Assembly (NCBI GenBank): GCA_001189075.1
Contig: LFCN01000006.1
Span: forward strand, 321,746-385,745
Source: Parcubacteria bacterium C7867-004
GTDB lineage: Bacteria > Patescibacteriota > Minisyncoccia > Phycocordibacterales > Phycocordibacteraceae
Length of the DNA stretch: 64,000 bases
Reading direction: 5' to 3'
Made by a program: the position numbers and the translations under genes. The notes beneath the pieces were generated by a model that was given only the letters and a program-made list of their open reading frames with translations, was not told the origin of the DNA and did not search any database. Every line of letters starts with the position of its first letter. Within the stretch, counting starts at the first letter, position 1. Positions 1-64,000 of the stretch are shown here, one piece after another.

Positions 1-489
1 ACAGCATTAAAAGAAAAACAGGGTGGGGCAAAAGAACGAGCCAAAGCATTACGAGAAAATGTATTAATTACAGCAGAACAGCTTCTCGGTGCTATTTCTG
101 AACGCGACAGGCTTCTCTTACTTATTGGATTGTACTGGGGAGAAGGTACCAAGCGGGATTTCTCCATAATAAATTCTGACCCAATGCTTCTTAAAACCTT
201 CCTTCAGTCCTTATCCGCACTCAATGTAGCAAAGGACAGAATATCGTTGTCCTTGCGCATCCATAACGATATTTCAGTCTTGGAGGCAAAGGTATTTTGG
301 TCAGATACACTGGAATTTCCGGTAGAAACGATCAATAGAATTGAGATAATTGAAGGTAAGAAGAAAGGAAAGTTGCCGCACGGAATGTGTCGTATACGCA
401 TACGATCCGGCATTCGTGAACGGCTACTCATTCAGAGTGCCATAAGGATTATTGGAAAAAGTAGCCAGAAGAAGCTACTATCCATCTAG
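1..489 (+). CDS. LAGLIDADG-type homing endonuclease-like protein, C-terminal part (ORF enters window from upstream)
   Basis: Frame is open from base 1 (..TAEQLLGAISERDRLLLLIGLYWGEGTKRDFSII..) to TAG at 487-489. IGLYWGEGTK resembles a LAGLIDADG dodecapeptide motif. Region is ~40% GC versus ~57% in flanks. Lies directly 5' of tRNA-Arg on the same strand. Confidence 0.35.
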   Translation, partial: TALKEKQGGAKERAKALRENVLITAEQLLGAISERDRLLLLIGLYWGEGTKRDFSIINSDPMLLKTFLQSLSALNVAKDRISLSLRIHNDISVLEAKVFWSDTLEFPVETINRIEIIEGKKKGKLPHGMCRIRIRSGIRERLLIQSAIRIIGKSSQKKLLSI

Positions 490-510
490 CCTCCTCAGGG
501 AGGTATTCTC

Positions 511-582
511 GCTCTCGTAGTTCAATGGATAGAATAGAGGTTTCCTAAACCTTCGATTCAGGTTCGACTCCTGACGAGAGCA
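511..582 (+). tRNA. tRNA-Arg (anticodon CCT)
   Basis: Cloverleaf by eye: acceptor GCTCTCG/CGAGAGC, D-arm GTTC..GAAT, anticodon stem GAGGT/ACCTT with loop TTCCTAA (CCT), T-arm TCAGG-TTCGACT-CCTGA, discriminator A. No encoded CCA. Confidence 0.8.
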
Positions 583-610
583 CAACTTTAAATGCTATAA
601 TCCAAGAATC

Positions 611-949
611 ATGCCGCAACCGTTCGTAGCCGAAAAGGGGCCGTTACCTTCTGAGACGGTTGCGCCGCAGGGACACTTGCAGGCCCTTCTCGAGGAGAAT
701 CTTGCCGTAGCGAAGGATAATAATCGGCTCCTGCGTCTCATACGCAGGGATGCGATGCTCAACCTGATAGCGAAGATCGTCATCTGGATGATCCTGCTCG
801 GCGTGCCGCTCTTCTTCCTCGGAACGTACATCGGACCGCTTCTGGACGCATTCTCATCCGCCACCTCAGGACAATCTACTCCTGGATCCCTACCGTCGAA
901 GGACCAGCTGAATACTCTTTTGGAGGAATATAAGAGCGTATATCAGTAG
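611..949 (+). CDS. hypothetical small membrane protein
   Basis: 112-aa ORF with a C-terminal hydrophobic helix (IAKIVIWMILLGVPLFFLGTYIGPLL). A TATAAT hexamer at 594-599 lies only 11 nt before the ATG, suggesting a leaderless mRNA. Sits between two tRNA genes. Confidence 0.35.
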   Translation: MPQPFVAEKGPLPSETVAPQGHLQALLEENLAVAKDNNRLLRLIRRDAMLNLIAKIVIWMILLGVPLFFLGTYIGPLLDAFSSATSGQSTPGSLPSKDQLNTLLEEYKSVYQ

Positions 950-1016
950 GGTTTGGGGAGGTGAAAAGCAGGGGGCGGTGTGCTAGAATCGGGGCACCGG
1001 AACCATACGGTACTAC

Positions 1017-1089
1017 GCTTGAGTAGCTCAGTTGGTAGAGCGCGCCCCTGAAGAGGGTGAGGTCACCAGTTCGACCCTGGTCTCAAGCA
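1017..1089 (+). tRNA. tRNA-Phe (anticodon GAA)
   Basis: Acceptor GCTTGAG/CTCAAGC, D-arm GCTC-AGTTGGTA-GAGC, anticodon loop CTGAAGA (GAA), T-arm ACCAG-TTCGACC-CTGGT, discriminator A. Confidence 0.85.
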
Positions 1090-1135
1090 CATCGAAGAAG
1101 TCCGCATACGCGGCAACGGGCGGTATAGTTACAAT

Positions 1136-2215
1136 ATGTTCAAGAAGGGACTGGCGTGGCTTCAGCGGAACGAACGGCACCTCGGTGCCATTGTTTTCGT
1201 TGCTGGATTCGTTACCGACATCCTCACCTTCACATTGCTCGATATCTCTCTCGTGAACCTGGTGTTCGCGGGCTATCTCGCGCTTGCCGCAGTCTGCATT
1301 CTCGTCTCGCATTTCCTGGTCTCGCTTCCGGGACAGGGATCGGTAACAAGACGTACGCTTGCGGTCATCCTTCCGCTCGCGGCGCAGTATCTCCTCGGTA
1401 ACCTTCTCTCCGGGTTCCTTATCTTCTATACCAAAAGCTCGGTACTGCTGGTCTCCTGGCCATTCATCGTGCTCCTCCTGCTTGTCTTCATCGGTAACGA
1501 ATGGTTCAGGAAGTATCGCGACCGTATCGCGTTCTTCGCGGTGCTCTTCTTCTTCTCGCTTTACGCGTATGCGATATTCGCATTGCCGCTTTTCATCCGA
1601 ATGCTCGGTCCGTGGGTATTCATTGGTAGCACCGTTATTTCAGCCGGACTATTCGCACTATTCCTATTCCTGCTTTGGAAGACGGGACGGGCCCGTCTTG
1701 AGCAGTCCCTCATGCCCATAATAGGCTCCACGCTCGCGATCCTCATCGTTATGGTAGCGTCGTACTTCACTGGTCTCGTGCCGCCTATACCGATAACGCT
1801 TAAGGACGGAGGTATCTATCACGGCATCGAGCGGAGCGGAGGAAACTACGTGCTTCTTGCGGAAGACCCGAAGCCGTTCTGGGACATTCGCTCGCCACGG
1901 GTCCACGTCGCGTCCGGAGAGACGGTGTACGCGTTCGCTTCAGTCTTCGCGCCGATACGCTTCTCAACCTCGGTAGTGCACCGCTGGGACCAGTATGATG
2001 AGCGTCAGAAGCGCTGGGTGACGCTCAGTCGGACATCCTTCCCGATAGCAGGAGGCCGTGCAGAAGGGTACCGAGGGTACTCGCAGGCAACCGATCTTGA
2101 ACCGGGTCGGTGGAGGGTTTCGGTTGAGACTCCCGGCGGACAAGTGATTGGCCAGCTTCGGTTCGAAGTTGAGCGGGTTGATGCCCTCCCCGATCTCCAC
2201 AAAGAGATACGATAA
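1136..2215 (+). CDS. polytopic membrane protein with C-terminal soluble domain, function unknown
   Basis: 359-aa ORF. N-terminal about 230 aa form multiple hydrophobic helices. C-terminal about 130 aa are hydrophilic and beta-rich. Followed by a strong terminator. Confidence 0.6.
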   Translation: MFKKGLAWLQRNERHLGAIVFVAGFVTDILTFTLLDISLVNLVFAGYLALAAVCILVSHFLVSLPGQGSVTRRTLAVILPLAAQYLLGNLLSGFLIFYTKSSVLLVSWPFIVLLLLVFIGNEWFRKYRDRIAFFAVLFFFSLYAYAIFALPLFIRMLGPWVFIGSTVISAGLFALFLFLLWKTGRARLEQSLMPIIGSTLAILIVMVASYFTGLVPPIPITLKDGGIYHGIERSGGNYVLLAEDPKPFWDIRSPRVHVASGETVYAFASVFAPIRFSTSVVHRWDQYDERQKRWVTLSRTSFPIAGGRAEGYRGYSQATDLEPGRWRVSVETPGGQVIGQLRFEVERVDALPDLHKEIR

Positions 2216-2218
2216 GCA

Positions 2219-2246
2219 AAAAGGCCCTCTCGGGCCTTTTGGTTTT
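2219..2246. terminator. bidirectional rho-independent terminator
   Basis: AAGGCCCTCTCGGGCCTT hairpin followed by TTGGTTTT. Lies between convergent genes 1136..2215(+) and 2251..2766(-). Confidence 0.7.
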
Positions 2247-2250
2247 ACGC

Positions 2251-2766
2251 TTACCCTGCCTTAACGCGAAGCTTCGTCTGCCGTGCCTTATCGAGCTTCG
2301 GAAGGATGATCGAAAGGAGTCCGTCTTTTGCTCCTGCGGATGAGTTGTCGACATCTACTTCCTGAGGAAGGAGAATCGTGCGGGAAAAGGAGCCCCAGAA
2401 GAGCTCACGGGTGAAGTAGTCGGAATCGCTCACCGAATCACGCTCATCGCGGGATCCTTCGATGACCACCATGTCGCGGCTTATGGAAACATTGAGCTCG
2501 TCAGGACGGACACCGGCGACGAATGCGCGGATAACGATCTCGCCCGGCGTCTGATAGACGTCTACCGGAAGCTGGCCGTCGCTCTGATCATCCTCGACGG
2601 TGTCGAGGATGCTGCGCGCTGAAGCGGATGACTGCACAACTGTCTGCTGGCGGACCGGAGCCTGCATTCCTCCTTGCATCGGCAGGAGCTCGTCGTCGAA
2701 GGAATCGTACCGATCATCAATCGGTGCGACGCCTGCAAGCTTGTCGAAGAAATTACGTTTTTTCAT
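2251..2766 (-). CDS. Hsp20/alpha-crystallin family small heat shock protein
   Basis: 171 aa. Alpha-crystallin domain-like segment VDVYQTPGEIVIRAFVAGVRPDELNVSISRDMVVIEG..FTRELFWGSFSRTILLP..GLLSIILPK. Confidence 0.75.
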   Translation of the reverse strand: MKKRNFFDKLAGVAPIDDRYDSFDDELLPMQGGMQAPVRQQTVVQSSASARSILDTVEDDQSDGQLPVDVYQTPGEIVIRAFVAGVRPDELNVSISRDMVVIEGSRDERDSVSDSDYFTRELFWGSFSRTILLPQEVDVDNSSAGAKDGLLSIILPKLDKARQTKLRVKAG

Positions 2767-2778
2767 GAATAGGAAGGA

Positions 2779-3501
2779 TCAGCAGGTGTTTTTTGGTAAG
2801 CGATGATAGCGGAGATACTTAAGTACTTCGAAGAGTGCGAAGAAGATAACGGCACCGCTCCATACGATGAAGAAAGCGATGAGCGTATAGGAACCGCTAC
2901 CGTCAATTATAAGGAAGTTGAAAAGGGCGTGCAATGAGATGGCAAGGATAAGTCCGACTACTGCGTATGCCGTTCGTATCGGGCGCTTCATGAGGAAGGA
3001 GAAACCGAGTGCGAATCCTATAGCGGACGATGCGATGACGTGCAGGAGGGTCGAACCGATGAAGCGCAGGTTGCCGGTAAGGAATCCCTCGAGGAAGTGA
3101 CCGCCGGAGAATGGGGAGATGAGGAAGAGCGCGTTCTCAAGCGCTGCGAACCCGAGTGCTACCGTCATCATGTAGATAACGAGGTCTACCGATTCGTTTA
3201 CGGCAGGCCGCCAGAGCACGAGAATGGCGGCTAGCACGTATTTCGCGGTCTCTTCGATAGTCGCCCACGCGACAATAACGGGAAGGCCTGCAGGTAGGAA
3301 GAGGACCGCGATACGCTCAAGCGGAAGGACGAGCGATACGGCAAGCATGCCGGCCAGGAGCGCGAGCATAACCATGGTGCGGGGCTCAGGGCAGCGAGTG
3401 TCCTCCTTGATGAGGAAATAGAGCCAGACGAGAGCGGGGAGGATGCCGCCGAGGAAGGCAAAGAGTGCGGTCTCGAGGGAGATCATGCGCTCAGTATACA
3501 A
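2779..3501 (-). CDS. PrsW-family intramembrane protease-like protein
   Basis: 240-aa polytopic membrane protein carrying the PrsW signature elements EETAKY (EExxK), FAALENALF (FxxxE) and HALFNF (HxxxN). Confidence 0.55.
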   Translation of the reverse strand: MYTERMISLETALFAFLGGILPALVWLYFLIKEDTRCPEPRTMVMLALLAGMLAVSLVLPLERIAVLFLPAGLPVIVAWATIEETAKYVLAAILVLWRPAVNESVDLVIYMMTVALGFAALENALFLISPFSGGHFLEGFLTGNLRFIGSTLLHVIASSAIGFALGFSFLMKRPIRTAYAVVGLILAISLHALFNFLIIDGSGSYTLIAFFIVWSGAVIFFALFEVLKYLRYHRLPKNTC

Positions 3502-3546
3502 CGCCCGAGTTGTGTCCTGGTTGGGGTATATGACGAAATAGATCGC

Positions 3547-5679
3547 CTACGCCTTCGTCGAAGGCCACTTGGTAACCATGAGAAGTCCCTGATTCGGCAT
3601 GAGACTCGCCCAGATCTCTTCGGTAACGAACGGCATGAAGGGATGGAGGAGCTTGAGGACATCAGCTAGTAGGGAGCGGAGGAGGTTCTGGCGGGAGGCA
3701 CGAGCTGCTGCATCGCTTCCGGTGAGGATTGGCTTTGAGGTCTCGAGGATATCGTCAGCGAGGCGATGCCAGGCGTAGTGGTAAATCTTCTCGGCAGCGA
3801 GGTAGACACGGTACTCTTCGAGGTCTTTTGTAACGTCAGCAATAAGCGCATCAAGCTCGGCACGGAGTTCCTGATCAACTGAAGTGAGCGGTACTGAGAG
3901 ATCCGCTCCTTCGGTCTCTGTAAGGACGAAGCGGGAGATGTTCCAGAGCTTGTTCGCGAAGTTCTTGTAGCCCTTTATTTTGTCCTCGCGCAGCGCTAGG
4001 TCGGTGCCGGGCGTGTTGCCCACGATAAGACCCATGCGGAGCGCATCGGTGCCAAACTTGTCAGTAAGGTCGAGCGGATTGATGACGTTGCCTTTGGACT
4101 TCGACATCTTTTTTCCATTTGCGTCGTTCACGAGGCCGTGTAGATAGATGGTATGGAATGGCGTCTTCTTTCCGAGATACAGCCCGAAGATGATCATGCG
4201 GGGAATCCACTTGAATACGAGGTCGTATCCGCTCTCCATGACGTCAGTCGGGTAATGGGTGGCATCCTTTCCGTCAGGGAATCCGGTAGTAATAAGCGGC
4301 CACTGGCCTGACGAGAACCAGGTATCAAAGGTGTCGGTATCTTTTTCCCATCCATCGCCGGAAGGCTTCTGAAGGCTCGCAACGATCTCCTCGGTATCGG
4401 TATTCCGATTCCGGAACCAGGCTGGAATCTGGATGCCCCACACAATCTGACGGGAGATGTTCCAGTCGAGAGCGTTCTCCATCCAGTAGCGGAATACTTT
4501 TTCCTGGTATTCGGGAATAAATGTCAGTTCCTTGCGGTCCGCTGCATCAAGCGCCATCTTCGCAAGCGGCGCCATAGTAACGAACCACTGATCCTTTATC
4601 TGCGGCTCGATCATCGTTGCGCACTTGTAGCAGCGCTTAACCACGTTCGTGTACTTCTCATCGGTCGACACAACGAGACCTTTGCTCGCGAGCTTCTCGA
4701 CGATCTTCGCTCGGGCTTCCGTAATCTTCATGCCCTCGAACTCTCCGGCGATTGGGAGGAGCTTGCCGCGCCAATCGATGATCTGCTCCATATCGAGTCC
4801 GTGGCGCTTCGCGATCTCGAAGTCGATCTGGCTGTGCCAGGGGGTGATGGTCATCACGCCGGTACCAAAGTCCATCTCGACCGCCTCATCCTTGATGATG
4901 GTCGCTTCGATCGGGCCGTTGATCCATTCGACCGTGAGTTTGTCGCCATGCTTGTATTCGGCATACCGTGCATCGTCCGGGTGCATCACGACATACTTGT
5001 CGCCGAACTTGGTCTCAGGACGCACGGTGCCGATATCAAAGGGTCCGTACTTGAAGGTGTAGAAGGGAGTGGTCTCTTCAACGCTCTCGGTCTCGACGTC
5101 CGATAGGGAAGTCTGATGCTTCGGGCACCAGTTCACCGTCCGCTTGCCGCGGTATACGAGTCCGTCGTCATGCATCTTCACGAATGTCTGCTGAACGCGC
5201 TCGATGACGTCGGGATCAAGGGTGAACTTCTCGCGGGACCAATCGCAGGAGGCGCCGAGCGCGCGGACCTGGCCCTCCATGTTCTTCTTGTTCATGAGGG
5301 TGAACGCAAGTATCTCCCCATAGAGATCCTTCGGGTCCATTGAGAAGCGGGAACGCCCCTCTTTCTCGAGCTTCTTCTCATACACCACCTGGGTCTCGAA
5401 ACCCGCGTGGTCAGCACCCGGGATCCAGAGCGCGCGATATCCCTGCATGCGACGGAAGCGCGTGAAGAGGTCCTCAAGCGCGATAAACAGCGCGTGGCCG
5501 GCGTGCAGGTTGCCGTTAGCGTTCGGGGGCGGCATGACGATAGTGAAGGGTTTCCCGTTGTGCGCGAGGAGCTCCTCCGGTAGGTTGTCCGGGTTGAAAT
5601 AGCCGCTCTTCTCCCAAGCCTCATAGATGCGAGACTCGGTGTGAGCGGGTTCGTAGGGACCGAGGAATTTATCGTCCAT
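3547..5679 (-). CDS. valS: valyl-tRNA synthetase (short form, 710 aa)
   Basis: Class I aaRS HIGH motif PPPNANGNLHAGHAL and KMSKSKGN. N-terminus SRIYEAWEKSGYF and overall arrangement are typical of ValRS. Lacks the long C-terminal coiled coil. Confidence 0.7.
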   Translation of the reverse strand: MDDKFLGPYEPAHTESRIYEAWEKSGYFNPDNLPEELLAHNGKPFTIVMPPPNANGNLHAGHALFIALEDLFTRFRRMQGYRALWIPGADHAGFETQVVYEKKLEKEGRSRFSMDPKDLYGEILAFTLMNKKNMEGQVRALGASCDWSREKFTLDPDVIERVQQTFVKMHDDGLVYRGKRTVNWCPKHQTSLSDVETESVEETTPFYTFKYGPFDIGTVRPETKFGDKYVVMHPDDARYAEYKHGDKLTVEWINGPIEATIIKDEAVEMDFGTGVMTITPWHSQIDFEIAKRHGLDMEQIIDWRGKLLPIAGEFEGMKITEARAKIVEKLASKGLVVSTDEKYTNVVKRCYKCATMIEPQIKDQWFVTMAPLAKMALDAADRKELTFIPEYQEKVFRYWMENALDWNISRQIVWGIQIPAWFRNRNTDTEEIVASLQKPSGDGWEKDTDTFDTWFSSGQWPLITTGFPDGKDATHYPTDVMESGYDLVFKWIPRMIIFGLYLGKKTPFHTIYLHGLVNDANGKKMSKSKGNVINPLDLTDKFGTDALRMGLIVGNTPGTDLALREDKIKGYKNFANKLWNISRFVLTETEGADLSVPLTSVDQELRAELDALIADVTKDLEEYRVYLAAEKIYHYAWHRLADDILETSKPILTGSDAAARASRQNLLRSLLADVLKLLHPFMPFVTEEIWASLMPNQGLLMVTKWPSTKA

Positions 5680-5784
5680 TATGAAGAGAATATAGCAGAG
5701 ATTATGTCTTCAGGGCACCTGCTGACGATTGACAGTCGAAGTCTCCGTGGTAAGGTCCGCGTGGAGTTTCGAAAGGTATAACCG

Positions 5785-6321
5785 ATGACAAAACGGATCG
5801 ACTGGACCAGGGTATATCGCTCCGGTATCACTGCCTTTGGGGGAGAGCTAGAGAAAGCGGGAATCCTATCGTCGCCTCAAGCGGGTGCGCACAGTTTCCT
5901 CAAGGTCGCCTCGATCGTCAGGATTGAGCGGCCGTTTCCGCCAAATGAGGAAGATGTCATACCGAAGGGCGGGCGTCTCGGCGTGGGTACGCGCGAACTC
6001 ATCGAGGGCGCGCCGTTCAACGACCAGACGGTGGCGTACCTCGCGATCTTGCAGCTGACGACCAGGTCGTCTCCTGCGCGCTATCTCCCCGAGATCGCGG
6101 CCTTTCCTGACGTGGCGCCGTGGATGCTCCAGCACATCCTCACGCCCGATAAAGACCATAGGAACTACCTCCGTCAGCAAGCCACCAGCTGCGTGATCAA
6201 CGGCACAGAGCTCTGGATGCGAAAGGTCGGCGTGGGGACATGGGAGATCGAAGAGCCGCGTCCGCACTTCTCAAGAAGCGAAGGCGGACTCGTGATCGTT
6301 CCGATCGCGTTCCCGATCTGA
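5785..6321 (+). CDS. hypothetical protein
   Basis: 178-aa ORF. Upstream TTGACA..TAAGGT promoter-like pair and AAAGG RBS. Followed by a hairpin terminator. Confidence 0.45.
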   Translation: MTKRIDWTRVYRSGITAFGGELEKAGILSSPQAGAHSFLKVASIVRIERPFPPNEEDVIPKGGRLGVGTRELIEGAPFNDQTVAYLAILQLTTRSSPARYLPEIAAFPDVAPWMLQHILTPDKDHRNYLRQQATSCVINGTELWMRKVGVGTWEIEEPRPHFSRSEGGLVIVPIAFPI

Positions 6322-6326
6322 GATGA

Positions 6327-6357
6327 GTCCGCGGAAGGGATTTCCGCGGGCTTTTTA
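6327..6357 (+). terminator. rho-independent terminator (copy 1 of a near-identical hairpin pair)
   Basis: GTCCGCGGAAGGGATTTCCGCGGGCTTTTTAT. 8-bp stem CCGCGGAA/TTCCGCGG followed by a T-run. Confidence 0.65.
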
Positions 6358-6488
6358 TATGTCATCTCAATGATTCCATTGCCAATTCTTATTTATATTA
6401 TACAATGATTCGGGATACCGTACACCGCTTCGGTTGGGCAACAAGCGGAAGAGGTCTTTCCATAACGCACATCCATCTGTGAGTAACG

Positions 6489-6995
6489 ATGATGCACACC
6501 AGTCATGGAGAGCCGCCGTCGCGTCATCTTCTGGTGATGCACGGCATACTGGTCCGAGTAACGACGGGCGATCAACTGCATCCGCTGACGTTTTTCGAGA
6601 ACCCTGCGTTCTCGTGCGCTGACGCATTCTGGGAGGCACTTGCTCGTTCGGCTCCTCGACCCGGTTTTACGCCCGGAACACCGCACCAGTTTGGCCACGA
6701 GCATTTGAAAAAGCGTTTCCAAGGAGACGCGGTTTCACCGCTCATTCCGCCATCGTGGACCTTGATGAACTTCTGGCACCTCGCCGAGCTCTTGAAACCC
6801 GCGTATACACGGGCACTTCATGAGCAGGAAGATCATTTGCTACCCTTCGGAAATCGGATAATCTGCCCGACCGACGCTGGTTTGGTTCAGATGAGCCATG
6901 TAGAAACGTGGCGCATGGATATGGTCGCCGAGGGGAAGCTCGACTTCCCGGCCCATACGCACCTGGTCGGACTCATCAACAAAGACATCCATTGA
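6489..6995 (+). CDS. hypothetical protein
   Basis: 168-aa ORF with balanced amino-acid composition. Preceded by an AT-rich promoter-like stretch (6360-6420). Stop TGA lies 16 nt before the next ORF's ATG. Confidence 0.35.
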   Translation: MMHTSHGEPPSRHLLVMHGILVRVTTGDQLHPLTFFENPAFSCADAFWEALARSAPRPGFTPGTPHQFGHEHLKKRFQGDAVSPLIPPSWTLMNFWHLAELLKPAYTRALHEQEDHLLPFGNRIICPTDAGLVQMSHVETWRMDMVAEGKLDFPAHTHLVGLINKDIH

Positions 6996-7010
6996 TTGCA
7001 AGGAGTTGCA

Positions 7011-7166
7011 ATGACGTTCAAATCGCTACCGTCACCCGATCCTCCGTTGACGGAGGGGCCGGGGCATCTCTGGGGAGTGCCGATGCCGCTGACTCCGCGC
7101 GGAGAAGAGGGCCCGCACTATCAGATGCCCGCCTTCAAGAAAGCCAAACGTCGCAAACGGCCCTAA
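7011..7166 (+). CDS. small hypothetical protein (51 aa, basic C-terminus KKAKRRKRP)
   Basis: Not in the supplied ORF track because it is under 60 aa. ATG at 7011 is preceded by a consensus AAGGAG Shine-Dalgarno at 6999-7004. TAA at 7164-7166 is followed immediately by a terminator hairpin. Translation: MTFKSLPSPDPPLTEGPGHLWGVPMPLTPRGEEGPHYQMPAFKKAKRRKRP. Confidence 0.4.
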   Translation: MTFKSLPSPDPPLTEGPGHLWGVPMPLTPRGEEGPHYQMPAFKKAKRRKRP

Positions 7167-7171
7167 GGGGT

Positions 7172-7209
7172 CCTGTCCGCGGAAGCGATTCCGCGGACTT
7201 TTCTTTTAT
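7172..7209 (+). terminator. rho-independent terminator (copy 2 of a near-identical hairpin pair)
   Basis: GTCCGCGGAAGCGATTCCGCGGAC followed by TTTTCTTTTAT. About 90% identical over ~35 nt to the hairpin at 6327-6357. Confidence 0.65.
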
Positions 7210-8378
7210 GTAAGTGCGAGGTTCCCGTTTGCTATCATCGTTTGGGAATTGGCGAAGTCATTGTGAAGCGCGCGATAGTAGCCAGCGATGGCGATCATGA
7301 TCGCGTTATCAGTCGTATACGCCCGATCTGGAAGGAAGAGCGCCACCTCCGGATACTCCTCACTGATCTTCTGTGCGAAATACCGACGAAGATGCGTATT
7401 TGCAGAAACGCCACCACCAAGCGCAAGCGTCTTCGCTCCCGTCTCCTCAAGGGCTCGTGCGGTCTTTTTCCAGAGTACCTCCGCGACCGCGTCCTCGAAC
7501 GCATGCGCAAGCTGCTCCTTCTCAAGCTCAGATACTTCTTTTCCTTTTACGAGATACATGACCGCGGTCTTGAGGCCGGAGAACGAAAAATCACAATGCG
7601 GATCAGTAATCATCGGACGCGGCAGCTTGAATGGATTGGTTCCCGTATCCTCTCGGTTACGTTCGGCAAGCTTTGAAATCTCGGGACCTCCGGGATAGGG
7701 AAGACCGAGCATGCGTGCAACCTTGTCGAAGGCTTCGCCAACCGCGTCGTCACGGGTCTGTCCGATGAGTCGATAGGAAAGCCAGGGGTCCATGGAAACG
7801 AGTTCGGTGTGTCCGCCCGAGATAAGCAGACCGAGCACGGGAAGCCCGATATCTTTTATTACTAGTTCGCCATCAGTTTCTATAACAAGTGAGGAGAGCA
7901 GGTGACCTTCCATATGGTTCACGCCTATGAGCGGCTTGTTCCATGCGAGCGAGAGTGCTTTCGCGAAGTTAACGCCAACCCAAAGGGCAGGCTCGAGGCC
8001 TGGACCATGCGTTACGGCAATCGCATCGATATCCGGAATCTCGCTTTCCTTAAGGAATTCGAGTAATTGTTCTGCGAGCTCGAACTCTCGAGACAGGAGC
8101 TCGCCGAGCGTAGTGGTAAGTTCTTCAGAAAGTGCCTGCGTATCCTCATGCAGAAGTTCTGCTTCCTCAAGCGCAGCACCAAGAATAGGAACGAGATTCT
8201 TCGCGTGCTCGCGCTTAGCCATCATAGGAAAGACCCCGCCGTACTCCTTATGGATATCGATCTGCGAGAGTAGCGCGTTGCCGAGTACGCGGAAGTTAGC
8301 CAGACGCTCGTCACCCGAACACTCCAGTATCGAAATAGCGGTCTCGTCGCACGAGGTCTCAATCGCGAGTATCTTCAT
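7206..8378 (-). CDS. tsaD: tRNA N6-adenosine threonylcarbamoyltransferase TsaD (Kae1/Gcp family)
   Basis: MKILAIETSCDETAISIL.. N-terminus, YGGVFP, GVNHMEGH metal-binding motif, GGVSAN. Contains an acidic helical insert of about 38 aa (EDTQALSEELTTTLGELLSREFELAEQLLEFLKESEIP) relative to canonical TsaD. Confidence 0.85.
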   Translation of the reverse strand: MKILAIETSCDETAISILECSGDERLANFRVLGNALLSQIDIHKEYGGVFPMMAKREHAKNLVPILGAALEEAELLHEDTQALSEELTTTLGELLSREFELAEQLLEFLKESEIPDIDAIAVTHGPGLEPALWVGVNFAKALSLAWNKPLIGVNHMEGHLLSSLVIETDGELVIKDIGLPVLGLLISGGHTELVSMDPWLSYRLIGQTRDDAVGEAFDKVARMLGLPYPGGPEISKLAERNREDTGTNPFKLPRPMITDPHCDFSFSGLKTAVMYLVKGKEVSELEKEQLAHAFEDAVAEVLWKKTARALEETGAKTLALGGGVSANTHLRRYFAQKISEEYPEVALFLPDRAYTTDNAIMIAIAGYYRALHNDFANSQTMIANGNLALT

Positions 8379-9216
8379 CAGGAAGAGGTGCCCAAGGGAT
8401 AGGGGAGCCGAAAGGAAGAGAGATGCCTGCTGAGCCGGGATGGCCGTTGCCGCCGTACTTCTGAGCTATCTCCGCTACATTGATATCGCCGTTGCTCCTG
8501 AGCGAGATGCGGAGACCGTCCGCGCGTACCTGGGCGATTAAAGCGACGCCGCCGTGCTTGGTGTAGAGGCCGTTACCGACGTCAGACGCGAATATGGACG
8601 GCGCGCTCGCGAGGTAGCAGGTCATTCCCTCAAAGAGGACAGGTTCGGCACGCTCGACGAGGCTGTCGATTATGAGCGTGCGGTATTCGGCATAGGTCGC
8701 GCCCTTCGCAAGGAGCGTCGCGCGCATCTCGGGATTCTCGAGCTCCTCTATAAGCATGTCCCAGTTCTCGTTGGTGAATGGCTTAGTGTACGCATACGCG
8801 AGTACGGTGCGTGCATCAGGCAGTTTCCAACGATAGAGATCGCCGTCTTCAACGTACTTCAGGAACTCAGGAACGGGAACTTCAGGATGGAAATAGGTCC
8901 ACGCGATAGTTGCACCCGAACGGTTCGCATCGAACACATACTCGGGCATCGAGCGCACGACATCCGCAACGCCCTCGTGATGGTCGAGTACGGTAACCGA
9001 CGCGGCTTCAGCGACGATTGCATCCATAACTTCTTTCGTGTAGCAGAAGTCGATGAAGTACACCTTCGCGCCGGCAAGCTCTGTGGCAGGCGGCTTTCCG
9101 TGGGCGAGCGGAAGATACTCGGCAGTGTCCCCAAACTTCTTCCAGGCCGCATACGCACCGCTGAAGCCGTCGGGACAGTTGCCGTGGTACGCGATAACGG
9201 TGCGGTCTCCTTGCAT
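8359..9216 (-). CDS. DHH-family phosphoesterase (NrnA-like oligoribonuclease/pAp phosphatase)
   Basis: DHH motif LDHHEG and DHHA1-like GNGHPGSAG. Start placed at the internal Met (MQGDRTVIAYHG) so as not to overlap the upstream ahcY stop. Confidence 0.55.
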   Translation of the reverse strand: MQGDRTVIAYHGNCPDGFSGAYAAWKKFGDTAEYLPLAHGKPPATELAGAKVYFIDFCYTKEVMDAIVAEAASVTVLDHHEGVADVVRSMPEYVFDANRSGATIAWTYFHPEVPVPEFLKYVEDGDLYRWKLPDARTVLAYAYTKPFTNENWDMLIEELENPEMRATLLAKGATYAEYRTLIIDSLVERAEPVLFEGMTCYLASAPSIFASDVGNGLYTKHGGVALIAQVRADGLRISLRSNGDINVAEIAQKYGGNGHPGSAGISLPFGSPIPWAPLPDEDTRD

Positions 9217-9220
9217 GGAT

Positions 9221-11436
<2,216 letters not shown>

Positions 11437-11501
11437 ATGGCTCACAGAGTAGCATGCGCAGCAGGGTCTCTTCATCAAGTGCGATATACTTACGGTCTTA
11501 T

Positions 11502-13280
11502 ATGAAAACTATTTGGCGTGACGATCTTCCGCAGACGACGAACCCGCTGCGGTTTTTCCTATTCGCCTCGAAGCCGCACCTGAAGGTAGCCTTGCTCGCT
11601 ACCTTCTTCGTCGTCGTCGCGAGCGTACTGCGAGCGATCATACCGTACCTGTATAAGGTCATCGTCGACCTGGCGACGAGGCTTACGCCCGAGACCTTTA
11701 CGGCAGTCTGGCAGGCGGTGGTGATATTCGTTGTCGTCGGCCTCATGAGCAATCTTGCGTGGCGCTGTAGCGGGTTCGCGGGTATGCGCTGGGCAACCGG
11801 CGTCAGGGCTACTGCGCGTGCAGCACTTTCGTCCTACCTCACGCTCCACAGCTACCAGTACTTCTCCGACCGGTTCGCCGGCTCGCTCTCAAATAAGGTG
11901 AAGCAAGCGGGCGATAGCTCCCGCGGATTTGTCGAGGCGTACCTCTGGCAGTTCCTCTCATTCTTCGTCTCGGTTATCGCGAGCTTCATCGTGGTGTTCG
12001 TCACCAGTCCGATTGTCGGCTTCATCCTGCTCGGGATGTTCGCGGTTATAACACCGCTCAACATTTATTTCGCTCGCGGACGCGTACCGCTTTCGGTAGC
12101 GACCCAGGCGATCGAGACGAAGCTGAACGGCGCATCGGTGGATATGCTCACTAATATCACCGCCGTCCACGAATACGCTCGTCGCAAGCATGAGCTCGGC
12201 ATACTCAAAGGACTCATCCTCGAGCGTCGCGCGAGCGGCCTGCGAAACTGGGGCTACAGCGAGTGGGTGCTCCTCACAAACAACATCATCCAGAGCGTGT
12301 TCACGGGAACGATGCTCCTGGTTGCGGTATATCTCGCGATGAAAGGCATTATCACCCCGGGCGATATCATCCTGCTCCTTGCCATGGTGGCTCTCCTTGA
12401 GGACCAGCTCACCTTCATCGGCAGCCAACTCAACGAGTTCGCGGAGAACTGGGGCACCGTGAAGGAAAGCCTCTCCGAGATAATCGAATTGCATGATGTG
12501 GCCGATACGGAGCACGCGCTCCCGCTTGAGGTAGCTGAGGGCGCGATAGTCATGGATGACGTTACCTTCGCCTATGGTGGCCGCACCGTCTTCGAGAACC
12601 TCACGCTCCGGATCCCCGCAGGTCAGAGAGTGGGCATCATCGGTCGCAGTGGCGCCGGCAAGTCGACGCTCATCAAGATTCTGCTCCGGCATTACGATCT
12701 CTCAGGCGGAGCGATTCGCATCGATGGAACCGATATCAGCTCGGTGACCAAGGAAAGTCTCCGCGCTTCTATCGCGCTCGTGCCGCAGGAACCGGCGCTC
12801 TTCCATCGGAGCATTACGGAGAATATCGCGTATGGAAAACCGGAAGCCAGCAAAGAAGAGGTGGTGCTCGCGGCAACCCAAGCACAAGCACATGAGTTCA
12901 TCGAGCAGCTTCCGCACGGCTATGACACCACGGTAGGCGAGCGCGGCGTGAAGCTCTCGGGAGGCCAGCGCCAGCGGGTCGCTATCGCCCGAGCCCTCAT
13001 CAAGGACGCCAAGATCCTTCTTCTCGATGAGGCGACGAGCGCGCTTGATAGCGAGAGCGAAGTACTTGTACAGAAGGCGCTCCTCACGCTTATGGAAGGA
13101 CGCACTGTTATCGCGATAGCGCACCGGCTCTCGACGCTCCGCGCCATGGACCGATTGGTTATATTCGACGACGGAAAGATTGTGGAGGATGGTACGCACG
13201 ATGAACTGCTCCAGAAGGGAGGTCTCTACGCCGATCTCTGGAACCATCAGGCGGGCGGGTTCCTGGATGACGAGGAATAA
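11502..13280 (+). CDS. ABC transporter, fused permease/ATP-binding protein (ABCB-type exporter)
   Basis: Six-helix transmembrane domain followed by an NBD with Walker A GRSGAGKST, signature LSGGQRQR, and Walker B ILLLDEATSALD. Start taken at MKTIWRDD to avoid overlap with the upstream gene. Confidence 0.8.
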   Translation: MKTIWRDDLPQTTNPLRFFLFASKPHLKVALLATFFVVVASVLRAIIPYLYKVIVDLATRLTPETFTAVWQAVVIFVVVGLMSNLAWRCSGFAGMRWATGVRATARAALSSYLTLHSYQYFSDRFAGSLSNKVKQAGDSSRGFVEAYLWQFLSFFVSVIASFIVVFVTSPIVGFILLGMFAVITPLNIYFARGRVPLSVATQAIETKLNGASVDMLTNITAVHEYARRKHELGILKGLILERRASGLRNWGYSEWVLLTNNIIQSVFTGTMLLVAVYLAMKGIITPGDIILLLAMVALLEDQLTFIGSQLNEFAENWGTVKESLSEIIELHDVADTEHALPLEVAEGAIVMDDVTFAYGGRTVFENLTLRIPAGQRVGIIGRSGAGKSTLIKILLRHYDLSGGAIRIDGTDISSVTKESLRASIALVPQEPALFHRSITENIAYGKPEASKEEVVLAATQAQAHEFIEQLPHGYDTTVGERGVKLSGGQRQRVAIARALIKDAKILLLDEATSALDSESEVLVQKALLTLMEGRTVIAIAHRLSTLRAMDRLVIFDDGKIVEDGTHDELLQKGGLYADLWNHQAGGFLDDEE

Positions 13281-13281
13281 G

Positions 13282-13312
13282 AAAAGGGCCAGCTTTTAGC
13301 TGGCCCTTTTCT
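13282..13312 (+). terminator. rho-independent terminator
   Basis: AAAAGGGCCAGC-TTTT-AGCTGGCCCTTTTC directly after the ABC transporter stop. Confidence 0.7.
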
Positions 13313-13315
13313 GTA

Positions 13316-13392
13316 TGGTGCGCGCTGAGGAATTCGAATCCCCGACCTTCTCAACGTCAATGAGACGCTCTAACCAACTGAGCTAAGCGCGC
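13316..13392 (-). tRNA. tRNA-Val (anticodon GAC), CCA encoded
   Basis: Reverse complement gives GCGCGCT-TA-GCTC-AGTTGGTTA-GAGC-G-TCTCA-TTGACGT-TGAGA-AGGTC-GGGGA-TTCGAAT-TCCTC-AGCGCGC-A-CCA. Confidence 0.85.
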
Positions 13393-13442
13393 ATACAGGA
13401 ACAGTCGCAGGATAGCGCGTTTGACGGTACCATTCAAGCAAT

Positions 13443-14063
13443 ATGCGGATACGCAGGCTTAGGGATATATCGACTGACGCAGCAGCTCTTGAGGCTGCGG
13501 AAGTGCTGCGCGCGGGTGGCATCGTCCTCTTTCCCACCGATACGCTCTATGGGCTTGCCGTGGACGCACTGAACGAAGAAGCGCTTGCACGGCTGAAGGT
13601 GCTCAAGGGAAGGGAAAAGAAAAAGCCGGTCTCAGTTATCGTCCCGTCGCTTGCTGATATGGAAGAGCACGTCTTGCTTCCTCCCGAAGCCAGGCGTATT
13701 GCGGAGGCGCATCTGCCGGGCGCCCTTACCCTCGTGTTGCCGGCACGCGCGCATGTTCCTGAGAGCGTAACGCTCAACGGTGCGCTCGGAGTGCGTATAC
13801 CTGATGACCCATTCGCGCTCGCGCTCGCCCGCGCGTTCGCGGGACCCTTCACCGCTACCAGCGCGAACAAAGCGGGTCATGTAACGCCCATAAGCGCGAT
13901 GGACGTCATCACTCACTTCGGTCCTGACGCTATCGGCATCGACCTCATCATTGATGACGGAGAGCGGGCGGGTGGAAACCCATCGACAGTAGTGACTTTC
14001 GTCGATGGCGTTCCGTACATCATTCGGGAAGGGGTCCTGTCTCGGGAGACTCTAGGTTTTTAG
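13443..14063 (+). CDS. tsaC: L-threonylcarbamoyladenylate synthase (YrdC/TsaC family)
   Basis: 206 aa. YrdC fold motifs GGIVLFPTDTLYGLAVDA and ATSANKAGH. Confidence 0.75.
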   Translation: MRIRRLRDISTDAAALEAAEVLRAGGIVLFPTDTLYGLAVDALNEEALARLKVLKGREKKKPVSVIVPSLADMEEHVLLPPEARRIAEAHLPGALTLVLPARAHVPESVTLNGALGVRIPDDPFALALARAFAGPFTATSANKAGHVTPISAMDVITHFGPDAIGIDLIIDDGERAGGNPSTVVTFVDGVPYIIREGVLSRETLGF

Positions 14064-14069
14064 TAAACG

Positions 14070-14097
14070 CAAAAAACCGCCCAAAAGCGGTTTTTGC
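14070..14097 (+). terminator. rho-independent terminator
   Basis: AAAAACCGC-CCAAAA-GCGGTTTTT after the tsaC stop. Confidence 0.65.
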
Positions 14098-14102
14098 TCG
14101 TG

Positions 14103-14174
14103 TGATCCCACGGGGAATCGAACCCCGATTTCCTGCGTGAAAGGCGGGCGTCCTAACCGTTAGACGATGGGACC
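14103..14174 (-). tRNA. tRNA-Glu (anticodon TTC)
   Basis: Reverse complement: GGTCCCA-TC-GTCT-AACGGTTA-GGAC-G-CCCGC-CTTTCAC-GCAGG-AAATC-GGGGT-TCGATTC-CCCCG-TGGGATC-A. Confidence 0.8.
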
Positions 14175-14226
14175 TTCGTATAGCATCCTACATTTTTAAG
14201 GCTGGAAATGCTAGGATGGCGGGACT

Positions 14227-14314
14227 GGAGGGGTGCGTGAGTGGTTGAAACGACCGGTTTCGAAAACCGGCATGCCGAAAGGTATCGGGAGTTCGAATCT
14301 CCCCCCCTCCGCCA
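14227..14314 (+). tRNA. tRNA-Ser (anticodon CGA), long variable arm, CCA encoded
   Basis: GGAGGGG-TG-..-CCGGT-TTCGAAA-ACCGG-(long variable arm CATGCCGAAAGGTATC)-GGGAG-TTCGAAT-CTCCC-CCCCTCC-G-CCA. Confidence 0.8.
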
Positions 14315-14330
14315 GAGAATAGGAAGTACA

Positions 14331-14366
14331 AAAGAAAAAGGGCGCACGCGAAGATGCGTGCGCCCT
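14331..14366 (-). terminator. rho-independent terminator for the minus-strand gene ending at 14382
   Basis: GGGCGCACGC-GAAGAT-GCGTGCGCCC hairpin with an A-run on the plus strand (T-run on the minus strand) at 14331-14340. Confidence 0.6.
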
Positions 14367-14381
14367 GATCGTTTATATTGC

Positions 14382-15551
14382 TTAACGAGCATAGAACTCC
14401 TGAACGAAGGAATCGATGGTCTCGGGACCCCGGGTAGCGGGGTACGCGAGTTCACCGAGCACGATAGTCCGCGGCGGACGGTTGTCAGCCATGAACTCGA
14501 CGAATCCCTCGCGGTTAGTAGGCCGAAGCCGGTCACGAATCCACTGGAGCGAGACGCTGCCGTAGTCTATCCCGAACAGGTTACTGCTTTGGGACAGGTA
14601 CGGAACGAGAGGCGAACCGCCCGCAAGCACGAAGACGGCATGCGTCGCCGTTCCTGCAAGGCATCCCGCGCGAAGATCGGGCGGCATGTCTCCGGCGATA
14701 AGGAGATGCTCGATCGTGCCCGAGCCCGCAAGCTTCGCAAGCTCGAACTCGATGAGGTTCTCCTTGGAAGCCTCGGGCGGCATCATGTAGAACTGGAGCC
14801 GGTTATCCGATGGCCGGCTCTCGTCCACGATAAGGATGGAATCCATGATCGGCTTGAACTCTCCTATCAGCTCCTCGCGCTGCGCGTCCGTGATCCTGTC
14901 AGATTCGGACGCCCACCGATAGGAATCTGCCATTTCGCCGATGAACTCCTTTACCGCGCTCATCCGCCTCTTGTTCTCCTCGAGCGATACGATCGGATCG
15001 CAGAATTCGAACTGGAATCGGTAGGGAAGCGGAAAGACATCGGTTTTTCCGTCGCGGTAGTTTTGTTCCGATTCGATCGCCGCCAGGAACGCGGACGGAT
15101 CGTCCTTGCTCGGCAGGTCCGCCAGCGCGAACATCTTGTACGCGGCTTCCCGCCAGCCGAGGTGGCTGCGAAGACTCCCGCTCTCGATGTAGGGTCCGGT
15201 ACGACCGTTCCGTGAGTACGAGCCTGTTCCCATGCTCATGATCACGTCTGGGTCGGTGAAGGACCTCCTGCAGGCGATGGTCTCAGGCGCGATGTAGTTC
15301 CTGCTCCCATCCTCACGCTTCCCGAGCAATGGAACCGGACGGGTGAACCCCGCCGCAACCGATGCTAGGTAGAGCGTCTCCGACATGAGCATTTCCGGCG
15401 TCTGCGCTGTCGCGACCATGAACGTGCCGCGAGCATCAAAGAAGTTCCGAACCCTGTTTGCAGCCCTGATTTCCGAGGGTATCGGATGCGAAGTCATAAG
15501 CGTACCGTCGACGTCGCAGACGGCGACGAATTCCAGGCCTGTGCCTGTCAT
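14382..15551 (-). CDS. HAD-superfamily hydrolase (HAD-IIB-like phosphatase)
   Basis: HAD motif I VAVCDVDGTL near the N-terminus and IAGDMPPDL-type motif IV near the C-terminus. About 390 aa. Start chosen at MTGTGLEFVAVCDVDG. Confidence 0.5.
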   Translation of the reverse strand: MTGTGLEFVAVCDVDGTLMTSHPIPSEIRAANRVRNFFDARGTFMVATAQTPEMLMSETLYLASVAAGFTRPVPLLGKREDGSRNYIAPETIACRRSFTDPDVIMSMGTGSYSRNGRTGPYIESGSLRSHLGWREAAYKMFALADLPSKDDPSAFLAAIESEQNYRDGKTDVFPLPYRFQFEFCDPIVSLEENKRRMSAVKEFIGEMADSYRWASESDRITDAQREELIGEFKPIMDSILIVDESRPSDNRLQFYMMPPEASKENLIEFELAKLAGSGTIEHLLIAGDMPPDLRAGCLAGTATHAVFVLAGGSPLVPYLSQSSNLFGIDYGSVSLQWIRDRLRPTNREGFVEFMADNRPPRTIVLGELAYPATRGPETIDSFVQEFYAR

Positions 15552-15612
15552 GAGCAGCCCCCTCCAAAAAAGCGTCCGTGCGGAGAGTAGCACGCGGGTT
15601 ACTTAAGAATTC

Positions 15613-16848
15613 ATGAACGAGATACGGGTGCGGTATACTGGCCTAGCTATGCCGTTTCCTCCAAAGCCCGCCCCTTGTGCCGAATGCGGCGACGGAGCGA
15701 TATTCCACCGGACGACCTACATAAGCATCGTCATCGACGAGTTCCTTTCGCCACTCACGATGCCTAATCCGTTCCTCAGGGGTTTCGCGAAACTGGTCTA
15801 CAAGATCGAGCGGAAGGTAACGCCGCATCTTCTGAACGCGATGATGGATCGGGGCATGGCTCGCCGCGTCACTAAGCACGACGATGATACGCAGCTTCTC
15901 GCGCAGATGCTCTGGAATGAAGCGAAGGAGCGGGGTATCGAGGTAGCGGAATTCCGCCTCTTCAATCTGCCCCGCAACATATTCGTTGCGAAGTATCCGA
16001 ATGGAAGAGATATCGCCTATGAAGGCATACCAGCTCCCGTAGCGGATCTCGATCGTGTTCCGTGGATGGATAACAAAGATGTACTCAAGAAGAAGTTCCG
16101 TGCGCTGGGACTCCCTATTGCCCGAGGTGGCGCGGTATCCAACCTCAAAGAGGCGAAGAAGCTCTTCGCGACGCTCACACCCCCGGTTATAGCAAAACCC
16201 TCCTCAGGGTCAGGATCGAGGCATACGACGCTGCATGTGATGGATGAGGAGGGGCTCGAGAGAGCATTCCTTATTGGTAAGCAAGTTGCTCCTAAGGTCG
16301 TGATTGAGGAGGAGCTCGTTGGGCCGGTGTATAGAGCCACGGTAGTCAACGGACGCTTTGCAGCTGCGCTCAGGCGTGATCAGCCGTATGTGGTTGGGGA
16401 CGGGGTGCATACCGTCGAGGACTTGGTTGCTATCGCGAACGAGCACCCGAAGCGGTCGGGACCGTATTTCCATAAGATGAAACTTGATGAGACGGCGCTC
16501 GAGGAGCTCCGGTGGCAGGATCTTACGCCATCGAGCATTCTTCCTGAGGGGAAGCGAGCACTGCTGCATCAGAAGATAAACTGGAGCGTCGGCGGTACAA
16601 CGGCAGACGTAACCGATGACGTGCATCCGGACAATATCGAACTGTTCGAAGAAGTAGCGAGGGTTTTGAAGGCTCCTATCGTCGGACTCGATTTCATAAT
16701 CGAAGATATCAGCCGCTCGTGGAAAGAGCAGGAGCGATGCGGCATCCTCGAGTGCAACAGCATGCCATTCTTCGACAATCATCATCTGCCGTTCGAAGGG
16801 AAGCCGCGAAATGTAGCGGCACTCATCTGGGATATGAACGAGGAATAA
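15613..16848 (+). CDS. ATP-grasp domain protein (RimK/cyanophycin-synthetase-like ligase)
   Basis: 411 aa. ATP-grasp-like central and C-terminal segments (VIAKPSSGSGSRHTTL..VIEEELVGPVYRATVVNG..IVGLDFIIEDI). N-terminal ~150 aa of unknown fold. Confidence 0.45.
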   Translation: MNEIRVRYTGLAMPFPPKPAPCAECGDGAIFHRTTYISIVIDEFLSPLTMPNPFLRGFAKLVYKIERKVTPHLLNAMMDRGMARRVTKHDDDTQLLAQMLWNEAKERGIEVAEFRLFNLPRNIFVAKYPNGRDIAYEGIPAPVADLDRVPWMDNKDVLKKKFRALGLPIARGGAVSNLKEAKKLFATLTPPVIAKPSSGSGSRHTTLHVMDEEGLERAFLIGKQVAPKVVIEEELVGPVYRATVVNGRFAAALRRDQPYVVGDGVHTVEDLVAIANEHPKRSGPYFHKMKLDETALEELRWQDLTPSSILPEGKRALLHQKINWSVGGTTADVTDDVHPDNIELFEEVARVLKAPIVGLDFIIEDISRSWKEQERCGILECNSMPFFDNHHLPFEGKPRNVAALIWDMNEE

Positions 16849-16971
16849 GCTTCATTGCCCTTTCATCCTCGTCTGTTAAAATTGGAGCATAGGTCGAATT
16901 GCCAGCCAAATTCATTTTGGATGGCTGTATTTTTCACTCTCATGAGGAATGCAGCCGTTCTCCCAACAACT

Positions 16972-17082
16972 ATGATCGATGACACAACTATGGACCCAGC
17001 AGGCGAGGAGGAGACTCCTGTCGTCATGCCTGAGGGCGAGGAGGCAGCTCCTGAGGAGACTGGCGCTGAGGAGGCTGCATAA
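16972..17082 (+). CDS. small acidic Thr/Asp/Glu-rich peptide (36 aa), possible substrate or partner of the upstream ATP-grasp ligase
   Basis: In-frame ATG at 16972 gives MIDDTTMDPAGEEETPVVMPEGEEAAPEETGAEEAA, ending with TAA at 17080-17082. A strong terminator follows 25 nt downstream. No clear SD. The longer TTG-initiated form (16855) is listed in the ORF track. Confidence 0.3.
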   Translation: MIDDTTMDPAGEEETPVVMPEGEEAAPEETGAEEAA

Positions 17083-17105
17083 GCCTGTCTCTCGACAATC
17101 CTATA

Positions 17106-17142
17106 AAACAACCGCGCGCCCTTGGGCGCGCGGTTGTTTTGA
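17106..17142. terminator. bidirectional rho-independent terminator
   Basis: AAAACAACCGCGCGCC-CTTG-GGCGCGCGGTTGTTTT with a perfect 12-bp stem. Confidence 0.75.
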
Positions 17143-17209
17143 CATACCCAGACGCGATAGGTACCTTGAGCTCAAGGCGTAAGCCATAGTTCATTGATTC
17201 GGGGAGACA

Positions 17210-17635
17210 TTGTCCATGCTGGTGGATCCGCTCTTGGTGCATATAGTTCTGAACCCGAGTCCTCTGAAGGATCGGGCCCAAAGCCGAATGGTTGCGCACA
17301 AGGTCTTCGAACAGGCATTCGGCCGCCCGGTGCCCGTGTTCAGGCATGCGTGGCGGAATTCGGATGGCAAACCGGATGCTGAATATCCTCGAGACGCGAC
17401 GGTCTGCTTTATCATGGATATCGTGGATCGGGATCAGGCAGTCCTGAAGCAGATACGTCGCGCGCGCAATGCCGGGGTGTCGCAGATCCATGTGTTCACG
17501 TCGAGAACCAACATCTCGCCTGAGTGCTTCGAACTCGTGACAACGGGAGCCATCGACTGCATCTATTTCACGCATGCGCCGATTCCGTATATCGGTCTCG
17601 GTCTCGCATTCGTGCTCGAAGCTCGAGCGCCCTAA
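17210..17635 (+). CDS. hypothetical protein
   Basis: 141-aa ORF with GGGGAG RBS about 10 nt upstream and protein-like composition. Preferred over the overlapping Arg/His-rich minus-strand ORF 17024..17644. Confidence 0.4.
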   Translation: MSMLVDPLLVHIVLNPSPLKDRAQSRMVAHKVFEQAFGRPVPVFRHAWRNSDGKPDAEYPRDATVCFIMDIVDRDQAVLKQIRRARNAGVSQIHVFTSRTNISPECFELVTTGAIDCIYFTHAPIPYIGLGLAFVLEARAP

Positions 17636-17660
17636 CGGTCCCAAACGGGACTGTTTTCAT

Positions 17661-18584
17661 TTAATGCGCCATCAGCCACTGATAGATATCCTCGAGCGCC
17701 TTCACGGCGTCGCCGGCGGCGATGTTGTTCTGGTGGTAGAGCTCGTCGGTGCAGTCGCCGGCCGCCCATACGCCCTCGACGCTCGTATGCTGGTTCTTAG
17801 GATCAGTTATGACGCGGTTCACCTCATCGAGCGCGACGACATCCTTCGCGTACGCCGTGTTCGGTATGACGCCGATCTCGACGAATACGCCGGTTACGGG
17901 AAGGGTTGTCTCTTCACCGGTATCCCGATGTTTAACTTTCATCCCGGATACGAACTTCTCGCCGAGCACTTCGGTTGGTTCGCTCTTGCAGATGGTCTTG
18001 AAATTCGGATGATTGGTGAGTCGCTCGACCGTTATCGCGTCTCCCTTAAGCGCGTCATGACGGTGAATGAGTGTGACCGACTTGCAGTATGCAAGGAGCT
18101 GCGCCGAGGTCTCGAGTCCCGCGTTCCCGCCACCAACCACCGCAACATCCTGTCCGGCAAAAAGCGGACCGTCGCAGGAAGCGCAGTACGTCACGCCCTT
18201 ATGCTCGAAAGTATCGGCTCCCGGTATCGCGAGCTTCCGGCGGCTTGCGCCTGAGGCAAGGAGCACGGCGCGTGCGTCATAGGTCTTCCCGGCAGCATCC
18301 GTTGCACGGAACCCGCCTTCGATTCTTTCGAGCTTCTCCACGCGCGAGCCTTCAGCGAGCTCGACCATATCGCGCTGGTACGCAGCCAAGTGCTCCTTGA
18401 GTGACTTTGCGAGATCCGAGCCCTTGATGTTCACGGTACCGATCCAGTTCTCGATGCCTTCGGAGACCGTGGACTGGCCGCCGATCTCTTCTGCTATTAC
18501 TACCGCTTTCAGGTACTTACGGGCAGCGTACACTCCCGCGGCGATTCCTGCCGGGCCGCCGCCGACGATTATGAGGTCTTTCAT
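17661..18584 (-). CDS. trxB: thioredoxin-disulfide reductase
   Basis: FAD-binding IIVGGGPAG, redox-active CASCDG, NADPH-binding VVGGGNAGLE, C-terminal AAGDCTD. Start chosen at MKDLIIVGGGPAG. Confidence 0.8.
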   Translation of the reverse strand: MKDLIIVGGGPAGIAAGVYAARKYLKAVVIAEEIGGQSTVSEGIENWIGTVNIKGSDLAKSLKEHLAAYQRDMVELAEGSRVEKLERIEGGFRATDAAGKTYDARAVLLASGASRRKLAIPGADTFEHKGVTYCASCDGPLFAGQDVAVVGGGNAGLETSAQLLAYCKSVTLIHRHDALKGDAITVERLTNHPNFKTICKSEPTEVLGEKFVSGMKVKHRDTGEETTLPVTGVFVEIGVIPNTAYAKDVVALDEVNRVITDPKNQHTSVEGVWAAGDCTDELYHQNNIAAGDAVKALEDIYQWLMAH

Positions 18585-18647
18585 GATGCCTGCAGTATAC
18601 CAAAAGCGCTTTTCCGCGTCTGTGGGAAGCAATAGTATACTTTCTCC

Positions 18648-19262
18648 ATGTCTCCAGAAGGTAAGAAGCAATCGTCGTCACCTAAGGAAGGTCTAAAGGA
18701 GTTAAAAATATCTCTCGTACAACCTGAAGATTTCGAAGGAATACTTGAAGTCCAGTACAAGGCTGCATTAAAGAACTACCCAAACGATGAACTGGGTATC
18801 ACCGCTGACGATATCGATGCGGACTATGTAGAAGCGCGTACCCCAGAAAAGATCCGAGAAGGAGAAGAACGATGGCGGAACCTGCCAGAGAATCTCAATC
18901 AACGCTACTTCGTAGCTAAGAGCGGCGGGAAAGTCGTTGGATTTTGCGTTGTCGACCGATATGAGGATAAGAATCAGGTGAATGGAATTTACATTGACCC
19001 GGACTTTCAAGGCCAGGGTCTCGGTAAGAAGTTTTGGGAGGAAGCCGCGAAATTTTTGGATCCCAGCAAGGACACTGTCGTAATGGTGCTTCCGTATAAC
19101 ACACAAGCAAAGGGCTTCTATGCGACTCTTGGTTTCGAAGAAACTGGCAACCGTGCCAACGATGGAGATGGTACACAGATGAAAAGTGGAGCAGTAATGC
19201 CGGTACCGATAGAGATGGTTCGCAAGTCAGACGCAGTGAACCCGCATCGCTCGGAAGGGTAG
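18648..19262 (+). CDS. GNAT-family N-acetyltransferase
   Basis: Acetyl-CoA binding motif A (QGQGLGKKFWEEA) and motif B (AKGFYATLGF). Local GC looks lower than the flanks. Confidence 0.65.
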   Translation: MSPEGKKQSSSPKEGLKELKISLVQPEDFEGILEVQYKAALKNYPNDELGITADDIDADYVEARTPEKIREGEERWRNLPENLNQRYFVAKSGGKVVGFCVVDRYEDKNQVNGIYIDPDFQGQGLGKKFWEEAAKFLDPSKDTVVMVLPYNTQAKGFYATLGFEETGNRANDGDGTQMKSGAVMPVPIEMVRKSDAVNPHRSEG

Positions 19263-19345
19263 AGCAGGTGTCCGAGCACGGTCTTCGACATCGTAGGTTT
19301 TGCAGCTTCCGAGCTGCTATGTCGAAGTCGGCCCACTGAAACTTA

Positions 19346-19372
19346 AGAAACCGGCTCGCAGGAGCCGGTTTC
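19346..19372. terminator. bidirectional rho-independent terminator
   Basis: GAAACCGGCTC-GCAG-GAGCCGGTTTC between the convergent GNAT (+) and ftsZ (-) genes. Confidence 0.7.
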
Positions 19373-19404
19373 TGCCCTTTCGGGTTACGTATGCGAACGA
19401 AGCG

Positions 19405-20658
19405 CTATTTCTTGTGGCGGCGCAGGAAGTTCGGGATAGCTCCCCAAGCCTCGTCATCCTCTTCAGGAGCGCTCTGGTTGGCGCGCGCTGATGGGGGAAC
19501 GACGCTTTCTTCGCGTGGCTTTGGGGTCGCGGTAACGATAGGCTCCTCGCGACGTACGGGCTCCGGAGCAGGAGCGGGTTCTGGTGCAGGAGTGGCCGGA
19601 CGCGCCTCGTTGAAGATCTTTCCGCGAGTCTCTTCCTGCTGAGCCGGCTCCATAGCAAAGAGGGAACGCTCGATACCGCCCTGCTGGTTCTCGCCCTCGC
19701 CCTCGGGGAAGCCGGTAGCGATGACGATGATGCGGATCTGGCCCTTCTTAAGCTTCTCGTCGCGCATGATACCGAAGATAACCTTCGCGGACTTGTCGAC
19801 GGAGTCGGAGACAACTTTCGCCGCTTCCTGGACCTCGAGGATGCCGAGATCGTCGGCGCCGGCGACAACGAAGAGCACGCCCTTAGCGCCCGTTATAGAG
19901 ACATCGAGGAGCGGGGAGTTAACGGCCTGTGCGGCTGCGTCCTGCGCACGCCTGTCGCCGTCAGCGATACCGATACCCATGAGGGCAGGACCCGCGCCCT
20001 CCATGATGGCCTTGATGTCGTTGAAGTCGGTGTTGATCTCTCCCGGGGTGGTGATGATGTCGGAGACGCCTTCGACTGCCTGGCGGAGGATCTCATCGGC
20101 CAGTGCGAACGCGCTCTTGGCGCTGGTCTGTGCTTCGACGATAGCGAGGAGCTTATCGTTCGGGATGACGATGAACGCATCAACTTCCTTCTTGAGGTCA
20201 GCGAGGCCGCGGTCAGCGATCTCCTTGCGCTGGAGTCCTTCGAATGAGAACGGACGAGTCACAACAGCGACGGTGAGTGCGCCGAGTTCCTTCGCGATCT
20301 TCGCAACGGTGGTCGAAGCACCAGTACCGGTACCGCCGCCCATGCCGCAGGTGATGAACACCATGTCCGAGCCCTGAAGCGCCTCCTGGATCTCCTGGCG
20401 CGTCTCTTCCGCCGCACGGCGTCCGAGATCAGGATTCATTCCTGCCCCGAGACCCTTCGTGAGGTTCTTGCCGATGTGGATCTTCCGCTTGGCGAGCGAG
20501 CGGTGGAGGTCCTGCGCATCGGTGTTGATGGCGATGAACTCCACGCCCTTCACCTTGGAGTTGATCATGTGATTCACGGCATTGCTACCGGAACCGCCGC
20601 AGCCGACGACGCGGATGCGAGCGAACGTTTCGACTTCGGGTTCTACACGCTTGGACAT
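19405..20658 (-). CDS. ftsZ: cell division protein FtsZ
   Basis: Tubulin signature GGGTGTGAS and N-terminal IRVVGCGGSGSNAVNHM. C-terminal Pro/Glu/Ala-rich linker (PAPEPAPAPEP). Confidence 0.95.
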   Translation of the reverse strand: MSKRVEPEVETFARIRVVGCGGSGSNAVNHMINSKVKGVEFIAINTDAQDLHRSLAKRKIHIGKNLTKGLGAGMNPDLGRRAAEETRQEIQEALQGSDMVFITCGMGGGTGTGASTTVAKIAKELGALTVAVVTRPFSFEGLQRKEIADRGLADLKKEVDAFIVIPNDKLLAIVEAQTSAKSAFALADEILRQAVEGVSDIITTPGEINTDFNDIKAIMEGAGPALMGIGIADGDRRAQDAAAQAVNSPLLDVSITGAKGVLFVVAGADDLGILEVQEAAKVVSDSVDKSAKVIFGIMRDEKLKKGQIRIIVIATGFPEGEGENQQGGIERSLFAMEPAQQEETRGKIFNEARPATPAPEPAPAPEPVRREEPIVTATPKPREESVVPPSARANQSAPEEDDEAWGAIPNFLRRHKK

Positions 20659-20801
20659 AGGTAAATGCTGGGCCGATAAGTGAGGTCTGGCTCATCATAC
20701 CAGTACTGTGAGGTCTGGGAAGAGTGACAAGAGGGGAAAGTGTGTCGGAGAAAAAGCACCGTTTCCAGTCTTTTCATACGTATTCGCGGCGGTCTAGTCC
20801 C

Positions 20802-21968
20802 TTACGGCAAGAATTGCTTGAGGAATTTCTGCGCAGTGGCGACGAAATCGATCATGGTTGATTTTTTCGGGGTGTCGGTGTCGCCGGTAAGTCCCCAGAG
20901 CGCAAGGCCATAGGCAACGGCCCAAGTGGCGTCGCGCACTTTCGTCTCCGGCGGAACCTTGAGGTCGGCGATACGGGAAGGAAGGTTGAGGGTTCCTTTG
21001 GCGATATCGATGATGGAGCCCTGGCCGCTCGCTCCTCCGGAGATGATGATGCCGGCAGGGAGCGTGCCGCGACGACCGAGTACCTTGAGATGCTTATCAA
21101 TAAGCTCGAACATGGTACGGAAGCGGGTGGTAACTATTTCCTCGACGCGCTTGCGCGGATACATCGCGCCGCCGAGACGACCGAGCTTGAGGCGCTCCGC
21201 GTCCTCGATGGAGACCTTGAATCCGAGCGCGAGATCGTCGGTGATATTGGTCGAGCCGATAGGGAATACTTTTACGGAAATAGGGAGGCCTTCGTCATAC
21301 ACCACGATAGACACGGTCTCAGCACCAATGTTTGCGAGAACGCAGCCCTTCATCTTCTGGTCCTTGGTGAGAGTCACATAGGAGCCGGCGAGCGGGGAGG
21401 CCATGCGGTCGATAACCTCGACGTCAGCGGCCTCAGCGCATGCGGTGAGGGCCTCTGCGTGCTGGGTAAGGCAGGTGACGAAGAGGTACTCGCCTTCAAG
21501 GCGGGTGCCCTTGAGACCGATCGGCTCTCCGAGCGACTTTGCGCCGTCCACGCGGAAGGAAAGCGGGATCTCATGGAGGATGGTGCGATTAAGGAAATGG
21601 GGTTTCGCTGCCTCGCGCGCCATATCGAGTACCTTCTCGAGATCGAGATCGGTTATCTCCTGGTCAGCGCGCGAGATGATGGTCTCGCCGCTCGCACGGA
21701 TCTCGTCGAGTGAGATGCCGCCGATGGCGAGGAATCCTTTCTTGATGGGTACGCGCGCGATCTGCTCCGCCTGCTGGCGCGCAAGCCTCACTGAGGCCGC
21801 GGCGTCCTCGGTATCGACGACGTACCCGTGGCGCATGCCACGGCTCTCGGCGAGGCCCGTACCGATGATATGAAGTTCCGGCCCCTCCGGCGTCTGCACC
21901 TCTTCTACCACCACGACTTTCGTCTGGTGCGTGCCGATATCAATGCCGGTGGCGATTCGTCGGGGCAT
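20802..21968 (-). CDS. ftsA: cell division protein FtsA
   Basis: Actin-like ATPase. GIDIGTHQTKVVVVE N-terminus and GGASGQGS phosphate-2 motif. Located immediately upstream of ftsZ. Confidence 0.85.
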   Translation of the reverse strand: MPRRIATGIDIGTHQTKVVVVEEVQTPEGPELHIIGTGLAESRGMRHGYVVDTEDAAASVRLARQQAEQIARVPIKKGFLAIGGISLDEIRASGETIISRADQEITDLDLEKVLDMAREAAKPHFLNRTILHEIPLSFRVDGAKSLGEPIGLKGTRLEGEYLFVTCLTQHAEALTACAEAADVEVIDRMASPLAGSYVTLTKDQKMKGCVLANIGAETVSIVVYDEGLPISVKVFPIGSTNITDDLALGFKVSIEDAERLKLGRLGGAMYPRKRVEEIVTTRFRTMFELIDKHLKVLGRRGTLPAGIIISGGASGQGSIIDIAKGTLNLPSRIADLKVPPETKVRDATWAVAYGLALWGLTGDTDTPKKSTMIDFVATAQKFLKQFLP

Positions 21969-22368
21969 GTGAAGAAGAGCGTGAAGAACGATTAGTAAGA
22001 CGCTTGAGGATCAAGCGTTCCTGTCGCTCCATTGTAGTGCCGTGTGCCTGTCCTTTCAAATGCAGACATCCGTGGATAAAGAGGAATCCGACGAATTCAG
22101 TATAGTGCATGCCATAGTCGGGAGCCTGTTTCTTTGCAACCTCGAGACAGATGATGATCTCGCCGCTGTGCTTCCCGGTCTCGTACGAGAGAACATTCGG
22201 CACGTAATCTTTTTTGCGAAGCACTTCATTCAGATGCTTCGCCCGCTTCGTACCAGAAAATACGAGCGACATATCCCAGCCGGGAAGGGTAGCAGCGAGT
22301 GCCTTGGCATACGGAAAGTTCGGCACCGGCTGGCGCGTGAAGTTGCGAGTATCGAGCATGCTCTTCAT
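21940..22368 (-). CDS. ybeY: rRNA maturation endoribonuclease YbeY
   Basis: Zinc-binding motif HGCLHLKGQAH (HGxLHLxGxxH). 142 aa. 3' end overlaps the annotated ftsA start by ~29 nt. Confidence 0.7.
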   Translation of the reverse strand: MKSMLDTRNFTRQPVPNFPYAKALAATLPGWDMSLVFSGTKRAKHLNEVLRKKDYVPNVLSYETGKHSGEIIICLEVAKKQAPDYGMHYTEFVGFLFIHGCLHLKGQAHGTTMERQERLILKRLTNRSSRSSSHAPTNRHRH

Positions 22369-22411
22369 CAGTTCGAGTATAAACGAAAAGAGCGCCGGAA
22401 GGCGCTCTATC

Positions 22412-22672
22412 CTACTTGCGGCCGCGGGTCTTGCGGGCAGCCGGATCGATCTTCCCGAGCTTCACCTGCTCGTTGTAAGCGGCGCGGCGGGCTCCAGCGA
22501 CCATGGCGCGCATGTGGTCCACGTTCTTGGACTTGGTACGTGCGTAATAGCGGCGCTTCCTGAGGGCACGAACGAGACCGAGGCCCTGGCCACGGCGGGA
22601 GAAACGGCGGATGAGCGAGGCTGAGCTCTCGTTCTTACCGCGCTTGACCTCTACGCGTACTGCGTTTTGCAT
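22412..22672 (-). CDS. rpsU: 30S ribosomal protein bS21
   Basis: 86 aa, highly basic. SLIRRFSRR..RKRRYYARTKSK matches the S21 pattern ALRRFKR..RRREFYEKPT. Confidence 0.6.
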   Translation of the reverse strand: MQNAVRVEVKRGKNESSASLIRRFSRRGQGLGLVRALRKRRYYARTKSKNVDHMRAMVAGARRAAYNEQVKLGKIDPAARKTRGRK

Positions 22673-22711
22673 ATCAGGAGAATAGCATAGCGAATAGCCC
22701 TATGTCTAGCC

Positions 22712-23875
22712 TTACGCTACGAGCTTGAGGCGGTCTATAAGACCATCGAGCGGCAGGAAGATCTCGGTGTGGGTGGAGCGCTCCCGGAGGATCACATTGC
22801 GCTCGAGTGCCTCTTTTCGTCCCATGATGAGGAGGTATTGCGGGTCGGCAAGGTCCGCCAGGCGCATCTGCTCTGAAAGCGAAGCGACGCCCATGGCTTG
22901 GGTAAGCGGGATGCGGGCACGGCGGAGGTCGTCAGCCATCTTCATGCTCTCGCGCTTGGCTTCGTCACCGATATGCACGAAGACGAAGCGAGGCGCTCCG
23001 CGCTCTTTCACGGGCGTGACCTGTTCGCGTCCGTCGGAGGCTATGCGGATAACTGCGCCTACCGAATGCACGCCGCTCTTGAAGAACGGGCGCGTAAGAT
23101 CATTGTAGCGGGAGCCCCAGGCGGTCCCGTCCGGCGTCTCAACCGTGAAGCAAGTCTCGGTCCAAGAGGCACCCCGGGAAAGCAGGCTCGGGACGAGCTC
23201 GTACGGCGTGTCGGTGGTCTCAAGATACTCGAGTACCGCCTCGAAGTGCTTGCGGCTCGCTTCCGAGAGGTGATCGGTCGGGCTCGGCATGCCGTCCGCC
23301 TCTTCCTTCATGCAGGCGAGGAGCTCCGCGGCTTCGAATACTTCGCCCTGGCGCGCACGCTCCACGCAATCGGTCGGAAGGATCGGTCCGTGTTTGCGGA
23401 AGAATTGGGTAAGCTCCCGCGCAAAGCGGCTGCGCGTCTCGCGATCGCCCATACTGTTCAATTTCAGATGCGGCTCGGACTTGGAAAGGTCGCCGAGCAG
23501 GGAACGCACGGTGCGGATGAGAACCGCGTCAGCAATAGCGTGCTCCACGCCGAGCACATGGAACTGTATGAGAATCTGCTTCGGTGCGGGACGCCCTGCA
23601 GCGATGTTCGTGTGCCACAGAAAGAGCGGCTGAGTATTAGATGGCGTGATGCCGGCATCACGCACCTGTTTCAGGAGCGAGACAACCTCGCGCGCACTCG
23701 GATCAAGAGCTTCGAGATTGAGTCCGTCGGGATAGGGACCGCGAGCGCCTTTCCCGCGGTTAGCGAGCGCGAGTTGCGAGAGAGGGGTGAATCCATAATA
23801 GTTTCCGACTGCGTGTGCGCGCTTGAGGATGTCGCTCGGTTCACGAACGGCGCGATGTGCAGTGGCGGTACTCAT
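22712..23875 (-). CDS. histidyl-tRNA synthetase-like class II aaRS (divergent)
   Basis: N-terminal GNYYGFTPL, QFHVLGVE (compare HisRS QFHQLGCE), LKLNSMGDRETR (compare LELNSIGSLEAR), and a C-terminal anticodon-binding-like domain PQYLLIMGRKEALERNVILRE. Motif-2 arginines and the RPEGT segment appear substituted. Confidence 0.5.
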   Translation of the reverse strand: MSTATAHRAVREPSDILKRAHAVGNYYGFTPLSQLALANRGKGARGPYPDGLNLEALDPSAREVVSLLKQVRDAGITPSNTQPLFLWHTNIAAGRPAPKQILIQFHVLGVEHAIADAVLIRTVRSLLGDLSKSEPHLKLNSMGDRETRSRFARELTQFFRKHGPILPTDCVERARQGEVFEAAELLACMKEEADGMPSPTDHLSEASRKHFEAVLEYLETTDTPYELVPSLLSRGASWTETCFTVETPDGTAWGSRYNDLTRPFFKSGVHSVGAVIRIASDGREQVTPVKERGAPRFVFVHIGDEAKRESMKMADDLRRARIPLTQAMGVASLSEQMRLADLADPQYLLIMGRKEALERNVILRERSTHTEIFLPLDGLIDRLKLVA

Positions 23876-24423
23876 TGGATTTCGGTAACGGCTCCAGGAA
23901 GGACACCCGTCTTTCCGGCAGGAAGCAGGCGGATGTACGCGCGGCCCATGAGATCTTCCTTCGGAAGGACGCCCCAGGTGCGCGAGTCCGAGCTGCGCGG
24001 ACGATTGTCGCCCATAACGAAGTACTGATCGGTGCCGAGGCTGCGATCGAGCGTGTAGGTAGCGTCTTCTGCTACGACATAGGATTCATCGAGCTCGATC
24101 TCCATGCCATCGGTCTTGGTGATGCTCGTCTTACCTTTGTTTATGTGAACGGTCTCACCGGGAAGGCCGATGATGCGCTTTATATAGAAGACTTTCGGGT
24201 TTATCGGATAGCGGAACACGACGACATCGCCGCGTTTCGGATTCTCGAGACGGTAGGTGAGCTGGTCGACGATGAGATAGTCGCCGCTCTCGAACGTCGG
24301 GAACATGCTGTCTCCCTCAACGACGAATGGCTGCGCAACGAACACGCGTAGTGGCGCGACGATGATAAGGGCAAGGATTGCGAGAAAGAAAATCTCTTTG
24401 AACGCACCCCCGGGAACTTTCAT
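23872..24423 (-). CDS. lepB: signal peptidase I
   Basis: N-terminal TM helix, catalytic Ser box EGDSMFPTF, Lys box YIKRIIGLPGETV, C-terminal GDNRPRSSDSR. Confidence 0.85.
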   Translation of the reverse strand: MKVPGGAFKEIFFLAILALIIVAPLRVFVAQPFVVEGDSMFPTFESGDYLIVDQLTYRLENPKRGDVVVFRYPINPKVFYIKRIIGLPGETVHINKGKTSITKTDGMEIELDESYVVAEDATYTLDRSLGTDQYFVMGDNRPRSSDSRTWGVLPKEDLMGRAYIRLLPAGKTGVLPGAVTEIQ

Positions 24424-24716
24424 GCGCGTATTGTATTCCTCTTAGTTGGCGCGTCAACTTTTCTGCTTCTTGCACGACGCACATCGTATGAAATGCAACA
24501 GGAGCGGGGTCGTCGCAAGCGACGACCCCATCCGAATGCATGCATGAGAAACGATCAGGTTGATAGGGCTTGTCCAAACTCTACACGGGGCCTGTCTCAT
24601 CGGCGTTCTGCAGCAGCATACGGCGCTTCCCCAACGGAAACACGTGAACTCTCCTGCTCGAATCGTACACCCGTTGCGTGCGGGCGCGCAGGTTATCCCC
24701 CTGCTATGATGCGCGC

Positions 24717-25478
24717 ATGAGAATAGAGGAGCTGATGCTCAAGAATCGCGACGGGAAGCGCATGCCGGCAACGGTATCGCTCCCTGACGGGGTGCAGAAA
24801 GGCGTCGCGATTATATTGCACGGAGTAGGCGGATGGAAAGATCAGAATCTGCATGTCGTAGTCGCGTCTACGCTCGCTGAAGAAGGCTACGCGGTGTTCA
24901 GATTTTCGGAATCTGACGCGGTGACGAGCCCGGACGGCGACTTCTTCCACGAGACGATGACCCAATACGGCAAGGACCTGGAAGATGCGATCGCGCACCT
25001 ACAAGAACAGTCCTGGTTCCAGGGCACGTTCGTGCTCATCGGGCATTCCATGGGCGGCTTACTCGCCACGTGGTATGCGGCGAGACATACCGAAGCAGTA
25101 TCGAAGCTCGTACTGCTCGCGCCTGCCATCTCCTGGAAGATGATGTGGTGGGGTCAGTTGCCGTTCGCGCTCCTTACGATCGTCCGCGGGCATGTCATGA
25201 AGCTCGGCATCGACGGGAAGAAGTATCTGCTCAGTCCGTTGTGGTGGCTCGATTTCTTCACATTCGATGGCTATGCGTACGCACGAAAGATAGACGTGCC
25301 GACATTGATCATCTCTGCCGAGCGTGATCATACGGTCGCGAAGCCGCGCGAGCATCGGATCTATACTCGGTTTTTTACAAGCGCCGAGCATTCGACGATA
25401 AGCTGGGCTGATCATGACTTCACGGGGTACGAAAGCGAACTGGCTGATACAATACGGAAATGGCTTACGTCATCCTAG
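24717..25478 (+). CDS. alpha/beta hydrolase fold protein
   Basis: Nucleophile elbow GHSMGG and oxyanion-type HGVGG. Start chosen at MRIEELML. Confidence 0.65.
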   Translation: MRIEELMLKNRDGKRMPATVSLPDGVQKGVAIILHGVGGWKDQNLHVVVASTLAEEGYAVFRFSESDAVTSPDGDFFHETMTQYGKDLEDAIAHLQEQSWFQGTFVLIGHSMGGLLATWYAARHTEAVSKLVLLAPAISWKMMWWGQLPFALLTIVRGHVMKLGIDGKKYLLSPLWWLDFFTFDGYAYARKIDVPTLIISAERDHTVAKPREHRIYTRFFTSAEHSTISWADHDFTGYESELADTIRKWLTSS

Positions 25479-26059
25479 GGCTTGGGAATCCAGGCGCAGA
25501 ATACGCGAAGACCCGGCATAACGCCGGAAGGATGGTCGCGGAGCTTCTTGCGAAAGAGGAAGGTCTTTCACCGTTTACACTTAAGAAGACAGCACAGGCG
25601 CTCGTGTCAGATGGCACTCTCGACGGAGAGAAGACCGTCATCGCGCTCCCGGAAGTATTCATGAATCACTCGGGAAAGACCGCGCTCGCATTGGTGAAGT
25701 CGAAGGCGGCCGCAAAGAAGCTGCTCGTGATCCGTGACGATCTCGACCTCCCGCTCGGCGTCATCAAGATGACCGGATACGGGCGAGGCGCAGGGGGCCA
25801 TAAGGGAATCGAGAGCATCATGCGCGCTTTGAAGACGAAGGACTTCGCGCAGATGAAGATCGGCATCTCGGGATCGACCCCTAAAGGAAAGCTGAAGAAG
25901 GTCTCTGGCGAAGAGAAGGTTATAAGTCACGTCATCGGGAAGTTCAAGCCGGCGGAGGAAGCGGTGCTCAAGAAGACGCTCAAGAAAGCATCGGAAGCGG
26001 CGCGGTTATTCGTCTCCGACGGCATCGAGAAGGCGATGCTCGTCGCCAATACGAAATAA
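25460..26059 (+). CDS. pth: peptidyl-tRNA hydrolase
   Basis: VILGLGNPGAEYAKTRHNAG N-terminus is characteristic of Pth. 199 aa. Confidence 0.9.
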   Translation: MAYVILGLGNPGAEYAKTRHNAGRMVAELLAKEEGLSPFTLKKTAQALVSDGTLDGEKTVIALPEVFMNHSGKTALALVKSKAAAKKLLVIRDDLDLPLGVIKMTGYGRGAGGHKGIESIMRALKTKDFAQMKIGISGSTPKGKLKKVSGEEKVISHVIGKFKPAEEAVLKKTLKKASEAARLFVSDGIEKAMLVANTK

Positions 26060-26116
26060 TTGACCCTGATTCGTTCGAGCGTACACTGCAGCGGTAGCGG
26101 TCCTTGGGAGGACAGA

Positions 26117-26458
26117 ATGGTAAAAGATACGGATCAGCCGCCGGGCATCGCGATACTTCAGGATCATCTAGGCTTTTCCGTCCCCTCTCGACTGCCCGGA
26201 TCGCTCGTTCGTTGCGTAGTGCTCTCATACGGGAACGGCAGTTTCGAATCGATGCGGTTACGTGTGCATATCATCCCGTCCGGGAGGCATCGACTTCCCG
26301 GGTTCGGTCGACGTACACGCCACCATGTCGTCAAGTGGTGGAAATTCCCTTCGGTTGAGAATGCGATTGTCCTTCTCACTATGAAAGAGGCGCGCGATCT
26401 CGAAAAGCAGTTTTCGTTCCTTATGGATGGGATGGGGAATAAGGTTGGAAGGAAATAA
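26117..26458 (+). CDS. hypothetical protein
   Basis: 113-aa ORF starting MVKDTDQ with GGGAGG RBS 8 nt upstream. Ends just before a bidirectional terminator. Composition is plausible but there is no recognisable motif. Confidence 0.3.
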   Translation: MVKDTDQPPGIAILQDHLGFSVPSRLPGSLVRCVVLSYGNGSFESMRLRVHIIPSGRHRLPGFGRRTRHHVVKWWKFPSVENAIVLLTMKEARDLEKQFSFLMDGMGNKVGRK

Positions 26459-26459
26459 A

Positions 26460-26496
26460 AGACGCCCGAAGCGGATGCTTCGGGCGCTTTCTTTGT
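26460..26496. terminator. bidirectional rho-independent terminator
   Basis: GCGCCCGAAG-CGGATG-CTTCGGGCGC followed by TTTCTTTG. Lies downstream of rpsA (-) and of the plus-strand ORF. Confidence 0.7.
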
Positions 26497-26507
26497 ATTA
26501 CGAGCTC

Positions 26508-27641
26508 TTACTTCTTCTTTCCTGCGTATGCGAGCGTCATGCGCTGGTCCTTCGGTTCGAAGAGGGTGATCGTGAACGGGTAGGTCTTGCCGAGCTCGAG
26601 CTCCTCGCGAAGCGTCGATGGGGAAGCGAACTCGCTGATGTGCACCAGTCCGGCGACGCCTTCCTCGATGGAAGCGAGCGCGCCGTGCTTGTTGTACTTG
26701 ATGATGACACCGGAGACTTCCATGCCCTTCTGGTACCGCTCGGACGCGGTCTTCCATGGGTTCTCCTTGAGCGCCTTCACCGAAAGCGATACCTTGCCAT
26801 CCTTCACTTCGATGACCTTCACCTTTACGGTGTCACCGACCTTGAAGAGCGTGCGAGGATCCTCAACGAGTCCCCAATCGAGCTCCGAGATGTGCACGAG
26901 GCCCTCAAGACCCTGCTCGAGCTTCACGAAGACACCGAAGTCGACAGCGCCCGTGACCTCGCCGTCAACGACGTCGCCAACCTGGTACTTGTCGACGAGC
27001 GATGCCTTCTCGTTCTCCTCATCGCCCTGACGCTCGGAGAAGATGAGCTTGCCCTCCTTCGCGTCGGCCGTGATGATTCGGACCGAAAGCATGGTGCCGG
27101 CGAGCTTCTGCAGCTCCTGGAAGATCTTGTCCTTATCACCCTCGGGAACGCGTGGGTAGTGGTCCTTCGTAAGCTGGGACGCAGGGAGGAAGCCTTGGAT
27201 GCCCTGCCACGAGAGGATGAGTCCACCCTTGTTCGCCTCGTCAACCGTGAGGGTGTAGACGGCCTGTGAGGCGATAGCCTGCTCAGCTTCGCTCCAGATA
27301 GCAGCCTGACGAGCCTCCTTAAGGGAAAGCTCGATGTAGCCGTCGAGGCCGGCGGCATCGACAACCTTTGCTGAAATAGTGTCGCCCGGATTCGCCTTGC
27401 GGAGAACGTCTGCGGCGTTGAGGTACTCGCGACCGTAGATGATGCCGGTACCGAATGGCGGGAGGTCGACATAGAGACGACCGCGCACGAGCTCGATGAT
27501 GGTTCCCTCGACGAGGTCGCCGACGCGCGGAGGCACCGGGATCGAATCGATGAGCTTCTCCATCGCGTGACCCTCGGGGATCACGATGGTTGAGACGACC
27601 GGCGGAGCCTTGCGCTCCTGCGTCTGCGTTTCTTCTGGCAT
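26508..27641 (-). CDS. rpsA: 30S ribosomal protein S1 (short, four S1 domains)
   Basis: Repeated S1 OB-fold segments (GDLVEGTIIEL.., GDTISAKVVDA.., GDVVDGEVTGAVDFGVFVKL.., GDTVKVKVIEVKDGKVSLSVKA). Confidence 0.8.
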   Translation of the reverse strand: MPEETQTQERKAPPVVSTIVIPEGHAMEKLIDSIPVPPRVGDLVEGTIIELVRGRLYVDLPPFGTGIIYGREYLNAADVLRKANPGDTISAKVVDAAGLDGYIELSLKEARQAAIWSEAEQAIASQAVYTLTVDEANKGGLILSWQGIQGFLPASQLTKDHYPRVPEGDKDKIFQELQKLAGTMLSVRIITADAKEGKLIFSERQGDEENEKASLVDKYQVGDVVDGEVTGAVDFGVFVKLEQGLEGLVHISELDWGLVEDPRTLFKVGDTVKVKVIEVKDGKVSLSVKALKENPWKTASERYQKGMEVSGVIIKYNKHGALASIEEGVAGLVHISEFASPSTLREELELGKTYPFTITLFEPKDQRMTLAYAGKKK

Positions 27642-27745
27642 GTAGTAATTGGCGGGGCGTCGTGTGCGATGGGTACTAGCTACCGTGAGGCATGCTAGGG
27701 ATAGCCCATTCGCGGCCTATATACGCCCGCGCGATAGGGGATTTG

Positions 27746-27758
27746 TAGCACGGAATGC
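27746..27758 (+). repeat. 13-nt direct repeat TAGCACGGAATGC (copy 1)
   Basis: Exact 13-mer recurs at 28016-28028. Both lie in the 535-nt noncoding interval upstream of rpsA. Confidence 0.5.
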
Positions 27759-28015
27759 ATAAAAAAAGAAGCCCCGGAGGACTTTTGGAAAGATCGGACA
27801 CCCTTACGGCTTGCCGGATGTTCGGGCAGGCCGAGGTGTTTTTGGTGTTGCTCCCTGAGTCACGGCTTCGATCTCGAAAGCGTCGACCGGATGCAGGAAA
27901 CCCCTCCTGCATACGCGGGCGGTGGGGCCGACTATGCCGGCAGTGCGACGGGCATGTGCTATCACGCGCTGAACCTTCTCTAGAACATTCGAACTCAAAC
28001 GAGATGCTCGTATCA

Positions 28016-28028
28016 TAGCACGGAATGC
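28016..28028 (+). repeat. 13-nt direct repeat TAGCACGGAATGC (copy 2)
   Basis: See copy 1. The copies are separated by about 270 nt with no convincing CDS between them. Confidence 0.5.
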
Positions 28029-28138
28029 CAACGTGTCGAGGTGGGTATAAAACGACAAAAGGCTTCCGGTGAGGAAGTCTTTGTACTTGATCCGCAAGCG
28101 AATCAAAGAAAGTTCATAGAAAACCGATGAAGGGCGGG

Positions 28139-28162
28139 TCGGGGGTGGCGCTGGGCCACCCC
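28139..28162 (-). terminator. hairpin terminator downstream of the lipoprotein gene
   Basis: GGGGGTGGC-GCTGG-GCCACCCCC with a perfect 9-bp stem. The minus strand continues with a U-rich tract. Confidence 0.4.
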
Positions 28163-28176
28163 CTCTTCTCCGCGGT

Positions 28177-28557
28177 TCAGGCCGTCATGTGGCCGGAGTC
28201 GTCGGCGCCGCCCAGGTGCACGTGGCCGATGCGTTCGCTCGGCTGCCCGGTGTCGGTCGGCGACGTTTCGGTGATGCCGGAGCCGCTGGCGGTGTCGCCG
28301 AGGCCGTTGTCGATCATCGCCACGTGGCCGCTGTCGGAGCCGTTGCCCACCAGGTCGCTGCGCAGGTCCTTCATCGAGGCGCCGCCCGCGGTGATGCCGG
28401 AGCCGTCGTCCACGCTGATCAGGCCGCTGCCGCCGCTGTCGATGCCGGTCACGCGCGTCGGGTTCTGCAGGGTGCCGAAGCCGGCGGCCATGGAGCGATC
28501 GATACCTGAGCATGCGAGAGCCATCGCGGCCCCCATCATCAAATTCATGGTCTTCAT
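28177..28557 (-). CDS. small secreted lipoprotein, Gly/Ser/Asp-rich with short internal repeats
   Basis: 126 aa. Signal peptide with lipobox MKTMNLMMGAAMALAC-SG. Mature part has ~18-aa repeats (GIDSGGSGLISVDDGSGITAGGAS / SGHVAMIDNGLGDTASGSG / GHVHLGGADDSGHMTA). AGGA RBS 9 nt upstream. Lies in a ~70% GC island. Confidence 0.5.
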   Translation of the reverse strand: MKTMNLMMGAAMALACSGIDRSMAAGFGTLQNPTRVTGIDSGGSGLISVDDGSGITAGGASMKDLRSDLVGNGSDSGHVAMIDNGLGDTASGSGITETSPTDTGQPSERIGHVHLGGADDSGHMTA

Positions 28558-28625
28558 GTCGAAGTCCTCGCTTGCAAGTCGCCTCGTCCATTCGCTCGGA
28601 GTGAGCTAAGGCCGGCAACTTCGGA

Positions 28626-28654
28626 AACGTACCACCTTCTTCATCTATTGTCAA
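28626..28654 (-). promoter_or_regulatory. sigma70-like promoter (TTGACA-17-TACGTT) with shared motif TTGACAATA..GGTGGTA
   Basis: Minus strand reads TTGACAATAGATGAAGAAGGTGGTACGTT about 68 nt upstream of the lipoprotein ATG. The same TTGACAATA-N8-GGTGGTA arrangement recurs at 29178-29206. Confidence 0.45.
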
Positions 28655-28760
28655 CACCCCTGTGGATATGTCGTAATGATGAAGACTGTCCATAAACGAC
28701 TAAAGGACTCACCAAATGGTAAGTCCCGTGAATGATCTGTATTTGAAACGAAAGAGCTTG

Positions 28761-28794
28761 TGCGGGAGATGATTGACGACCACCACCTCCCGCA
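28761..28794 (-). terminator. hairpin terminator downstream of the acidic-protein gene
   Basis: TGCGGGAG-(18-nt loop)-CTCCCGCA followed by a T-rich tract on the minus strand. Confidence 0.35.
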
Positions 28795-28810
28795 CGCGCT
28801 TGCTCAGAGC

Positions 28811-29128
28811 CTATTCCGGCCCGCCGCCGCCCGGCGTCTGCGCCTCGGCAGTGACCGCGTCATCGCCATCGCCGCCATTGACCGACTCGGCCGGCGGATC
28901 GGCTTCAGCGGCCGGCTCGGGCTCGACAGCAGCTTCCGTCGCCGCGACCTCGACGACATCGCTCGCGGCGCCGCCCTTGGTGGAGTCGAGCCCGGCCTCG
29001 CTGGCGTCGGTCGTGTTGTCGCCGCCGCCCGCGCCGGTCTCGACGACGTCGCCGCCCGAGTCTTCGCCCATGGTCATGGAGCAGACGCTGCTGAAGAGGT
29101 GCATCTTGTCGATCGCACGCTTGTCCAT
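28811..29128 (-). CDS. small acidic low-complexity protein (105 aa)
   Basis: Start MDKRAIDKMHLFSSV with AAGGA RBS. Rich in Gly/Asp/Glu/Thr/Ala (..GEDSGGDVVETGAGGGDNTTDASEAGLDST..EPEPAAEADPPAE..GGGGPE). Same island and promoter architecture as the lipoprotein gene. Confidence 0.4.
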   Translation of the reverse strand: MDKRAIDKMHLFSSVCSMTMGEDSGGDVVETGAGGGDNTTDASEAGLDSTKGGAASDVVEVAATEAAVEPEPAAEADPPAESVNGGDGDDAVTAEAQTPGGGGPE

Positions 29129-29177
29129 CGATCTTTGTCCTTGTGTTTGCCCCCAGTTAAGTCCGGGTCGCGAAAGC

Positions 29178-29206
29178 AAAATACCACCCGTATGTAGTAT
29201 TGTCAA
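29178..29206 (-). promoter_or_regulatory. sigma70-like promoter (TTGACA-17-TATTTT) with shared motif TTGACAATA..GGTGGTA
   Basis: Minus strand reads TTGACAATACTACATACGGGTGGTATTTT about 50 nt upstream of the ATG at 29128. Confidence 0.45.
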
Positions 29207-29280
29207 TTTGCGGCCGGCGGAAGGGAATTCGAACGCGTGCGCTCGCGACATGAAGCGCCCTTCATGGTAAAATTGAGGTA

Positions 29281-29925
29281 ATGGTCATCACCCACCACGG
29301 CGGGCAATGCTTCAAAGTTACGCTTGGCGACCTCACCCTCGTCTTCGATCCCGTTTCTAAAGGCGGTACTCTTCCTGCGGTCCGCTTCGGCGCGGACATC
29401 GCCCTTGTTACTCGCAATCATCCCGATATGAATGGCACCGACGAAGTGTCATTTGGCGGCAAGGAGCCGTTCATTATCCGCGGACCGGGAGAATATGAGC
29501 ACTCGGGTGTTACGGTCCAGGGATTTCTCACCAAGAGTCAGTACGGGTTGCCGAAGAGCCAGCTCGACGCGGTGAACACAGTCTATGCGGTTACGCTCGA
29601 GGGCATGACGCTGGTGCACCTCGGTGCGCTCTCCGACACTGTGCTTTCACACGAGGCGAGGGAAGCCATCGATGATATCGATATCCTTTTCGTACCGGTG
29701 GGAGGCGATGGCGTACTGTCTCCGGCAGAAGCGAGCAAGCTCGCGGTCACGCTCCAGCCGAAGGTCATCATCCCGATGCACTGGGAAGGCATGGGCGAAG
29801 CCAAAGCGCTCGACTCGTTCCTTAAAGAAGAAGGAAGCAAGGACGCCGAGAAGGTCGACAAGCTGACTATCAAGAAGAAGGATGTCGCCGACAAGGACGG
29901 TGCTATCATAGTCGTAACGGCATAA
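29281..29925 (+). CDS. MBL-fold metallo-hydrolase
   Basis: 214 aa. Degenerate HxHxDH-like segment VTRNHPDMNG plus downstream His/Asp ligand spacing (LVHLGALSD, IPMHWEG) consistent with a beta-lactamase-fold hydrolase. Confidence 0.5.
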   Translation: MVITHHGGQCFKVTLGDLTLVFDPVSKGGTLPAVRFGADIALVTRNHPDMNGTDEVSFGGKEPFIIRGPGEYEHSGVTVQGFLTKSQYGLPKSQLDAVNTVYAVTLEGMTLVHLGALSDTVLSHEAREAIDDIDILFVPVGGDGVLSPAEASKLAVTLQPKVIIPMHWEGMGEAKALDSFLKEEGSKDAEKVDKLTIKKKDVADKDGAIIVVTA

Positions 29926-29928
29926 CGT

Positions 29929-30294
29929 ATGGCTGACCTCACGTATCACATCGAGCGCCTCCGGGAGAAGCCGCATCATGTGCGTCACGGTATCGCGCTC
30001 GGCGTTGCAGCTGGCTTCACTGCGCTCGTTGCGGTCGTGTGGGCTACCGTACTTGTCTCGGGAGGCACACTCGCGCTCAAGACGAGCGAAGCGACGACGA
30101 ACGAAAACCCCGACGTTCAGGTGAAGCAGGCGATCACGGAAACCAAGTCCGCCTTCTCGAGTCTCATGGGCGCCGCCGGAGCGGCTATGGGCGCCACCTC
30201 AAGCGAAGCGGCGCTCTCCATCGTCACCAGCGCTCGGGAAGAGTCGACTATGAAATCTTCCGATAGCGCGGGGAAGACGGTGATCCCTTTTTAA
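29929..30294 (+). CDS. small membrane protein, function unknown
   Basis: 121 aa. One TM helix (IALGVAAGFTALVAVVWATVLV) followed by a Ser/Thr/Ala-rich tail. Tightly packed between neighbours. Confidence 0.4.
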   Translation: MADLTYHIERLREKPHHVRHGIALGVAAGFTALVAVVWATVLVSGGTLALKTSEATTNENPDVQVKQAITETKSAFSSLMGAAGAAMGATSSEAALSIVTSAREESTMKSSDSAGKTVIPF

Positions 30295-30297
30295 TGC

Positions 30298-32772
30298 ATG
30301 GCTAAGAAAGCAGACAACACGCCCGTACCCGCGGCAGAGCCGCGCGTAAGCATCATCGATCAGTCGATCACGACTGAGATGCGTACAAGCTATCTCGACT
30401 ACGCGATGTCGGTCATAACCTCGCGCGCGCTTCCAGATGTCCGTGATGGACTGAAGCCGGTGCATCGCCGAATCCTCTACGCGATGCGTATGACGGGCCT
30501 TACGCCGACCGCTAAGTTCAGAAAGAGCGCGACGGTGGTGGGAGAGGTGCTTGGTTCCTATCACCCGCACGGCGACGCGTCGGTGTACGACGCGATGGTA
30601 AAGCTCGCGCAGGATTTCAGTACTCGCTATCCGCTCGTGGCGGGACAGGGTAACTTCGGATCGATCGACGGGGACCCAGCCGCAGCCTACCGTTACACCG
30701 AGGCGAAGATGTCGCGCATCGCCGACGAGATGCTCCGTGACCTCGAGAAAGACACTATCGAATGGGCGCCAAACTTCGACGCGTCGAAACAAGAACCGAC
30801 CGCGCTTCCGGCAGCTGCTCCGAACCTGCTCCTTAATGGTGCGCTCGGTATCGCGGTGGGTATGGCAACCAACATCCCGCCGCATAACCTGCGCGAGGTG
30901 GTGGATGCGACGACGACGCTCATCGATAATCCTGACGCGACTACCGACGACCTGCTCGTGCACGTGAAGGGACCCGACTTCCCGTTGGGCGCCATCGCGT
31001 TCAACCAGACCGATATCAAGCACGCGTATACCACCGGCCGCGGGGGCGTTATCGTGCGCGGAGAAGCAGATATCGTCGAAGAGAAGAAGGGGACCAGCAT
31101 CATCATTACGTCGATTCCCTACCGCGTGAACAAGGCGGACCTCATCACTCGGATTGCTGATCTTGTCAGGGACAAGAAATTGGAGGGCATCAAGGACCTG
31201 CGCGATGAATCGACCTCCGATATCCGCATCAACGTAGAGCTGAAGAGTTCGGCATATCCGCAGTCCGTGCTCAATAACCTCTATAAGCACACCGAGCTCG
31301 AGAGCACCTTCCACTACAACATGCTCGCGCTCGTCGACGGCGTGCCGCAGACCCTTTCTCTTAAGGGTATGCTCGAAGCGTTCATTGGACACCGCAAGGA
31401 GGTAGTGAAGCGAAGAACGGAGTATGAGCTCCGTAAGGCGGAGGAGCGCGAGCATATCCTGCTTGGTCTCTCGAAGGCGCTCGACCACATCGAGGAGGTC
31501 ATCAAGATCATCCGCGCGTCCAAAGACGTGCCTACTGCTGATCTCGCACTCCGCAAGAAGTTCGCTTTCTCCGAGCGCCAGACTGCCGCAATCCTCGCGA
31601 TGCGCCTCCAGACGCTCGCCGGACTTGAGCGCAAGAAGATCGATGACGAGCTCAAGGAAGTACAGGCGCTCATCACTCGCCTCAAGAAGATCCTCTCAAG
31701 CGCGAAGAACATTCTTGCGGTGGTGCGAGAAGAGCTCGTCGAGCTCCGCGACAAGTACGGGGATGATCGTCGCACCAAGATCGTAAAGGGCGGCGTGAAG
31801 AATATTTCCATGGAAGACCTCGTTCCGGACGAGGAGTCGGTGCTCGTGCTTACCGCCGGCGGCTACGTGAAGCGGACCAATCCTGAGGAATATAAAATCC
31901 AGAAGCGCGGCGGCGTAGGCGTTATCGACATGTCCACTAAGGAAGAGGACGTGGTGACACATTTCCTTAAGGCGAGCGCACATTCCGACCTCCTCTTCTT
32001 CACTGATTACGGAAAGGCGTACCAGATGAAGATGTACGAGCTGCCGGAGGGCAAGCGCGCGACGAAAGGAAAGTCGATGATGAACTTCCTGCAGCTGGCT
32101 GCTGAGGAGAAGGTAACGAGCGTGCTTGCGGTGCCGAAGGGCTCCGCGCAGGAGGCGCTCTCCGTGTTCTTCGTCACGCAGGAGGGCGTGGTGAAGAAGG
32201 TGGCAGCCAAGTCATTCGCCGACGTTCGTCGTTCTGGCATCATCGCCATAGCGCTCAAAGGCGGCGACAAGCTCGTTTCGGCATCGCTTGCCGGAGACGG
32301 CGACAGCATTTCTATAGTAACGGCCAAGGGTCAGAGCATCCGGTTTGATGAGGCTGATACGCGCGCGATGGGACGCGTTGCAGCCGGCGTCCGCGGCATG
32401 AGCGTGAAGAAGGGCGACCGGATCGTATCGGCTGAGGTAGTACCCGCGATAGCAAAGGGTGCGGCGCTCCTTATCATCATGGAGAAGGGCTACGGCAAGA
32501 AGACTCCGCTTTCCGAATACAAGATCCAAGGACGAGGAGGCTCGGGCATCAAGACTGCGGACGTAACGGCTAAGACCGGCGACATCATCGGCGCGAAGGT
32601 GCTTATCGGCGGCGAGGATACGGCGGTAGAGGAGCTCGTGGTCATCTCAAAGAAGGGGCAGGTCATCCGCTGCACGACGGCTGAGATTCCTTCCCTCTCA
32701 CGCGCGACGCAGGGCGTCCGGGTCATGAAGATGCGCGAAGGGGATTCCATCGCTTCGATGGTCGCCCTCTAG
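30298..32772 (+). CDS. gyrA: DNA gyrase subunit A
   Basis: [18 protein letters not shown], active-site region AAMRYTE-like ([11 protein letters not shown]), and C-terminal beta-pinwheel repeats. 824 aa. Confidence 0.95.
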
Positions 32773-32834
32773 AACTTCTCCGTGCTTGTTAGTTACGGCC
32801 CGCGCACTGCGCGGGCCGTGCTATTTTTAAGGTA

Positions 32835-33365
32835 ATGCATTTCAGCGATCCGAAGAGCAACGTCCTCCAGCTCGGACTGCGCGAGGGTATGAAGGTCGGG
32901 GACCTTGGTGCCGGGTCAGGGCACTATGCGCTCGTAGCGGCTGCGGTTGTGGGCGAAGCGGGTCGTGTGTACGCCGTCGATATCCAGGAGGACATATTGA
33001 AGCGCGTGGCGGATTCCGCTTCAGAGCAGGGACTTCGGAATATCGAGACCGTCTGGGGCAACTTCGAGAAGCTCGGTGGAACCACATTGAGGGACCACTC
33101 GCTTGATGCGGTTATCCTCTCGAACACGCTCTTCCAGCTTGAGCATAAGGAAGGCGCGATCGCTGAGATCAGGCGCGTACTTAAGCCTGGCGGGAGATTG
33201 CTCGTTGTCGATTGGGCGGGTGCGTACGGCGGCATGGGGCCTGCACCGCATCATGTGGTGTCCGAACATGTGGCCGAGGAACTGTTCATCACGGGCGGCT
33301 TTCATAAGGTGAAGGACTTCCGTGCTGGTCCGCACCATTATTCGATCGTCTTTACCGCGCCCTAG
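32835..33365 (+). CDS. class I SAM-dependent methyltransferase
   Basis: Motif I VGDLGAGSGHYAL and motif post-II LKPGGRLLVVDW. Confidence 0.7.
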   Translation: MHFSDPKSNVLQLGLREGMKVGDLGAGSGHYALVAAAVVGEAGRVYAVDIQEDILKRVADSASEQGLRNIETVWGNFEKLGGTTLRDHSLDAVILSNTLFQLEHKEGAIAEIRRVLKPGGRLLVVDWAGAYGGMGPAPHHVVSEHVAEELFITGGFHKVKDFRAGPHHYSIVFTAP

Positions 33366-33366
33366 C

Positions 33367-34674
33367 ATGAAGAACCTCAAGCCATTCCAGATCATCATCA
33401 TGGCCGTATTCGGCCTGATAGCTTTGCTCGGACTCTTCCTGTTCGCGAACTTCAAGGGATTCAGTAGCGGAGTGGCGCCGGTGGGTGAGGTTACCATCTG
33501 GGGAACGCTCCCTGCGGTGCCGATACAGGACGTCATCGGCTCACTCAAACAGACACATCCCGAATACGGGCAGGTGAGCTATGTCGAGATAAAGAAAGAG
33601 ACGTTCTCGGTAGATCTCGCGGAAGCTATTGCGTCTGGAAGCGGCCCTGATCTCCTTATCGTCTCGCAGGAGGAGCTGCTCGCGACCCAGAACAAGCTCT
33701 CGCTCATACCGTCCTCGAAGATCTCGGAACGGACCTTCCGCGACACCTATCTTCCTATCAATGAGCTGTATCTCGTGAATGGCGGCACGCTCGGCATCCC
33801 GTTCGTTGTTGATCCGCTCATGCTCTACTACAACCGCCCCGTCCTCTCGTCAGCAGGAGTCGCGACGCCGCCTTCGACCTGGGAAGCGGTAACGGGGCTT
33901 GCGTCAGCAGTGAACCGCGAGAGCCAGGGACGTACCCTTACGAGCAGTCTTATCGCGCTCGGTACCTACGCGAACATCGAGAACGCGCGCGGCATCATCT
34001 CGCTCTTGTTCCTCCAGTCGGGGTACACCATAACCGAGAAGAATAACGAGGGCATCAAGACTAATCTCACCAATCTTGGCACGGTGTCGACTTTCGGCAC
34101 GACGCCCGCTGAAAGCGCGCTCAACTTCTATACCGAGTTCGCGAATCCGGGGAAAACGGTCTACTCCTGGAACGCGTCGCTTCCGAATAGTCGCCAGGCA
34201 TTCCTCGCGGGCGATCTCGCGCTCTACCTCGGCTACGCTTCCGAGCGAGCGATTCTTTCAGAAGCGAACCCGAACCTGGACTTCGATATGGCAGCCGTAC
34301 CGGTGCAGGGAACTGCAACACTCCGCACCACGTATGGGCGCGCCTACGCGTTTACCATCCCGAAGTCGACGCCGAACTCGACCGGTGCCTACCGCATCGC
34401 GCTTGCCCTTACCGGTAAGGACTCCCTTCCGATGCTCGCGCATGCACTCGGCATGGCACCGGCACAGCGTCAGCTTCTTGCGCCGACCAAGGGCGACCTC
34501 TATGAGCCGGTGTACTTCCCGCAGGCGCTCGTAGCGAAAGGATGGCTGTCCCCATCGACTGCTACCACCGACCGCATCTTTGCTACGATGGTGGGGAACG
34601 TGATCAGCGGGAAGGAGAATGTGCGGGAGGCGCTTTATACGGCTGATCAGTCCCTTAATGCCGCATTAAAATAA
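33367..34674 (+). CDS. extracellular solute-binding protein (ABC transporter substrate-binding, family 1-like)
   Basis: N-terminal signal anchor followed by a ~400-aa periplasmic-binding-protein-like domain. Start chosen at MKNLKPFQIII. Confidence 0.5.
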   Translation: MKNLKPFQIIIMAVFGLIALLGLFLFANFKGFSSGVAPVGEVTIWGTLPAVPIQDVIGSLKQTHPEYGQVSYVEIKKETFSVDLAEAIASGSGPDLLIVSQEELLATQNKLSLIPSSKISERTFRDTYLPINELYLVNGGTLGIPFVVDPLMLYYNRPVLSSAGVATPPSTWEAVTGLASAVNRESQGRTLTSSLIALGTYANIENARGIISLLFLQSGYTITEKNNEGIKTNLTNLGTVSTFGTTPAESALNFYTEFANPGKTVYSWNASLPNSRQAFLAGDLALYLGYASERAILSEANPNLDFDMAAVPVQGTATLRTTYGRAYAFTIPKSTPNSTGAYRIALALTGKDSLPMLAHALGMAPAQRQLLAPTKGDLYEPVYFPQALVAKGWLSPSTATTDRIFATMVGNVISGKENVREALYTADQSLNAALK

Positions 34675-34679
34675 TTTAT

Positions 34680-35096
34680 ATGAGACGAATCCTCTCCTCA
34701 CTGCTACTCGCCTTTCTGTGCTTTGTGAGTATTGTTCCTGCAATTGCGCTCGCGCAGACGGGCGGACAGCCATCGGGAACGGCTCCTACTGGCGGCCAGC
34801 CGTCGGGAACCCCGCCTCCATCGAATGCGGGCTCTGGTCTTGTTAATCCACTCAACAATATCGACTCCCTGCCGGATTTCCTGAACGCGATACTTAATGC
34901 GGTTGTAGACATCGGCAGTATCATCCTGGTCCTCGCGCTGGTCTATACCGGCTTCTTGTTCGTTGCCGCACAGGGAAATCAGGAGAAACTGAGCAGTGCC
35001 CGGAACGCGCTTATATGGACCGTGGTCGGCGGACTCGTTTTGCTCGGCGCTAAGGCGATCGGTCTTGTCATCGAAGCAACCGTTAAGACCTTATGA
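34680..35096 (+). CDS. VirB2/TrbC-like pilin-family small membrane protein (paralog 1)
   Basis: Signal peptide, low-complexity GGQPSGT repeat, then two hydrophobic helices separated by a short polar loop (..LVLALVYTGFLFVAAQGNQEKLSSARNALIWTVVGGLVLL..). Confidence 0.5.
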   Translation: MRRILSSLLLAFLCFVSIVPAIALAQTGGQPSGTAPTGGQPSGTPPPSNAGSGLVNPLNNIDSLPDFLNAILNAVVDIGSIILVLALVYTGFLFVAAQGNQEKLSSARNALIWTVVGGLVLLGAKAIGLVIEATVKTL

Positions 35097-35404
35097 TCAA
35101 GTTCTCTCGGATAGCGTTGCTTGCGGGAACGTTAGTTCTCCTTCCTGAAGTAGCAAGTGCAGCGGAGACTTTTAAGAGTCTTACTGCGAAGATAGTTACC
35201 CTTGTGAACACTGCGGTTGTTCCTCTTATCTACGCCATAGCCATAGTTATCTTCCTCATAGGCATGCTCAGGTTCTTCTTTCTCGGTGGGGAGGAAGGCC
35301 GTGAGAAAGGGAAACAGTTCATGCTCTGGGGCATCATCGCGCTTGTGGTGATGTTCTCGGTCTGGGGCATAGTCAGGCTTCTGCTCACTGCTCTTCCGGG
35401 GTAG
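35093..35404 (+). CDS. VirB2/TrbC-like pilin-family small membrane protein (paralog 2)
   Basis: Signal peptide plus PLIYAIAIVIFLIGMLRFFFLGGEEGREKGKQFMLWGIIALVVMFSVWG. ATGA start/stop overlap with paralog 1. Confidence 0.55.
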   Translation: MIKFSRIALLAGTLVLLPEVASAAETFKSLTAKIVTLVNTAVVPLIYAIAIVIFLIGMLRFFFLGGEEGREKGKQFMLWGIIALVVMFSVWGIVRLLLTALPG

Positions 35405-35453
35405 GTGCATAACATTCCGTCAAACTCATTCCGCCTGCTACCTTTATACATAT

Positions 35454-35867
35454 ATGAAAACATCACGATTTCTGGTTTCCGCGAGTGCGCTCGCTCTCGC
35501 GCTTAGTGCTCCGATTATAGCGTTCGCGCAGAGCGGCAAGATAGGAGGCTCGAGGCTCGATACGTTCCTTCCGAGTATCGTCGATTTCATAAACTCGATA
35601 CTCATACCGTTCATCTTCGCAATCGCTTTCATCGTATTCATCTGGGGTATCTTCCAGTATTTCATCGCGGGTGGCGCGAATGAGGAACAGCGCGACAAGG
35701 GGAAGCAGCTGGCGGTCTGGGGCATCATCGCATTCTTCGTAATGATCTCCGTCTGGGGCATGATCAACTTGTTGGTCGATACCTTCGGTTTCGGTGGACA
35801 GAATGCGCCGAAGCTTCCGACTTTCAAGCCAGCCGCGATGCTCTCAGTGCCGCTTGATGCTGCGTAG
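35454..35867 (+). CDS. VirB2/TrbC-like pilin-family small membrane protein (paralog 3)
   Basis: Signal peptide plus IPFIFAIAFIVFIWGIFQYFIAGGANEEQRDKGKQLAVWGIIAFFVMISVWG. Confidence 0.55.
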   Translation: MKTSRFLVSASALALALSAPIIAFAQSGKIGGSRLDTFLPSIVDFINSILIPFIFAIAFIVFIWGIFQYFIAGGANEEQRDKGKQLAVWGIIAFFVMISVWGMINLLVDTFGFGGQNAPKLPTFKPAAMLSVPLDAA

Positions 35868-35961
35868 CGTTTTCCCCACGCGTCCTCAGGCTCTATTGAC
35901 GTTCACTCATTCCAGTCTATCCTTAGCTTTAGTAGCGAATCGTTACCACTAACCACCCATC

Positions 35962-36327
35962 ATGAAGAAACTCGGATATCTCGTTCTCGCGTTCGTTCTC
36001 TCGTTCCCGGTCTCGGCATTCGCCCAGATTAATGCGACCAATGCTCAGACGTTCAGCAACGGCGCAATCAACCTCATCAACAACGTATTTATCCCGCTCG
36101 TCTTCGCAATCGCTTTCATCGTATTCATCTGGGGAGTATTCCAGTACTTCATCGCTGGCGGACACGACGAGGAGAAGCGCGAGACCGGAAAGAGCCTCAT
36201 GCTCTGGGGCATCATTGGATTCTTCATTATGGTCTCCGTCTGGGGCCTCGTGAACATCCTCCGCGGAACCATTCAGGTTAACAACAGCGTTCCGGACTAC
36301 GCTCCGAACCTCCCAACAAACCAGTAG
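35962..36327 (+). CDS. VirB2/TrbC-like pilin-family small membrane protein (paralog 4)
   Basis: Signal peptide plus IPLVFAIAFIVFIWGVFQYFIAGGHDEEKRETGKSLMLWGIIGFFIMVSVWG. Shares a 34-nt identical stretch with paralog 3. Confidence 0.55.
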   Translation: MKKLGYLVLAFVLSFPVSAFAQINATNAQTFSNGAINLINNVFIPLVFAIAFIVFIWGVFQYFIAGGHDEEKRETGKSLMLWGIIGFFIMVSVWGLVNILRGTIQVNNSVPDYAPNLPTNQ

Positions 36328-36393
36328 GAACTATCCGAGTTTCTCCACTCACGAAGGCCGCGCGCAAGCGCGGCCTTCTGCTATCATTACCGC

Positions 36394-36636
36394 ATGGAAT
36401 ATAAGGAGTTTGTAACTAAAGTGCAGGACGCGATTCTCACACCCATCATCACGCTCCTCGCGCTCGCGGCATTCGTGCTCTTCATCTGGGGAGTCGTGCA
36501 GATGCTCGCGTCCGCAGAAGACCAGGAGAAGCGCCGTACGGGTCAGCAGCACATGATCTGGGGCATCATTGGACTGGTTATCATCTTCGGTACCAACGCG
36601 ATTATCTCGCTCATACGAGCGACGGTGGGTGGGTAG
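36394..36636 (+). CDS. VirB2/TrbC-like pilin-family small membrane protein (paralog 5, no signal peptide)
   Basis: 80 aa. LLALAAFVLFIWGVVQMLASAEDQEKRRTGQQHMIWGIIGLVIIFG. Confidence 0.5.
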   Translation: MEYKEFVTKVQDAILTPIITLLALAAFVLFIWGVVQMLASAEDQEKRRTGQQHMIWGIIGLVIIFGTNAIISLIRATVGG

Positions 36637-36695
36637 TAGATAAAGAAAAGAGCCGTTCCCAAAGGAAACGGCTCCACACACAAAGGACAGGGTTC

Positions 36696-37226
36696 TTACC
36701 CGAGACTCGCGTACTTGACCGGGACTTCTTCGTCCGGCTGGCGCAGGCGATACTCGTACTTCATCCGGATCGGAGTGCCCGTACTGGACTGCACCGCGAC
36801 GCCGAAGTTGTACTTGCAGATCTGGGGATCCCAGGGGATCTTCTTGCCCCCTCCGATCTCGCAGAACCTCCGGTAGGTGATCTCGGTGTCACCCTTGCAG
36901 ATGTTGCCGGGACCGACCTCGCAGAAGACCAAATCGTAGCCCTGCTCGGTCGGGACGTAGGCTGACGTGGTATCTCCAGCCGGAGCCAGGATATCTTGCC
37001 AGCCCCGCGCGAGAGGCGCCTGAGGCCGAATGGCCGCCACGCTCGGGAGCGAATAGCGAGCCTTCTGCAGCTCGGCCATGGTGGCTTTCGACTTCTGCTT
37101 CGAGTCGTGCTCGACGAACATCATCTTGAACTTCGGGATGCCGAAGGCCAGGGTGAGGAGGATGCCGATGGTAACGAGAAGCCTGCCGCGTTTCTTGGTC
37201 GGGGTCGATGTGGTAGTGCTCATCAC
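36696..37226 (-). CDS. membrane-anchored Cys-rich secreted protein, function unknown
   Basis: 176 aa. N-terminal TM anchor, then a domain with several Cys (FCEVGPGNICKGD..FCEIGGGKKIPWDPQICKYNFG). Confidence 0.45.
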   Translation of the reverse strand: MMSTTTSTPTKKRGRLLVTIGILLTLAFGIPKFKMMFVEHDSKQKSKATMAELQKARYSLPSVAAIRPQAPLARGWQDILAPAGDTTSAYVPTEQGYDLVFCEVGPGNICKGDTEITYRRFCEIGGGKKIPWDPQICKYNFGVAVQSSTGTPIRMKYEYRLRQPDEEVPVKYASLG

Positions 37227-38125
37227 GAACCTCCTTTCTTAGCGCCGAATACTTCGACGATGCCTTGCTTGATCGTATCGGCGATGCCTTGCGCACCCTC
37301 GAGACGGATAATATGACGGGTTGCGGTTGCTTTGCCGCGCTCCGTCTGCATGGTCTCCAGGGCCAGCTCAGGCTTCACGCCTTTTGCGCCCAAGTCGTCA
37401 ATCCATGCGATCACCCCCTTGCGTTCCACGCCTTCTGAGACGAGTTGCGCTTCCTCGATCCGCTTGTGAGCGGCCGCCGCGGGAATTTCCGGCGGCGGAA
37501 GGATTTCAGGGATCTCCACCTTGATGACCTCATACCCCAGAAGGGCAGAGGAATCTCCCATCGCGGTCTTGATATCGGCCGCGAGGGTGCTCCACGTTGC
37601 CGGCCTTTCAAGCACCTCAGATTCCTTGCCGGCAATGCCGTCGCGGAACCGGCTTTCGCCGATCTTCATGAGGGACGTGAGTGGGGCGTCAGCGCTGAGA
37701 TTGGTGTGCGGATCAATGACCTTCAGCGTGGCGAAGAAGGAGCCCGTCATCTCGACGTTGTCCGTGGACAACGCTTTGACGTTCTCCGGTGCAGTGGTCT
37801 TGATGCGAACATCCACCGGGTCGAAGCTCATCAGGAAGGGAATCAGCCAGTGATGACCTTCTGACAGCACGAAGCCGGCAATCCGCTCGCCCAGGAATTT
37901 GGGAACTCCGACGAAGCCAACCGCGATTGCGGAGTGCTGTCTGCCGGATTGGAAGATTGCGCCGCCGGCGAGTAGAGTCGGCAGGATGCCGAGGAACCAC
38001 CAGTCCGAGGACAAGCCGGTAATCATCAGCACGATGATCGTGATGACGACACCAGTAATGAGCCCCAGAAAGGCAGATATAATCGCGCCGAAGGCGTTTG
38101 TCGTCAGAGTGTTAACCTTGCGCAT
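37223..38125 (-). CDS. SPFH/band-7 domain membrane protein (stomatin/HflC-like)
   Basis: Two N-terminal TM helices followed by a ~200-aa domain with SPFH-like composition and a C-terminal coiled-coil-like tail. Assignment is by architecture. Confidence 0.45.
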   Translation of the reverse strand: MRKVNTLTTNAFGAIISAFLGLITGVVITIIVLMITGLSSDWWFLGILPTLLAGGAIFQSGRQHSAIAVGFVGVPKFLGERIAGFVLSEGHHWLIPFLMSFDPVDVRIKTTAPENVKALSTDNVEMTGSFFATLKVIDPHTNLSADAPLTSLMKIGESRFRDGIAGKESEVLERPATWSTLAADIKTAMGDSSALLGYEVIKVEIPEILPPPEIPAAAAHKRIEEAQLVSEGVERKGVIAWIDDLGAKGVKPELALETMQTERGKATATRHIIRLEGAQGIADTIKQGIVEVFGAKKGGS

Positions 38126-38226
38126 GAGCGCTTCTCCCGTAACAGACCAAAGGGGGTCTAGAACCTTGCTGACAAGGAGCTAGAATCTAAGTATTATAAT
38201 ACACTTTATGGGAATAAAGTCAAGTG

Positions 38227-38308
38227 TGCCCGGGAGAGGACTTGAACCTCCACCCCCGAAGGGACCTGCTCCTAAGGCAAGCGTGTATACCAATTTCACC
38301 ACCCGGGC
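38227..38308 (-). tRNA. tRNA-Leu (anticodon TAG), long variable arm
   Basis: Reverse complement: GCCCGGG-TG-..-CTTGC-CTTAGGA-GCAGG-(variable arm TCCCTTCGGGGGT)-GGAGG-TTCAAGT-CCTCT-CCCGGGC-A. Confidence 0.8.
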
Positions 38309-38400
38309 AATGCGGATATCCTACCAGGAAAACGCTATTCCTACCCGCGTCCACAGGAATATTGAAAAAGCGATGAACATAGACTACAGTAGTGCTACAC

Positions 38401-38473
38401 GCGCCTGTAGCTCAGTTGGTAGAGCAACTCCCTCTTAAGGAGATGGTCCCTGGTTCGAATCCAGGCAGGCGCA
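38401..38473 (+). tRNA. tRNA-Lys (anticodon CTT)
   Basis: GCGCCTG-TA-GCTC-AGTTGGTA-GAGC-A-ACTCC-CTCTTAA-GGAGA-TGGTC-CCTGG-TTCGAAT-CCAGG-CAGGCGC-A. Confidence 0.8.
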
Positions 38474-38479
38474 CAAATG

Positions 38480-38512
38480 AAGAAAGCGCAGGCTCTGGCC
38501 TGCGCTTTCTCT
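38480..38512. terminator. bidirectional rho-independent terminator
   Basis: AAAGCGCAGG-CTCTG-GCCTGCGCTTT between tRNA-Lys (+) and alr (-). Confidence 0.65.
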
Positions 38513-39653
38513 ATTCCACGACACGCCTGAGGTGCTCGGCGATATGGACGGTTATGACGTACGGGGAGGTCTCGTCCAGCTTCGCGATCTCGGCGATCGA
38601 GTTCGGTTTCTCAGGATCTCGCCCGATAATCACAACCGTATCGCCTCGCTTGGCGTCGGGGATGTCAGTCACGTCTATGGAGGTCATATTCATGGATACG
38701 CGTCCCGCTATAGGAGCCTCCTTGCCATTAACCATGAATGACCCTCGGTTCGAGAGCCCGCGATCGACCCCTTCGAAGTAACCCACGGGAACGGTAGCAA
38801 TACGTGACGCGCGCTTGGCACGGAAGGTGGTGTTGTACCCGACCGCGTCGCCTTCGGGTATCTCGCGAATAGAGGTTATGAGGGCGCGCATCTCAAGCAC
38901 GGGCAGGAGCGTAACTTCGTCGACCGGAGACATATCGTATCCGAAGAGTCCCATGCCGATGCGCGCAGTGTTCATGCAGGAGGAGTCGCTGAACCGTATG
39001 CCCTTGGTTGCGGCAAGATGCCGGTATTCGATTGTACGGAATGCCGCGTCCAGCATTGCGAGCATCTTCTTCCATGACGCTATCTGCTGATTGCTGAACG
39101 AAGGATCTACGTTATCAGCATCAGCAAAGTGCGAACAGACACCAACGACACGCAGGTGCGTATTGGCCTCCAGAAGGGCTATAGCTTCTTCAAGATCAGT
39201 TGGAAGGATGCCATGTCGATGCATCCCGGTGTCGAGCTTTATATGCAGGCGTACGCTCTTGTCTGCGAGCCGGCTGAGTTCCCTCAGCTGCTCTATGTCC
39301 GTAATGGCGTAGTCGACGTTCCGGATGCTGCTGTCCGCGATGTATTCCGGTCGCACGTACCCCATAACGGTTATACGTGACCTGATACCGCTCCTACGGA
39401 GCTTCTCAGCCTCGTAGAGGGAATCAACCGCGAAGAATGCGATATCTTCCGTATCAAGGATCTCGGCAACGGGTATGAGTCCGTGCCCGTACGCATTGCT
39501 CTTCAGTACGGGAGCGATTCTGATATCCGGATAGCGTTCCTGGTATGCATGGAGGTTATGCAGCAGGTTCTTTTTTGAAATGGATACCGTGATGAGCGGC
39601 TCGTGGTAGGCGAGCGTCTTTCGTATCCCTTTGATGATGTGTCGAATATTCAT
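38511..39653 (-). CDS. alr: alanine racemase
   Basis: PLP-binding motif PVLKSNAYGHG near the N-terminus. Two-domain size of about 380 aa. Start chosen at MNIRHIIKG to avoid overlap with tRNA-Leu. Confidence 0.75.
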   Translation of the reverse strand: MNIRHIIKGIRKTLAYHEPLITVSISKKNLLHNLHAYQERYPDIRIAPVLKSNAYGHGLIPVAEILDTEDIAFFAVDSLYEAEKLRRSGIRSRITVMGYVRPEYIADSSIRNVDYAITDIEQLRELSRLADKSVRLHIKLDTGMHRHGILPTDLEEAIALLEANTHLRVVGVCSHFADADNVDPSFSNQQIASWKKMLAMLDAAFRTIEYRHLAATKGIRFSDSSCMNTARIGMGLFGYDMSPVDEVTLLPVLEMRALITSIREIPEGDAVGYNTTFRAKRASRIATVPVGYFEGVDRGLSNRGSFMVNGKEAPIAGRVSMNMTSIDVTDIPDAKRGDTVVIIGRDPEKPNSIAEIAKLDETSPYVITVHIAEHLRRVVE

Positions 39654-39658
39654 GTTGG

Positions 39659-39745
39659 TACCGGGAGTGGGACTTGAACCCACATGAGCCGTTAGGCTCA
39701 CGACGTTTTAAGCGTCGCGTGTATAACCAATTCCACCATCCCGGC
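39659..39745 (-). tRNA. tRNA-Leu (anticodon TAA), long variable arm
   Basis: Reverse complement: GCCGGGA-TG-..-CGACG-CTTAAAA-CGTCG-(variable arm TGAGCCTAACGGCTCAT)-GTGGG-TTCAAGT-CCCAC-TCCCGGT-A. Confidence 0.75.
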
Positions 39746-40226
39746 GCTTCAGTCGAATGTTACTGCCTCTATGCGTTAGTTTCAAACTATGACAATTAGG
39801 GCAAAGAATACGAAGGTTCTCTAATCTATTGTCCGTATTGTCTCCATTTATGTGGTCCAGCTCAATTGGAAGTCTCCCGTCAATACTTTTTTCTGCCCAT
39901 CCACATTCCTCACACTCAGGTTTCTTTAATCCAGCATTAAATAATCGCCTTTTAAGATTCCGCCTCGATCTTCGGCTTCCTGCGATAAAGAGCTCCTCAA
40001 GCGAGTATATCGGTTGCCTAGGAATGCTTATGCCTTTATGCCAAGCCTGACCTTTGAAATGAGATGTATCGATCTGGAATTTGCGAATATAGAAATAGTA
40101 TTGAGCATAATTCCCTCCTGCGGGAACTAAACCCAATTTAGAGATCACTTCTCGAACAGTTATTGACTCAAGCACCGCTTTTCGGATATTAGATTCTTCC
40201 CATCGTCCAGGAATACGAGCGGTCAT
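39708..40226 (-). CDS. HNH homing-endonuclease-like protein
   Basis: C-terminal HNH motif LDHINGDNTDNRLENLRILCPNCHS with Zn-ribbon Cys pair PECEECGW. N-terminal helix-turn-helix-like segment. Region is about 40% GC. 3' end overlaps the tRNA-Leu(TAA) 5' end by about 38 nt. Confidence 0.7.
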   Translation of the reverse strand: MTARIPGRWEESNIRKAVLESITVREVISKLGLVPAGGNYAQYYFYIRKFQIDTSHFKGQAWHKGISIPRQPIYSLEELFIAGSRRSRRNLKRRLFNAGLKKPECEECGWAEKSIDGRLPIELDHINGDNTDNRLENLRILCPNCHSLKLTHRGSNIRLKRRDGGIGYTRDA

Positions 40227-40260
40227 TAGCCATAGGCTAACAACTTCGAGCTAAAATCTA
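39708..40260 (-). mobile_element. AT-rich insertion carrying a free-standing HNH endonuclease gene next to tRNA-Leu(TAA)
   Basis: Abrupt GC drop (about 40% versus about 57%), HNH ORF, and immediate juxtaposition and overlap with a tRNA gene. Confidence 0.5.
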
Positions 40261-40392
40261 TCTCGAGAAAACTTCAAGTATTTATGAGGCCCAGACGGAA
40301 ATCGCATCCGTGCATAGCGGGTTTGCAATCCGCCGCGTTTCTACTTCGCCACTGAGCCGTAGGAGGATGATAACGCGCCTCGGCCGTGTGCG

Positions 40393-40752
40393 CTACGCGC
40401 TTTCCTCAGTGCTTTCGCTGGTAGCTTCAAGCTCTCGGGTAAGCTCTTCCAGATGCTGGCGATTACGCTCCCCACGATCAAGCTCGAACCGGATATAGGG
40501 AAGTCGCGCTAAGCGCGTCGTCTTCTTGAGCTCATTACGGAAAAGGTCCTTGTGGCGCATCAGAAAGGCGAGTGCGTGCCCCTCCTGGGCATCAGGGTAG
40601 ACGCTGACATAGATAGTCGCATCCTTACGGTCCTTGGATACCACCACGCGAGTAGGGGTGATAAGGGTATCGCGTCCCGCCTCACGCGCGATATAGCGCC
40701 CTGCTTGCTCAAGAAGTATGGAAACGGCCCGTTCGTCGCGTGCGCTGCTCAT
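40393..40752 (-). CDS. rbfA: ribosome-binding factor A
   Basis: 119 aa. LITPTRVVVSKDRKDATIYVSV..LRNELKKTTRLARLPYIRFELD matches the RbfA pattern. Lies directly downstream of infB. Confidence 0.75.
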   Translation of the reverse strand: MSSARDERAVSILLEQAGRYIAREAGRDTLITPTRVVVSKDRKDATIYVSVYPDAQEGHALAFLMRHKDLFRNELKKTTRLARLPYIRFELDRGERNRQHLEELTRELEATSESTEESA

Positions 40753-40753
40753 A

Positions 40754-42238
40754 TTAGGTTTCCGTCATGCGGAAAGCGATGAGGGTGTCACCGGCAGCCG
40801 CTTCATACCGGCCCTCAAGCTGGAGACCGAACTCGCCTTCCATCTTTATCTCAGAGACGTCTGCGCGCGCTACCTGCAGGTTCGTGAGCTTCGAGGTGCC
40901 GATCGGCTGGCCGCGACGATCTACCTTCACGAGGTTCCCGACCGTGAGTACGCCGGAGATCCAGCGAGCACCGAGGACCTGCTTGCTGCTGGTGCCGCCG
41001 AATGCCTTAAGGACCTTTGCTTCGCCCAGGATCTCTTCGACGGTTACGCGCGGAGCACGTTCCTTCACGAGCTCCTCGATGCGCTCCTTGAGATCGTAGA
41101 TGATCGAGAAAGTGTCTATGGAAACCTTTGAGCGCTCGGCCCAGTCGCGTCCGGCAGCGTCAGTGCCTACGTTGAAGGCTACGATGAACCCTCCTGCCGC
41201 AGCCGCAGCCTTTACGTCGTTCTCGCCAACCGCGCCGATGCCCTCCTGGATGATCTTGATAACGACACGCTCATGCTCGACTTTCGCGAGCTCATGTTTG
41301 ATGGCGAGGATACTGCCGCTCGCGTCCGCTTTGATAACCAGTGGAAGGGTAGCGATACCGCTCTCGTTCTGCTGCGCAGGAATGTTCTTAATCGACTCGG
41401 GCCGCCCAAGGACCGCGAGCTTCTCAGCTTCCTTCTTGCTATCTGCCGCAACGAAGGGCGTACCAGCCGGGGGAAGCGCATTCCAGTTGGAGATACGGAT
41501 CGGCTGCGCGGGAAGTGCTTCCTTGATACGGTTACCCGCGAAGTCCTCGATGAAGCGGACAGGAGCAAAGGTGTCTCCAGCGATAACGAACTGTCCGGTA
41601 GAAAGCGTACCGTCTTTGATGATCAGTGTCGCAGCGATGCCCTGCTTCGGATCCTGAGAAGATTCGAGTACGAAGCCGGTTGCGGGAAGCGCGCTATCTG
41701 CGGTCAGTTCCGCGAGATCAGCGGTAAGGAGTACGAGGTCGAGAAGCTCCGGAACACCCTCACCGGTCTTGGAGGAGACACCGACGAACGGTATCGAACC
41801 TCCCACGCCTTCGAGATAGATACCGTTCTCGAGTGCGGAGACCTTCGCACGTTCGATATCGGCGCCGTTCTTATCGATCTTCGTGAACGCGACGACGAAC
41901 GGCGTTCCTGCTTCGGTTATCGCCTCGAATGCTTCAAGCGTCTGCGGCTTTACGCCTTCTTCCGCGGCGATAACGAGGATCGCGATGTCCGCTACGGCAG
42001 CGCCGCGTGCACGAAGCGCGCGGAATGCTTCGTGTCCTGGGGTGTCGAGGAAGGTGATTCGACGCTTCGTACCTTCGTGCTCATGCTCAGCTTCGTATGC
42101 GGAGACGTGCTGCGTGATACCGCCGGCCTCTCCCGCCGTTACGTTCGCAGCGCGAATGTAATCGAGCAAGGAAGACTTGCCGTGATCGATGTGACCCATA
42201 ACGGCCACGACAGGTGGTCGGGGAGCGAGTGCCATAGT
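40754..42238 (-). CDS. infB: translation initiation factor IF-2 (short form beginning at the G domain)
   Basis: G1 [18 protein letters not shown]3 DTPGHEAF, G4 TKIDK, and the C-terminal IF2 beta-barrel and C2 domains. About 495 aa. Confidence 0.9.
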
Positions 42239-42294
42239 CCAGTAAATATACCATTTTACTTGCATAAACACAATGTAAGAGGCAGGCTGTACCT

Positions 42295-43473
42295 ATGTTT
42301 TCGAAGAAACGCATCTATCTCGATTGGGCAGCAGCGGCAACGGTATCGCGCGTAGCGAAGGAGGCATGTGCACGCGCGCTCGATTCATTCGGGAATCCTT
42401 CCTCGCCGCACGCAGAGGGCCGTAAAGCGCATGCAATTCTTGAAGATGCGCGCACGCGAATCGCAGCGCTCGCGGGAGTGAAAGCGGATGCAGTCATATT
42501 CACGAGCAATGCTACCGAAGCGAATGCGCTCGCGATCGAGGGGATTGTCCACGCGCATCTGCAGAAGGGAGTGCAGCCGGCAGACGTGCACGTCCTCTAT
42601 CTCCCAAGCGCGCATTCCTCGACCATTGGCGCTGTCGAACGACTGAGGGCGGTCGGTGTCTCGACTGAAGCGCTCACACTCACAAATGCTTCGATTGATC
42701 TAACAGCTCTCAAAGAACAACTTCGTCCCACGACCCTACTTATTGCGCTTGAGGCCGTATGTGGAGAAACGGGAACCCGCTTTGATGTTCGAGGTGTGCG
42801 TCAGGTGCTTGATACCTATCAGAAGGAGAGCGGTACACGCATCTATCTGCATGCCGATGCGAGCCAATTGCCGCTTGCGGAATCGTTCCTTCGCACCCGG
42901 CTTGCCTCTGATACCCTTTCGCTCGATGCACAGAAAGTAGGAGGCGTGCGCGGCGTGGGCGCGCTCATCGCTCCTCGACAGATTCCGCTCTCTCCTATCA
43001 TGAGCGGCGGAGGCCAGGAACGGGGACTGCGACCTGGTACCGAAGCTACCGCGCCCATCGCAGCGTTCGCAGCAGCACTTACAGAGGTTGCCGCTCTGCG
43101 TGAATCGTTCGCAGCTGATTCTTGTCGAAAGCGGGAACGACTTCTCGCACGCATACTGAAAGAGATTCCGAATGCCATTGAAAATGGGGGGTCTTCGCAC
43201 GTCTCGCATATCCTGAACGTATCTCTCATAGGTCGCGACACCGACTACCTCGTAGCGCTTCTGGACGAAGCGGGATTCGCGGTCTCGACACGAAGTGCTT
43301 GTGATAGCGACGAAGAGGGATCGAGGGCCGTACACGCGTACACCACTGATGCGGCTCGAGCCGGTTCGACCTTACGCGTTTCCTGGGGTCCAGGCGTGAC
43401 CGATCGGGAGCTTGACCGGTTCGCGACAAGCCTTATCCACGCAGTTCGATTCCTTGATGCGAACACGCTATAA
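42295..43473 (+). CDS. cysteine desulfurase (class V aminotransferase, IscS/NifS-like)
   Basis: N-terminal YLDWAAAATVSRVAKEA..GNPSSPHAEGRKA and the PLP-dependent fold II arrangement. Candidate catalytic Cys lies in TRSACDS. Confidence 0.7.
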   Translation: MFSKKRIYLDWAAAATVSRVAKEACARALDSFGNPSSPHAEGRKAHAILEDARTRIAALAGVKADAVIFTSNATEANALAIEGIVHAHLQKGVQPADVHVLYLPSAHSSTIGAVERLRAVGVSTEALTLTNASIDLTALKEQLRPTTLLIALEAVCGETGTRFDVRGVRQVLDTYQKESGTRIYLHADASQLPLAESFLRTRLASDTLSLDAQKVGGVRGVGALIAPRQIPLSPIMSGGGQERGLRPGTEATAPIAAFAAALTEVAALRESFAADSCRKRERLLARILKEIPNAIENGGSSHVSHILNVSLIGRDTDYLVALLDEAGFAVSTRSACDSDEEGSRAVHAYTTDAARAGSTLRVSWGPGVTDRELDRFATSLIHAVRFLDANTL

Positions 43474-43480
43474 TTTCGGT

Positions 43481-44227
43481 ATGAACATCGAAGACCTGTC
43501 GAAGACCCAGCTCCTGCTTCTTACCATCCTCGTGAACTTCGTGACCGCTATCGCAACTGCGGTCATGACGGTGACGCTGCTCGATGAAGCGCCGCCCACC
43601 GTCACGCAAACGGTCAACCGGATCGTCGAACGTACGGTCGAGACCGCAGCACAGGCGACCGCTCCGTTGCCGGGCATCGTAACGAAAGAGACGACGGTCA
43701 TCATCAAGGACGAGGATCTCCTGGCGGCAGCGATCAGTGCCGACGCTTCACGCACCGTGCTCATCTACAAGGGTGCGACCACGACCCCGGCGCTTGCGGT
43801 CGGTACGTTCCTCCCGGGCGCTCGCGCTATCGTCACGGCAACGGTTGTCGGCCTCCCAAAAGAAGTCCGCATCGCGTTCCCTGATGGAAGCACTGCCGAA
43901 GCATCGCTTTCAAAGCCAGGGGCGACGCTCACGGTCTACGGCTTCTCAGACACCGCGGTCCTTCCGAAGGTCGCTACCCCTGACCTCATCAAAGCCGCTG
44001 AGCTCAAACAGGGACAGACGCTTGTCGCGCTCACGCGCGACGGTTCGGCTACCACCGGCATTATCTCGAAGGTCACCGCGGATAACGTCTATGCGAACGT
44101 CGCCGGCATCCCGGTAGGCGCTGCCGCAGTTAATATCTCAGGCGACGTCATTGGCATCGCAACAGCTAGCCCGGGCGTATTCGCTACCGCAGATAAGATA
44201 CTCACGCTCCTTTCCGCCGCGCCGTAA
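43481..44227 (+). CDS. membrane-anchored protein with degenerate trypsin-like (S1C) C-terminal segment
   Basis: N-terminal TM anchor. C-terminus NISGDVIGIATA resembles GNSGGPL..GEVIGINTA of DegP-type proteases but lacks the catalytic Ser context. Confidence 0.35.
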   Translation: MNIEDLSKTQLLLLTILVNFVTAIATAVMTVTLLDEAPPTVTQTVNRIVERTVETAAQATAPLPGIVTKETTVIIKDEDLLAAAISADASRTVLIYKGATTTPALAVGTFLPGARAIVTATVVGLPKEVRIAFPDGSTAEASLSKPGATLTVYGFSDTAVLPKVATPDLIKAAELKQGQTLVALTRDGSATTGIISKVTADNVYANVAGIPVGAAAVNISGDVIGIATASPGVFATADKILTLLSAAP

Positions 44228-44273
44228 GAAGGATTTCACTCTCACGTCATTACTCGTATAGGACACTCACCTC

Positions 44274-46967
44274 ATGCCCCCATTCAAGAACTTCACCACC
44301 AAAGCAAAGGAAGCCATCCGCAAAGCGCATGAGCTCGCGATCGAACGGGGACAGAACCATGTTAGCCCCTTGCATCTCCTAACTGCGCTCGTGCACCAGG
44401 AGGAAAGCCTCGTATTCTCGGTGCTCGACCGCATGGATATCGATACGCTCCTTCTTGCCGATACGCTGCTTGAGACGCTTGAGATCCCCGAGACCAGCTC
44501 CACGCTCTCTCCTTCATACAACCTGTACCTCACGCCTGATCTTGCTGAGGCGCTTGAAGCAGCGGCAAAGGTAGCGGCGAGGATGAATGATTCATTCGTC
44601 GGAACGGAACACCTCTTCGTATCCGTACTTGAGCACCCAGGGTCGGCTTCCGAAGTACTCGCGCGCTTCCGCATCGATGCAGAGACCGTTCTTTTGCTCC
44701 TTAAGGAGCTCAAGAATGCGAAAGACGGGGATGTTAAGGAGCCGAAGCGCTTCCGCGCGCTCTCCAAGTACACCCGCAACCTGACCCGCATGGCGGCTGA
44801 CAACGCGCTTGATCCGGTTATCGGGCGTGATCAGGAGATCAGCCGTGTCATACAGATCCTTTCCCGTCGCACGAAGAACAATCCCGTACTCATCGGCGAA
44901 CCGGGAACGGGAAAGACAACCATCGCTGAAGGACTCGCGTCCCGCATCGCTACGGGTGACGTCCCGGAGTCGCTCAAAGGCAAGGAGCTCCTCTCGCTCG
45001 ACCTCGGTCTCATGATCGCGGGCACGAAGTATCGCGGAGAGTTCGAGGAGCGCATGAAGGCGGTTATGAAGGAGGTAGAGAAGTCGGATGGGAAAGTAAT
45101 CCTCTTCGTCGACGAGCTCCATACCATCGTTGGAGCCGGAGCAGCCGAAGGCGCGATGGACGCGTCCAATATGCTCAAGCCCGCGCTTTCGCGTGGCGAG
45201 ATCCGCATGATCGGCGCTACTACCCTTAAGGAATACCAGCAGCACATCGAGAAGGATGGCGCGCTTACGCGTCGCTTCCAGCCGGTCTATGTCGAAGAAC
45301 CGTCCATCGAGGACGCAACCGCTATCCTTCGCGGACTCCGCGACAAGTACGAGCTGTATCATGGCGTGCGCATAACTGACGGCGCAGTTGTTTCCGCGGT
45401 AGAGCTCTCGAGCCGCTACATAACCGACCGCTTCCTTCCCGACAAGGCGGTTGATCTTATCGACGAAGCTGCTTCCGGTCTTCGTATCGCACTTGAGAAC
45501 AAGCCGCCGGCTCTCGAAGAGACCGATCGCAAGATCCGCAGGCTCGAGATAGAGCGTGAGGCGCTGCGTAAGGATGCGGAATCCCTCTCTACGAGCGAAC
45601 GAGGAAACGCTAAGGATGCGAAGGAGCGCATGAAGGGCATTGATACCGAGATTGCTGACCTCCGCGAGAAGACCGGAGAGCTCGAGCTCAAGTGGAAGAA
45701 CGAGAAAGAGGTCCTGGAGAGTATTCGTACGCTTAAGACCGAACTCGATGCGAATCGCGTGCAGGCGGAGAACGCCGAAGCGATGGCTGACCTCGGTACC
45801 GCCGCTGAGATTCGGTACGGTCGCATCCCGATGATGCAGAAGGAGCTCGAGACGAAGCTGAAGCGCTTGAAGACGCTCCAGAAGTCGCGCCGTATCCTGC
45901 ATGAGGAGGTAACGGAGGCTGAGATAGCTGGCGTGGTAGCGCGTTGGACGGGTATTCCGGTAGCGAAGATGCTCGAGGAAGAGGCGTCAAAGCTGGCCCG
46001 GATGGAAGAGGCGCTTCGTGGAGCGGTAGTGGGGCAGGACAAAGCGGTGAAAGCCATCACGGACGCGGTTAAGCGTTCACGCGTCGGCATCAGTGACCCG
46101 AACCGTCCGATTGGCTCGTTCCTCTTCTTAGGACCTACCGGCGTCGGAAAGACGGAACTCTCGCGCCGCTTGGCTGAGTTCATGTTCAACGATAAGGAGT
46201 CGCTGGTGCGTGTCGACATGTCGGAGTTCATGGAGAAGCACTCCATCGCGAAGCTCATCGGCGCGCCGCCCGGATATGTGGGCTACGAGGAAGCCGGTTC
46301 GCTCACCGAGCGCATCCGTCACCGTCCGTACGCGGTAGTGCTCTTCGATGAGATCGAGAAGGCGCATCCAGAGGTCTTCAACATCCTCCTGCAGGTGCTC
46401 GACTCGGGACATCTCACCGACGGCAAGGGACGCAAGATCAATTTCAAGAACACGATCATCGTCCTAACCTCGAATATCGGCGCCGAGTACATCGACCGCA
46501 TGGCTAACATCGGTTTCGCCTCGAGCGGATCGGATGATATGGCTAAATATGAACAGGTGAAAGACAAGGTCATGGGAGCGCTCAAGGACCACTTCCGCCC
46601 GGAGTTCCTGAACCGTCTTGATGACATCGTTATGTTCGATGTCCTCTCCAAGGAGACGCTCATGGAAATCGTCGAGCACCAGGTGAAGGACGTAGTCGAA
46701 CGCCTTGCCGGAAAGCGGATCTCTCTCACGCTCTCTCCTGAAGTACGCGCCTGGCTCTCCGAGAAGGGGTATAACCCGCAGTACGGGGCTCGACCGCTTA
46801 AGCGCGCCATCCAGGAGCACATCCTTACCCCTATTGCCTCGCTCATGGTTGAGCAGGGGGTTATGGAGGGCGGCTCCGTGAACGTGGTGCTGAAGGGCGG
46901 CCAGCCACACTTCGAGGCGCATAAGTCAGTCCGTAAAACGAAGCCAAAAGCCACGCTTGTGTCCTAG
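44274..46967 (+). CDS. clpB: ATP-dependent chaperone ClpB
   Basis: Two AAA+ modules (Walker [16 protein letters not shown] and [15 protein letters not shown]), a long coiled-coil M domain between them, and an N-terminal Clp_N repeat domain. 897 aa. Confidence 0.9.
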
Positions 46968-46995
46968 TTCTGGCCCTGGTATAGTCTGCCTATCT

Positions 46996-47148
46996 ATGTC
47001 ACAGGATCGACTCATCGTACTGCGCTCTGCGTCAGGCCACGTCCGCCGCAGCCGCAAGAATAAGAAGAAGGTAGAGCGCAAGATCGAGCTCAAGAAGTAC
47101 GACCCCAATACCCGCAAACGCGAGGTATACAAGGAAGCCAAGAAGTAA
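46996..47148 (+). CDS. rpmG: 50S ribosomal protein bL33
   Basis: 50 aa. ERKIELKKYDPNTRKREVYKEAKK matches the bL33 C-terminus ERLELKKYCP..HKETK. Confidence 0.65.
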   Translation: MSQDRLIVLRSASGHVRRSRKNKKKVERKIELKKYDPNTRKREVYKEAKK

Positions 47149-47154
47149 GACCAG

Positions 47155-47183
47155 CAACCGCCCGCAAGGGCGGTTTTTGGTTG
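47155..47183 (+). terminator. rho-independent terminator
   Basis: AACCGCCC-GCAA-GGGCGGTT followed by TTTTGGTTGG. Confidence 0.65.
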
Positions 47184-47241
47184 GGGATATCCTCCCGAGG
47201 TCGGTGTACATTCCTCCGTATTCGCTACAGAATGAGCGCAT

Positions 47242-48888
47242 ATGCGTTCACTAAACATTCATCCGAAGCTCCTTCCGACTCTCATCGTCCTCCTTGCCGT
47301 CTTTGTGGGCGTAGGAATCTACTTCTACACCAACCCCGAGACCTTCAAGGAACGCCTGGCCGATTCGCTCTCGACGGATACCGGACTTCCGTTTGATATC
47401 GATCTTGCGAAAGATTCTCTCACGGACGAGGAGAGTCAGGCGATGTGGGAAGCGCGCAACAAGCTCGCCGATTCGCTCGAGGGATATCCAATAGAAGCGA
47501 ATTTCCTTCCGGATCCGGTCCTTGTCCCACACCCTCAGGGCCAGGACTATCTCACACTCTACAAGATAGGAACGATAACGAACGGAGAACTGAAAGGCGA
47601 AACGTTGTATCTCGAATCGGAAGACGGTATGGGTGGTGCGTACTATAGCCGCGCAATTGTCAGGGACGGGAATGTCATCACGCTCCGGGAAAACCAATTC
47701 ACGTTCCCCTATGAGTACGACTTCCCGGAAATCATAAGCATACCCGGCACGCAGCATACGCTGAAGAAAGGAAGCACTGGCTGGTTCCTGTTCGATGAGA
47801 AGACGAAGTTACAATCGGTGTTTACGGATCCTCAGGCGCAGACGCTCTATCGTGCGGACTATGGCCAATGCCTCATCGCCGAGATGCCGGATCATATTGG
47901 CGTCTCCTACGACCTCGATATTCCGTTCGTGACAGAAGAGAGCGGAAAACTATCAGTGCGGCTTCCGAGCGGCTCCTTCTTCGAGGATGAATATGACTTC
48001 TTCAACTTCGGTTGTGGTGCCGGCTGCAGGCTCCTCCGATACGTCGATCCGGTCGAACTTGATCTTCCTGCGCGTCTTGCGCAGGTTGCTACCGATCCGA
48101 AGACGAACGAAGCGGTGTATGGCATCGCATCCAGCGAGGACCGTCGTCTCAAGGAATTGTATGCGGACGAGAACACGCTCGCGTATTTCCGTGAGGATGA
48201 TAACTGGGAGCATACGCCGACCAATAAATACACCTATCAGGAATTCCTCTCGCATAAGCCGCTCCTGTATTGGAAAGACCCGTGGGGAAAATGGATTGAA
48301 TTCCAAAATAAGCGATTCGCGACTGCGGCGGAGAAGTGTAAGCCTGTTATCTATCTGTATCCGCGTACCCCGGGAACGTTCCATGTGGAGGTAGCGCCGA
48401 ACGGTGGATTCACGAAGACCATTCCGGAATACGGCGACGGATGGGATGTGTTCGCACAACCCTCGGGATTGATCACTGATATCGCGAGCGGTCTTACGTA
48501 TCCGTACCTGTACTGGTCTGGCATCGGCATCAATTATCCTGAGATAACGGAAGGCTGGATCGTCCCCAAGGAGGGTGTCGATTCCTTCCTCTCGGAGAAG
48601 CTGTATGCGCTCGGTCTTGAAGGGAAGGAGATCGCGGATTTCAAGGAATACTGGGTACCGCGCCTCTCTGAGAAGCCGTACTACAAGATCTCGTTCATGG
48701 CCCCTCGTACCTTCGAGCAGCTCGCGCCTCTGAGCGTGGCGCCGATAGCGCCCGATACGAAGATTCGCGTGATGATGACCGCGCAGGCTACCGACGGCAC
48801 TGAATCCTTGCCAGTTCAGCATTTGCCGCAGCGCCCAGTACGCAACGGCTTCGTACTCGTCGAGTGGGGCGGCGCGGTGCTGTACTAG
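47242..48888 (+). CDS. membrane-anchored extracytoplasmic protein, function unknown
   Basis: 548 aa. N-terminal TM anchor (LLPTLIVLLAVFVGVGIYFY). Large Tyr/Trp/Asp-rich domain with no recognised motif. Confidence 0.5.
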   Translation: MRSLNIHPKLLPTLIVLLAVFVGVGIYFYTNPETFKERLADSLSTDTGLPFDIDLAKDSLTDEESQAMWEARNKLADSLEGYPIEANFLPDPVLVPHPQGQDYLTLYKIGTITNGELKGETLYLESEDGMGGAYYSRAIVRDGNVITLRENQFTFPYEYDFPEIISIPGTQHTLKKGSTGWFLFDEKTKLQSVFTDPQAQTLYRADYGQCLIAEMPDHIGVSYDLDIPFVTEESGKLSVRLPSGSFFEDEYDFFNFGCGAGCRLLRYVDPVELDLPARLAQVATDPKTNEAVYGIASSEDRRLKELYADENTLAYFREDDNWEHTPTNKYTYQEFLSHKPLLYWKDPWGKWIEFQNKRFATAAEKCKPVIYLYPRTPGTFHVEVAPNGGFTKTIPEYGDGWDVFAQPSGLITDIASGLTYPYLYWSGIGINYPEITEGWIVPKEGVDSFLSEKLYALGLEGKEIADFKEYWVPRLSEKPYYKISFMAPRTFEQLAPLSVAPIAPDTKIRVMMTAQATDGTESLPVQHLPQRPVRNGFVLVEWGGAVLY

Positions 48889-48889
48889 C

Positions 48890-50650
48890 ATGCGCAAAGC
48901 GCTGTTGCTCGTCGCTATAGTCGGCTTATGCGTCGCAGCGGTGCTTGCGGTACACCTTTTCAAAAAGGATTTGCAGACCGTCTACGAGGGGACGCATTAT
49001 GCTTCCCACATGCAGGAGCACTTCTATGGGGATATGGCTTCCGCAGATACGGTATTCACGCCTGGTATCAAGGGCGCCATCGTTTCGCACCATCTCCTCG
49101 TTGCGGATCATATAGCGCAAACGTTCGCGTCGATGACCAACGATCAGGTTAAGACGGTGGTTATCATCGGACCGGATCATTTCTCCCGTGCCTCGGGAAA
49201 AGTATCAGTATCGCGGTATCCGTACGAGACACCATGGGGCAGGGTTGAGCCTGATACGGAAGTGATCGATGGCCTCATTAGCGCGAGGCTCGCCGAGGAG
49301 AACGAATATGTCTTCGAGATAGAGCACTCGATCGGCAGTCTCGCTCCGTATGTCAGGTATCATTTCCCGAACGCGAGACTGGTACCGATCGTTGTCGATC
49401 GCTCTACGTCACCTGAGGACGCAGTAAAGCTGGGAACATATCTAGCAGCTAATCTTGATGAGGGTGCGCTCGTTATCGCAAGCGTTGATTTCTCCCATCA
49501 CCTCGGGACCACGGCCGCCGATTTCCATGACGCGAAGAGTGTTGAGACCGTTCGTGCGTTCGACTTCGCATCGCTCGCGCGGCTTGAGGTGGATAGTCCA
49601 GCGTCCCTATACGCAGTCCTTACGTATCTTGAAGCGAAAGGCGCACAACGCCCCGTTATGTTCGATACGACGAACTCTGCGCGTTTCCTCGGCATTCCGG
49701 ATTCTGATGATGTAACGTCGTACCTCTTCGCTACGTTCGCTGAGGGACCAAAGGAGTCGACGGGCGCGGTTAGCATGTTTGCAGCAGGGGACCTGATGCT
49801 CGGAAGGGATGTCGCGAAGAAGATGGCGCAAGGAACCGACCTGTTCGAACGGTTCCGGGGAGTCGAAGGGAATTTCCTTCGCGGATTCGATATGTTCATT
49901 GCGAATCTCGAAGGGCCGATTACCAATTCGACTGAGTGCCAAAAGAAAGAACTCTCATTCTCCTTCAATCCTTCGGTTACTCCATACCTGAAAAAGAACG
50001 GGCTTACGCATGTAACGCTCGCTAATAATCATTCGAATGATTGTTTCGCAGCCGGTATCTCTGATACCAAGCAGAACCTCACGGAACAGGGCATTCGGTA
50101 TGTGGGTGGCGGAACGCTCGCTGAAAGTACCCGGACGGAAAAGGTCGCCGGGAAGCGAATCGCCATACTCGGCATTGATCGGACCGTCCAGCCGGTTGCT
50201 CCTGGGCTCGTGTATGCACATCTGCGCTCACTTGAAGAGAGTCATGACTATACGATCGTGGAGGTGCACTGGGGGCTCGAATACGAGCTCACCGAGTCGA
50301 CGGATCAGCGTACGCTCGCGCACGGCATGATAGACAGCGGGGCGGACGTCATCATCGGCCACCATCCGCATGTCGTGCAGCCGGTAGAGTCGTATGCAGG
50401 GAAGCCGATATTCTATTCCCTGGGAAATTTCGTATTTGATCAGTTCGGGAAAGAGACCAATACCGGCATGGCGGTCGGTCTGGTGCTCGCTGATGCGGCG
50501 ATAAGCACGTACCTGTTCCCGTACACGATAAACAGTGCGCATCAGCCGGACTTGATGGAGTACAAGGAAGCACAGGCGTATTGCAGCACTCAGGATATTC
50601 GTATCGAACCGTTCGGAAAGGATGCGTGCGCACTGCGCCTCGCTCGTTAA
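48890..50650 (+). CDS. fusion protein: Memo1/AmmeMemoRadiSam-B-like domain + CapA (PGA_cap) metallophosphatase-like domain
   Basis: N-terminal TM anchor. Residues about 60-270 contain GAIVSHHLLVADH..VVIIGPDHF (Memo-family His cluster). Residues about 290-586 contain MFAAGDLMLGRDVA..THVTLANNHSNDC..IIGHHPHV, typical of the CapA/PGA_cap family. Confidence 0.55.
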   Translation: MRKALLLVAIVGLCVAAVLAVHLFKKDLQTVYEGTHYASHMQEHFYGDMASADTVFTPGIKGAIVSHHLLVADHIAQTFASMTNDQVKTVVIIGPDHFSRASGKVSVSRYPYETPWGRVEPDTEVIDGLISARLAEENEYVFEIEHSIGSLAPYVRYHFPNARLVPIVVDRSTSPEDAVKLGTYLAANLDEGALVIASVDFSHHLGTTAADFHDAKSVETVRAFDFASLARLEVDSPASLYAVLTYLEAKGAQRPVMFDTTNSARFLGIPDSDDVTSYLFATFAEGPKESTGAVSMFAAGDLMLGRDVAKKMAQGTDLFERFRGVEGNFLRGFDMFIANLEGPITNSTECQKKELSFSFNPSVTPYLKKNGLTHVTLANNHSNDCFAAGISDTKQNLTEQGIRYVGGGTLAESTRTEKVAGKRIAILGIDRTVQPVAPGLVYAHLRSLEESHDYTIVEVHWGLEYELTESTDQRTLAHGMIDSGADVIIGHHPHVVQPVESYAGKPIFYSLGNFVFDQFGKETNTGMAVGLVLADAAISTYLFPYTINSAHQPDLMEYKEAQAYCSTQDIRIEPFGKDACALRLAR

Positions 50651-50673
50651 AATATTCTTCAGTACGGGAAAAG

Positions 50674-50702
50674 CGGAAAGGCCCGTCCGAAGACGAGCCT
50701 TT
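50674..50702 (+). terminator. putative hairpin terminator
   Basis: GGAAAGGC-(CCGTCCGAAGACGA)-GCCTTTCC after the stop of the preceding gene. No strong T-run follows. Confidence 0.35.
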
Positions 50703-50944
50703 CCGGCGCGCTTACGAACATGTTGGCCGAGGCCGACTCGTTCGCAAGCACCATAGGATACTACAGGAGAGTGATTTTCTCGTCAAGGGATTTTAGGGAG
50801 GAAATGAGGAGGGTGTGGATAACGTGTCGTTCATACTGGGACACTTCAGTTTTATGATTCGTGTGTTATAGTGTAGTGGGGACCGACGCTAACGCATCGG
50901 TAGCCTAATTGTTGAAACTCGCGACCTCAAAGGGGTTTTATTGG

Positions 50945-51682
50945 ATGATACGAACAAGATTGGTGGGCTGCTTCGGCGCGGCCATGGTTCTCGCGCTTGC
51001 GGCGAATGCCCGGGCGGCGACGAACCTCATCGTGAACGGGGGCTTCGAAGCTCCGCTCGCGGGCAACGGCGCCTACTATCAGGCGTTCGGCGGCCAGGAC
51101 ATAGGTGGCTGGACGGTTACTGGGCGGGACATCCTCCTGCTCGACCGCAACTACACGGAGACCGGCCTGGTCTTCAATTCAGCTGCGGGCGATCAGGCGG
51201 CTGACATTACCGGCGCCGGCAACACCAGCGAAGAGGACGGGCTCGAGCAGACGGTGCTCGTCGACCCCGGTCAGCTGTATAGGCTGTCCTTCGACGTCGG
51301 GAACGCGGCGCCGTTCGGCGTGAATTCGTGGGCCTACACGCTCCCGAGCACGGTCCGACTCACCTTCGATGATGGCGATCCTGGGCCGGTGGTGTTCCTC
51401 ACCACCGGCCCGCTCGAGTTCACCAATGCCATCGACAACCCGTCGGGCAGTCCGGGGATCAACTTCCAGAGGTTCTCGGTCGACTATCTCGGCACGAGCA
51501 CCGGTCAGGTGAAGATCCGGTTCTTCAACGGCGTGGGCAACGACAACTACGTCGGCCTCGACAACGTCGTGTTCGAGAAGGTCGCTGCGGCGGTGCCGGA
51601 ACCCTCGTCGTGGGCGCTGATGATCATCGGCTTCGGCGGAATGGGCGCCATGATTCGGCGTCGCCGACTGCAAGCGGCCTAG
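50945..51682 (+). CDS. PEP-CTERM sorting-domain protein
   Basis: Signal peptide (LVGCFGAAMVLALAANARA). N-terminal NGGFE..GW beta-sandwich-like domain. C-terminal VPEPSSWALMIIGFGGMGAMIRRRR is a textbook PEP-CTERM motif (VPEP, hydrophobic helix, basic tail). Lies in an approximately 66% GC island. Confidence 0.6.
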   Translation: MIRTRLVGCFGAAMVLALAANARAATNLIVNGGFEAPLAGNGAYYQAFGGQDIGGWTVTGRDILLLDRNYTETGLVFNSAAGDQAADITGAGNTSEEDGLEQTVLVDPGQLYRLSFDVGNAAPFGVNSWAYTLPSTVRLTFDDGDPGPVVFLTTGPLEFTNAIDNPSGSPGINFQRFSVDYLGTSTGQVKIRFFNGVGNDNYVGLDNVVFEKVAAAVPEPSSWALMIIGFGGMGAMIRRRRLQAA

Positions 51683-51716
51683 CGCCACCAACCAGTTCGA
51701 CTCGTTCGGACTACAA

Positions 51717-51749
51717 GCCTCGACGGCAACGTCGGGGTTTTTATTTTTG
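51717..51749. terminator. bidirectional rho-independent terminator
   Basis: CCTCGACG-GCAA-CGTCGGGG followed by TTTTTATTTTTG. Confidence 0.65.
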
Positions 51750-52274
51750 TATGAAATGCCGGCGTGCTTCTTCCGCGCCTTTAACAAGGAGCTCGAGAGA
51801 CTCGTGCAGGGAAGCTATGTACTCATCTCCGTGCCCAGCAAGGTTAGTGCGAAGTTCATGGTCGCTGACCCAGCGCAGACCCGTTACTTCATTTTCTGGG
51901 TAGGTAAACCCGCTTAGGTCTTTGTCGACAACGGCGAAGTACCACTGCACGAAATAGTATCCGGTACCAGGTTTTCGCAGCACTTTGGGTCCTGAGAGAA
52001 GTTCTTGCACGGAGAGGGTAATACCAATCTCCTCCTGGGTCTCTTTGATGATGTTTATCTCGTAGGTCTCACCTTCCTCAACGGTCCCGGCAACCGCAGG
52101 ACCCCATTTCCCTGGACTGTGTCGTTTGGTAAGCGCACGCTGCGCCAATAGGTATTCGCCTTTTGAGTTAGTTATCCAGAGCGCAGAAACGCGGGATATA
52201 TCGCCCTTGGTCAAGTCGTCGCGCTCCTTCAGACCGATAACGGTATCGTCACGGTCAACGACGGGGATTTTCAT
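51741..52274 (-). CDS. NUDIX hydrolase
   Basis: Nudix box GKWGPAVAGTVEEGETYEINIIKETQEEIGI (Gx5Ex7REUxEExGU pattern). Confidence 0.75.
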   Translation of the reverse strand: MKIPVVDRDDTVIGLKERDDLTKGDISRVSALWITNSKGEYLLAQRALTKRHSPGKWGPAVAGTVEEGETYEINIIKETQEEIGITLSVQELLSGPKVLRKPGTGYYFVQWYFAVVDKDLSGFTYPENEVTGLRWVSDHELRTNLAGHGDEYIASLHESLELLVKGAEEARRHFIQK

Positions 52275-52319
52275 AGAGGAAATTTAGCATATCGATAGTA
52301 AATCAATCGAAGCATCTAA

Positions 52320-52354
52320 TCAAAAAGCCGCTTTGTAGCGGCTTTTTGATTTTG
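52320..52354. terminator. bidirectional rho-independent terminator
   Basis: AAAAAGCCGC-TTTGTA-GCGGCTTTTT flanked by A- and T-runs. Confidence 0.7.
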
Positions 52355-52425
52355 CGGGCCCACTAGGAATCGAACCTAGGACGTCGGGTTTGGAATCCGA
52401 AGTTATACCATTTAACTACAGGCCC
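52355..52425 (-). tRNA. tRNA-Trp (anticodon CCA)
   Basis: Reverse complement: GGGCCTG-TA-GTTA-AATGGTA-TAAC-T-TCGGA-TTCCAAA-CCCGA-CGTC-CTAGG-TTCGATT-CCTAG-TGGGCCC-G. One A-C mismatch at the base of the anticodon stem. G73 discriminator is typical of Trp. Confidence 0.65.
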
Positions 52426-52532
52426 GTATGTTTGAGATCTGCGTACCTTTCACGCACGCTATGCTCACGATACCAGAATCCTAACCAGGGGAAAAGAAGC
52501 GAGCTACCTGCGCTCCGCGCTACAATACACTT

Positions 52533-53564
52533 ATGTATCGGCTTTGGGTCACCGCAGTCTTTGCGTGCGTAATCGCATTGTCCGTACCTGCATACGTATC
52601 TGCCGCTGATCTTCCGCTTCTTACACCCGGTTGGCACATCGTTCCGGATGCGCATGACCTTGATTCGAGTTGCCCGGTAGGTGCACCGCTCGGGTTTGGC
52701 GGCGTACTCCAACTCATCCAGAACCTGATGAATGCCGGTATCTCTATCGGCATCGTCATATCCATCCTGGTTATCGTCTTCTCTGGTTTGCTGTGGATGC
52801 TCACGCCGTTCAATCCCGAGAATCATTCGCAGGCGAAGAAAGTCCTTACGAATGCGGTCATAGGCCTGCTCATTATCCTTTCGGCGTGGCTCATCGTGGA
52901 TTTCGTGATGAAGGTCTTGTATTCGGGTACCGGAGCCGATTCGGGAAAGTTCGGACCATGGAATAAGATACTCGTCGGCGGGAACAAATGCGTAACGGCA
53001 AGCACTGACCTTAAGCCGCTTTTCAGCGGAGACCTATTTACGATCCCAAGCACTGGACCGGCTAACGTTCCTGTGGACGCGACTCAGATAGCAACCGCGC
53101 GAGTAGGTACGGGAGGATGTTCGCCCGAATATATCACCACCATGGCAGGAAAGTCAGGCTCGCCCATAACCCCCTCGAACGCCGCGACGCTTTCTTGCAT
53201 CGCGGTCCATGAGAGTACGTGCGGTACGAGGCTCCTCAATTACAACTGGGGAAAGGGATCAAGTGCGGCAGGACTTCTGCAGGTAACCATCGACAGCCAT
53301 TCTTCCTTCTTTGAGAACGCCACCTGCAGGGCTGCCGCTGGGGTAAGTCCGACGACGGTCCTTAACTGCACGGCAGGATTCAATAAGGGAAATGCGGTTC
53401 CCGGAAGCGCTATAGCAGAGCGCTGCACAAGAGCCGCGAAGGATCCGGCATGCAATGTCGCGCTGGCGCTGCAGGTTCTCAAGTCGGAGGGGTATGGAGC
53501 ATGGACCCATGACCCGAAAAGCAATAAGCAGGAGGCGTGCATCGCCCGCTTCGGGAATGGGTAG
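52533..53564 (+). CDS. VirB2/TrbC-like pilin-type N-terminal module fused to a lytic transglycosylase (SLT-like) domain
   Basis: Signal peptide. Double-TM pilin-like segment GFGGVLQLIQNLMNAGISIGIVISILVIVFSGLLWMLTPFNPENHSQAKKVLTNAVIGLLIILSAWLIVDFVMK. C-terminal domain has the SLT hallmarks AVHESTCG (catalytic E-S) and SSAAGLLQV (GLMQ-like). Confidence 0.55.
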   Translation: MYRLWVTAVFACVIALSVPAYVSAADLPLLTPGWHIVPDAHDLDSSCPVGAPLGFGGVLQLIQNLMNAGISIGIVISILVIVFSGLLWMLTPFNPENHSQAKKVLTNAVIGLLIILSAWLIVDFVMKVLYSGTGADSGKFGPWNKILVGGNKCVTASTDLKPLFSGDLFTIPSTGPANVPVDATQIATARVGTGGCSPEYITTMAGKSGSPITPSNAATLSCIAVHESTCGTRLLNYNWGKGSSAAGLLQVTIDSHSSFFENATCRAAAGVSPTTVLNCTAGFNKGNAVPGSAIAERCTRAAKDPACNVALALQVLKSEGYGAWTHDPKSNKQEACIARFGNG

Positions 53565-53583
53565 CCATGTATACTTATCTGCA

Positions 53584-54144
53584 ATGAAACGCTATCTCCT
53601 CATCGGTCTCGGGGTCCTCATCGTGATCTCTGTAGCGGTTACTGTTGCGTTCATAGTCCTATCGAAGAAAGAGACGCCTCCGCCTCCCCAAGCCCCTGCT
53701 TTGTTCCCTAGCGCTGGCGGAGTCAGCCAGATACGTCCTTCTGACATGGTCCTCTTGGTAGCATCAAAGGCTGGGGGAGATATCGCCGTCCGTGACTTCA
53801 TCAGCGACGATACAACCTTCAACGACCCGTCGAATCCGGATGTCTATTTCATCGCGAGGAGCAGCATCGAATGCTATCCGGACTGCGGTCCGGGAGCGAG
53901 CCAGAGCGCCTTCAACATTTCGTATTTCAAACCGACGAGATCATTCACGATAGCTATCCTCGAGGAACCGATCGGACAATCGAGAATCGATGCGGAGAAC
54001 TATCTTATGAACGTGCTTGGCATTACATCAACTCAGATGTGCGAACTGGATCAGTACACCAGCACTGACACGCAGACGAATCCGGCATTCGCTGGCATTC
54101 CTCTCGGATTTAGCTTCTGTCCAGGCGCGATTAAACTACCCTAA
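53584..54144 (+). CDS. membrane-anchored extracytoplasmic protein, function unknown
   Basis: N-terminal TM anchor (LLIGLGVLIVISVAVTVAFIVL), a Pro-rich linker, and a ~150-aa domain with four Cys. Sandwiched between the two pilin-hydrolase fusion genes. Confidence 0.45.
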   Translation: MKRYLLIGLGVLIVISVAVTVAFIVLSKKETPPPPQAPALFPSAGGVSQIRPSDMVLLVASKAGGDIAVRDFISDDTTFNDPSNPDVYFIARSSIECYPDCGPGASQSAFNISYFKPTRSFTIAILEEPIGQSRIDAENYLMNVLGITSTQMCELDQYTSTDTQTNPAFAGIPLGFSFCPGAIKLP

Positions 54145-54146
54145 GC

Positions 54147-55079
54147 ATGCGTATCCTCTCTCTATTCGTTCCGGTGCTGAGCGCGATAGCATTCGTGCCA
54201 GCGACGGCGTTTGCGGCGAATGCTACGTTCTTCGGGCCGCTCGTTCCTGAGGCGTGCAGGTCTTGTCCGTGCGGGTTCGCGGGTGTCCTGCAGATCATCC
54301 AGAACTTCATGAACCTGGGAATCTCGCTCTCGATCATCATTGCGACGATCATCATCGCGGCAGGCGGGTTCATGTACATCCTGTCCTCAACCAATCCGGA
54401 GAGCCGCAGCAAGGCGAACAAGATGCTTATGAATGCGGTCATCGGTCTGCTTATCGTCCTTTCCGCGTGGCTCATCGTGGACTTCGTCATGAAGAGTCTG
54501 TATGGCGGGCAGTTCGGTCCTTGGAACTCTATCCTTCGAGGCGGAGACGAGTGCGTAGTCTCACGGCCGACCCAAAGGCTTTTCAGCGGGGATCTCTTCG
54601 TGCTGCCCGGCGGGATTACGGGCGGCGGCGTGGAGCAAGGTACGGGAAACGGAACCGGTCCGAACTGCCCGGTTCCAGCTGAATCAACTATGGTAGCGTT
54701 CCCGGCCGAGGCGGTTGCCGGCGGGTCCGGAAAAGCGACCCCTGACACCGTCGCAAATTTCATGGCGATGCGCGAGGCTGCAAAGAAGGATGGAATCGTT
54801 CTGAAAGTAAGCAGTGCCTATCGATCGGATGCAGCTCAAGTGTCGCTCTGGAATAGTCTCGGCAGAGACACGAGCAAGGTCGCGAAGCCCTGCTCGCTGG
54901 GCGGCGGCGGCTCCAATCACAACTCCGGCGCAGCGGTAGATATAGAGGTCGGATGCGGCAATCCGAGCAGCAATTGCAATACGGCCACCTATAAGTGGCT
55001 TAAGGCCAACGGTGGCAAGTGGAATTTCCGAAACGCTCTTCCTACCGATCCTCCGCATTGGTCGCCGAGCGGTACCTAG
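54147..55079 (+). CDS. VirB2/TrbC-like pilin-type N-terminal module fused to an M15 (VanY/D-Ala-D-Ala carboxypeptidase-like) peptidase domain
   Basis: Signal peptide. Pilin-like segment GFAGVLQIIQNFMNLGISLSIIIATIIIAAGGFMYILSSTNPESRSKANKMLMNAVIGLLIVLSAWLIVDFVMK. C-terminal LAS-metallopeptidase hallmarks SAYRS, SNHNSGAAVDI (H..D) and DPPHWS. Confidence 0.55.
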   Translation: MRILSLFVPVLSAIAFVPATAFAANATFFGPLVPEACRSCPCGFAGVLQIIQNFMNLGISLSIIIATIIIAAGGFMYILSSTNPESRSKANKMLMNAVIGLLIVLSAWLIVDFVMKSLYGGQFGPWNSILRGGDECVVSRPTQRLFSGDLFVLPGGITGGGVEQGTGNGTGPNCPVPAESTMVAFPAEAVAGGSGKATPDTVANFMAMREAAKKDGIVLKVSSAYRSDAAQVSLWNSLGRDTSKVAKPCSLGGGGSNHNSGAAVDIEVGCGNPSSNCNTATYKWLKANGGKWNFRNALPTDPPHWSPSGT

Positions 55080-55909
55080 TTCTGGCCGCCGTTCAGCTTA
55101 CGGATCCACGCCTTCTGGTGTCGTGCGTACTGCCAGAGCTTCGCATGGAGTGCCGGTAGAAGGGAATCCTGCGTCCGCTCTCCACGCAGGTATTCACCGA
55201 TAATCCGATACTCGAGTCCGAGTTCCTTAAGGCGTTCATCTCCATAGGCATCCCTCGTTCGTGCAACTTCTTCTATGAGACCGCGTGAGAGCGCTGAAAC
55301 GAGGCGTGTCATGATGCGCTCTCGCAAGATCTCGCGGTCATGATCGATGATGATCCATTCGACTGCGTGCCGTGGTGTGAGGGAATCACGCTCCGGAACG
55401 AGACCGTGCTCGTCGATGATCTCAAGAGCACGCACCAGGCGCCGCTTGTTATTAGGATCGATGCGCGAGGCGCGTCTCGGGTCGCGTTCGCTGATTTCGC
55501 GCATAAGGTCTTCGGTACTCCTCGCCTCGAGTGCCTTTCGTCTCGTCACGTCCTTTTTTGACTCTCCCGGGAGTCCGTACAAAAGCGCATCGAAATAGAA
55601 GTTCGTACCGCCGGCAAGTATCGGGTGCTTTCCTCGTGCACGGATATCCTCTATAAGCTGCTCCGCGTCATGGACGAAGTCTCCGGCGCTATAGACCTCG
55701 TCGGGCATGCGGATATCGATCAGGTGATGGGGAATGCCGTCCATCTCGGCCTCGGTAATTTTCTCTGTACCGATATCGAGCGTCTTGTATACCTGGCGCG
55801 AATCTACTGATATAACCTCGCCGCCATGCTCCTTAGCGAGCGCTATAGCCCGTGCAGACTTGCCGGACGCGGTTGGTCCAATGACGCAGATGAGGGGCGC
55901 GGGGTTCTT
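55076..55909 (-). CDS. miaA: tRNA dimethylallyltransferase
   Basis: P-loop GPTASGKS, followed by VISVDSRQVYKTLDIGTEKIT and DGIPHHLIDI. Start chosen at MKNPAPLICVIG. Confidence 0.85.
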   Translation of the reverse strand, partial: KNPAPLICVIGPTASGKSARAIALAKEHGGEVISVDSRQVYKTLDIGTEKITEAEMDGIPHHLIDIRMPDEVYSAGDFVHDAEQLIEDIRARGKHPILAGGTNFYFDALLYGLPGESKKDVTRRKALEARSTEDLMREISERDPRRASRIDPNNKRRLVRALEIIDEHGLVPERDSLTPRHAVEWIIIDHDREILRERIMTRLVSALSRGLIEEVARTRDAYGDERLKELGLEYRIIGEYLRGERTQDSLLPALHAKLWQYARHQKAWIRKLNGGQN

Positions 55910-55967
55910 CATGCCGGGTTCGTTCGCGGATGGTATCATGCCTCTATCCAAGCGTAACCTTTCATTT

Positions 55968-56630
55968 ATGGCTAAAGAACAGAAGAGCAATTATTGCGAG
56001 TACTGCGGCGACTTCCACGATCCGTTCCGGGAGTACAGTTCTAGTGTGCGCGTAGGCGAGACGGTCCCTGACTACGAGTTCGAAGCCTTCCACAAGGGAG
56101 ACGCGCACACGATGAAATTCTCCGACTTCCGGGGGAAATGGCTTGTGGTTATGTTCTACCCCGCGGACTTCACCTTCGTGTGTCCGACCGAGCTTGAGGA
56201 GATGGCCCTGCTCTATCCGAAGCTCCAGAAGATAAACGCGGAGGTTGTCTCGTTCTCAACTGACACGGTGTTTGTGCACAAGGCATGGCACGACACCTCC
56301 GAGGCCATCAAGAAGATCGCGTTCCCGATGGGCTCGGATCCTTCGGGCAAGATCGCGGACGCGTTCGGCGTGCTCATTGAAGGAGGCGATCTGCCGTTCG
56401 TTCCGGATGAGGGTCTCGCGCTTCGCGGCTCGTTCATCATCGACCCGTCAGGCACGCTCCGCTCCATGGAAGTGAATGACAACTCCATCGGCCGCTCGGC
56501 GAAAGAGACGTACCGCAAGCTGCAGGCGGCACAGTTCGTGGAATCGAATCCGGGACAGGTGTGTCCCGCTTCATGGGAACCGGGAGAGGATACGCTTGAG
56601 CCGGGCATGGGGCTCGTCGGAAAGATATAA
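55968..56630 (+). CDS. 2-Cys peroxiredoxin (AhpC/Prx1 family) with N-terminal CxxC-containing extension
   Basis: Peroxidatic Cys motif FTFVCPTE and resolving Cys near the C-terminus (GQVCPASW). An extra ~30-aa N-terminal segment (MAKEQKSNYCEYCGDFHDPF) precedes the Prx domain. Confidence 0.75.
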   Translation: MAKEQKSNYCEYCGDFHDPFREYSSSVRVGETVPDYEFEAFHKGDAHTMKFSDFRGKWLVVMFYPADFTFVCPTELEEMALLYPKLQKINAEVVSFSTDTVFVHKAWHDTSEAIKKIAFPMGSDPSGKIADAFGVLIEGGDLPFVPDEGLALRGSFIIDPSGTLRSMEVNDNSIGRSAKETYRKLQAAQFVESNPGQVCPASWEPGEDTLEPGMGLVGKI

Positions 56631-56631
56631 C

Positions 56632-56661
56632 GAAAGGCGACCGAATGGTCGCCTTTTTATT
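56632..56661 (+). terminator. rho-independent terminator
   Basis: AAAGGCGACC-GAAT-GGTCGCCTTT followed by TTATTG. Confidence 0.65.
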
Positions 56662-56662
56662 G

Positions 56663-56744
56663 TGCCGGGGGAGGGACTCGAACCCTCGATCCGTTAGGAA
56701 GCGGGTTTTGAATCCGCCGCGTATACCAACTCCGCCACCCCGGC
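56663..56744 (-). tRNA. tRNA-Leu (anticodon CAA), long variable arm
   Basis: Reverse complement: GCCGGGG-TG-..-GCGGA-TTCAAAA-CCCGC-(variable arm TTCCTAACGGATC)-GAGGG-TTCGAGT-CCCTC-CCCCGGC-A. Confidence 0.8.
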
Positions 56745-56811
56745 AATAGATTTCATCCTACTTCACAGCATGTTCTGCTGCAAAGCCAGCGCGCGATGAT
56801 ATAATCGTCGC

Positions 56812-57822
56812 ATGAACATGTTTGGGAACGAGATAAAGCCGGAAACATTCTCCGAGCCGACGAAGTACGACTCAGTGTACTGGGTCGAGGTAGACCGCAT
56901 CCAGCCGAATCCGTATCAGCCACGTCGCGAGTTCGACGAGGAACGACTCAAGGCGCTCGCTGAGTCTATTCGTCAGTACGGCGTGCTCCAGCCGATGGTA
57001 GTGACGCGCAAGGAAGTCGAGAAGCTGGGTGGCGGTCTCCAGGCAGTGTATGAGCTCATTGCGGGAGAACGCCGTCTGCGCGCCTCGAAGCTCATTGGTC
57101 TTAAGGAAGTGCCGGTGGTGATCCGGGCGGGTGAGCAGTCGGACAAGATGAAGCTCGAGCTCGCCATAATCGAAAACCTTCAGCGTGAGGATCTTAACTC
57201 GATCGATCGAGCGAAGGCGCTCGCGCAGCTGGCGGAGGATTTCGCTATCTCGCACGCCGAAATCGGCGCGAAAATTGGGCGCTCACGCGAGTACGTCTCG
57301 AACTCGATCCGTCTCCTTCAACTTCCGGAAGAGATTCAGAATGCGGTGGTTAACAAGGAGCTTTCAGAAGGACATGCTCGTGCGCTCCTGATGCTTAATC
57401 ACAAGACCGAGGAACGCGATACACTTTTCAAGGAGATCGTGCTCAAGAAGACCTCGGTACGCATGGTTGAGCAGATGGCGCGACGGCTCGCGCAGGACAA
57501 GATCCGCAAGCATGACAAGACTCCGGAGATCATGGCGCTTGAGAAGTCCCTCACGGAGACGCTCGGTACTCGTGTGCTCATCGAGAACCGTCCGCAGGGC
57601 GGCCGTCTCCTCATAGAATTCTTCTCGCCGGAAGACCTTTCGCATATCGCTGCCATTCTTGCGCTCCGTGATGAGAGCGATACCCCTGAAGCGCCGATGG
57701 ATAATCTCGATGAAGCATCCTCAATGCCGATCCATTCGAACACGACACAGCTCGAAGGAGCTCCTGCTCCTGCACAGGTTCCCGACGAAGATCTTTACTC
57801 CATCAAGAATTTCGCGGTTTGA
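56812..57822 (+). CDS. parB: ParB/Spo0J-family partition protein
   Basis: ParB box GERRLRA(S), an HTH segment, and the N-terminal LQPMVV region. 336 aa. No parA in the window. Confidence 0.8.
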   Translation: MNMFGNEIKPETFSEPTKYDSVYWVEVDRIQPNPYQPRREFDEERLKALAESIRQYGVLQPMVVTRKEVEKLGGGLQAVYELIAGERRLRASKLIGLKEVPVVIRAGEQSDKMKLELAIIENLQREDLNSIDRAKALAQLAEDFAISHAEIGAKIGRSREYVSNSIRLLQLPEEIQNAVVNKELSEGHARALLMLNHKTEERDTLFKEIVLKKTSVRMVEQMARRLAQDKIRKHDKTPEIMALEKSLTETLGTRVLIENRPQGGRLLIEFFSPEDLSHIAAILALRDESDTPEAPMDNLDEASSMPIHSNTTQLEGAPAPAQVPDEDLYSIKNFAV

Positions 57823-57890
57823 CCTTTTGAACCGGTCGTATTTATATACTCGTGGATGGGCGGTTGCGCTCTCCGACTGGAGGTAGATTG

Positions 57891-58235
57891 ATGCATGGTC
57901 TGGTAGACCTCGACTTCTGCCTCTCAGAAGAGGCGAACCGACTGCAGCGCGTGCTCACCGGTTGTGCTCATGAGCGCGACAAAGATACTCGACCGGCTCC
58001 CCGGAATCTAAAGCCTGAGCGGGAAATGATCACGCGGTTCCGTGCTCTAATCACCCAAGGTTTGCTTGTCCAGCAAGCAAATTGCGATCATGTCCTAACC
58101 ACGCTCCGGATGCTCACTACGCTCAGCTTTGAGCCTAACGGAGAGGGAAGGGTCATCGAGCAGCTGACCTCGCTCTTCATCTTTGCTCAACTGTCCGCGA
58201 AAGCCCCACAGCTCGAAAAACCCCCTGATGCCTGA
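57891..58235 (+). CDS. hypothetical protein
   Basis: 114-aa ORF starting MHGLVDLDF with GGAGG RBS about 8 nt upstream. No motif recognised. Confidence 0.35.
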   Translation: MHGLVDLDFCLSEEANRLQRVLTGCAHERDKDTRPAPRNLKPEREMITRFRALITQGLLVQQANCDHVLTTLRMLTTLSFEPNGEGRVIEQLTSLFIFAQLSAKAPQLEKPPDA

Positions 58236-58253
58236 CGCGCAAGCGCCAGGTAT

Positions 58254-59891
58254 TTATTTTGCCTTCCTGCCTCCTCTCTTCAGCTTCTTCGCTGTCTTCG
58301 CGGACTCTGCCGCTGACGGACGTGCACGGTCGCTCACTTCAAGCCGTGCGCGGATATGGCGACGTGCCATCGACGTGCGCGCATACTCGAGCCACTTGGC
58401 GGTTGGGTGTGCGGACTTGCTCTTGATTATGTCGATGATATCTCCGTTACGAAGCTTCGTATCGAACGTAACAAGCTTGCCGTTCACTTTCGCTCCCTGC
58501 ATGTGGTCTCCCAGATCGCTATGTATGGCGTACGCGAAATCTATCGGCGTCGATTCGGTCGGAAGGTCGATGACATCTCCCTTCGGGGTGAATATGAATA
58601 TGCGATGCGAGAAGAAGTCTGATTTGAGTCCCTCGACGAAATCCTCGGACGCTACTTCCGAGTGCGCCTCCTTGAGGTCCGTGAGCCACTGCGGCACATC
58701 CGGCATGTTGGTGGCACCTCGTGCAGTTGTTTCCATGCTCTTTGCTCCCGGGCGCATGTTGAGGAGTCCGGGAACAAGGTCGCGCACCCAGGGAAAGGAG
58801 AGCCGCTGGAAGGCATTCTTGCTGCTGTCTTTAACGAGCGCTTTGTAAGACATGTGGGACGCGATACCGAACTGCGCACGCTGATGCATTTCTTTGGTGC
58901 GTACCTGCATCTCGACGATGCCAGCTTCGCCGGTAACAACGGTGGTGTGGAGCGACTGGTACCCGTTCGGTTTCGGGAAGGAGATGTAATCCTTGAACTC
59001 GCCCGGCAGCGGCTTCCAGAGGGCGTGTATGACGCCCAGGGCGGTATAGCAGTCGTCGATGGTAGGGACAACTACGCGCAGCGCCGCGATGTCGTGGATG
59101 AGCGTGATGTCATCATTCTTGCGTGCAAGCTTCTGATGCAGGCTCCAGAGGCCTTTCATGCGGATCGAGGTAGCGAAGTCCTTAACGCCCTTTCGGGCGA
59201 GCGCATGCTGCAAATCTTTCTGTACGCGGGCGAGTCCTGCTTCGGTCTCTTTGGACTTGAGCTTTCGTACTTCAACCGCGTGAGCGTAGGCATCGGGATC
59301 GATCGCCGGGAACGCGAGGTCCTCAAGCTCCTTCTTCATGGATCCCATACCGAGCCGGTCCGCGATTGGCGCATAGATCTCGAGGGTCTCGAGCGCGATG
59401 CGCTTGCGCTTCAATTCTGGGACATGCTCGAGTGTAGTCATGTTGTGATACCGGTCGGCGAGCTTGATGATCAGTACGCGAACATCCGCGGAAGTAGCAA
59501 CTAAGAGGCGACGAAGCGATTCCGCATGGCGCTCACCGCCTTGGTACTTGTGCTTTCCGAGCTTGGTAACGCCTTCGACGAGAAAGAGCACCTCCGCACC
59601 GAGTTCGGCTTCGACTTCCTCGGGTGTTGCCTTGGCGTCCTCTATGGCGTCATGGAGAAGCGCTGCCGCTACCGTGCGCGCGTCCATGCCGAGTTCTGCG
59701 AGGTGCTTGGCTACGGCAGCAGGATGGATGAAATACGGTTCGCCGGAGTAGCGGAGGTGACCGGCATGCGCTTTCGCGCCGAAATCATAGGCTTTGAGGA
59801 TAAGTGCCTCGTCGCCCGGTTCGAGCGAACTCATCGACGCGATGATCTCCTTAGCCGTCGTCATGCATGAAGCATACTGCGAACCCGCCAA
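58254..59891 (-). CDS. bifunctional (p)ppGpp synthetase/hydrolase, RelA/SpoT family (short, no ACT domain)
   Basis: HD hydrolase domain (HPAAVAKHLAELG..LLHDAIED), synthetase domain (DIAALRVVV..YQSLHTTV) and TGS domain. 545 aa. The first listed codon is TTG; an in-frame ATG lies 9 codons downstream. Confidence 0.85.
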   Translation of the reverse strand: MAGSQYASCMTTAKEIIASMSSLEPGDEALILKAYDFGAKAHAGHLRYSGEPYFIHPAAVAKHLAELGMDARTVAAALLHDAIEDAKATPEEVEAELGAEVLFLVEGVTKLGKHKYQGGERHAESLRRLLVATSADVRVLIIKLADRYHNMTTLEHVPELKRKRIALETLEIYAPIADRLGMGSMKKELEDLAFPAIDPDAYAHAVEVRKLKSKETEAGLARVQKDLQHALARKGVKDFATSIRMKGLWSLHQKLARKNDDITLIHDIAALRVVVPTIDDCYTALGVIHALWKPLPGEFKDYISFPKPNGYQSLHTTVVTGEAGIVEMQVRTKEMHQRAQFGIASHMSYKALVKDSSKNAFQRLSFPWVRDLVPGLLNMRPGAKSMETTARGATNMPDVPQWLTDLKEAHSEVASEDFVEGLKSDFFSHRIFIFTPKGDVIDLPTESTPIDFAYAIHSDLGDHMQGAKVNGKLVTFDTKLRNGDIIDIIKSKSAHPTAKWLEYARTSMARRHIRARLEVSDRARPSAAESAKTAKKLKRGGRKAK

Positions 59892-59944
59892 CCTGCAACT
59901 TCATGTTCTTAGAAGTGGTATAAGAATATGAAGGGAGTATGTAG

Positions 59945-60106
59945 ATGTCCTTTGTAAAAGTTGCGTGGTGTAACCGCTGCGGCCTCGTTCACCCTCATGA
60001 TGACGAAAAGCCGTGTGCGGAGCAGCTCGAGTACATCATCGAACAATCAAAACCAGAAACCCGCGAGGGTCATCTGGTCGTCCATCACCTGGATCTTGCC
60101 GATTGA
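59945..60106 (+). CDS. small CxxC-containing hypothetical protein (53 aa)
   Basis: Not in the ORF track (under 60 aa). AAGGGAG RBS upstream of the ATG at 59945. MSFVKVAWCNRCGLVHPHDDEKPCAEQLEYIIEQSKPETREGHLVVHHLDLAD. TGA at 60104-60106 is followed by a hairpin plus T-run. Confidence 0.35.
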   Translation: MSFVKVAWCNRCGLVHPHDDEKPCAEQLEYIIEQSKPETREGHLVVHHLDLAD

Positions 60107-60121
60107 TCCGGACCGCATTTC

Positions 60122-60150
60122 ATCCCACGCACGCGTGGGATTTTCTATTT
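60122..60150 (+). terminator. rho-independent terminator
   Basis: TCCCACGC-ACG-CGTGGGA followed by TTTTCTATTT. Abuts the topA stop codon on the opposite strand. Confidence 0.6.
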
Positions 60151-62523
60151 CAGGTACTCTGCTGCCTCCAGAGGGGTGAGTGCATCAGCATCCTGGCTCT
60201 CAGGAAGGTAGATGCGGCGCAGTCCTTTCTTAAGGAAAAGGCCCGCCTTCGACTTGTAAAGTACGAGTGACTTTCCCGTCTTCGGGTGCTTGCCGATCTC
60301 GCGGACGATGTCGACGCCCTTGGGTGGACGCTTGGGCTCCGCGAGGATCTCTACCGCCCGGTCGAGCGTGACAGTATACGGGTCGTCAGGAGTCTTGAGC
60401 GACCTGAACTCGCCGTCATGCCCGACATACGGACCGAAGCGTCCGACGTTCGCCATGATGGGCTTGCTGGTACCGGGATGATTCCCGAGTTCGCGAGGAA
60501 GCGAGAGGTAATGCAGCGCATCAGCGAGCGTGACGCTCGACAGATCGGTGCCCGGCGGGATGCTGGCGCGCTTGAGCGCCTTCTTCGGTCGCCCGCGCGC
60601 TTTCTTTGGCTTACCGGTCTTTGTGAGCTCGATTGGTGCTTCTACTTCAGGAAGCTCCATCTCGACATAGGGTCCGTAGCGTCCGGTCTTAACGAAGATC
60701 GCGCTTCCGGTTACGGGGTCGTTTCCGATAGGCTCGTCGCTCTTAAGCTCGGTGCCGTCTTCCTGACGAGCTCCCACGCAGTCGGGGTACTTCGTACAGC
60801 TCATGAATATGCCGCCACGACCGAGCTTGAACTCCATTGTTGCGCTACAGATAGGGCAGGAGAATTCTTCAGGTACCGGACCGAGTGAGGTGGCTTTCGG
60901 AAGCTTATCTTTTGAGGCTACTTCCTTTGAGAACGGTCCATAGAACTCAGATAGGGTATCCTCATACCCGCGTTCGCCGCGCGCTATCTCGTCGAGCTCG
61001 TCCTCCATCTCCGCCGTGAACTCGTCCGATATGTATTTCGCAAAGTGTTCCTCAAGCCAGCCGGACACAACCATGCCGGTTGCCGTCGGCGTGAGTGTGC
61101 GTCCCGTCTTCTCGACATAGCCGCGATCCTGAATGGTCTTCATGATGGACGCATACGTCGACGGGCGTCCGATACCGCGCTTCTCGAGTTCTTTAACGAG
61201 TCCTGCCTCGGTGTACCGATTGTGTGGCTCGGTCTGCTTTTCGAGCGAACCGAGCGAGATGAGCGTGAGCGCTTCTCCTTCGAGAAGTTTTGGAAGCTCG
61301 ACATCCTCGCCTCGCGCTCGCGTATCGCAGGCAAGCCATCCCGGGAAGATCACGCGAGAGCCATTCGCTGAGAACTGCGGGATTATCGCATCAGCTTGCG
61401 CCTTCACGCTCGTCTTCGAGAGCTTCGCGGAAGCCATCTGGGACGCCAGCGTGCGTATGCGGATGAGCTCATAGAGCCTCGTCTCGTCCGGGGTCGATCC
61501 TGCATTCGTTTTTGTGGGATCGGTAGGACGCACGGCCTCATGCGCTTCCTGCGCATTCTTACTCTTGGTCTTGTACACGCGCGCCTGCGCGTATTCTGCA
61601 CCGAACTCTTTCGTAACCACTTCGAGCATTTTCTTTGCCGCTTCTTCGCCGAGATTCACGGAGTCGGTACGCATGTAGGTGATGTGTCCTGCTTCATAGA
61701 GCTTCTGGGCGGCACGCATGGTGCGTGATGGAGAGAACCCGAGACGGCTCGAGCCCGCCTGCTGCAGGGTGGAGGTGGTGAACGGCGGGCGCGGCTGGCG
61801 CTCCTCGTCGCGCTCGCGGACTTCAGCGACGTGCCATGCGCTAGCGCGTCCGAGCGTAACGATGCGCTCCGCCTCTTCCGCGGTTGCGGGCTCTTCGACG
61901 CAGGTAGCAGGGAATTCGGTTCCGCCTTTCGCTTTGAAGAGCGCGTCGAGGGTGAAGTACGTGACGGGTATAAACGCTTTGATCTCGCGTTCGCGCTCGG
62001 CGAGTATGCGGAGCGCCGGCGACTGTACGCGCCCTGCAGAAAGTCCGTAACGGACTTTCTTCCAAATGAGACCCGAGAGGTCGTAGCCCACGAGACGGTC
62101 GAGCACACGGCGGGCTTCCTGGGCGCGCCTCAGGTGCTCGTCGATAGCACGCGGATGCGCGATAGCTTCCTCGACCGCTGCCTTGGTTATCTCGTGGAAG
62201 ACCACGCGCTGCGGCTTCTTGAGACCTACCGCTTCTTTAACGTGCCAAGCGATAGCCTCGCCTTCGCGGTCGGGGTCCGTCGCGAGGAAGATCTCGTCGG
62301 CCTTGGCGGCTGCGCGTTGGATTTTCTCGATAACCTCCCGCTTATCAGCGGATACGACATAGCGCGGTTTGAAACCGTTCTCGATGTCGACTGCGTCCTT
62401 ATTCGACTTCGGAAGATCACGCACGTGGCCCACGGACGCAAGCACCTCGTAGTCTTTTCCGAGGTACTGCTGGATGGTGCGCGCTTTCGCGGGCGACTCG
62501 ACGATTAGGAGACGTTTAGCCAT
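60145..62523 (-). CDS. topA: DNA topoisomerase I
   Basis: TOPRIM N-terminus MAKRLLIVESPAKARTIQQYLG, active-site Tyr region, C-terminal Zn-ribbon segment (CPICSATM..CTKYPDC). 792 aa. Confidence 0.95.
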   Translation of the reverse strand: MAKRLLIVESPAKARTIQQYLGKDYEVLASVGHVRDLPKSNKDAVDIENGFKPRYVVSADKREVIEKIQRAAAKADEIFLATDPDREGEAIAWHVKEAVGLKKPQRVVFHEITKAAVEEAIAHPRAIDEHLRRAQEARRVLDRLVGYDLSGLIWKKVRYGLSAGRVQSPALRILAEREREIKAFIPVTYFTLDALFKAKGGTEFPATCVEEPATAEEAERIVTLGRASAWHVAEVRERDEERQPRPPFTTSTLQQAGSSRLGFSPSRTMRAAQKLYEAGHITYMRTDSVNLGEEAAKKMLEVVTKEFGAEYAQARVYKTKSKNAQEAHEAVRPTDPTKTNAGSTPDETRLYELIRIRTLASQMASAKLSKTSVKAQADAIIPQFSANGSRVIFPGWLACDTRARGEDVELPKLLEGEALTLISLGSLEKQTEPHNRYTEAGLVKELEKRGIGRPSTYASIMKTIQDRGYVEKTGRTLTPTATGMVVSGWLEEHFAKYISDEFTAEMEDELDEIARGERGYEDTLSEFYGPFSKEVASKDKLPKATSLGPVPEEFSCPICSATMEFKLGRGGIFMSCTKYPDCVGARQEDGTELKSDEPIGNDPVTGSAIFVKTGRYGPYVEMELPEVEAPIELTKTGKPKKARGRPKKALKRASIPPGTDLSSVTLADALHYLSLPRELGNHPGTSKPIMANVGRFGPYVGHDGEFRSLKTPDDPYTVTLDRAVEILAEPKRPPKGVDIVREIGKHPKTGKSLVLYKSKAGLFLKKGLRRIYLPESQDADALTPLEAAEYLK

Positions 62524-62559
62524 GTGTTACTAAGACATACCGCGCATACCTATATATGG

Positions 62560-63273
62560 TCAAGGAACAGCACGCATACTTGCCGCAACCGTCGTGTCTG
62601 TTTTTAGCTCAGGAATACCTAGCACTTCGAGTATATGACTCGGCTCAGATACGAGAATGGCGCCGAGCCGGATGAATAGGTGTCCTCCGAAACCGTGCGG
62701 GTCTCCGATGCGGTGAGGAATACACAGGAGATCGCGGTTGTAGTCAGCGGCAAGGCGCGCGGTTATGAGCGTTCCTGACTTCGGTCCCGCTTCGATAATC
62801 AGTACTGCATCAGCGAGACCTGCCATAATGCGGTTGCGTGACGGAAAGTCCGTGGGTCGCGACATATGACCTGGCTCATGTTCGGAAAGAAGCAGACCGC
62901 CCTTGTGCACGATCTCCTTTGCGAGACCCAGGTTCGTCCGCGGCCCGATAGTGCTATCGTTAAGTCCTGAACCCGGCACAGCGATTGTGTGCATTCCGTA
63001 TGCGAGCGCGGCTCGGTGAGCGACCGCGTCCGCGCCGAGCGCGAGACCGGAAACGATTGATATCGGATATCCTGCCAGTCCCGCTATCATCTCCTCGCAC
63101 GCGTACTGTCCGTAGCTTGAGAGCGCTCTTGATCCCACTACCGCAAGCATCTTAGTTCCGTCTGGAGGAAAGGCACCCTTCATCCACAACCTCTCAGGCG
63201 GGTTCGGTATCTCAAGTAGCTGCCCAATTCCTCGCTCCGCATACTCCTCTTTTTCAATGGTCTCTATTTCCAT
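62560..63273 (-). CDS. dprA: DNA processing protein DprA (Smf) Rossmann-fold domain
   Basis: AVVGSRALSSYGQYACEEM..IVSGLALGADAVAHRAAL..TIAVPGSGL. Classic topA-dprA adjacency. Confidence 0.8.
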   Translation of the reverse strand: MEIETIEKEEYAERGIGQLLEIPNPPERLWMKGAFPPDGTKMLAVVGSRALSSYGQYACEEMIAGLAGYPISIVSGLALGADAVAHRAALAYGMHTIAVPGSGLNDSTIGPRTNLGLAKEIVHKGGLLLSEHEPGHMSRPTDFPSRNRIMAGLADAVLIIEAGPKSGTLITARLAADYNRDLLCIPHRIGDPHGFGGHLFIRLGAILVSEPSHILEVLGIPELKTDTTVAASMRAVP

Positions 63274-63372
63274 TCCCTAAGTATGCAAAACGGAGATAGT
63301 GAAAAGATAAAATATCTTCCCGCTACCGCAGCGCTTTTCCGCTAGGCTGCCGTACCGTACAATGTAGACCAC

Positions 63373-64000
63373 ATGCTCGACATCCATTTTATCCGCGAAA
63401 ACGCTGACCTCGTTAAGGCAGGTGCTGCTAAAAAGCACATAGAAATCGATATCGATCGCCTCCTTGCGGTCGATGACGAGCGCAAGGTCCTGCGTCAGCA
63501 GCTTGATGAGAAGCGCGCCGAGCAGAATCGCGCGAGTCAGACTATTGCGCTTGCGAAGGGAGAAGAGAAAGAGAAGCTGCTCGAAGCGATGCGTTTTGTA
63601 AAGGAAAGCATGCAGGAGCTTGAAGAGAAGTACAAAGCGGCTCTCGAAGAGTGGCAGAAGCTCATGCTGCTTGTGCCTAACCTCCCGGATATGACCGTAC
63701 CGGACGGAGACTCGGATAACGATAATGTCGAGGTGCGCGTATGGGGAGACCGCAAGGAATTCTCCTTTACCCCAAAGGATCACGTCGAGTTAATGACAAA
63801 TAATGGCATGGCTGACTTCGAGCGCGGAGCGAAGGTTGCCGGATTTCGTGGGTACTTCCTTAAGGGGGACGGCGCGATCTTGCAGTTCGGCATAATGCAA
63901 TTCCTGCAGAACCATTTCGTACAGAAGAATGCGAAGGGAGATACATGGATCCCCATGGTGGTCCCGTCTCTGGTGCGGCGCGAAGGATTCATGGGTACTG
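63373..64000 (+). CDS. serS: seryl-tRNA synthetase, N-terminal part (continues beyond window end)
   Basis: MLDIHFIRENADLVKAGAAKK.. followed by a long coiled-coil arm, then ..GFRGYFLKGDGAILQFGIMQF at the start of the class II core. No stop codon before position 64000. Confidence 0.8.
   Translation, partial: MLDIHFIRENADLVKAGAAKKHIEIDIDRLLAVDDERKVLRQQLDEKRAEQNRASQTIALAKGEEKEKLLEAMRFVKESMQELEEKYKAALEEWQKLMLLVPNLPDMTVPDGDSDNDNVEVRVWGDRKEFSFTPKDHVELMTNNGMADFERGAKVAGFRGYFLKGDGAILQFGIMQFLQNHFVQKNAKGDTWIPMVVPSLVRREGFMGT

Follow-up and report, generated by a model that had tools for sequence, protein, structure and literature searches.

Several described systems bear on the arrangement analyzed here. 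Phage morons, as described by Hendrix and co-workers for the lambdoid phages, are said to be autonomous units of promoter, ORF and terminator that lie between conserved genes and often deviate in composition. In hypervariable islets, or plasticity slots, strain-specific small genes are found between conserved core genes, and in integrons one resident promoter expresses exchangeable cassettes. Promoters controlled by the DnaA box, a 9-mer with the consensus TTATCCACA (TT[A/T]TNCACA), include the dnaA and sda type targets of E. coli and B. subtilis.

The locus belongs to Parcubacteria bacterium C7867-004 (Paceibacterota), an uncultured groundwater bacterium with a metagenome-assembled genome of approximately 780 kb. 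The 64 kb stretch of this genome that was analyzed as a whole is called the window in the following. In the gap between rpsA, which encodes ribosomal protein S1, and the divergently oriented genes for an MBL-fold protein and gyrA it carries two small ORFs, ORF126 and ORF105 (Table 1), which are present in GenBank as KND47221.1 and KND47222.1, each annotated as a “hypothetical protein”, and on which public gene callers agree. The literature search turned up the genome paper alone and nothing on the rpsA-MBL locus. The host lineage is regarded as symbiotic (PMC4508563). By themselves the two ORFs are ordinary lineage-specific “hypothetical proteins”, and it is the comparative pattern that counts.

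We compared the locus with those of 80 related species, in 72 of which the gap was measured. The gene order pth-S1-[gap]-MBL-TM protein-gyrA is preserved wherever the contigs extend, and between these conserved flanks (S1, MBL, gyrA) the gap varies from 121 to 3010 bp in length and also in content, as expected of an islet. Unlike an islet, the rpsA slot keeps its promoter module while the payload changes, and its payloads all carry the same extreme codon signature, whatever the host genome. It resembles an integron in that a resident conserved promoter precedes variable small ORFs with a hairpin after each, but the slot neighbours S1, pth, MBL and gyrA, some of the payloads bring a promoter of their own (P105 in Table 1), and the likeness is functional only; the conserved neighbourhood of the slot revealed neither an integrase nor attI or attC-type repeats. 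The ORF105 unit is similar to a moron, being a clean 533-bp unit of promoter, one small ORF and terminator with a GC content 14 points above that of the surroundings, but it is placed between chromosomal housekeeping genes, matches no phage family and has no phage genes nearby. Our overall explanation, to which we assign a probability of roughly 60%, is that the gap contains two single-gene units in a hypervariable slot, with ORF126 as a clade-specific family member on a conserved platform, ORF105 as an orphan cassette, and a codon preference that all payloads of the slot have in common.

Table 1 Features of the gap between rpsA and the MBL-fold gene (positions in the 64 kb window).
Feature	Coordinates	Strand	Description
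rpsA promoter and leader	27643..27777	-	Conserved in >25 relatives; other border of the variable slot
Third unit	27769..28039	-	Consensus promoter 28012-28039, predicted transcript of ~230 nt, terminator 27769-27784
ORF126 3' region	28045..28163	-	Strong hairpin 28141-28163, second hairpin, terminator-like hairpin 28063-28077 with U-tract; z -3.57
ORF126	28177..28557	-	126 aa; predicted signal peptide of the Sec type, then a disordered part rich in G/S/D/T with three GH[VM] motifs
SD of ORF126	28565..28569	-	GAGGA, 7 nt before the ATG, read from sequence
Promoter P126	28626..28654	-	TTGACA, 17-nt spacer, TGg-TACGTT; predicted transcription start near 28619
Conserved box ATATCCACAGG	28659..28669	-	4 nt upstream of the P126 -35; DnaA-box-like, 8/9 to TTATCCACA
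Insertion relative to closest relative (L003)	28686..29218	-	533 bp, exactly P105, ORF105 and terminator
ORF105 terminator	28741..28795	-	14-bp stem 28760-28795 (inverted repeat I5), then interrupted U-rich tail; fold -32.1 kcal/mol, z -4.28, 0/200 shuffles equally stable
ORF105	28811..29128	-	105 aa, acidic (23 D+E, 4 K+R), G/A-rich, no signal peptide, orphan
SD of ORF105	29138..29142	-	AAGGA, 9 nt before the ATG, read from sequence
Promoter P105	29178..29206	-	TTGACA, 17-nt spacer, TGg-TATTTT (extended -10); predicted transcription start near 29171

A preliminary description of this DNA had assigned a sigma70-type promoter, a ribosome binding site and a hairpin terminator to each gene, and our analysis largely bears this out. 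As judged from their sequences, both P126 and P105 are sigma-70-type promoters with an extended -10 (TTGACA, a spacer of 16-18 nt, TGn and TAnnnT). The -35 is perfect in both, and the -10 hexamers are imperfect, with three of six consensus positions in P126 and four of six in P105. P105 scores 10/12 plus TG and is among only five full consensus promoters in the 64 kb. The hairpins downstream from ORF126 and ORF105 are real (fold z -3.6 and -4.3, respectively); behind ORF126 the first hairpin has no adjacent U-tract, which follows only the third and weaker one. The two ORFs would form two separate minus-strand transcription units, and since both combine a near-consensus promoter of the housekeeping-sigma type with a good SD and end in a hairpin terminator, each unit probably yields an abundant short mRNA, the expression level being our prediction from these signals. 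An exact 13-nt repeat of the -10 region of the S1 promoter is found at 27746-27758 and 28016-28028, the latter copy in the promoter of the third unit.

The locus had also been described as a GC-rich island of 68-70% GC with an unusual composition. In 400-bp windows over the 64 kb the GC content has a mean of 0.569 (sd 0.037) and a maximum of 0.703 at 28151, and the two highest peaks are indeed ORF126 (0.693) and ORF105 (0.713). It is, however, two peaks rather than one island, as the spacer at 28558-28810 is 51% GC and 28100-29260 as a whole reaches 63.7%. The sliding-window GC and the codon usage both set the two ORFs apart from the rest of the window, with 69% and 71% GC against 57%, and GC3 values of 0.93 for ORF126 and 0.87 for ORF105 where every other real gene in the window falls between 0.55 and 0.83. 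The excess of GC has two sources, namely the G/A/S/T/D-rich amino acid composition (GC2 of 0.55 vs 0.40) and an extreme preference for C- or G-ending codons. In ORF126 five of the eight Leu codons are CTG, vs 11% genome-wide, and GTG, AGC and GCC are also favoured, unlike in the host.

ORF126 matches the syntenic protein of a relative (L009) with a BLASTP E of 2e-8, and a profile search among 5.8 billion proteins returned a family of 12 proteins with a loose alignment (mean column identity 40%). By these sequence comparisons ORF126 is a member of a tiny, clade-restricted family that diverges rapidly. The AF2 model from the 12-row alignment has a pLDDT of 45 and predicts no fold. The repeats of approximately 18 aa that had been ascribed to the protein could not be reproduced, since the protein matches itself best when shifted by 33 aa, and this match is marginal (equalled by 32 of 500 shuffles). 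The DNA copies of the internal repeat lie 99-105 nt apart, which corresponds to a weak period of approximately 33-35 aa. No tandem repeats were found in the DNA of the stretch, RTX-type repeats (GGxGxD) gave no Pfam match at E up to 1, and for both ORF126 and ORF105 zero matches were obtained in Pfam, NCBIfam, PHROGs and PADLOC. We also considered paralogy between ORF126 and ORF105 and rejected it (BLASTP E 24; the family profile aligned to ORF105 by hhalign over 9 residues, E 0.19). A RiPP precursor would have adjacent genes for modification enzymes that co-vary with it; here S1, MBL and gyrA are present with or without the payload.

ORF105 is of a different kind. In 1.84 billion representative proteins it found only itself, and it has no match in any frame in the 80 related loci. 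The preliminary reading of the protein as acidic and disordered holds, with the charge given in Table 1 and an AF2 model (pLDDT 56) with a helix at residues 3-13 only and no predicted fold. Alignment to the closest relative shows where the unit begins and ends: positions 28660-28685 of the window correspond to 5901-5926 of L003 and those from 29219 onwards to 5927 onwards, so that the two borders are contiguous in L003. Neither a target-site duplication nor terminal inverted repeats were found at the 533-bp insertion. An 11-nt repeat, CGGCCGGCGGA, occurs at 28888 and 29211 and does not flank the insertion. A duplication of the MBL promoter and 5'-end as the source of the insertion found no support: positions 28706-28737 are weakly similar to the MBL promoter of one relative (L019), and the score within the window is below that of shuffles. 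In the mechanism that we propose, ORF105 would be a species-specific orphan cassette inserted between the P126 platform and the MBL promoter, and its product would be a cytoplasmic, very acidic, disordered protein.

At the DNA level only two blocks in the gap are conserved with the relatives, the S1 leader and the P126 module (28619-28685). Alignment of this module shows that P126 is orthologous in 18 loci, those of the window and 17 relatives. Immediately upstream it includes the operator-like box ATATCCACAGG, found at the ORF126 promoter and absent at P105. The pattern [AT]TATCC[AC]CAG, representing this box, was found at 18 places in 74 kb of slot sequence vs four in 746 kb outside, a 45-fold enrichment. 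The box is a perfect TTATCCACA at eight sites in the relatives. Like the DnaA-box-controlled promoters, the slot has its box within the promoter or adjoining it, reading (A/T)TATCCACAGG. Unlike those promoters it has a single box, which in four relatives is ATATCCCCAGG, with a C at position 7 that alters a position held essential for DnaA, and unlike the DnaA consensus it has a conserved GG extension. A replication origin at the locus was rejected, since the GC skew does not switch and only one box, not a cluster, is present. A search of viral contigs with the promoter module gave 37 matches, by our estimate roughly the number expected by chance, and none of them is the module. Most of these viral matches are tandem arrays of TTATCCACAG, which is itself DnaA-box-like. 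P126 and its box probably represent an old, conserved “expression platform” driving different small payload genes in different species.

What is placed behind the platform changes rapidly. The slot content differs even between species whose flanking proteins are 97% identical, and still the composition recurs. In the 18 loci with the P126 module the first SD-led ORF has a GC3 of 0.81-0.98 (mean 0.886), while the GC3 of the flanks ranges from 0.44 to 0.91 over the same loci and is hardly correlated with that of the payload (r = 0.14). Such SD-led ORFs of high GC3 number 21 in 46 kb of slot vs none in 416 kb outside. Translational selection for host-optimal codons was rejected as the sole cause: in low-GC relatives S1 favours T in third position and the payloads are C-ending (C3 of 0.58-0.67). 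The payloads have dN values of 0.11-0.55 vs 0.005-0.07 in the flanks, which makes them 5-30 times faster, and a dN/dS of 0.6-1.3, a range that non-functional ORFs would also show. In three of six genome pairs synonymous saturation is lower in the payload (0.14-0.36) than in the flanks (0.45-0.88), and in the other three the synonymous divergence of the payload is about equal to that of the flanks; this suggests that the payloads are younger than the flanks in the former three pairs. Between two relatives (L009 and L015) the identity is 85-92% for the promoter, 5'UTR, signal peptide and 3'UTR but 40-65% for the mature part. In having a signal peptide, conserved expression signals and a hypervariable, fast-evolving mature part the slot is similar to fast-evolving secreted effectors and surface proteins of symbionts and pathogens, but differs from them in that the ORF126 family has no predicted fold and is known here from sequence alone.

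The explanation above presumes that the minus strand is read, that both ORFs encode proteins, and that ORF126 is secreted. As had been noted, all six reading frames are open in this region, and it could be argued that the plus strand is the one read, giving ORFs of 160 and 165 aa, or that the GC-rich segments are structured RNAs. The plus-strand ORF at 28127-28609 has a GC3 of 0.91, which it owes to third positions common to ORF126. In a GC3-independent model of codon positions 1 and 2 the annotated frames of ORF126 and ORF105 have the highest score of the six, the plus frames score lower and have no cross-species match, and when frames were compared across the related loci only the sense frame of ORF126 matched its relatives. 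The three-base periodicity is confined to the ORFs, beginning and ending at their boundaries. Only for the annotated minus-strand ORFs does the stretch offer all of the expression signals together (consensus promoter, SD, start codon, terminator), the minus strand also carries the signal peptide and the family motifs, and the single promoter-like site found on the plus strand is the MBL promoter, which points away from the ORFs. The folds of the ORF regions are no more stable than shuffles (z +1.33 and -1.63), which led us to reject a structured RNA, and Rfam covariance models gave 0 matches in 27500-29800 at E up to 1. We find plus-strand or RNA genes hardly credible, and the original minus-strand assignment, with which GenBank and the public callers concur, is upheld. 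More weight must be given to the possibility that ORF105, and perhaps some other payloads of the slot, does not function as a protein gene at all. It would then be an ORF that either arose de novo not long ago or is decaying, or else a spacer that is transcribed and owes its periodic composition to the GC-rich pool. Its lack of homologs anywhere searched, its low-complexity sequence without a predicted structure, the payload dN/dS of about 1 and the ease with which close species replace payloads would all be accounted for, and the coding status of ORF105 is read solely from its periodicity, SD, promoter and terminator. On the other hand, these expression signals are fitted precisely to the ORF, with a promoter, a 43-nt leader, the SD at 9 nt, an ATG, and a stop followed by the terminator; GC3 climbs to 0.9-1.0 right at the ATG, 63% of the bases in codon position 1 are G, and ORF105 is identical in sequence across five independent assemblies. 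We regard a non-functional ORF105 as unlikely, though a serious competitor. ORF126 had been called a lipoprotein. Anchoring through Cys16, with no cleavage by signal peptidase I, would be in line with a relaxed PROSITE PS51257-type pattern, which LMMGAAMALAC fits with the Cys at residue 16 and a Lys at residue 2, and a Cys ends the hydrophobic region in four further family members. The N-terminus has the positive n-region (the Lys) and the hydrophobic h-region (KD(11) 2.05 over residues 6-16) of a signal peptide. What makes the call doubtful is the poor conservation of the Cys, which is present in five of 13 family members and missing from eight. The residue at -3 is Ala (A-L-A-C16) and not the canonical Leu, Val or Ile, and the conserved family feature past the hydrophobic region is an A-x-A site (“AMAG”) of the form D-x-A-M-A-G, in most members D-P-A-M-A-G, to which S-M-A-A at residues 22-25 corresponds in ORF126, with the expected cut before the last residue in each case. 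From this pattern we infer that the signal peptide of ORF126 is most likely cleaved by signal peptidase I at the A-x-A site; a lipoprotein is the less favoured of the two. The part thus predicted to be secreted and released would be an acidic, Gly/Ser/Asp/Thr-rich and disordered protein of approximately 100 aa with GH[IVLM] motifs.

Two further alternatives concern what ORF126 and ORF105 have in common. The preliminary description had derived co-regulation by a common factor from a motif shared by the two promoters, given with an N8 spacing that matches neither site; the motif is correctly TTGACAATA-N9-GGTGGTA. In this form both copies are confirmed, perfect and with identical spacing, and no further copies are found to define a wider set, the motif occurring exactly twice in the 64 kb where 0.13 occurrences are expected even allowing three mismatches. 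This, together with five shared bases (ATA and GG) that fall outside the canonical hexamers and TG, would be expected if the motif was the site of a dedicated regulator with a small regulon made up of these two genes. We nevertheless find such a regulator quite improbable and co-regulation unsupported, because the shared bases are those of a consensus promoter: they overlap the -35 hexamer and the extended -10 with its TGn, and these elements recur in other promoters of the clade. The slot promoters of relatives read TTGACAA(T/G)...G(T/G)TG(G/A/C)TA, GTGGTA or GTGCTA is also found in the other consensus promoters of the window (5729, 28039), and the MBL promoter has TGGTAAAAT. The likeness of P126 and P105 is limited to the -35 plus ATA and the GGTGGTA extended -10, outside of which the regions fail to align, and the truly conserved extra element, ATATCCACAGG, belongs to P126 only. 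The case illustrates how far a “shared motif” can be mere consensus promoter. The common composition, in turn, had been taken as a sign of foreign origin, in the sense that both genes were recently transferred from an unrelated GC-rich donor whose composition they retain. The atypical GC and GC3 of both genes, the codon choice of ORF126 and the clean insertion of ORF105, absent from the closest relative, are in agreement with such a transfer, and a PEP-CTERM-type gene elsewhere in the window with a GC3 of 0.83 suggests that this genome takes up GC-rich genes. The searches among 5.8 billion and 1.84 billion proteins, on the other hand, returned no homolog of either protein outside the Paceibacterota clade and no match to phage or defence families, and mobility genes, tRNA and flanking repeats were not found at the locus, whose neighbours are housekeeping genes. 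The ORF126 promoter is native, with orthologs in a set of 18 loci, the homologs of ORF126 occupy the same slot, and the same payload composition is found behind it in every species, whatever the GC3 of the host. Because the composition recurs independently of the host GC3, it points to a shared pool or process in the clade and not to one foreign event, and we consider the claim of foreign origin improbable.

For the two-unit slot with its shared codon preference, the cause of the composition that we prefer is that recombination has repeatedly exchanged or replaced payloads, drawing on a GC-rich pool within the family, and GC-biased gene conversion may have reinforced the effect. A wider version, which we offer tentatively and as a speculation, is that the rpsA-MBL gap may be an integrase-less “expression slot”. 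Here the promoter would stay fixed together with its TTATCCACAGG operator, which DnaA might recognize, and would serve small-protein cassettes, including secreted disordered peptides with GH[IVLM] motifs, that pass between species out of a common GC3-extreme pool. The cassettes would then come under diversifying selection, for instance in a role at the surface of episymbionts or in their interaction with the host; alternatively, strong local GC-biased conversion would have produced the pattern.

It is clear from the comparison that in 18 species, including that of the window, small ORFs which look unrelated to one another occupy a single fixed place in the chromosome behind a conserved promoter. 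The slot is therefore a testable case both for integrase-free cassette exchange and for GC-biased gene conversion in bacteria, and if local GC-biased conversion is true it would be an unusually clean bacterial example. More generally, the slot bears on how CPR bacteria, uncultured and symbiotic, keep renewing the small proteins that they secrete.

The two GC-rich minus-strand ORFs of this region, ORF126 and ORF105 (126 and 105 aa), are two real small genes, each with a strong promoter and a probable terminator of its own, and they lie in a slot between rpsA (encoding S1) and a divergent MBL-fold gene that is hypervariable throughout the clade. Identical sequences of both are present on contig DGYM01000008.1 of GCA_002398375.1 and in Parcubacteria bacterium C7867-004, whose annotation lists them as the hypothetical proteins AB199_02210 and AB199_02215 (KND47221.1 and KND47222.1). 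The C7867-004 genome originates from Hanford aquifer sediment and has a size of about 779 kb with 56% GC (PMC4508563).

Features of the rpsA-MBL slot and of a PEP-CTERM-type locus in the window
Feature	Position	Strand	Remark
pth		+	precedes rpsA
rpsA (S1)	26508-27641	-	
rpsA promoter and 5' leader	27643-27777	-	DNA-level conservation in >25 relatives
Exact 13-nt repeat TAGCACGGAATGC	27746-27758; 28016-28028		rpsA promoter -10 region duplicated
Sub-slot	27769-28039	-	relatives have SD-led acidic ORFs, 45-55 aa
Terminator	27769-27784		
Third consensus promoter	28012-28039	-	TCGACA, 16 nt, TGcTATGAT
ORF126	28177-28557	-	
Spacer between the ORFs	28558-28810		51% GC
P126 module	28619-28685		conserved block with ORF126 promoter
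Shared promoter motif, P126	28630-28654	-	
8-nt inverted repeat TCTTCATC/GATGAAGA	28638-28645 / 28678-28685		flanks box and -35 of P126
Insertion relative to L003	28686-29218		533 bp
ORF105	28811-29128	-	
Shared promoter motif, P105	29182-29206	-	
Palindrome CATGAAG-CGCC-CTTCATG	29249-29266	+	in MBL promoter spacer; palindromic in L003 too
MBL-fold hydrolase	29281-29925	+	
121-aa membrane protein			between MBL-fold gene and gyrA
gyrA	30298-32772	+	
Only perfect TTATCCACA in window	50814-50822	-	~120 nt upstream of the gene below, opposite strand
PEP-CTERM-type gene	50945-51682	+	245-aa secreted protein; GC 0.64, GC3 0.83

The coding strand was examined with a GC3-independent model that uses codon positions 1 and 2 only, with 20 long genes from the window as its training set. 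For either ORF the annotated minus frame scored best of the six and the in-phase antisense frame second, as was also the case for control genes. The G content of position 1 is 44% in ORF126 and 63% in ORF105. In a composition-corrected tblastn against the related loci only the sense frame of ORF126 gave matches (36 bits in locus L009 and 33 bits in L015), the best antisense score being 24 bits with E above 1. The RNA structure of the ORF regions is not unusual, and Rfam gave no match. It is clear that ORF126 is protein-coding on the minus strand, and from intrinsic signals only we conclude that ORF105 appears to be so as well, in agreement with the strand proposed in the preliminary description.

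The same description spoke of a GC-rich island. The two ORFs (69.3% GC for ORF126 and 71.3% for ORF105) are indeed the top two GC peaks of the entire window, which has a mean of 56.8% and a standard deviation of 3.7 points in 400-bp windows, but the island is not continuous, being interrupted by the spacer, and 28100-29260 as a whole reaches 63.7%. GC3 is 0.93 for ORF126 and 0.87 for ORF105; the next-ranking real genes have 0.83 and 0.79 (S1), and most lie between 0.6 and 0.75. Third-position GC climbs to 0.9-1.0 where ORF105 starts and, in ORF126, just past the signal peptide; in both it drops again at the stop codon. The codon choices of ORF126 also deviate from those of the host: five of its eight Leu codons are CTG (11% in the genome), and GTG, AGC and GCC are favoured. 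The PEP-CTERM-type gene, which carries the C-terminal sorting signal VPEPSSWALMIIGFGGMGAMIRRRR and is unexpected in Parcubacteria, is a candidate for horizontal acquisition.

ORF126 had no match in Pfam, NCBIfam, PHROG or PADLOC, and a single-sequence search among 5.8 billion proteins returned only itself. The ORF at the syntenic position in L009 is 35% identical over 82 residues (E 2e-8 with compositional adjustment), and a profile built from six syntenic proteins found no more than 12 proteins across the entire database, all domain-free and of 94-135 aa. ORF126 belongs to a tiny family, predicted to be secreted, behind an old conserved promoter. Its members have a signal peptide, a 'D-P-A-M-A-G' junction, a block 'MTSISDGLGxTGSGS' and often a C-terminal 'AGAAGHIAPS'; in ORF126 itself the central block occurs twice and the C-terminus reads '...DDSGHMTA'. 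Repeats of about 18 aa had been reported in it, but the measured period is about 33-35 aa (DNA copies 99-105 nt apart with 65-70% identity) and is barely above shuffles, and no DNA tandem repeats were detected. AlphaFold2 with a 12-row alignment gave no fold (pLDDT 45). Cys16 matches a relaxed lipobox pattern and would fit the lipoprotein that had been proposed, whereas Cys occurs in only 5 of 13 family members and the A-x-A site is general; for this reason predicted Sec export with cleavage by signal peptidase I is the better reading, and a lipoprotein is the less likely one.

ORF105 is an orphan cassette. Relative to L003, the closest relative (S1 96.6% identical), a clean insertion without flanking repeats comprises P105, ORF105 and its terminator and nothing else; in L003 the orthologous promoter is followed by an unrelated 69-aa ORF. 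Searches of 1.84 billion cluster representatives and of all frames in 80 related loci found no relatives of ORF105, and it has no detectable relationship to ORF126. With 23 acidic and 4 basic residues, no hydrophobic segment and a predicted structure limited to a short N-terminal helix (pLDDT 56), the product is probably cytoplasmic, acidic and disordered.

As originally described, each ORF has its own promoter and SD, and a probable hairpin terminator. In P126 and P105 the -35 is perfect, the spacer measures 17 nt and TGn is present, and the -10 hexamers are TACGTT and TATTTT, respectively; the SDs are GAGGA, 7 nt before the ATG of ORF126, and AAGGA, 9 nt before that of ORF105; and the 3' hairpins, which have imperfect U-tracts, fold with significant stability (z -3.6 and -4.3). 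Both genes are probably highly expressed, judging from these signals. The motif common to the promoters is TTGACAATA-N9-GGTGGTA, with exactly two matches; the N8 spacing given before matches neither site. It had been taken to imply co-regulation by a common factor. Only five promoters with a full -35 and extended -10 occur in 64 kb, three of them within 28012-29206, and the remaining ones likewise read GTGGTA or GTGCTA, the MBL promoter reading TGGTAAAAT. P105 lacks the conserved box described below, and the P105 and P126 regions do not align beyond the core elements. The shared motif is therefore the consensus promoter of the clade and no evidence for a dedicated regulator. A stretch of approximately 230 nt, located between the terminator of ORF126 and the promoter of rpsA, is enclosed by the third promoter and the terminator at 27769-27784. 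The MBL-promoter palindrome and the P126 inverted repeat may, from their sequence, be half-sites for a regulator of the divergent promoter pair.

For comparison, 80 Paceibacterota loci were fetched via the MBL neighbour (70-91% identity). The order pth-S1-[gap]-MBL-TM protein-gyrA is retained as far as the contigs reach, and the distance between the S1 and MBL start codons varies from 121 to 3010 bp among the 72 loci with both ends on the contig (1639 bp in the window). In distant relatives the gap of 121-190 bp holds only two back-to-back promoters and the S1 leader, and in closer relatives it contains small ORFs on the minus strand, one to three per locus and with strong SDs. At the DNA level conservation within the window gap is limited to two blocks, the S1 promoter/leader and the P126 module. 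The leader, with a hairpin of the form CCCT...AGTACCC right before the start codon and no Rfam match, is a candidate S1 autoregulatory leader.

The P126 module is present in 18 loci, including the window, and consists of a T-run from an upstream terminator, TTACGAC, ATATCCACAGG, 3-5 nt, TTGACAAT, a spacer with ATGAAGA, and GTGGTA. Its box is as conserved as the -35, and the pattern [AT]TATCC[AC]CAG was counted 18 times in the slots (74 kb) and 4 times in the flanks (746 kb); some relatives instead have a perfect TTATCCACAGG between -35 and -10. The box resembles a DnaA box but differs by C-for-A variants and a conserved GG extension, and DnaA is one possible candidate for its putative binding factor. 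A replication origin was rejected, as there is one box only and no skew switch. IMG/VR contigs (L086-L088, L093, L105 and others) matched by TATCCACAG-N5-TTGACAA carry tandem TTATCCACAG arrays adjoining a TTGACAA promoter element, which look like DnaA-box clusters unrelated to the Paceibacterota module.

Payloads, the small ORFs inside the slot, were chosen by an unbiased rule, which took from each locus the first ORF behind the module that is preceded by an SD and codes for 30 aa or more; this gave ORFs of 31-137 aa in 18 of 18 loci. Their GC3 is 0.81-0.98 (mean 0.886) against 0.44-0.91 (mean 0.64) for the flanking S1, MBL and gyrA genes, with no correlation between the two (r = 0.14). In loci of at most 0.56 GC, the slots (46 kb) contain 21 small ORFs with GC3 of at least 0.85, and the sequence outside them (416 kb) contains none. 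GH[IVLM] tripeptides occur in 12 of 18 payloads (15 motifs against 1.3 expected; 0 of 2000 shuffles had as many), three of them in ORF126. Tiny payloads that lack a signal peptide (39-69 aa) are the first ORF behind the module in L007, L016, L017, L021, L022, L024, L003 and L043; their ends are His-rich (for example ...HRHRHDLGHVAGAIDGS) or they begin with sequences like M-x3-PPGH[VI]G, and they share GH[IVLM] with the ORF126 family, with which they may form one very fast-diverging superfamily. A second payload family, whose proteins are 78-112 aa long and have a single transmembrane helix (MTDKKTT...VGTLLLMGATA...; GC3 0.87-0.95), sits at the MBL-nearest position of relatives (minus strand; for example L009:gap 1166-1405, L015:gap 1157-1393, L013:gap 1484-1783), where the window has the ORFan ORF105.

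In genome pairs the payloads have a dN of 0.11-0.55 against 0.005-0.07 for the flanks, and a lower NG86 dS (0.09-0.42) than MBL and gyrA (0.37-2.3). After codon-bias correction, synonymous saturation in three of six genome pairs is 0.14-0.36 for payloads and 0.45-0.88 for MBL and gyrA, and in the other three 0.56-0.79 and 0.72-0.83. L009 and L015 share 85-92% identity in the promoter, 5'UTR, signal peptide and 3'UTR, and 40-65% in the mature part.

The GC excess is a class property of slot payloads and no mark of a single foreign acquisition. Selection for host-optimal codons is rejected as its sole cause, because the highly expressed S1 of low-GC relatives prefers T-ending codons (T3 0.34-0.36) and the payloads are C-rich at third positions (C3 0.58-0.67); selection on mRNA composition is possible. 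Our preferred, tentative account is that recombination would repeatedly replace or exchange payloads, drawing on a GC-rich pool inside the family; some family members are GC-rich at third positions genome-wide (GC3 0.91 in L019, for example). GC-biased conversion may add to the excess, and each exchange would be followed by fast, perhaps diversifying, protein evolution. Such exchange is consistent with the clean insertion, with the conserved borders and with payloads that are synonymously younger in half of the genome pairs. The preliminary description was, with corrections, largely right as an observation and partly right as an interpretation: its genes, strand and signals hold, but co-regulation, the lipoprotein and a simple foreign origin are wrong or unproven.

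For a lineage that is putatively symbiotic (PMC4508563), a function of the slot proteins on the cell surface or in contact with a host would be plausible, although speculative. Taken by themselves the genes are ordinary; what deserves follow-up at whole-genome scale is the slot-wide pattern, a modestly novel variation on the 'islet' and moron-like architectures already known.

What the first reader, a model, noticed from the sequence alone, without database searches (positions are those of the whole stretch)
34680..36636. Tandem array of five paralogous VirB2/TrbC-like double-TM small proteins
Five consecutive same-strand genes of 80-138 aa share one blueprint. Each has a signal peptide (absent in the last), hydrophobic helix 1 ending in FIWG..QYFIAGG, a short charged loop (EEQRDKGKQ / DEEKRETGKS / EEGREKGKQ), and helix 2 beginning LWGIIAFFVMISVWG. 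This topology is that of type IV secretion pilins (VirB2/TrbC), yet no VirB4/VirD4-like ATPase lies nearby. Paralog 1 carries an extra GGQPSGT low-complexity repeat. The array is followed on the opposite strand by a Cys-rich secreted protein and an SPFH protein. Such diversified pilin-like arrays in reduced genomes may form an undescribed surface or secretion appendage, or a bacteriocin-like repertoire.
Basis: partly seen in the sequence, partly recalled or inferred. Interest (0 to 1): 0.7.

Follow-up and report, generated by a model that had tools for sequence, protein, structure and literature searches.

The report
Known T4SS pilin-like gene array
Five neighbouring small membrane-protein genes in this ultra-small (Patescibacteria) bacterium belong to a catalogued family of type IV secretion pilin-like proteins, and arrays of this kind were already described in 2023 and 2025, so the finding is real but largely ordinary.

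Summary
Five same-strand ORFs (34680-36636) are paralogues. Four have signal peptides, and all have a two-helix hairpin with a short charged loop. All five score above Pfam's threshold for PF18895 (T4SS_pilin). They stay below threshold for canonical TrbC/VirB2.

The window comes from Parcubacteria bacterium C7867-004, class Paceibacteria. NCBI names homologues "pilin". Published work already reports 441 VirB2-like arrays of 2-11 genes in Patescibacteria. It also reports an essential pilin series in a cultivated Saccharibacterium. That study's genome table lists this assembly as VirB4-positive. "Undescribed appendage" is therefore not supported, and nothing supports a bacteriocin reading.

Points I did not find in the papers I read:
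- The five genes are positional orthologues kept in about 70 of 80 related species, always behind gyrA, a methyltransferase and an orphan solute-binding protein.
- No VirB4 lies within about 84 kb here, or within 10 kb on either side in relatives.
- The fourth gene has its own conserved promoter and terminator, which suggests a major subunit.
- The fifth is probably translated from a leaderless mRNA.
- A second locus fuses the pilin domain to cell-wall hydrolase domains.

Verdict: a new member of a known kind, of modest interest.

The parts
33367..34674 (+). Orphan membrane-anchored solute-binding protein (SBP_bac_1, distantly MalE-like). It ends 5 nt before P1. It is probably co-transcribed with P1-P2(-P3), and this is inferred.
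   Evidence: Pfam SBP_bac_1 at E 1.7e-13. Weak MalE match. N-terminal TM segment. The public gene call is 435 aa. It sits upstream of the array in about 70 of 80 related loci. No ABC permease was seen nearby.
34680..35096 (+). P1: pilin-like protein with a signal peptide (…IALA|Q), two TGGQPSGT repeats and a divergent hairpin. It is the most TrbC-like of the five.
   Evidence: PF18895 33.1 bits (GA 26.7... cut-off 26.6); PF04956 27.1 bits (cut-off 27.9). Sequence.
35093..35404 (+). P2: pilin-like protein with a signal peptide. It overlaps P1 by 4 nt (ATGA).
   Evidence: PF18895 38.3 bits. The overlap is conserved in relatives, median -4 nt.
35454..35867 (+). P3: pilin-like protein with a signal peptide (…IAFA|Q) and a Pro-rich C-terminal tail.
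   Evidence: PF18895 40.1 bits. 51% identical to P4.
35896..35923 (+). Sigma-70-type promoter TTGACG-N16/17-TATCCT upstream of P4.
   Evidence: Promoter scan. Both hexamers are 90% or more conserved in the alignment of 41 related loci.
35962..36327 (+). P4: the best-conserved pilin-like protein, with a signal peptide (…SAFA|Q), a hairpin and a Pro-rich tail. It is the candidate major subunit, and this is inferred.
   Evidence: PF18895 49.1 bits and NF045849 40.2 bits (cut-off 40). Mean 64% identity to orthologues. AlphaFold model pLDDT 79.8 with helices 28-65 and 70-103.
36353..36378 (+). GC-rich 11-bp stem-loop directly after the P4 stop, a terminator or attenuator.
   Evidence: RNAfold -28.7 kcal/mol over the 70 nt after the stop. 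An equivalent hairpin is present in 43 of 43 related loci with z below -2 and median MFE -31.
36379..36387 (+). Extended -10 element TGCTATCAT, 6 nt before the P5 ATG. This implies a leaderless P5 mRNA.
   Evidence: TGnTAnnnT is found at the same place in 35 of 41 related loci, mostly 6-8 nt before the ATG.
36394..36636 (+). P5: an 80-aa pilin-like hairpin without a signal peptide.
36649..36675 (.). Hairpin terminator between P5 and the convergent gene. The T-run that made the call is on the - strand; use by the + strand array is inferred from the hairpins found after P5 in relatives.
   Evidence: Terminator scan, - strand hit. Hairpins follow P5 in 90% of related loci.
52533..53564 (+). Related gene outside the finding: signal peptide, pilin domain (aa 60-125) and a C-terminal lysozyme-like (weak SLT_3) domain.
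   Evidence: PF18895 37 bits; PF18896 at E 0.006. Some homologues carry PF18895 plus PF18896. The public annotation starts 65 codons later (278 aa), but homologues cover 97-100% of the long form.
54147..55079 (+). Related gene outside the finding: signal peptide, pilin domain (aa 49-114) and a VanY-type D-Ala-D-Ala carboxypeptidase domain.
   Evidence: PF18895 34.6 bits and PF02557 53.5 bits. NCBIfam matches. The locus is syntenic in relatives.

Best explanation
The five genes encode pilin-like subunits of the PF18895 family for the Patescibacteria-type type IV secretion system, which is related to the systems of Gram-positive bacteria.

Shown here:
- Family membership, the hairpin architecture and the signal peptides.
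- The array is an ancient, positionally conserved five-gene set in a Paceibacteria clade.
- No T4SS ATPase is linked to it.

Taken from the literature:
- This genome has a VirB4 gene elsewhere.
- PF18895 pilins sit in T4SS clusters in other Patescibacteria.
- A pilin series is essential for epibiotic growth in a cultivated Saccharibacterium.

Inferred mechanism:
- P1-P4 are exported by Sec and cut after AxA by signal peptidase I. One such peptidase is encoded at 23872-24423.
- P5 inserts without a signal peptide, probably through YidC.
- Each protein sits in the membrane as a helix-loop-helix hairpin. The charged loop faces the cytoplasm and both ends face outward.
- The unlinked VirB4 machine extracts the subunits and assembles them into a filament or conduit that reaches the host cell.
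- P4 is the major subunit. It is the best conserved and has its own conserved promoter and terminator.
- P1-P3 and P5 are non-redundant minor or specialised subunits.
- The low-complexity Pro/Gly-rich ends, which vary in length between species, are exposed on the surface.
Confidence: 0.6

Rival explanations
1. The proteins are membrane-resident two-helix modules and not subunits of an extended pilus. They would form part of the translocation channel or an envelope scaffold, or act as anchors that hold extracellular segments at the membrane.
For: The same domain is the N-terminal membrane module of lysozyme-like and VanY fusions in this window. Single polypeptides with 2-8 concatenated hairpins exist. 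There is no linkage to virB4. The papers state that Gram-positive-type T4SSs generally lack pili.
Against: Family annotation and the best structural match both point to conjugative pilins. Four of the five have cleavable signal peptides with the VirB2-like AxA|Q site. In other Patescibacteria these genes lie inside T4SS clusters and are essential.
Confidence: 0.25
2. Together with the upstream orphan solute-binding protein, the five proteins form a solute- or glycan-capture device that does not depend on the T4SS.
For: The SBP gene ends 1-5 nt before P1 in the window and in two relatives. SBP followed by P1-P5 is conserved in about 70 species. No ABC permease was seen near the SBP.
Against: Adjacency is the only evidence. 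The hairpins have no similarity to ABC permeases. The family as a whole is associated with T4SS.
Confidence: 0.07
3. The array is a repertoire of bacteriocin, immunity or holin-like small membrane peptides.
For: Only the small size, the two hydrophobic helices and the tandem diversification.
Against: No bacteriocin, immunity or holin family appears among the Pfam or NCBIfam hits. The array lies in a stable housekeeping neighbourhood in 80 species with positional orthologues. That pattern is unlike the mobile, fast-turnover loci typical of bacteriocins. No lysis or export genes are nearby.
Confidence: 0.03

Closest known systems
VirB2-like pilin arrays of Patescibacteria (Quinonero-Coronel et al. 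2025, PMC12102498; pilin series of Ca. Southlakia epibionticum, Wang et al. 2023, PMC10633639)
   Same: The Pfam family is the same (PF18895). The tandem same-strand arrangement matches. Intra-array identity is low: 18-51% here against a published mean of 25% and maximum of 54%. The host is a Patescibacteria genome that carries VirB4.
   Different: This array is not near virB4. In Southlakia the pilins lie inside the T4SS cluster. The paper reports arrays as most abundant in Microgenomatia and Saccharimonadia, and this one is in Paceibacteria. Here the five genes are stable positional orthologues across many species behind an orphan SBP. That argues for division of labour, whereas the 2025 paper proposes variation that helps adaptation to different hosts.
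TrbC/VirB2 conjugative pilins of diderm T4SSs (Pfam PF04956; A. tumefaciens VirB2)
   Same: Signal peptide, two hydrophobic helices, short loop and small size. Both have a conserved P-x-x-A-x-A|Q cleavage context.
   Different: Sequence similarity is below the family threshold and is not detected by hhalign against rhizobial VirB2. The host is a monoderm-type cell with an MPF-FATA-like VirB4, according to the paper. There are five paralogues and not one major pilin.
Archaeal conjugation/Ced pilin (PDB 8dfu, Aeropyrum pernix)
Mbov_0395 family pilin-like conjugal transfer protein of Mycoplasma ICEs (NCBIfam NF045849)
   Same: P4 and P5 reach the model's cut-off (40.2 and 43.5 against 40). Both are hairpins of about 80 aa in wall-less or monoderm lineages.
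   Different: P1-P3 fall below the cut-off. This locus is chromosomal and is not on an integrative conjugative element.

Membership tests
Pfam PF18895 T4SS_pilin | HMM score at or above the gathering threshold (26.6 bits) | tested here: met
   P1 33.1, P2 38.3, P3 40.1, P4 49.1 and P5 39.5 bits. The same family is precomputed on the public gene calls.
Pfam PF18895 T4SS_pilin | Two hydrophobic helices joined by a short charged loop | tested here: met
   Alignment. Models show helices 28-65/70-103 in P4 and 3-39/44-78 in P5.
Pfam PF18895 T4SS_pilin | Encoded with or near a VirB4-type T4SS | tested here: not met
   There is no VirB4/VirD4 in the window, within 10 kb beyond its ends, or within 10 kb either side of the array in 80 related loci. 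At genome level a published table says VirB4 is present. I did not verify that independently.
Pfam PF04956 TrbC/VirB2 | HMM score at or above the gathering threshold (27.9 bits) | tested here: not met
   P1 scores 27.1 bits (E 4.8e-6), just below. P2-P5 score 15-17 bits.
Pfam PF04956 TrbC/VirB2 | Profile-level homology to experimentally studied VirB2 | tested here: inconclusive
   hhalign against 4 annotated rhizobial and Acetobacter VirB2 sequences gives probability 0.3-4.8%. That profile is very thin (Neff 1.8).
Conjugative pilin fold | Structural similarity to solved conjugative pilins | tested here: inconclusive
Conjugative pilin | Polymerises into an extracellular filament in a VirB4-dependent way | not testable with these tools
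   This needs cryo-ET, biochemistry or genetics.
NCBIfam NF045849 Mbov_0395 pilin-like conjugal transfer protein | Score at or above the cut-off of 40 | tested here: inconclusive
   P4 (40.2) and P5 (43.5) meet it. P1 (30.7), P2 (25.3) and P3 (36.0) do not.
Patescibacteria VirB2-like pilin array (PMC12102498) | Two or more pilin genes in tandem, with low identity between them, in a Patescibacteria genome | tested here: met
   Five tandem genes with 18-51% pairwise identity. The organism is Parcubacteria bacterium C7867-004.
Bacteriocin, immunity or holin families | Match to any such family model or a lysis/bacteriocin gene context | tested here: not met
   No such family appears among Pfam or NCBIfam hits up to E = 1. 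The neighbours are housekeeping genes.

The most novel reading that the evidence does not exclude
In this Paceibacteria clade the five-pilin set has been separated from the T4SS gene cluster and joined to an orphan, membrane-anchored sugar-type solute-binding protein. The five conserved, non-redundant subunits would then build a heteromeric surface filament or conduit that works with the SBP. Its role would be to bind host-surface glycans or to scavenge host-derived nutrients, a use of VirB2-like pilins that has not been described. Polypeptides with 2-8 fused hairpins in other organisms are consistent with the paralogues assembling with each other.
Probability: 0.1. Interest if true: 0.7.

Novelty: new member of a known kind. 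Interest (0 to 1): 0.3.

Why it matters
Patescibacteria make up a large share of uncultivated bacteria and live attached to host cells. Their unusual T4SS is one of the few machines shown to be essential for that lifestyle. The pilin-like subunits are its least understood part, because the related Gram-positive systems have no pilus.

This locus does not add a new kind of system. It does show three things about the pilin set in one large clade:
- It is a fixed, differentiated five-gene kit, whereas the 2025 paper explains such arrays as variation for adapting to hosts.
- It is kept apart from the ATPase genes.
- One member appears to be expressed separately as a probable major subunit.

These points can guide which protein to look for in cryo-ET or proteomics of Paceibacteria.

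Tried and rejected
- **Foldseek against the PDB.** Run with the full-length P4 model and the P5 model, it gave no hit at E of 0.001 or better and only generic helical hairpins. Fold search does not discriminate for an 80-residue hairpin.
- **Profile search of PDB sequences with the family alignment.** It returned nothing meaningful.
- **hhalign of the window/family alignments against four annotated VirB2 proteins from plasmids.** I fetched these after checking a recalled VirB2 sequence at 99% identity. No significant match resulted. I treat this as inconclusive because the VirB2 profile is thin.
- **tblastn of the P1 hairpin against 72,556 plasmids.** No match.
- **Two scans of viral contigs with the family alignments.** No relatives.
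- **Search for this genome's VirB4.** I checked all ORFs of 150 aa or more in the window by Pfam or motif. I also checked 10 kb beyond each window end (one look-up failed). I checked large Walker-A ORFs in 80 related loci, which were ATP synthase subunits, and the contexts of the fusion-protein homologues. None contained a T4SS ATPase. I had no way to fetch the rest of the genome, so genome-level presence rests on the published Table S1. The stored copy of Table S3 is cut before this assembly.
- **Holin, bacteriocin or immunity reading.** Rejected for lack of any family hit and because of the stable housekeeping synteny.

Full report
**Observation**

The five ORFs exist exactly as described: P1 34680-35096 (138 aa), P2 35093-35404 (103 aa), P3 35454-35867 (137 aa), P4 35962-36327 (121 aa) and P5 36394-36636 (80 aa), all on the + strand.
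- P1-P4 begin with hydrophobic signal peptides that end in AxA: IALA|Q, ASA|A, IAFA|Q and SAFA|Q. P5 has none, and no upstream start codon is available to it.
- All share helix 1, a short charged loop and helix 2.
- The resemblance is not chance. BLASTP between paralogues gives 4e-39 (P3/P4), about 1e-21 (P2 against P3 and P4), 4e-15 (P4/P5) and 9e-6 (P1/P5), with identities of 18-51%.
- P1 carries two TGGQPSGT copies after its signal peptide.
- The two convergent downstream genes are an SPFH/Band_7 protein and a 176-aa membrane-anchored protein with no family hit and four cysteines.

**Family identity**

All five exceed the Pfam gathering score of PF18895 'T4SS_pilin' (33-49 bits against 26.6).
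- The canonical TrbC/VirB2 model PF04956 is hit only below threshold. P1 scores 27.1 against 27.9 at E 4.8e-6, and the others score 15-17 bits.
- NCBIfam NF045849 (Mbov_0395 family pilin-like conjugal transfer protein, from Mycoplasma ICEs) is reached by P4 and P5.
- AlphaFold models show a signal peptide plus a 38/34-residue helical hairpin for P4 (pLDDT 79.8). P5 is a bare hairpin (pLDDT 91.4).
- Foldseek against the PDB finds nothing significant.
- hhalign against four annotated VirB2 proteins from plasmids is negative, but that profile is thin.
- One shared detail stands out. Both families conserve P-x-x-A-x-A|Q at the predicted cleavage site. From my own memory, the Gln that follows the cleavage site in VirB2 is the residue involved in T-pilin cyclisation. 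That is a lead and not a test.

**Source and prior knowledge**

P4 is identical to a hypothetical protein of Parcubacteria bacterium C7867-004.
- More than 1000 homologues were found. Every one of the 120 best that the tool listed carries PF18895, and NCBI names many of them 'pilin'.
- A profile of the five paralogues finds 19,319 cluster representatives at E of 0.001 or better in 1.84 billion proteins.
- Quinonero-Coronel et al. 2025 (PMC12102498) searched 3,035 Patescibacteria genomes with PF04956 and PF18895. They report 441 'VirB2 arrays' of 2-11 genes in 383 assemblies, with mean identity 25% and a maximum of 54%.
- Their Table S1 includes this very assembly (GCA_001189075.1, class Paceibacteria, 778,726 bp) with 'Presence of VirB4: Yes'.
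- Their Table S3 shows PF18895 genes next to VirB4 and TrsD in other genomes.
- Wang et al. 2023 (PMC10633639) found a series of predicted pilins inside the T4SS cluster of Ca. Southlakia epibionticum. These were essential for epibiotic growth.
- The kind of feature is therefore already described, and 'undescribed appendage' does not hold.

**Genomic context**

I checked every ORF of 150 aa or more in the window by Pfam or by motif inspection.
- They are housekeeping genes: GyrA, ClpB, TopA, IF-2, RelA, FtsZ/FtsA, alanine racemase, signal peptidase I and others. None is a VirB4-, VirD4- or VirB6-like protein.
- The 10 kb beyond each end of the window also lack them.
- I could not retrieve the rest of the genome, so VirB4 presence rests on the published table.

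**Conservation in relatives**

A scan of GTDB species representatives returned 80 related loci.
- Nearly all full-length loci show gyrA, a methyltransferase, SBP_bac_1 and then the pilin array.
- In 42 species the best-hit order is exactly P1-P2-P3-P4-P5. Others have six or seven genes, with extra P3- or P4-like copies.
- Orthologues average 54-64% identity to the window proteins. Paralogues within the window are 18-51% identical. The five lineages therefore predate the divergence of these species.
- Spacing is conserved as well: a 4-nt P1/P2 overlap, about 37 nt between P2 and P3, about 95 nt between P3 and P4, and about 60 nt between P4 and P5.
- ORF lengths vary widely in P1 (85-338 aa) and P3 (125-243 aa) and little in P4. 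I infer that this variation lies in the low-complexity ends, which are predicted to face outward, because the hairpin core aligns well across homologues.
- None of the 80 loci has a T4SS ATPase within 10 kb on either side. The only Walker-A candidates were ATP synthase subunits.

**Expression signals**

- A TTGACG-N16/17-TATCCT promoter lies upstream of P4 (35896-35923). Both hexamers are 90% or more conserved in 41 loci.
- A GC-rich 11-bp hairpin follows the P4 stop (36353-36378). An equivalent hairpin occurs in 43 of 43 loci, with z below -2 and median MFE -31 kcal/mol.
- Immediately after it lies an extended -10 element, TGCTATCAT (36379-36387), 6 nt before the P5 ATG. It is present in 35 of 41 loci, which implies a leaderless P5 transcript.
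- A further hairpin (36649-36675) closes the array against the convergent genes.
- The SBP gene ends 1-5 nt before P1.
- The 'array' is therefore likely at least three transcription units: SBP-P1-P2(-P3), P4, and P5. I infer that P4 is the major subunit, because it is the best conserved and is separately controlled.

**Other pilin-domain proteins**

Two larger proteins about 16 kb downstream carry the same domain after a signal peptide.
- One (52533-53564) is fused to a weak lysozyme-like SLT_3 domain.
- The other (54147-55079) is fused to a VanY D-Ala-D-Ala carboxypeptidase domain.
- This locus is also syntenic in relatives, beside miaA and parB.
- In the global search many top hits contain 2-8 pilin hairpins in one polypeptide. 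Inspection of three shows real concatenated hairpins joined by linkers of 30-40 residues.
- These fusions suggest that the paralogues act together. They also keep open the rival view that the domain is a membrane-resident module and not an extractable filament subunit.

**Conclusion**

The most likely explanation (confidence about 0.6) is that P1-P5 are differentiated pilin-like subunits used by an unlinked VirB4-type T4SS to build a host-contacting filament or conduit.
- The main rival (about 0.25) is a membrane-resident channel, scaffold or anchor role.
- A functional unit with the SBP (about 0.07) and a bacteriocin- or holin-like role (about 0.03) are unlikely.
- The finding is a genuine, correctly recognised member of a known and published kind.
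- The incremental points are the conserved five-orthologue structure, the separation from virB4, the SBP linkage and the transcription architecture.

Noticed in passing
window 52533-55079 (+): A second pilin-domain locus. It holds a signal peptide + PF18895 domain + lysozyme-like (weak SLT_3) protein, a 229-aa (publicly called 132-aa) TM protein, and a signal peptide + PF18895 + VanY carboxypeptidase protein. It is conserved beside miaA and parB in relatives. The pilin hairpin appears to serve as the membrane module of cell-wall hydrolases, which may be analogues of VirB1.
   Followed up: partly
window 33367-34674 (+): An orphan, membrane-anchored SBP_bac_1 (distantly MalE-like) gene ends 5 nt before P1. 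It precedes the pilin array in about 70 related species. No ABC permease or ATPase partner was seen in the neighbourhood.
   Followed up: partly
proteins P0241, P0243, P0280 and others: Many representatives of the family contain 2-8 pilin hairpins concatenated in one polypeptide. One example is 820 aa with 8 hairpins and no internal signal peptides. This is a 'poly-pilin' architecture that I did not see discussed in the papers I read.
   Followed up: partly
window 52533-53564: The public annotation of this gene (278 aa) starts 65 codons downstream of the first ATG. The long form has a good signal peptide (…YVSA|AD), and homologues cover 97-100% of it, so the deposited start is probably wrong.
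   Followed up: partly
PMC12102498 Table S3: In the part of the table I could read, all 13 VirB2 calls made only by PF18895 are flagged as near virB4. All 8 calls made by CONJScan pilin profiles are flagged as distant. It is unclear whether PF18895-only arrays far from virB4, like this one, were counted in the published totals.
   Followed up: no
window 50909-51682 (+): A secreted protein with an HpiC1-like/DUF642 domain and a C-terminal PEP-CTERM sorting motif. From memory, this motif is usually linked to exosortase systems, and no exosortase was seen in the window.
   Followed up: no
window 47242-48888 (+) and 48890-50650 (+): A 548-aa membrane-anchored protein with no family hit lies directly upstream of a Memo-like + PGA_cap (capsule synthesis) fusion protein.
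   Followed up: no
window 36696-38125 (-): The SPFH protein and the upstream 176-aa TM protein overlap by 4 nt. A pair of this type (an unannotated 211-219-aa gene followed by a 367-469-aa Band_7 gene) occupies the same position in relatives. The sequences diverge quickly, and most relatives are not detectable by BLASTP at 1e-5.
   Followed up: partly

Follow-up and report, generated by a model that had tools for sequence, protein, structure and literature searches.

A PEPxxWA-CTERM protein gene of apparent alphaproteobacterial origin in the reduced genome of Parcubacteria bacterium C7867-004

PEP-CTERM proteins were found only in bacteria with an outer membrane and are described as tied to an EPS locus and an exosortase, and the genomes that encode them carry a median of 8 such proteins (Haft 2006, PMC1569441). 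In the scheme of Fig. 4 of that study, the signal peptide is cleaved and the C-terminal helix then anchors the protein until EpsH acts (Haft 2006, PMC1569441). The closest described counterparts of the protein reported here are the PEPxxWA-CTERM DUF642 proteins of Caulobacteraceae and Sphingomonadales (homologues P0002 and P0003 and GTDB matches L006-L008), which are about 220-245 aa in length and 44-67% identical to it and have the same three-part architecture, with NGGFE, D(L/I)TGAGNT and GLDNV motifs and a PEPxxWALMI.GFG..G....RRRR tail in common. A comparable tripartite signal (motif, transmembrane helix and basic cluster) operates in single-membrane cells in the LPXTG/sortase and PGF-CTERM/archaeosortase systems; however, both the motif and the enzyme differ, and the likeness is one of analogy only.

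Cells of the CPR, including Parcubacteria, are not known to have an outer membrane. The window considered here, the whole 64-kb stretch of DNA that was analysed, belongs to a groundwater bacterium with a reduced genome of 779 kb, a Parcubacterium and not a diderm alphaproteobacterium. The CPR-like host suspected in the first-pass annotation is identified by protein AB199_02350 of Parcubacteria bacterium C7867-004, the product of a shorter GenBank gene model (232 aa) that is 100% identical over its length to the protein described below. The same annotation rightly called a PEP-CTERM protein unexpected in such a genome, as these proteins were found only in outer-membrane bacteria (PMC1569441); the verified gene, in a Parcubacteria genome of 0.78 Mb, departs cleanly from the outer-membrane, EPS and exosortase restriction described there. 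The gene reveals no new kind of system.

The ORF at 50909-51682 (+) ends with a stop codon at 51680-51682 (+), and its translation ends in VPEPSSWALMIIGFGGMGAMIRRRRLQAA. The start codon is likely ATG 50945 rather than TTG 50909, giving a predicted product of 245 aa, because this ATG has an AAGGGG Shine-Dalgarno-like motif 9 nt on its 5' side, the protein then opens with the MIRTR start of a signal peptide, and gene callers also returned the 245-aa product in four other assemblies. As read from its sequence, the PEP-CTERM protein combines an N-terminal signal peptide with a DUF642/HpiC1-like domain and a PEPxxWA-CTERM tail.

The predicted signal peptide (aa 1-24, MIRTRLVGCFGAAMVLALAANARA; 50945-51016, +) comprises MIRTR, a hydrophobic core (h-region mean Kyte-Doolittle hydropathy of 2.35) and ANARA|A, with cleavage predicted after ARA. 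The homologues begin at the same point, and their signal peptides align with this one; these features agree with the cleavable N-terminal signal peptide proposed earlier. A signal peptidase I gene is located at 23872-24423 within the window. At the extreme C-terminus, the PEPxxWA-CTERM sorting domain (VPEPSSWALMIIGFGGMGAMIRRR; 51593-51664, +) contains the PEP motif, a transmembrane helix and an Arg cluster, the fourth Arg of which (51665-51667) lies just beyond the HMM match. The layout is VPEP-SSWALMIIGFGGMGAMI-RRRR-LQAA, with the Arg cluster ending 4 residues ahead of the stop, and the AF2 model places a helix at residues 220-244. The tail scores 42.6 bits against NF035944 (PEPxxWA-CTERM; cut-off 35, E 4e-11), 31 against PF07589 (cut-off 20.7) and 26.1 against TIGR02595 (cut-off 16). 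Failure against TIGR02595 had been named beforehand as grounds for rejecting the canonical PEP-CTERM signal; since three independent models all score the tail above their curated thresholds, the signal stands. Together with the N-terminal signal peptide, this HMM-recognised C-terminal signal is the feature shared with the PEP-CTERM/exosortase (EpsH/XrtA) system (PMC1569441). Among the homologues compared, the PEPxxWA(L/M)M..GFG tail type is common to Sphingomonadales and Phenylobacterium and is absent in other phyla.

Between the signal peptide and the tail lies a DUF642/HpiC1-like/choice-of-anchor-C domain (51017-51592, +), assigned by HMM, AF2 and Foldseek as a CBM-like beta-sandwich. The domain that had been recognised from an NGGFE..GW motif matches PF22825 (HpiC1-like) above the cut-off (33.1 bits vs 27), whereas the score for PF04862 (DUF642) is just under it (26.2 vs 27); the scores for CBM_4_9 (23.1 vs 25.9) and for TIGR04362 (choice-of-anchor C; 42.5 vs 120, N-terminal half only) are also lower than the cut-offs. 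The homologues carry precomputed PF04862 and PF22825 annotations. The ectodomain is all-beta in the AF2 model (pLDDT 82.7), and the best Foldseek matches are CBM4, CBM16, CBM22 and the hyaluronan-binding module 4d0q, with a probability of 1.0, target-normalised TM-scores of 0.57-0.65 and sequence identities of 10-17%. In the model, the fold is a CBM-like beta-sandwich, and the predicted beta-jelly-roll resembles these modules and the HpiC1-type Stig cyclases at the level of the fold only; unlike them, the window protein has no attached catalytic domain. The linker ahead of the PEP motif is longer than in the homologues.

The gene is flanked upstream by a Memo + PGA_cap (CapA-like) fusion gene (48890-50650, +; PF01875 and PF09587), which has more than 300 homologues, the named ones from Parcubacteria, Pacebacteria, Kaiserbacteria and similar groups, and downstream by a convergent NUDIX hydrolase gene (51741-52274, -; PF00293). 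The other neighbours in the window, housekeeping and T4SS-pilin genes, are typical of CPR. The GC-rich island reported in the first-pass annotation is real but moderate: the coding sequence is the highest-GC 738-nt stretch of the 64 kb, and its GC content is 64.5%, slightly under the ~66% given there, compared with 56.8% for the window (200-nt windows over the coding sequence range from 61 to 66.5%). Its GC3 is 0.837 (host mean 0.67), and the gene comes first in both GC and GC3 (z about 2) among the 45 genes that encode 150 aa or more. The stretch 5' of the gene (50745-50944), which holds a putative promoter, has 46% GC. The gene was rejected as a codon-usage outlier under host usage (likelihood rank 35 of 45), since the host likewise favours GC-ending codons.

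The nearest homologues, P0002 and P0003, are 67% and 62% identical to the window protein and are encoded on Caulobacteraceae/Phenylobacterium-like contigs of 62-63.5% GC; relatives of the flanking genes sit on contigs of 33-48% GC. The gene adjoining the closest homologue encodes a protein 96% identical to nitroreductases named Phenylobacterium/Caulobacteraceae, and a homologue of 50% identity lies in alphaproteobacterial synteny (UPF0262, hisD, DUF2948, murA and HWE_HK). The taxonomy search recommended for this ORF returned Sphingomonadales, Sphingomonadaceae and Alphaproteobacteria as the best GTDB matches. An NJ tree joins the window protein to P0002 and P0003 as their sister in 50 of 50 bootstraps, and this group is nested within a clade of Sphingomonadales, Sphingomonadaceae and other Alphaproteobacteria. 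The full-length relatives among the matches listed are all from diderm phyla, and no other full-length CPR homologue appears among the matches listed from the homologue search and from the GTDB scan, whose list does not include the source genome itself. This nesting, together with the Caulobacteraceae/Phenylobacterium-like contigs of the nearest relatives, favours a single-gene horizontal transfer from an alphaproteobacterium, which is supported as the best explanation on sequence grounds; of the origins raised in the earlier reading, horizontal acquisition also agrees with the nitroreductase neighbour and with the top GC and GC3 in the window. The nearest homologue reaches only 67% identity, with a dS above 1, so the actual donor is unsampled. 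The locus is a well-supported case of gene flow from Alphaproteobacteria to CPR and may hint at a cohabiting organism.

The explanation that we consider likely as a whole is that the gene is alphaproteobacterial, is a genuine part of the C7867-004 genome and encodes a membrane-anchored, CBM-like surface protein. A single gene from a Caulobacteraceae/Sphingomonadales-like donor would have been inserted between two convergent housekeeping genes, by microhomology or through an 11-bp repeat. Exact direct copies of CGACTCGTTCG are found at the candidate left edge (50734-50744, +) and the candidate right edge (51698-51708, +), and bracket a 964-bp unit (50745-51708). Shuffled sequences give a shared stretch of 11 nt or longer between the two intergenic flanks in 0.13% of cases, and window segment pairs at the same spacing do so in 0.8%; these frequencies apply to a repeat noticed post hoc. 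At the DNA level, the unit resembles the nearest homologues (68-70%) only over 51015-51660, so the edges of the donor DNA are not definable by homology, and tblastn searches of PLSDB plasmids and INPHARED phages gave no match to a vector. Once expressed, the product would be exported by Sec and its signal peptide cleaved. In the donor lineage, the tail is the recognition signal for an exosortase, whereas in the recipient CPR cell it would most likely be no more than a transmembrane helix at the C-terminus, followed by a stop-transfer cluster rich in Arg. With this anchor, the glycan-binding-type domain would face outwards from the cytoplasmic membrane and could serve as an adhesin-like surface protein.

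A much less probable alternative is that the gene is real and transferred but inert cargo, unexpressed or useless and heading to decay. The gene is a lone orphan in a cellular setting foreign to it, its GC3 is un-ameliorated (0.84 vs 0.67), the domain contains an insertion of ~10 aa that is unique to the window protein, and its dN to the outgroup is slightly above that of its sisters (0.44 vs 0.38). On the other hand, the ORF is intact and is equipped with a signal peptide and a Shine-Dalgarno-like motif, a sigma-70-like promoter candidate (TTCATA-17-TATGAT; 50830-50858, +; 9 of 12 matches in a consensus scan) and an intrinsic-terminator-like hairpin with a T-run (51715-51750, +). The latter, consisting of an 11-pair hairpin at 51715-51740 (fold z -2.6) followed by TTATTTTT, agrees with the earlier statement that the gene has its own terminator, and the T-run shares bases with the NUDIX stop codon. 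All 24 positions that are invariant among 20 homologues are retained, as are 28 of the 29 near-invariant family positions, and comparison with the nearest homologues gives a dN/dS of about 0.2, a value obtained with saturated dS on a branch that includes pre-transfer history. These observations speak against decaying cargo.

An extension of the surface-protein reading, which we consider improbable, is that the transfer reflects a physical partnership: the Parcubacterium would be attached to an alphaproteobacterial host of Caulobacteraceae/Sphingomonadales type, from which it took an EPS-associated surface protein that it now displays to bind the exopolysaccharide of that host. Display could occur via the unprocessed PEP-CTERM helix or after processing by an unrecognised CPR enzyme. 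If true, the sequence would point to the host of an uncultivated CPR lineage, and the protein would be the first of the PEP-CTERM class to work outside the diderm/exosortase setting.

A working exosortase- or archaeosortase-like system elsewhere in the genome, with the protein as a substrate processed at the PEP motif, is unlikely a priori and, with the evidence considered, very improbable. The motif is fully canonical and conserved, and archaeosortases, which show that the exosortase superfamily is able to work without an outer membrane, provide a precedent; moreover, the search covered 64 kb of ~779 kb, about 10% of the genome. However, Pfam and NCBIfam scans of window proteins, among them every multi-transmembrane one (DUF2914, PrsW and an ABC transporter), gave no exosortase, and a six-frame translation of the 64 kb searched with a family-specific tail HMM and a regular expression contained no second PEP-CTERM protein, i.e., one tail compared with a median of 8 per PEP-CTERM genome (PMC1569441). 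Paralogues, an EpsH homologue and an EPS locus, which distinguish the EpsH/XrtA system, are not seen in the 64-kb window. The tail is of the alphaproteobacterial PEPxxWA subtype and would have been brought along with the gene, the genome is reduced, and literature searches found nothing linking PEP-CTERM or exosortases to Parcubacteria, Patescibacteria or CPR, and nothing relevant on 'PEPxxWA'. Within the 64 kb of ~779 kb searched, the gene is probably an orphan substrate without its sorting enzyme, a natural experiment on the role of an exosortase signal where the enzyme is probably missing. An annotation as 'PEP-CTERM protein' alone is not evidence of a sorting system in reduced genomes.

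The contig chimera raised in the first-pass annotation, in which ~0.8-1 kb from a co-occurring high-GC alphaproteobacterium was wrongly joined into a Parcubacteria scaffold, is effectively excluded. The contig stems from an IDBA_ud assembly of short metagenomic reads (8-42x coverage), and the segment is the most GC-rich of the window and phylogenetically foreign, features that a chimera would explain. However, four other assemblies match the locus at 100% identity across both junctions, over 13-22 kb (GCA_002398375.1, on a 454-kb contig, JGI 3300001199, Logan SRR5324954 and Logan SRR2043728). They were reached via the flanking protein, exact-sequence look-ups with the 257-aa and 232-aa gene models having given no match; these records are from other pipelines, and the Logan pair are different SRA runs, although the four may partly share one DNA sample. 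As the segment lies inside the contig, bordered on both sides by CPR genes, a chimera would need two joins. The sequence contains no Ns, and the sole flanking repeat, at 11 bp, is shorter than the k-mers used by such assemblers.

The closest host relatives, L082 and L083, are 60-63% identical in the Memo/PGA_cap flanking gene, and the gene is seen in neither: in L082, the genes that follow the flanking gene are unrelated, and the L083 contig ends ~100 bp after the flanking gene. Searches of JGI metagenome contigs and a 5.8-billion-protein set for relatives of the flanking Memo/PGA_cap gene yielded no empty site; none of the JGI relatives exceeds 39% identity, and their gene order is different. 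An ancestral, vertically inherited CPR gene, or one moved from CPR to Alphaproteobacteria, is scarcely credible, since the DUF642-like domains that do occur in CPR proteins at L036 (Saccharibacteria) and L056 (Paceibacterota) are 34-35% identical over about 100 aa and belong to proteins with a TasA/camelysin-type N-terminus and without PEP-CTERM, whereas the closest clade of full-length relatives among the matches listed is alphaproteobacterial and diderm.

A search for cis-regulatory RNA with Rfam gave only a sub-threshold ctRNA-like match, on the terminator hairpin, and this candidate was rejected. A hairpin 3' of the Memo/PGA_cap gene (50674-50705, +), with 14-nt arms that are 93% complementary, is probably the terminator of that gene, and a second hairpin is located at 50710-50749; the fold of 50651-50760 has an energy of -45 kcal/mol (z -3.9). 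Beyond the NUDIX gene lies a tRNA-Trp gene (52354-52425, -).

The open reading frame at 50909-51682 (+) ends in VPEPSSWALMIIGFGGMGAMIRRRRLQAA, and this tail scores above the curated cut-offs of three models: NF035944 PEPxxWA-CTERM (42.6 bits, cut-off 35, E 4e-11), TIGR02595 (26.1, cut-off 16) and Pfam PF07589 (31, cut-off 20.7). The first-pass annotation had called this tail a canonical PEP-CTERM signal and had named TIGR02595 as the model by which the call could fail; because the tail clears all three models, the call stands, and the PEP-CTERM finding is real and was correctly read. Three rival start codons are present at 50909-50984. ATG 50945 is the most plausible of them, because an SD-like motif (AAGGGG) lies 9 nt 5' of it, the product carries a signal peptide, the aligned homologues start at the same point, the gene callers in four other assemblies give a gene of 245 aa, and the GenBank model AB199_02350 (232 aa) starts at M26, within the signal peptide, which is thereby lost. 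The N-terminus from ATG 50945, MIRTR-LVGCFGAAMVLALAA-NARA|A, reads as a classical signal peptide, in agreement with the cleavable one described earlier.

Apart from the tail, the protein scores above the cut-off of the HpiC1-like family PF22825 (33.1, cut-off 27), just under that of DUF642 (26.2, cut-off 27) and under that of CBM_4_9, and a match to choice-of-anchor C is confined to the N-terminal half of that model. The AlphaFold2 model, built on a 21-sequence alignment (pLDDT 82.7), is an all-beta sandwich at residues about 27-212 with a C-terminal helix at 220-244. A Foldseek search of the PDB matches it to CBM4, CBM16 and CBM22 modules and to the hyaluronan-binding module of a pneumococcal lyase (4d0q), as well as to gingipain adhesin domains and the EphA2 ligand-binding domain, with a probability of 1.0 and target-normalised TM-scores of up to 0.65. 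The CBM-type matches therefore lead us to read the passenger as a CBM-like domain, which has no catalytic partner and probably binds a glycan or another ligand. An insertion of about 10 residues, DDGDPGPVVFLTTGP (51371-51415, residues ~143-157), is found in the Parcubacteria copy only and is absent in 20 aligned homologues; the confidence of the model is reduced around it.

The elements required for surface display are present: the signal peptide, a signal peptidase I gene in the window, the C-terminal hydrophobic helix with RRRR, and the CBM-like ectodomain. The protein would be exported by Sec, its signal peptide would then be cleaved, and the cleaved protein would stay anchored by its C-terminal helix. 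In the PEP-CTERM/exosortase system, a helix-tethered form after signal-peptide cleavage is an intermediate (Fig. 4 of Haft 2006, PMC1569441), whereas in the Parcubacterium, where no exosortase would act on it, it is proposed to be the end state. The CBM-like domain would be shown on the surface of a cell that has no outer membrane and may bind polysaccharide, possibly from an alphaproteobacterial partner. As regards function, the chief alternative is that the gene is inert cargo, which appears unlikely to us. The reading frame is intact and keeps all 24 positions that are invariant among 20 homologues and 28 of the 29 that are at least 90% conserved. Compared pairwise with its two nearest homologues, the gene has a dN/dS of about 0.2, with dS saturated, as it exceeds 1, and with pre-transfer history included in the branch; dN to the outgroup is slightly raised (0.44, versus 0.38 for the sister sequences).

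A resident exosortase in the C7867-004 genome, one of the three explanations first offered for the gene, would supply the cognate enzyme, and we regard it as unlikely in view of the 64-kb window, the known genome pattern and the literature. A tail-specific HMM and a regex detect no second PEP-CTERM tail in the 64 kb, and no scanned window protein matches an exosortase or archaeosortase family of Pfam or NCBIfam; at least five hydrophobic segments are predicted only in a DUF2914 protein, a PrsW protease and an ABC transporter. Genomes with PEP-CTERM proteins have a median of 8 of them and always an EpsH homologue, an outer membrane and EPS genes (Haft 2006, PMC1569441), and no literature link between exosortases and CPR was found. 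The case cautions that a sorting signal alone is no basis for inferring a sorting pathway.

Among the 58 homologues in a 5.8-billion-protein set, only the source protein bears a CPR name. The nearest relatives are two metagenome proteins, P0002 (67% identity) and P0003 (62%), on contigs of 62-63.5% GC; their upstream neighbour is a nitroreductase with 96% identity to proteins named Phenylobacterium sp. and 95% to one named Caulobacteraceae bacterium. The next relative, P0004 (50%), has gene neighbours of the textbook alphaproteobacterial kind (Maf, InfA, UPF0262, HisD, DUF2948, MurA, phytochrome-HWE kinase). Among the matches listed for GTDB species representatives, the best are from Sphingomonadales, Sphingomonadaceae and 'Alphaproteobacteria' MAGs (44-46% identity), and weaker ones are from Armatimonadota, Acidobacteriota, Planctomycetota, Beta/Gammaproteobacteria and others. 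A neighbour-joining tree built from 69 sequences pairs the window protein with P0002 and P0003 as its sister group in 50/50 bootstraps and nests it inside a clade that contains three GTDB loci (L006-L008) and P0004. The tail subtype PEPxxWA[L/M]M..GFG....RRRR is common to the window, Sphingomonadales and Phenylobacterium proteins, unlike the generic PEP-CTERM tails of other phyla. Near-identical tails are also found on unrelated passenger domains in the metagenome proteins P0053 (26/28 positions), P0056 and P0045 (e.g. AAVPEPASWALMILGFGGMGAMIRRRR), consistent with the observation that PEP-CTERM tails are most alike within one lineage (Haft 2006, PMC1569441); these three proteins probably belong to the lineage of the donor, whose genus might be pinned down through their contigs. 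The best reading is a transfer of the gene from an alphaproteobacterium to the Parcubacterium, which upholds the horizontal acquisition first considered: the protein is of the alphaproteobacterial PEPxxWA-CTERM DUF642 kind, its host is unexpected, and it does not represent a new system. Vertical inheritance in CPR, or transfer from CPR to proteobacteria, is very unlikely given these relatives, the tree, the tail subtype and the differing DUF642-like proteins of CPR. Such domains do occur in at least two CPR genomes among the matches listed, a Saccharibacteria locus (L036, 9806-11125) and a Paceibacterota locus (L056, 5761-7872), but in a different architecture: the NGGFE domain is internal, the N-terminus is of the TasA/camelysin type (..FxDTETSxxN..), no PEP-CTERM is present, and only ~100 residues match the window protein (34-35% identity). 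The gene is a clean marker of horizontal transfer and may indicate which lineage serves the uncultivated Parcubacterium as host or partner.

The coding sequence has 64.5% GC (GC3 0.837) in a window of 56.8% GC; none of the 45 genes that reach 150 aa exceeds it in either value (z about 2), and the gene is the highest-GC 738-nt stretch in the 64 kb. The GC-rich island first described at ~66% therefore exists, with a GC content 1-2 points lower, and is moderate rather than extreme. The GC3 of 0.84, versus a host mean of 0.67 and 0.75 in the nearest homologues, suggests little amelioration and an unsampled, higher-GC donor. An 11-pair hairpin (51715-51740) followed by a T-run, 33 nt 3' of the stop codon, fits the terminator attributed to the gene and extends over the stop codon of the convergent NUDIX gene. 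At the DNA level, the similarity (68-70%) to the closest homologues covers 51015-51660 only, so the edges of the insert are not set by homology. An exact 11-bp direct repeat, CGACTCGTTCG (50734-50744 and 51698-51708), flanks a 964-bp unit comprising the gene and about 200 bp of upstream DNA at 46% GC with a promoter-like TTCATA-17-TATGAT; the left copy of the repeat is within the 3' arm of the hairpin at 50710-50749. An 11-mer common to both intergenic flanks occurs in 0.13% of shuffles and 0.8% of equally spaced window segment pairs (P about 0.001-0.008, estimated post hoc). The unit falls precisely between the hairpin(s) at 50674-50705 and 50710-50749, 3' of the Memo/PGA_cap gene, and the terminator that it has in common with NUDIX, an arrangement that, read post hoc, is suggestive of insertion by microhomology or target duplication into the terminator region of convergent genes. 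Among relatives of the flanking Memo/PGA_cap gene (JGI contigs and the 5.8-billion-protein set), none with an empty site was found, and tblastn detected no homologue on PLSDB plasmids or INPHARED phages.

That a foreign fragment was falsely joined into a Parcubacteria contig, also proposed at first, is in practice excluded: there are no Ns in the window, a chimeric internal insertion would need two false joins repeated by several assemblers, and four further records found via the Memo/PGA_cap protein (GenBank GCA_002398375.1, contig DGYM01000008.1, 454 kb; an 80.7-kb contig of JGI metagenome 3300001199; Logan assemblies of SRR5324954 and SRR2043728) all match the window at 100% identity for 12.9-21.8 kb, both junctions included, although the datasets may have a DNA source in common. 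All four have the order Memo/PGA_cap, DUF642+PEP-CTERM (245 aa), NUDIX and T4SS_pilin. AB199_02350 itself, on a 685,965-bp contig of Parcubacteria bacterium C7867-004, is 100% identical over its 232 aa; this MAG (6 scaffolds, 778,726 bp, 56% GC) comes from an IDBA_ud assembly of a metagenome of Hanford groundwater (Nelson & Stegen 2015, PMC4508563). In gene content the window is of the usual CPR housekeeping kind, with genes for ValRS, TsaD, FtsZ/FtsA, signal peptidase I, GyrA, Alr, IF-2, ClpB, ParB, RelA/SpoT, TopA and DprA, 11 tRNAs, and numerous small proteins resembling T4SS pilins, some of which carry a fused lysozyme-like or VanY domain. The PEP-CTERM gene adjoins a Memo+PGA_cap fusion (48890-50650, +), which has Parcubacteria-type homologues by the hundred on low-GC contigs, and a NUDIX hydrolase (51741-52274, -).

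Near the PEP-CTERM gene, the regions 34680-36327, 52533-53564 and 54147-55079 hold a cluster of small T4SS_pilin/TrbC-like proteins and two larger proteins that join a pilin-like N-terminus to a lysozyme-like or VanY D,D-carboxypeptidase domain, all of a type common in CPR, where such proteins are found on the surface or act on the cell wall. The 'first' GC-rich island of the first-pass annotation consists of two stretches at 72-73% GC (28100-28600 and 28800-29100) with solely low-complexity G/S/D/T/A-rich minus-strand ORFs (28177-28557 and 28811-29251), for which no Pfam or NCBIfam match is found and which may be either secreted low-complexity proteins or non-coding DNA. A 411-aa ATP-grasp protein (15613-16848, +) has no Pfam match at E<=0.001; its match to cyanophycin synthetase (E 1e-62) is limited to about 260 central residues of that family and stays far under the equivalog cut-off. 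An HNH endonuclease gene (39708-40226, -; 43% GC, GC3 0.36) fits the codon usage worst of all genes in the window, adjoins or overlaps the tRNA-Leu(taa) gene (39656-39745), and looks like a separate low-GC mobile acquisition.
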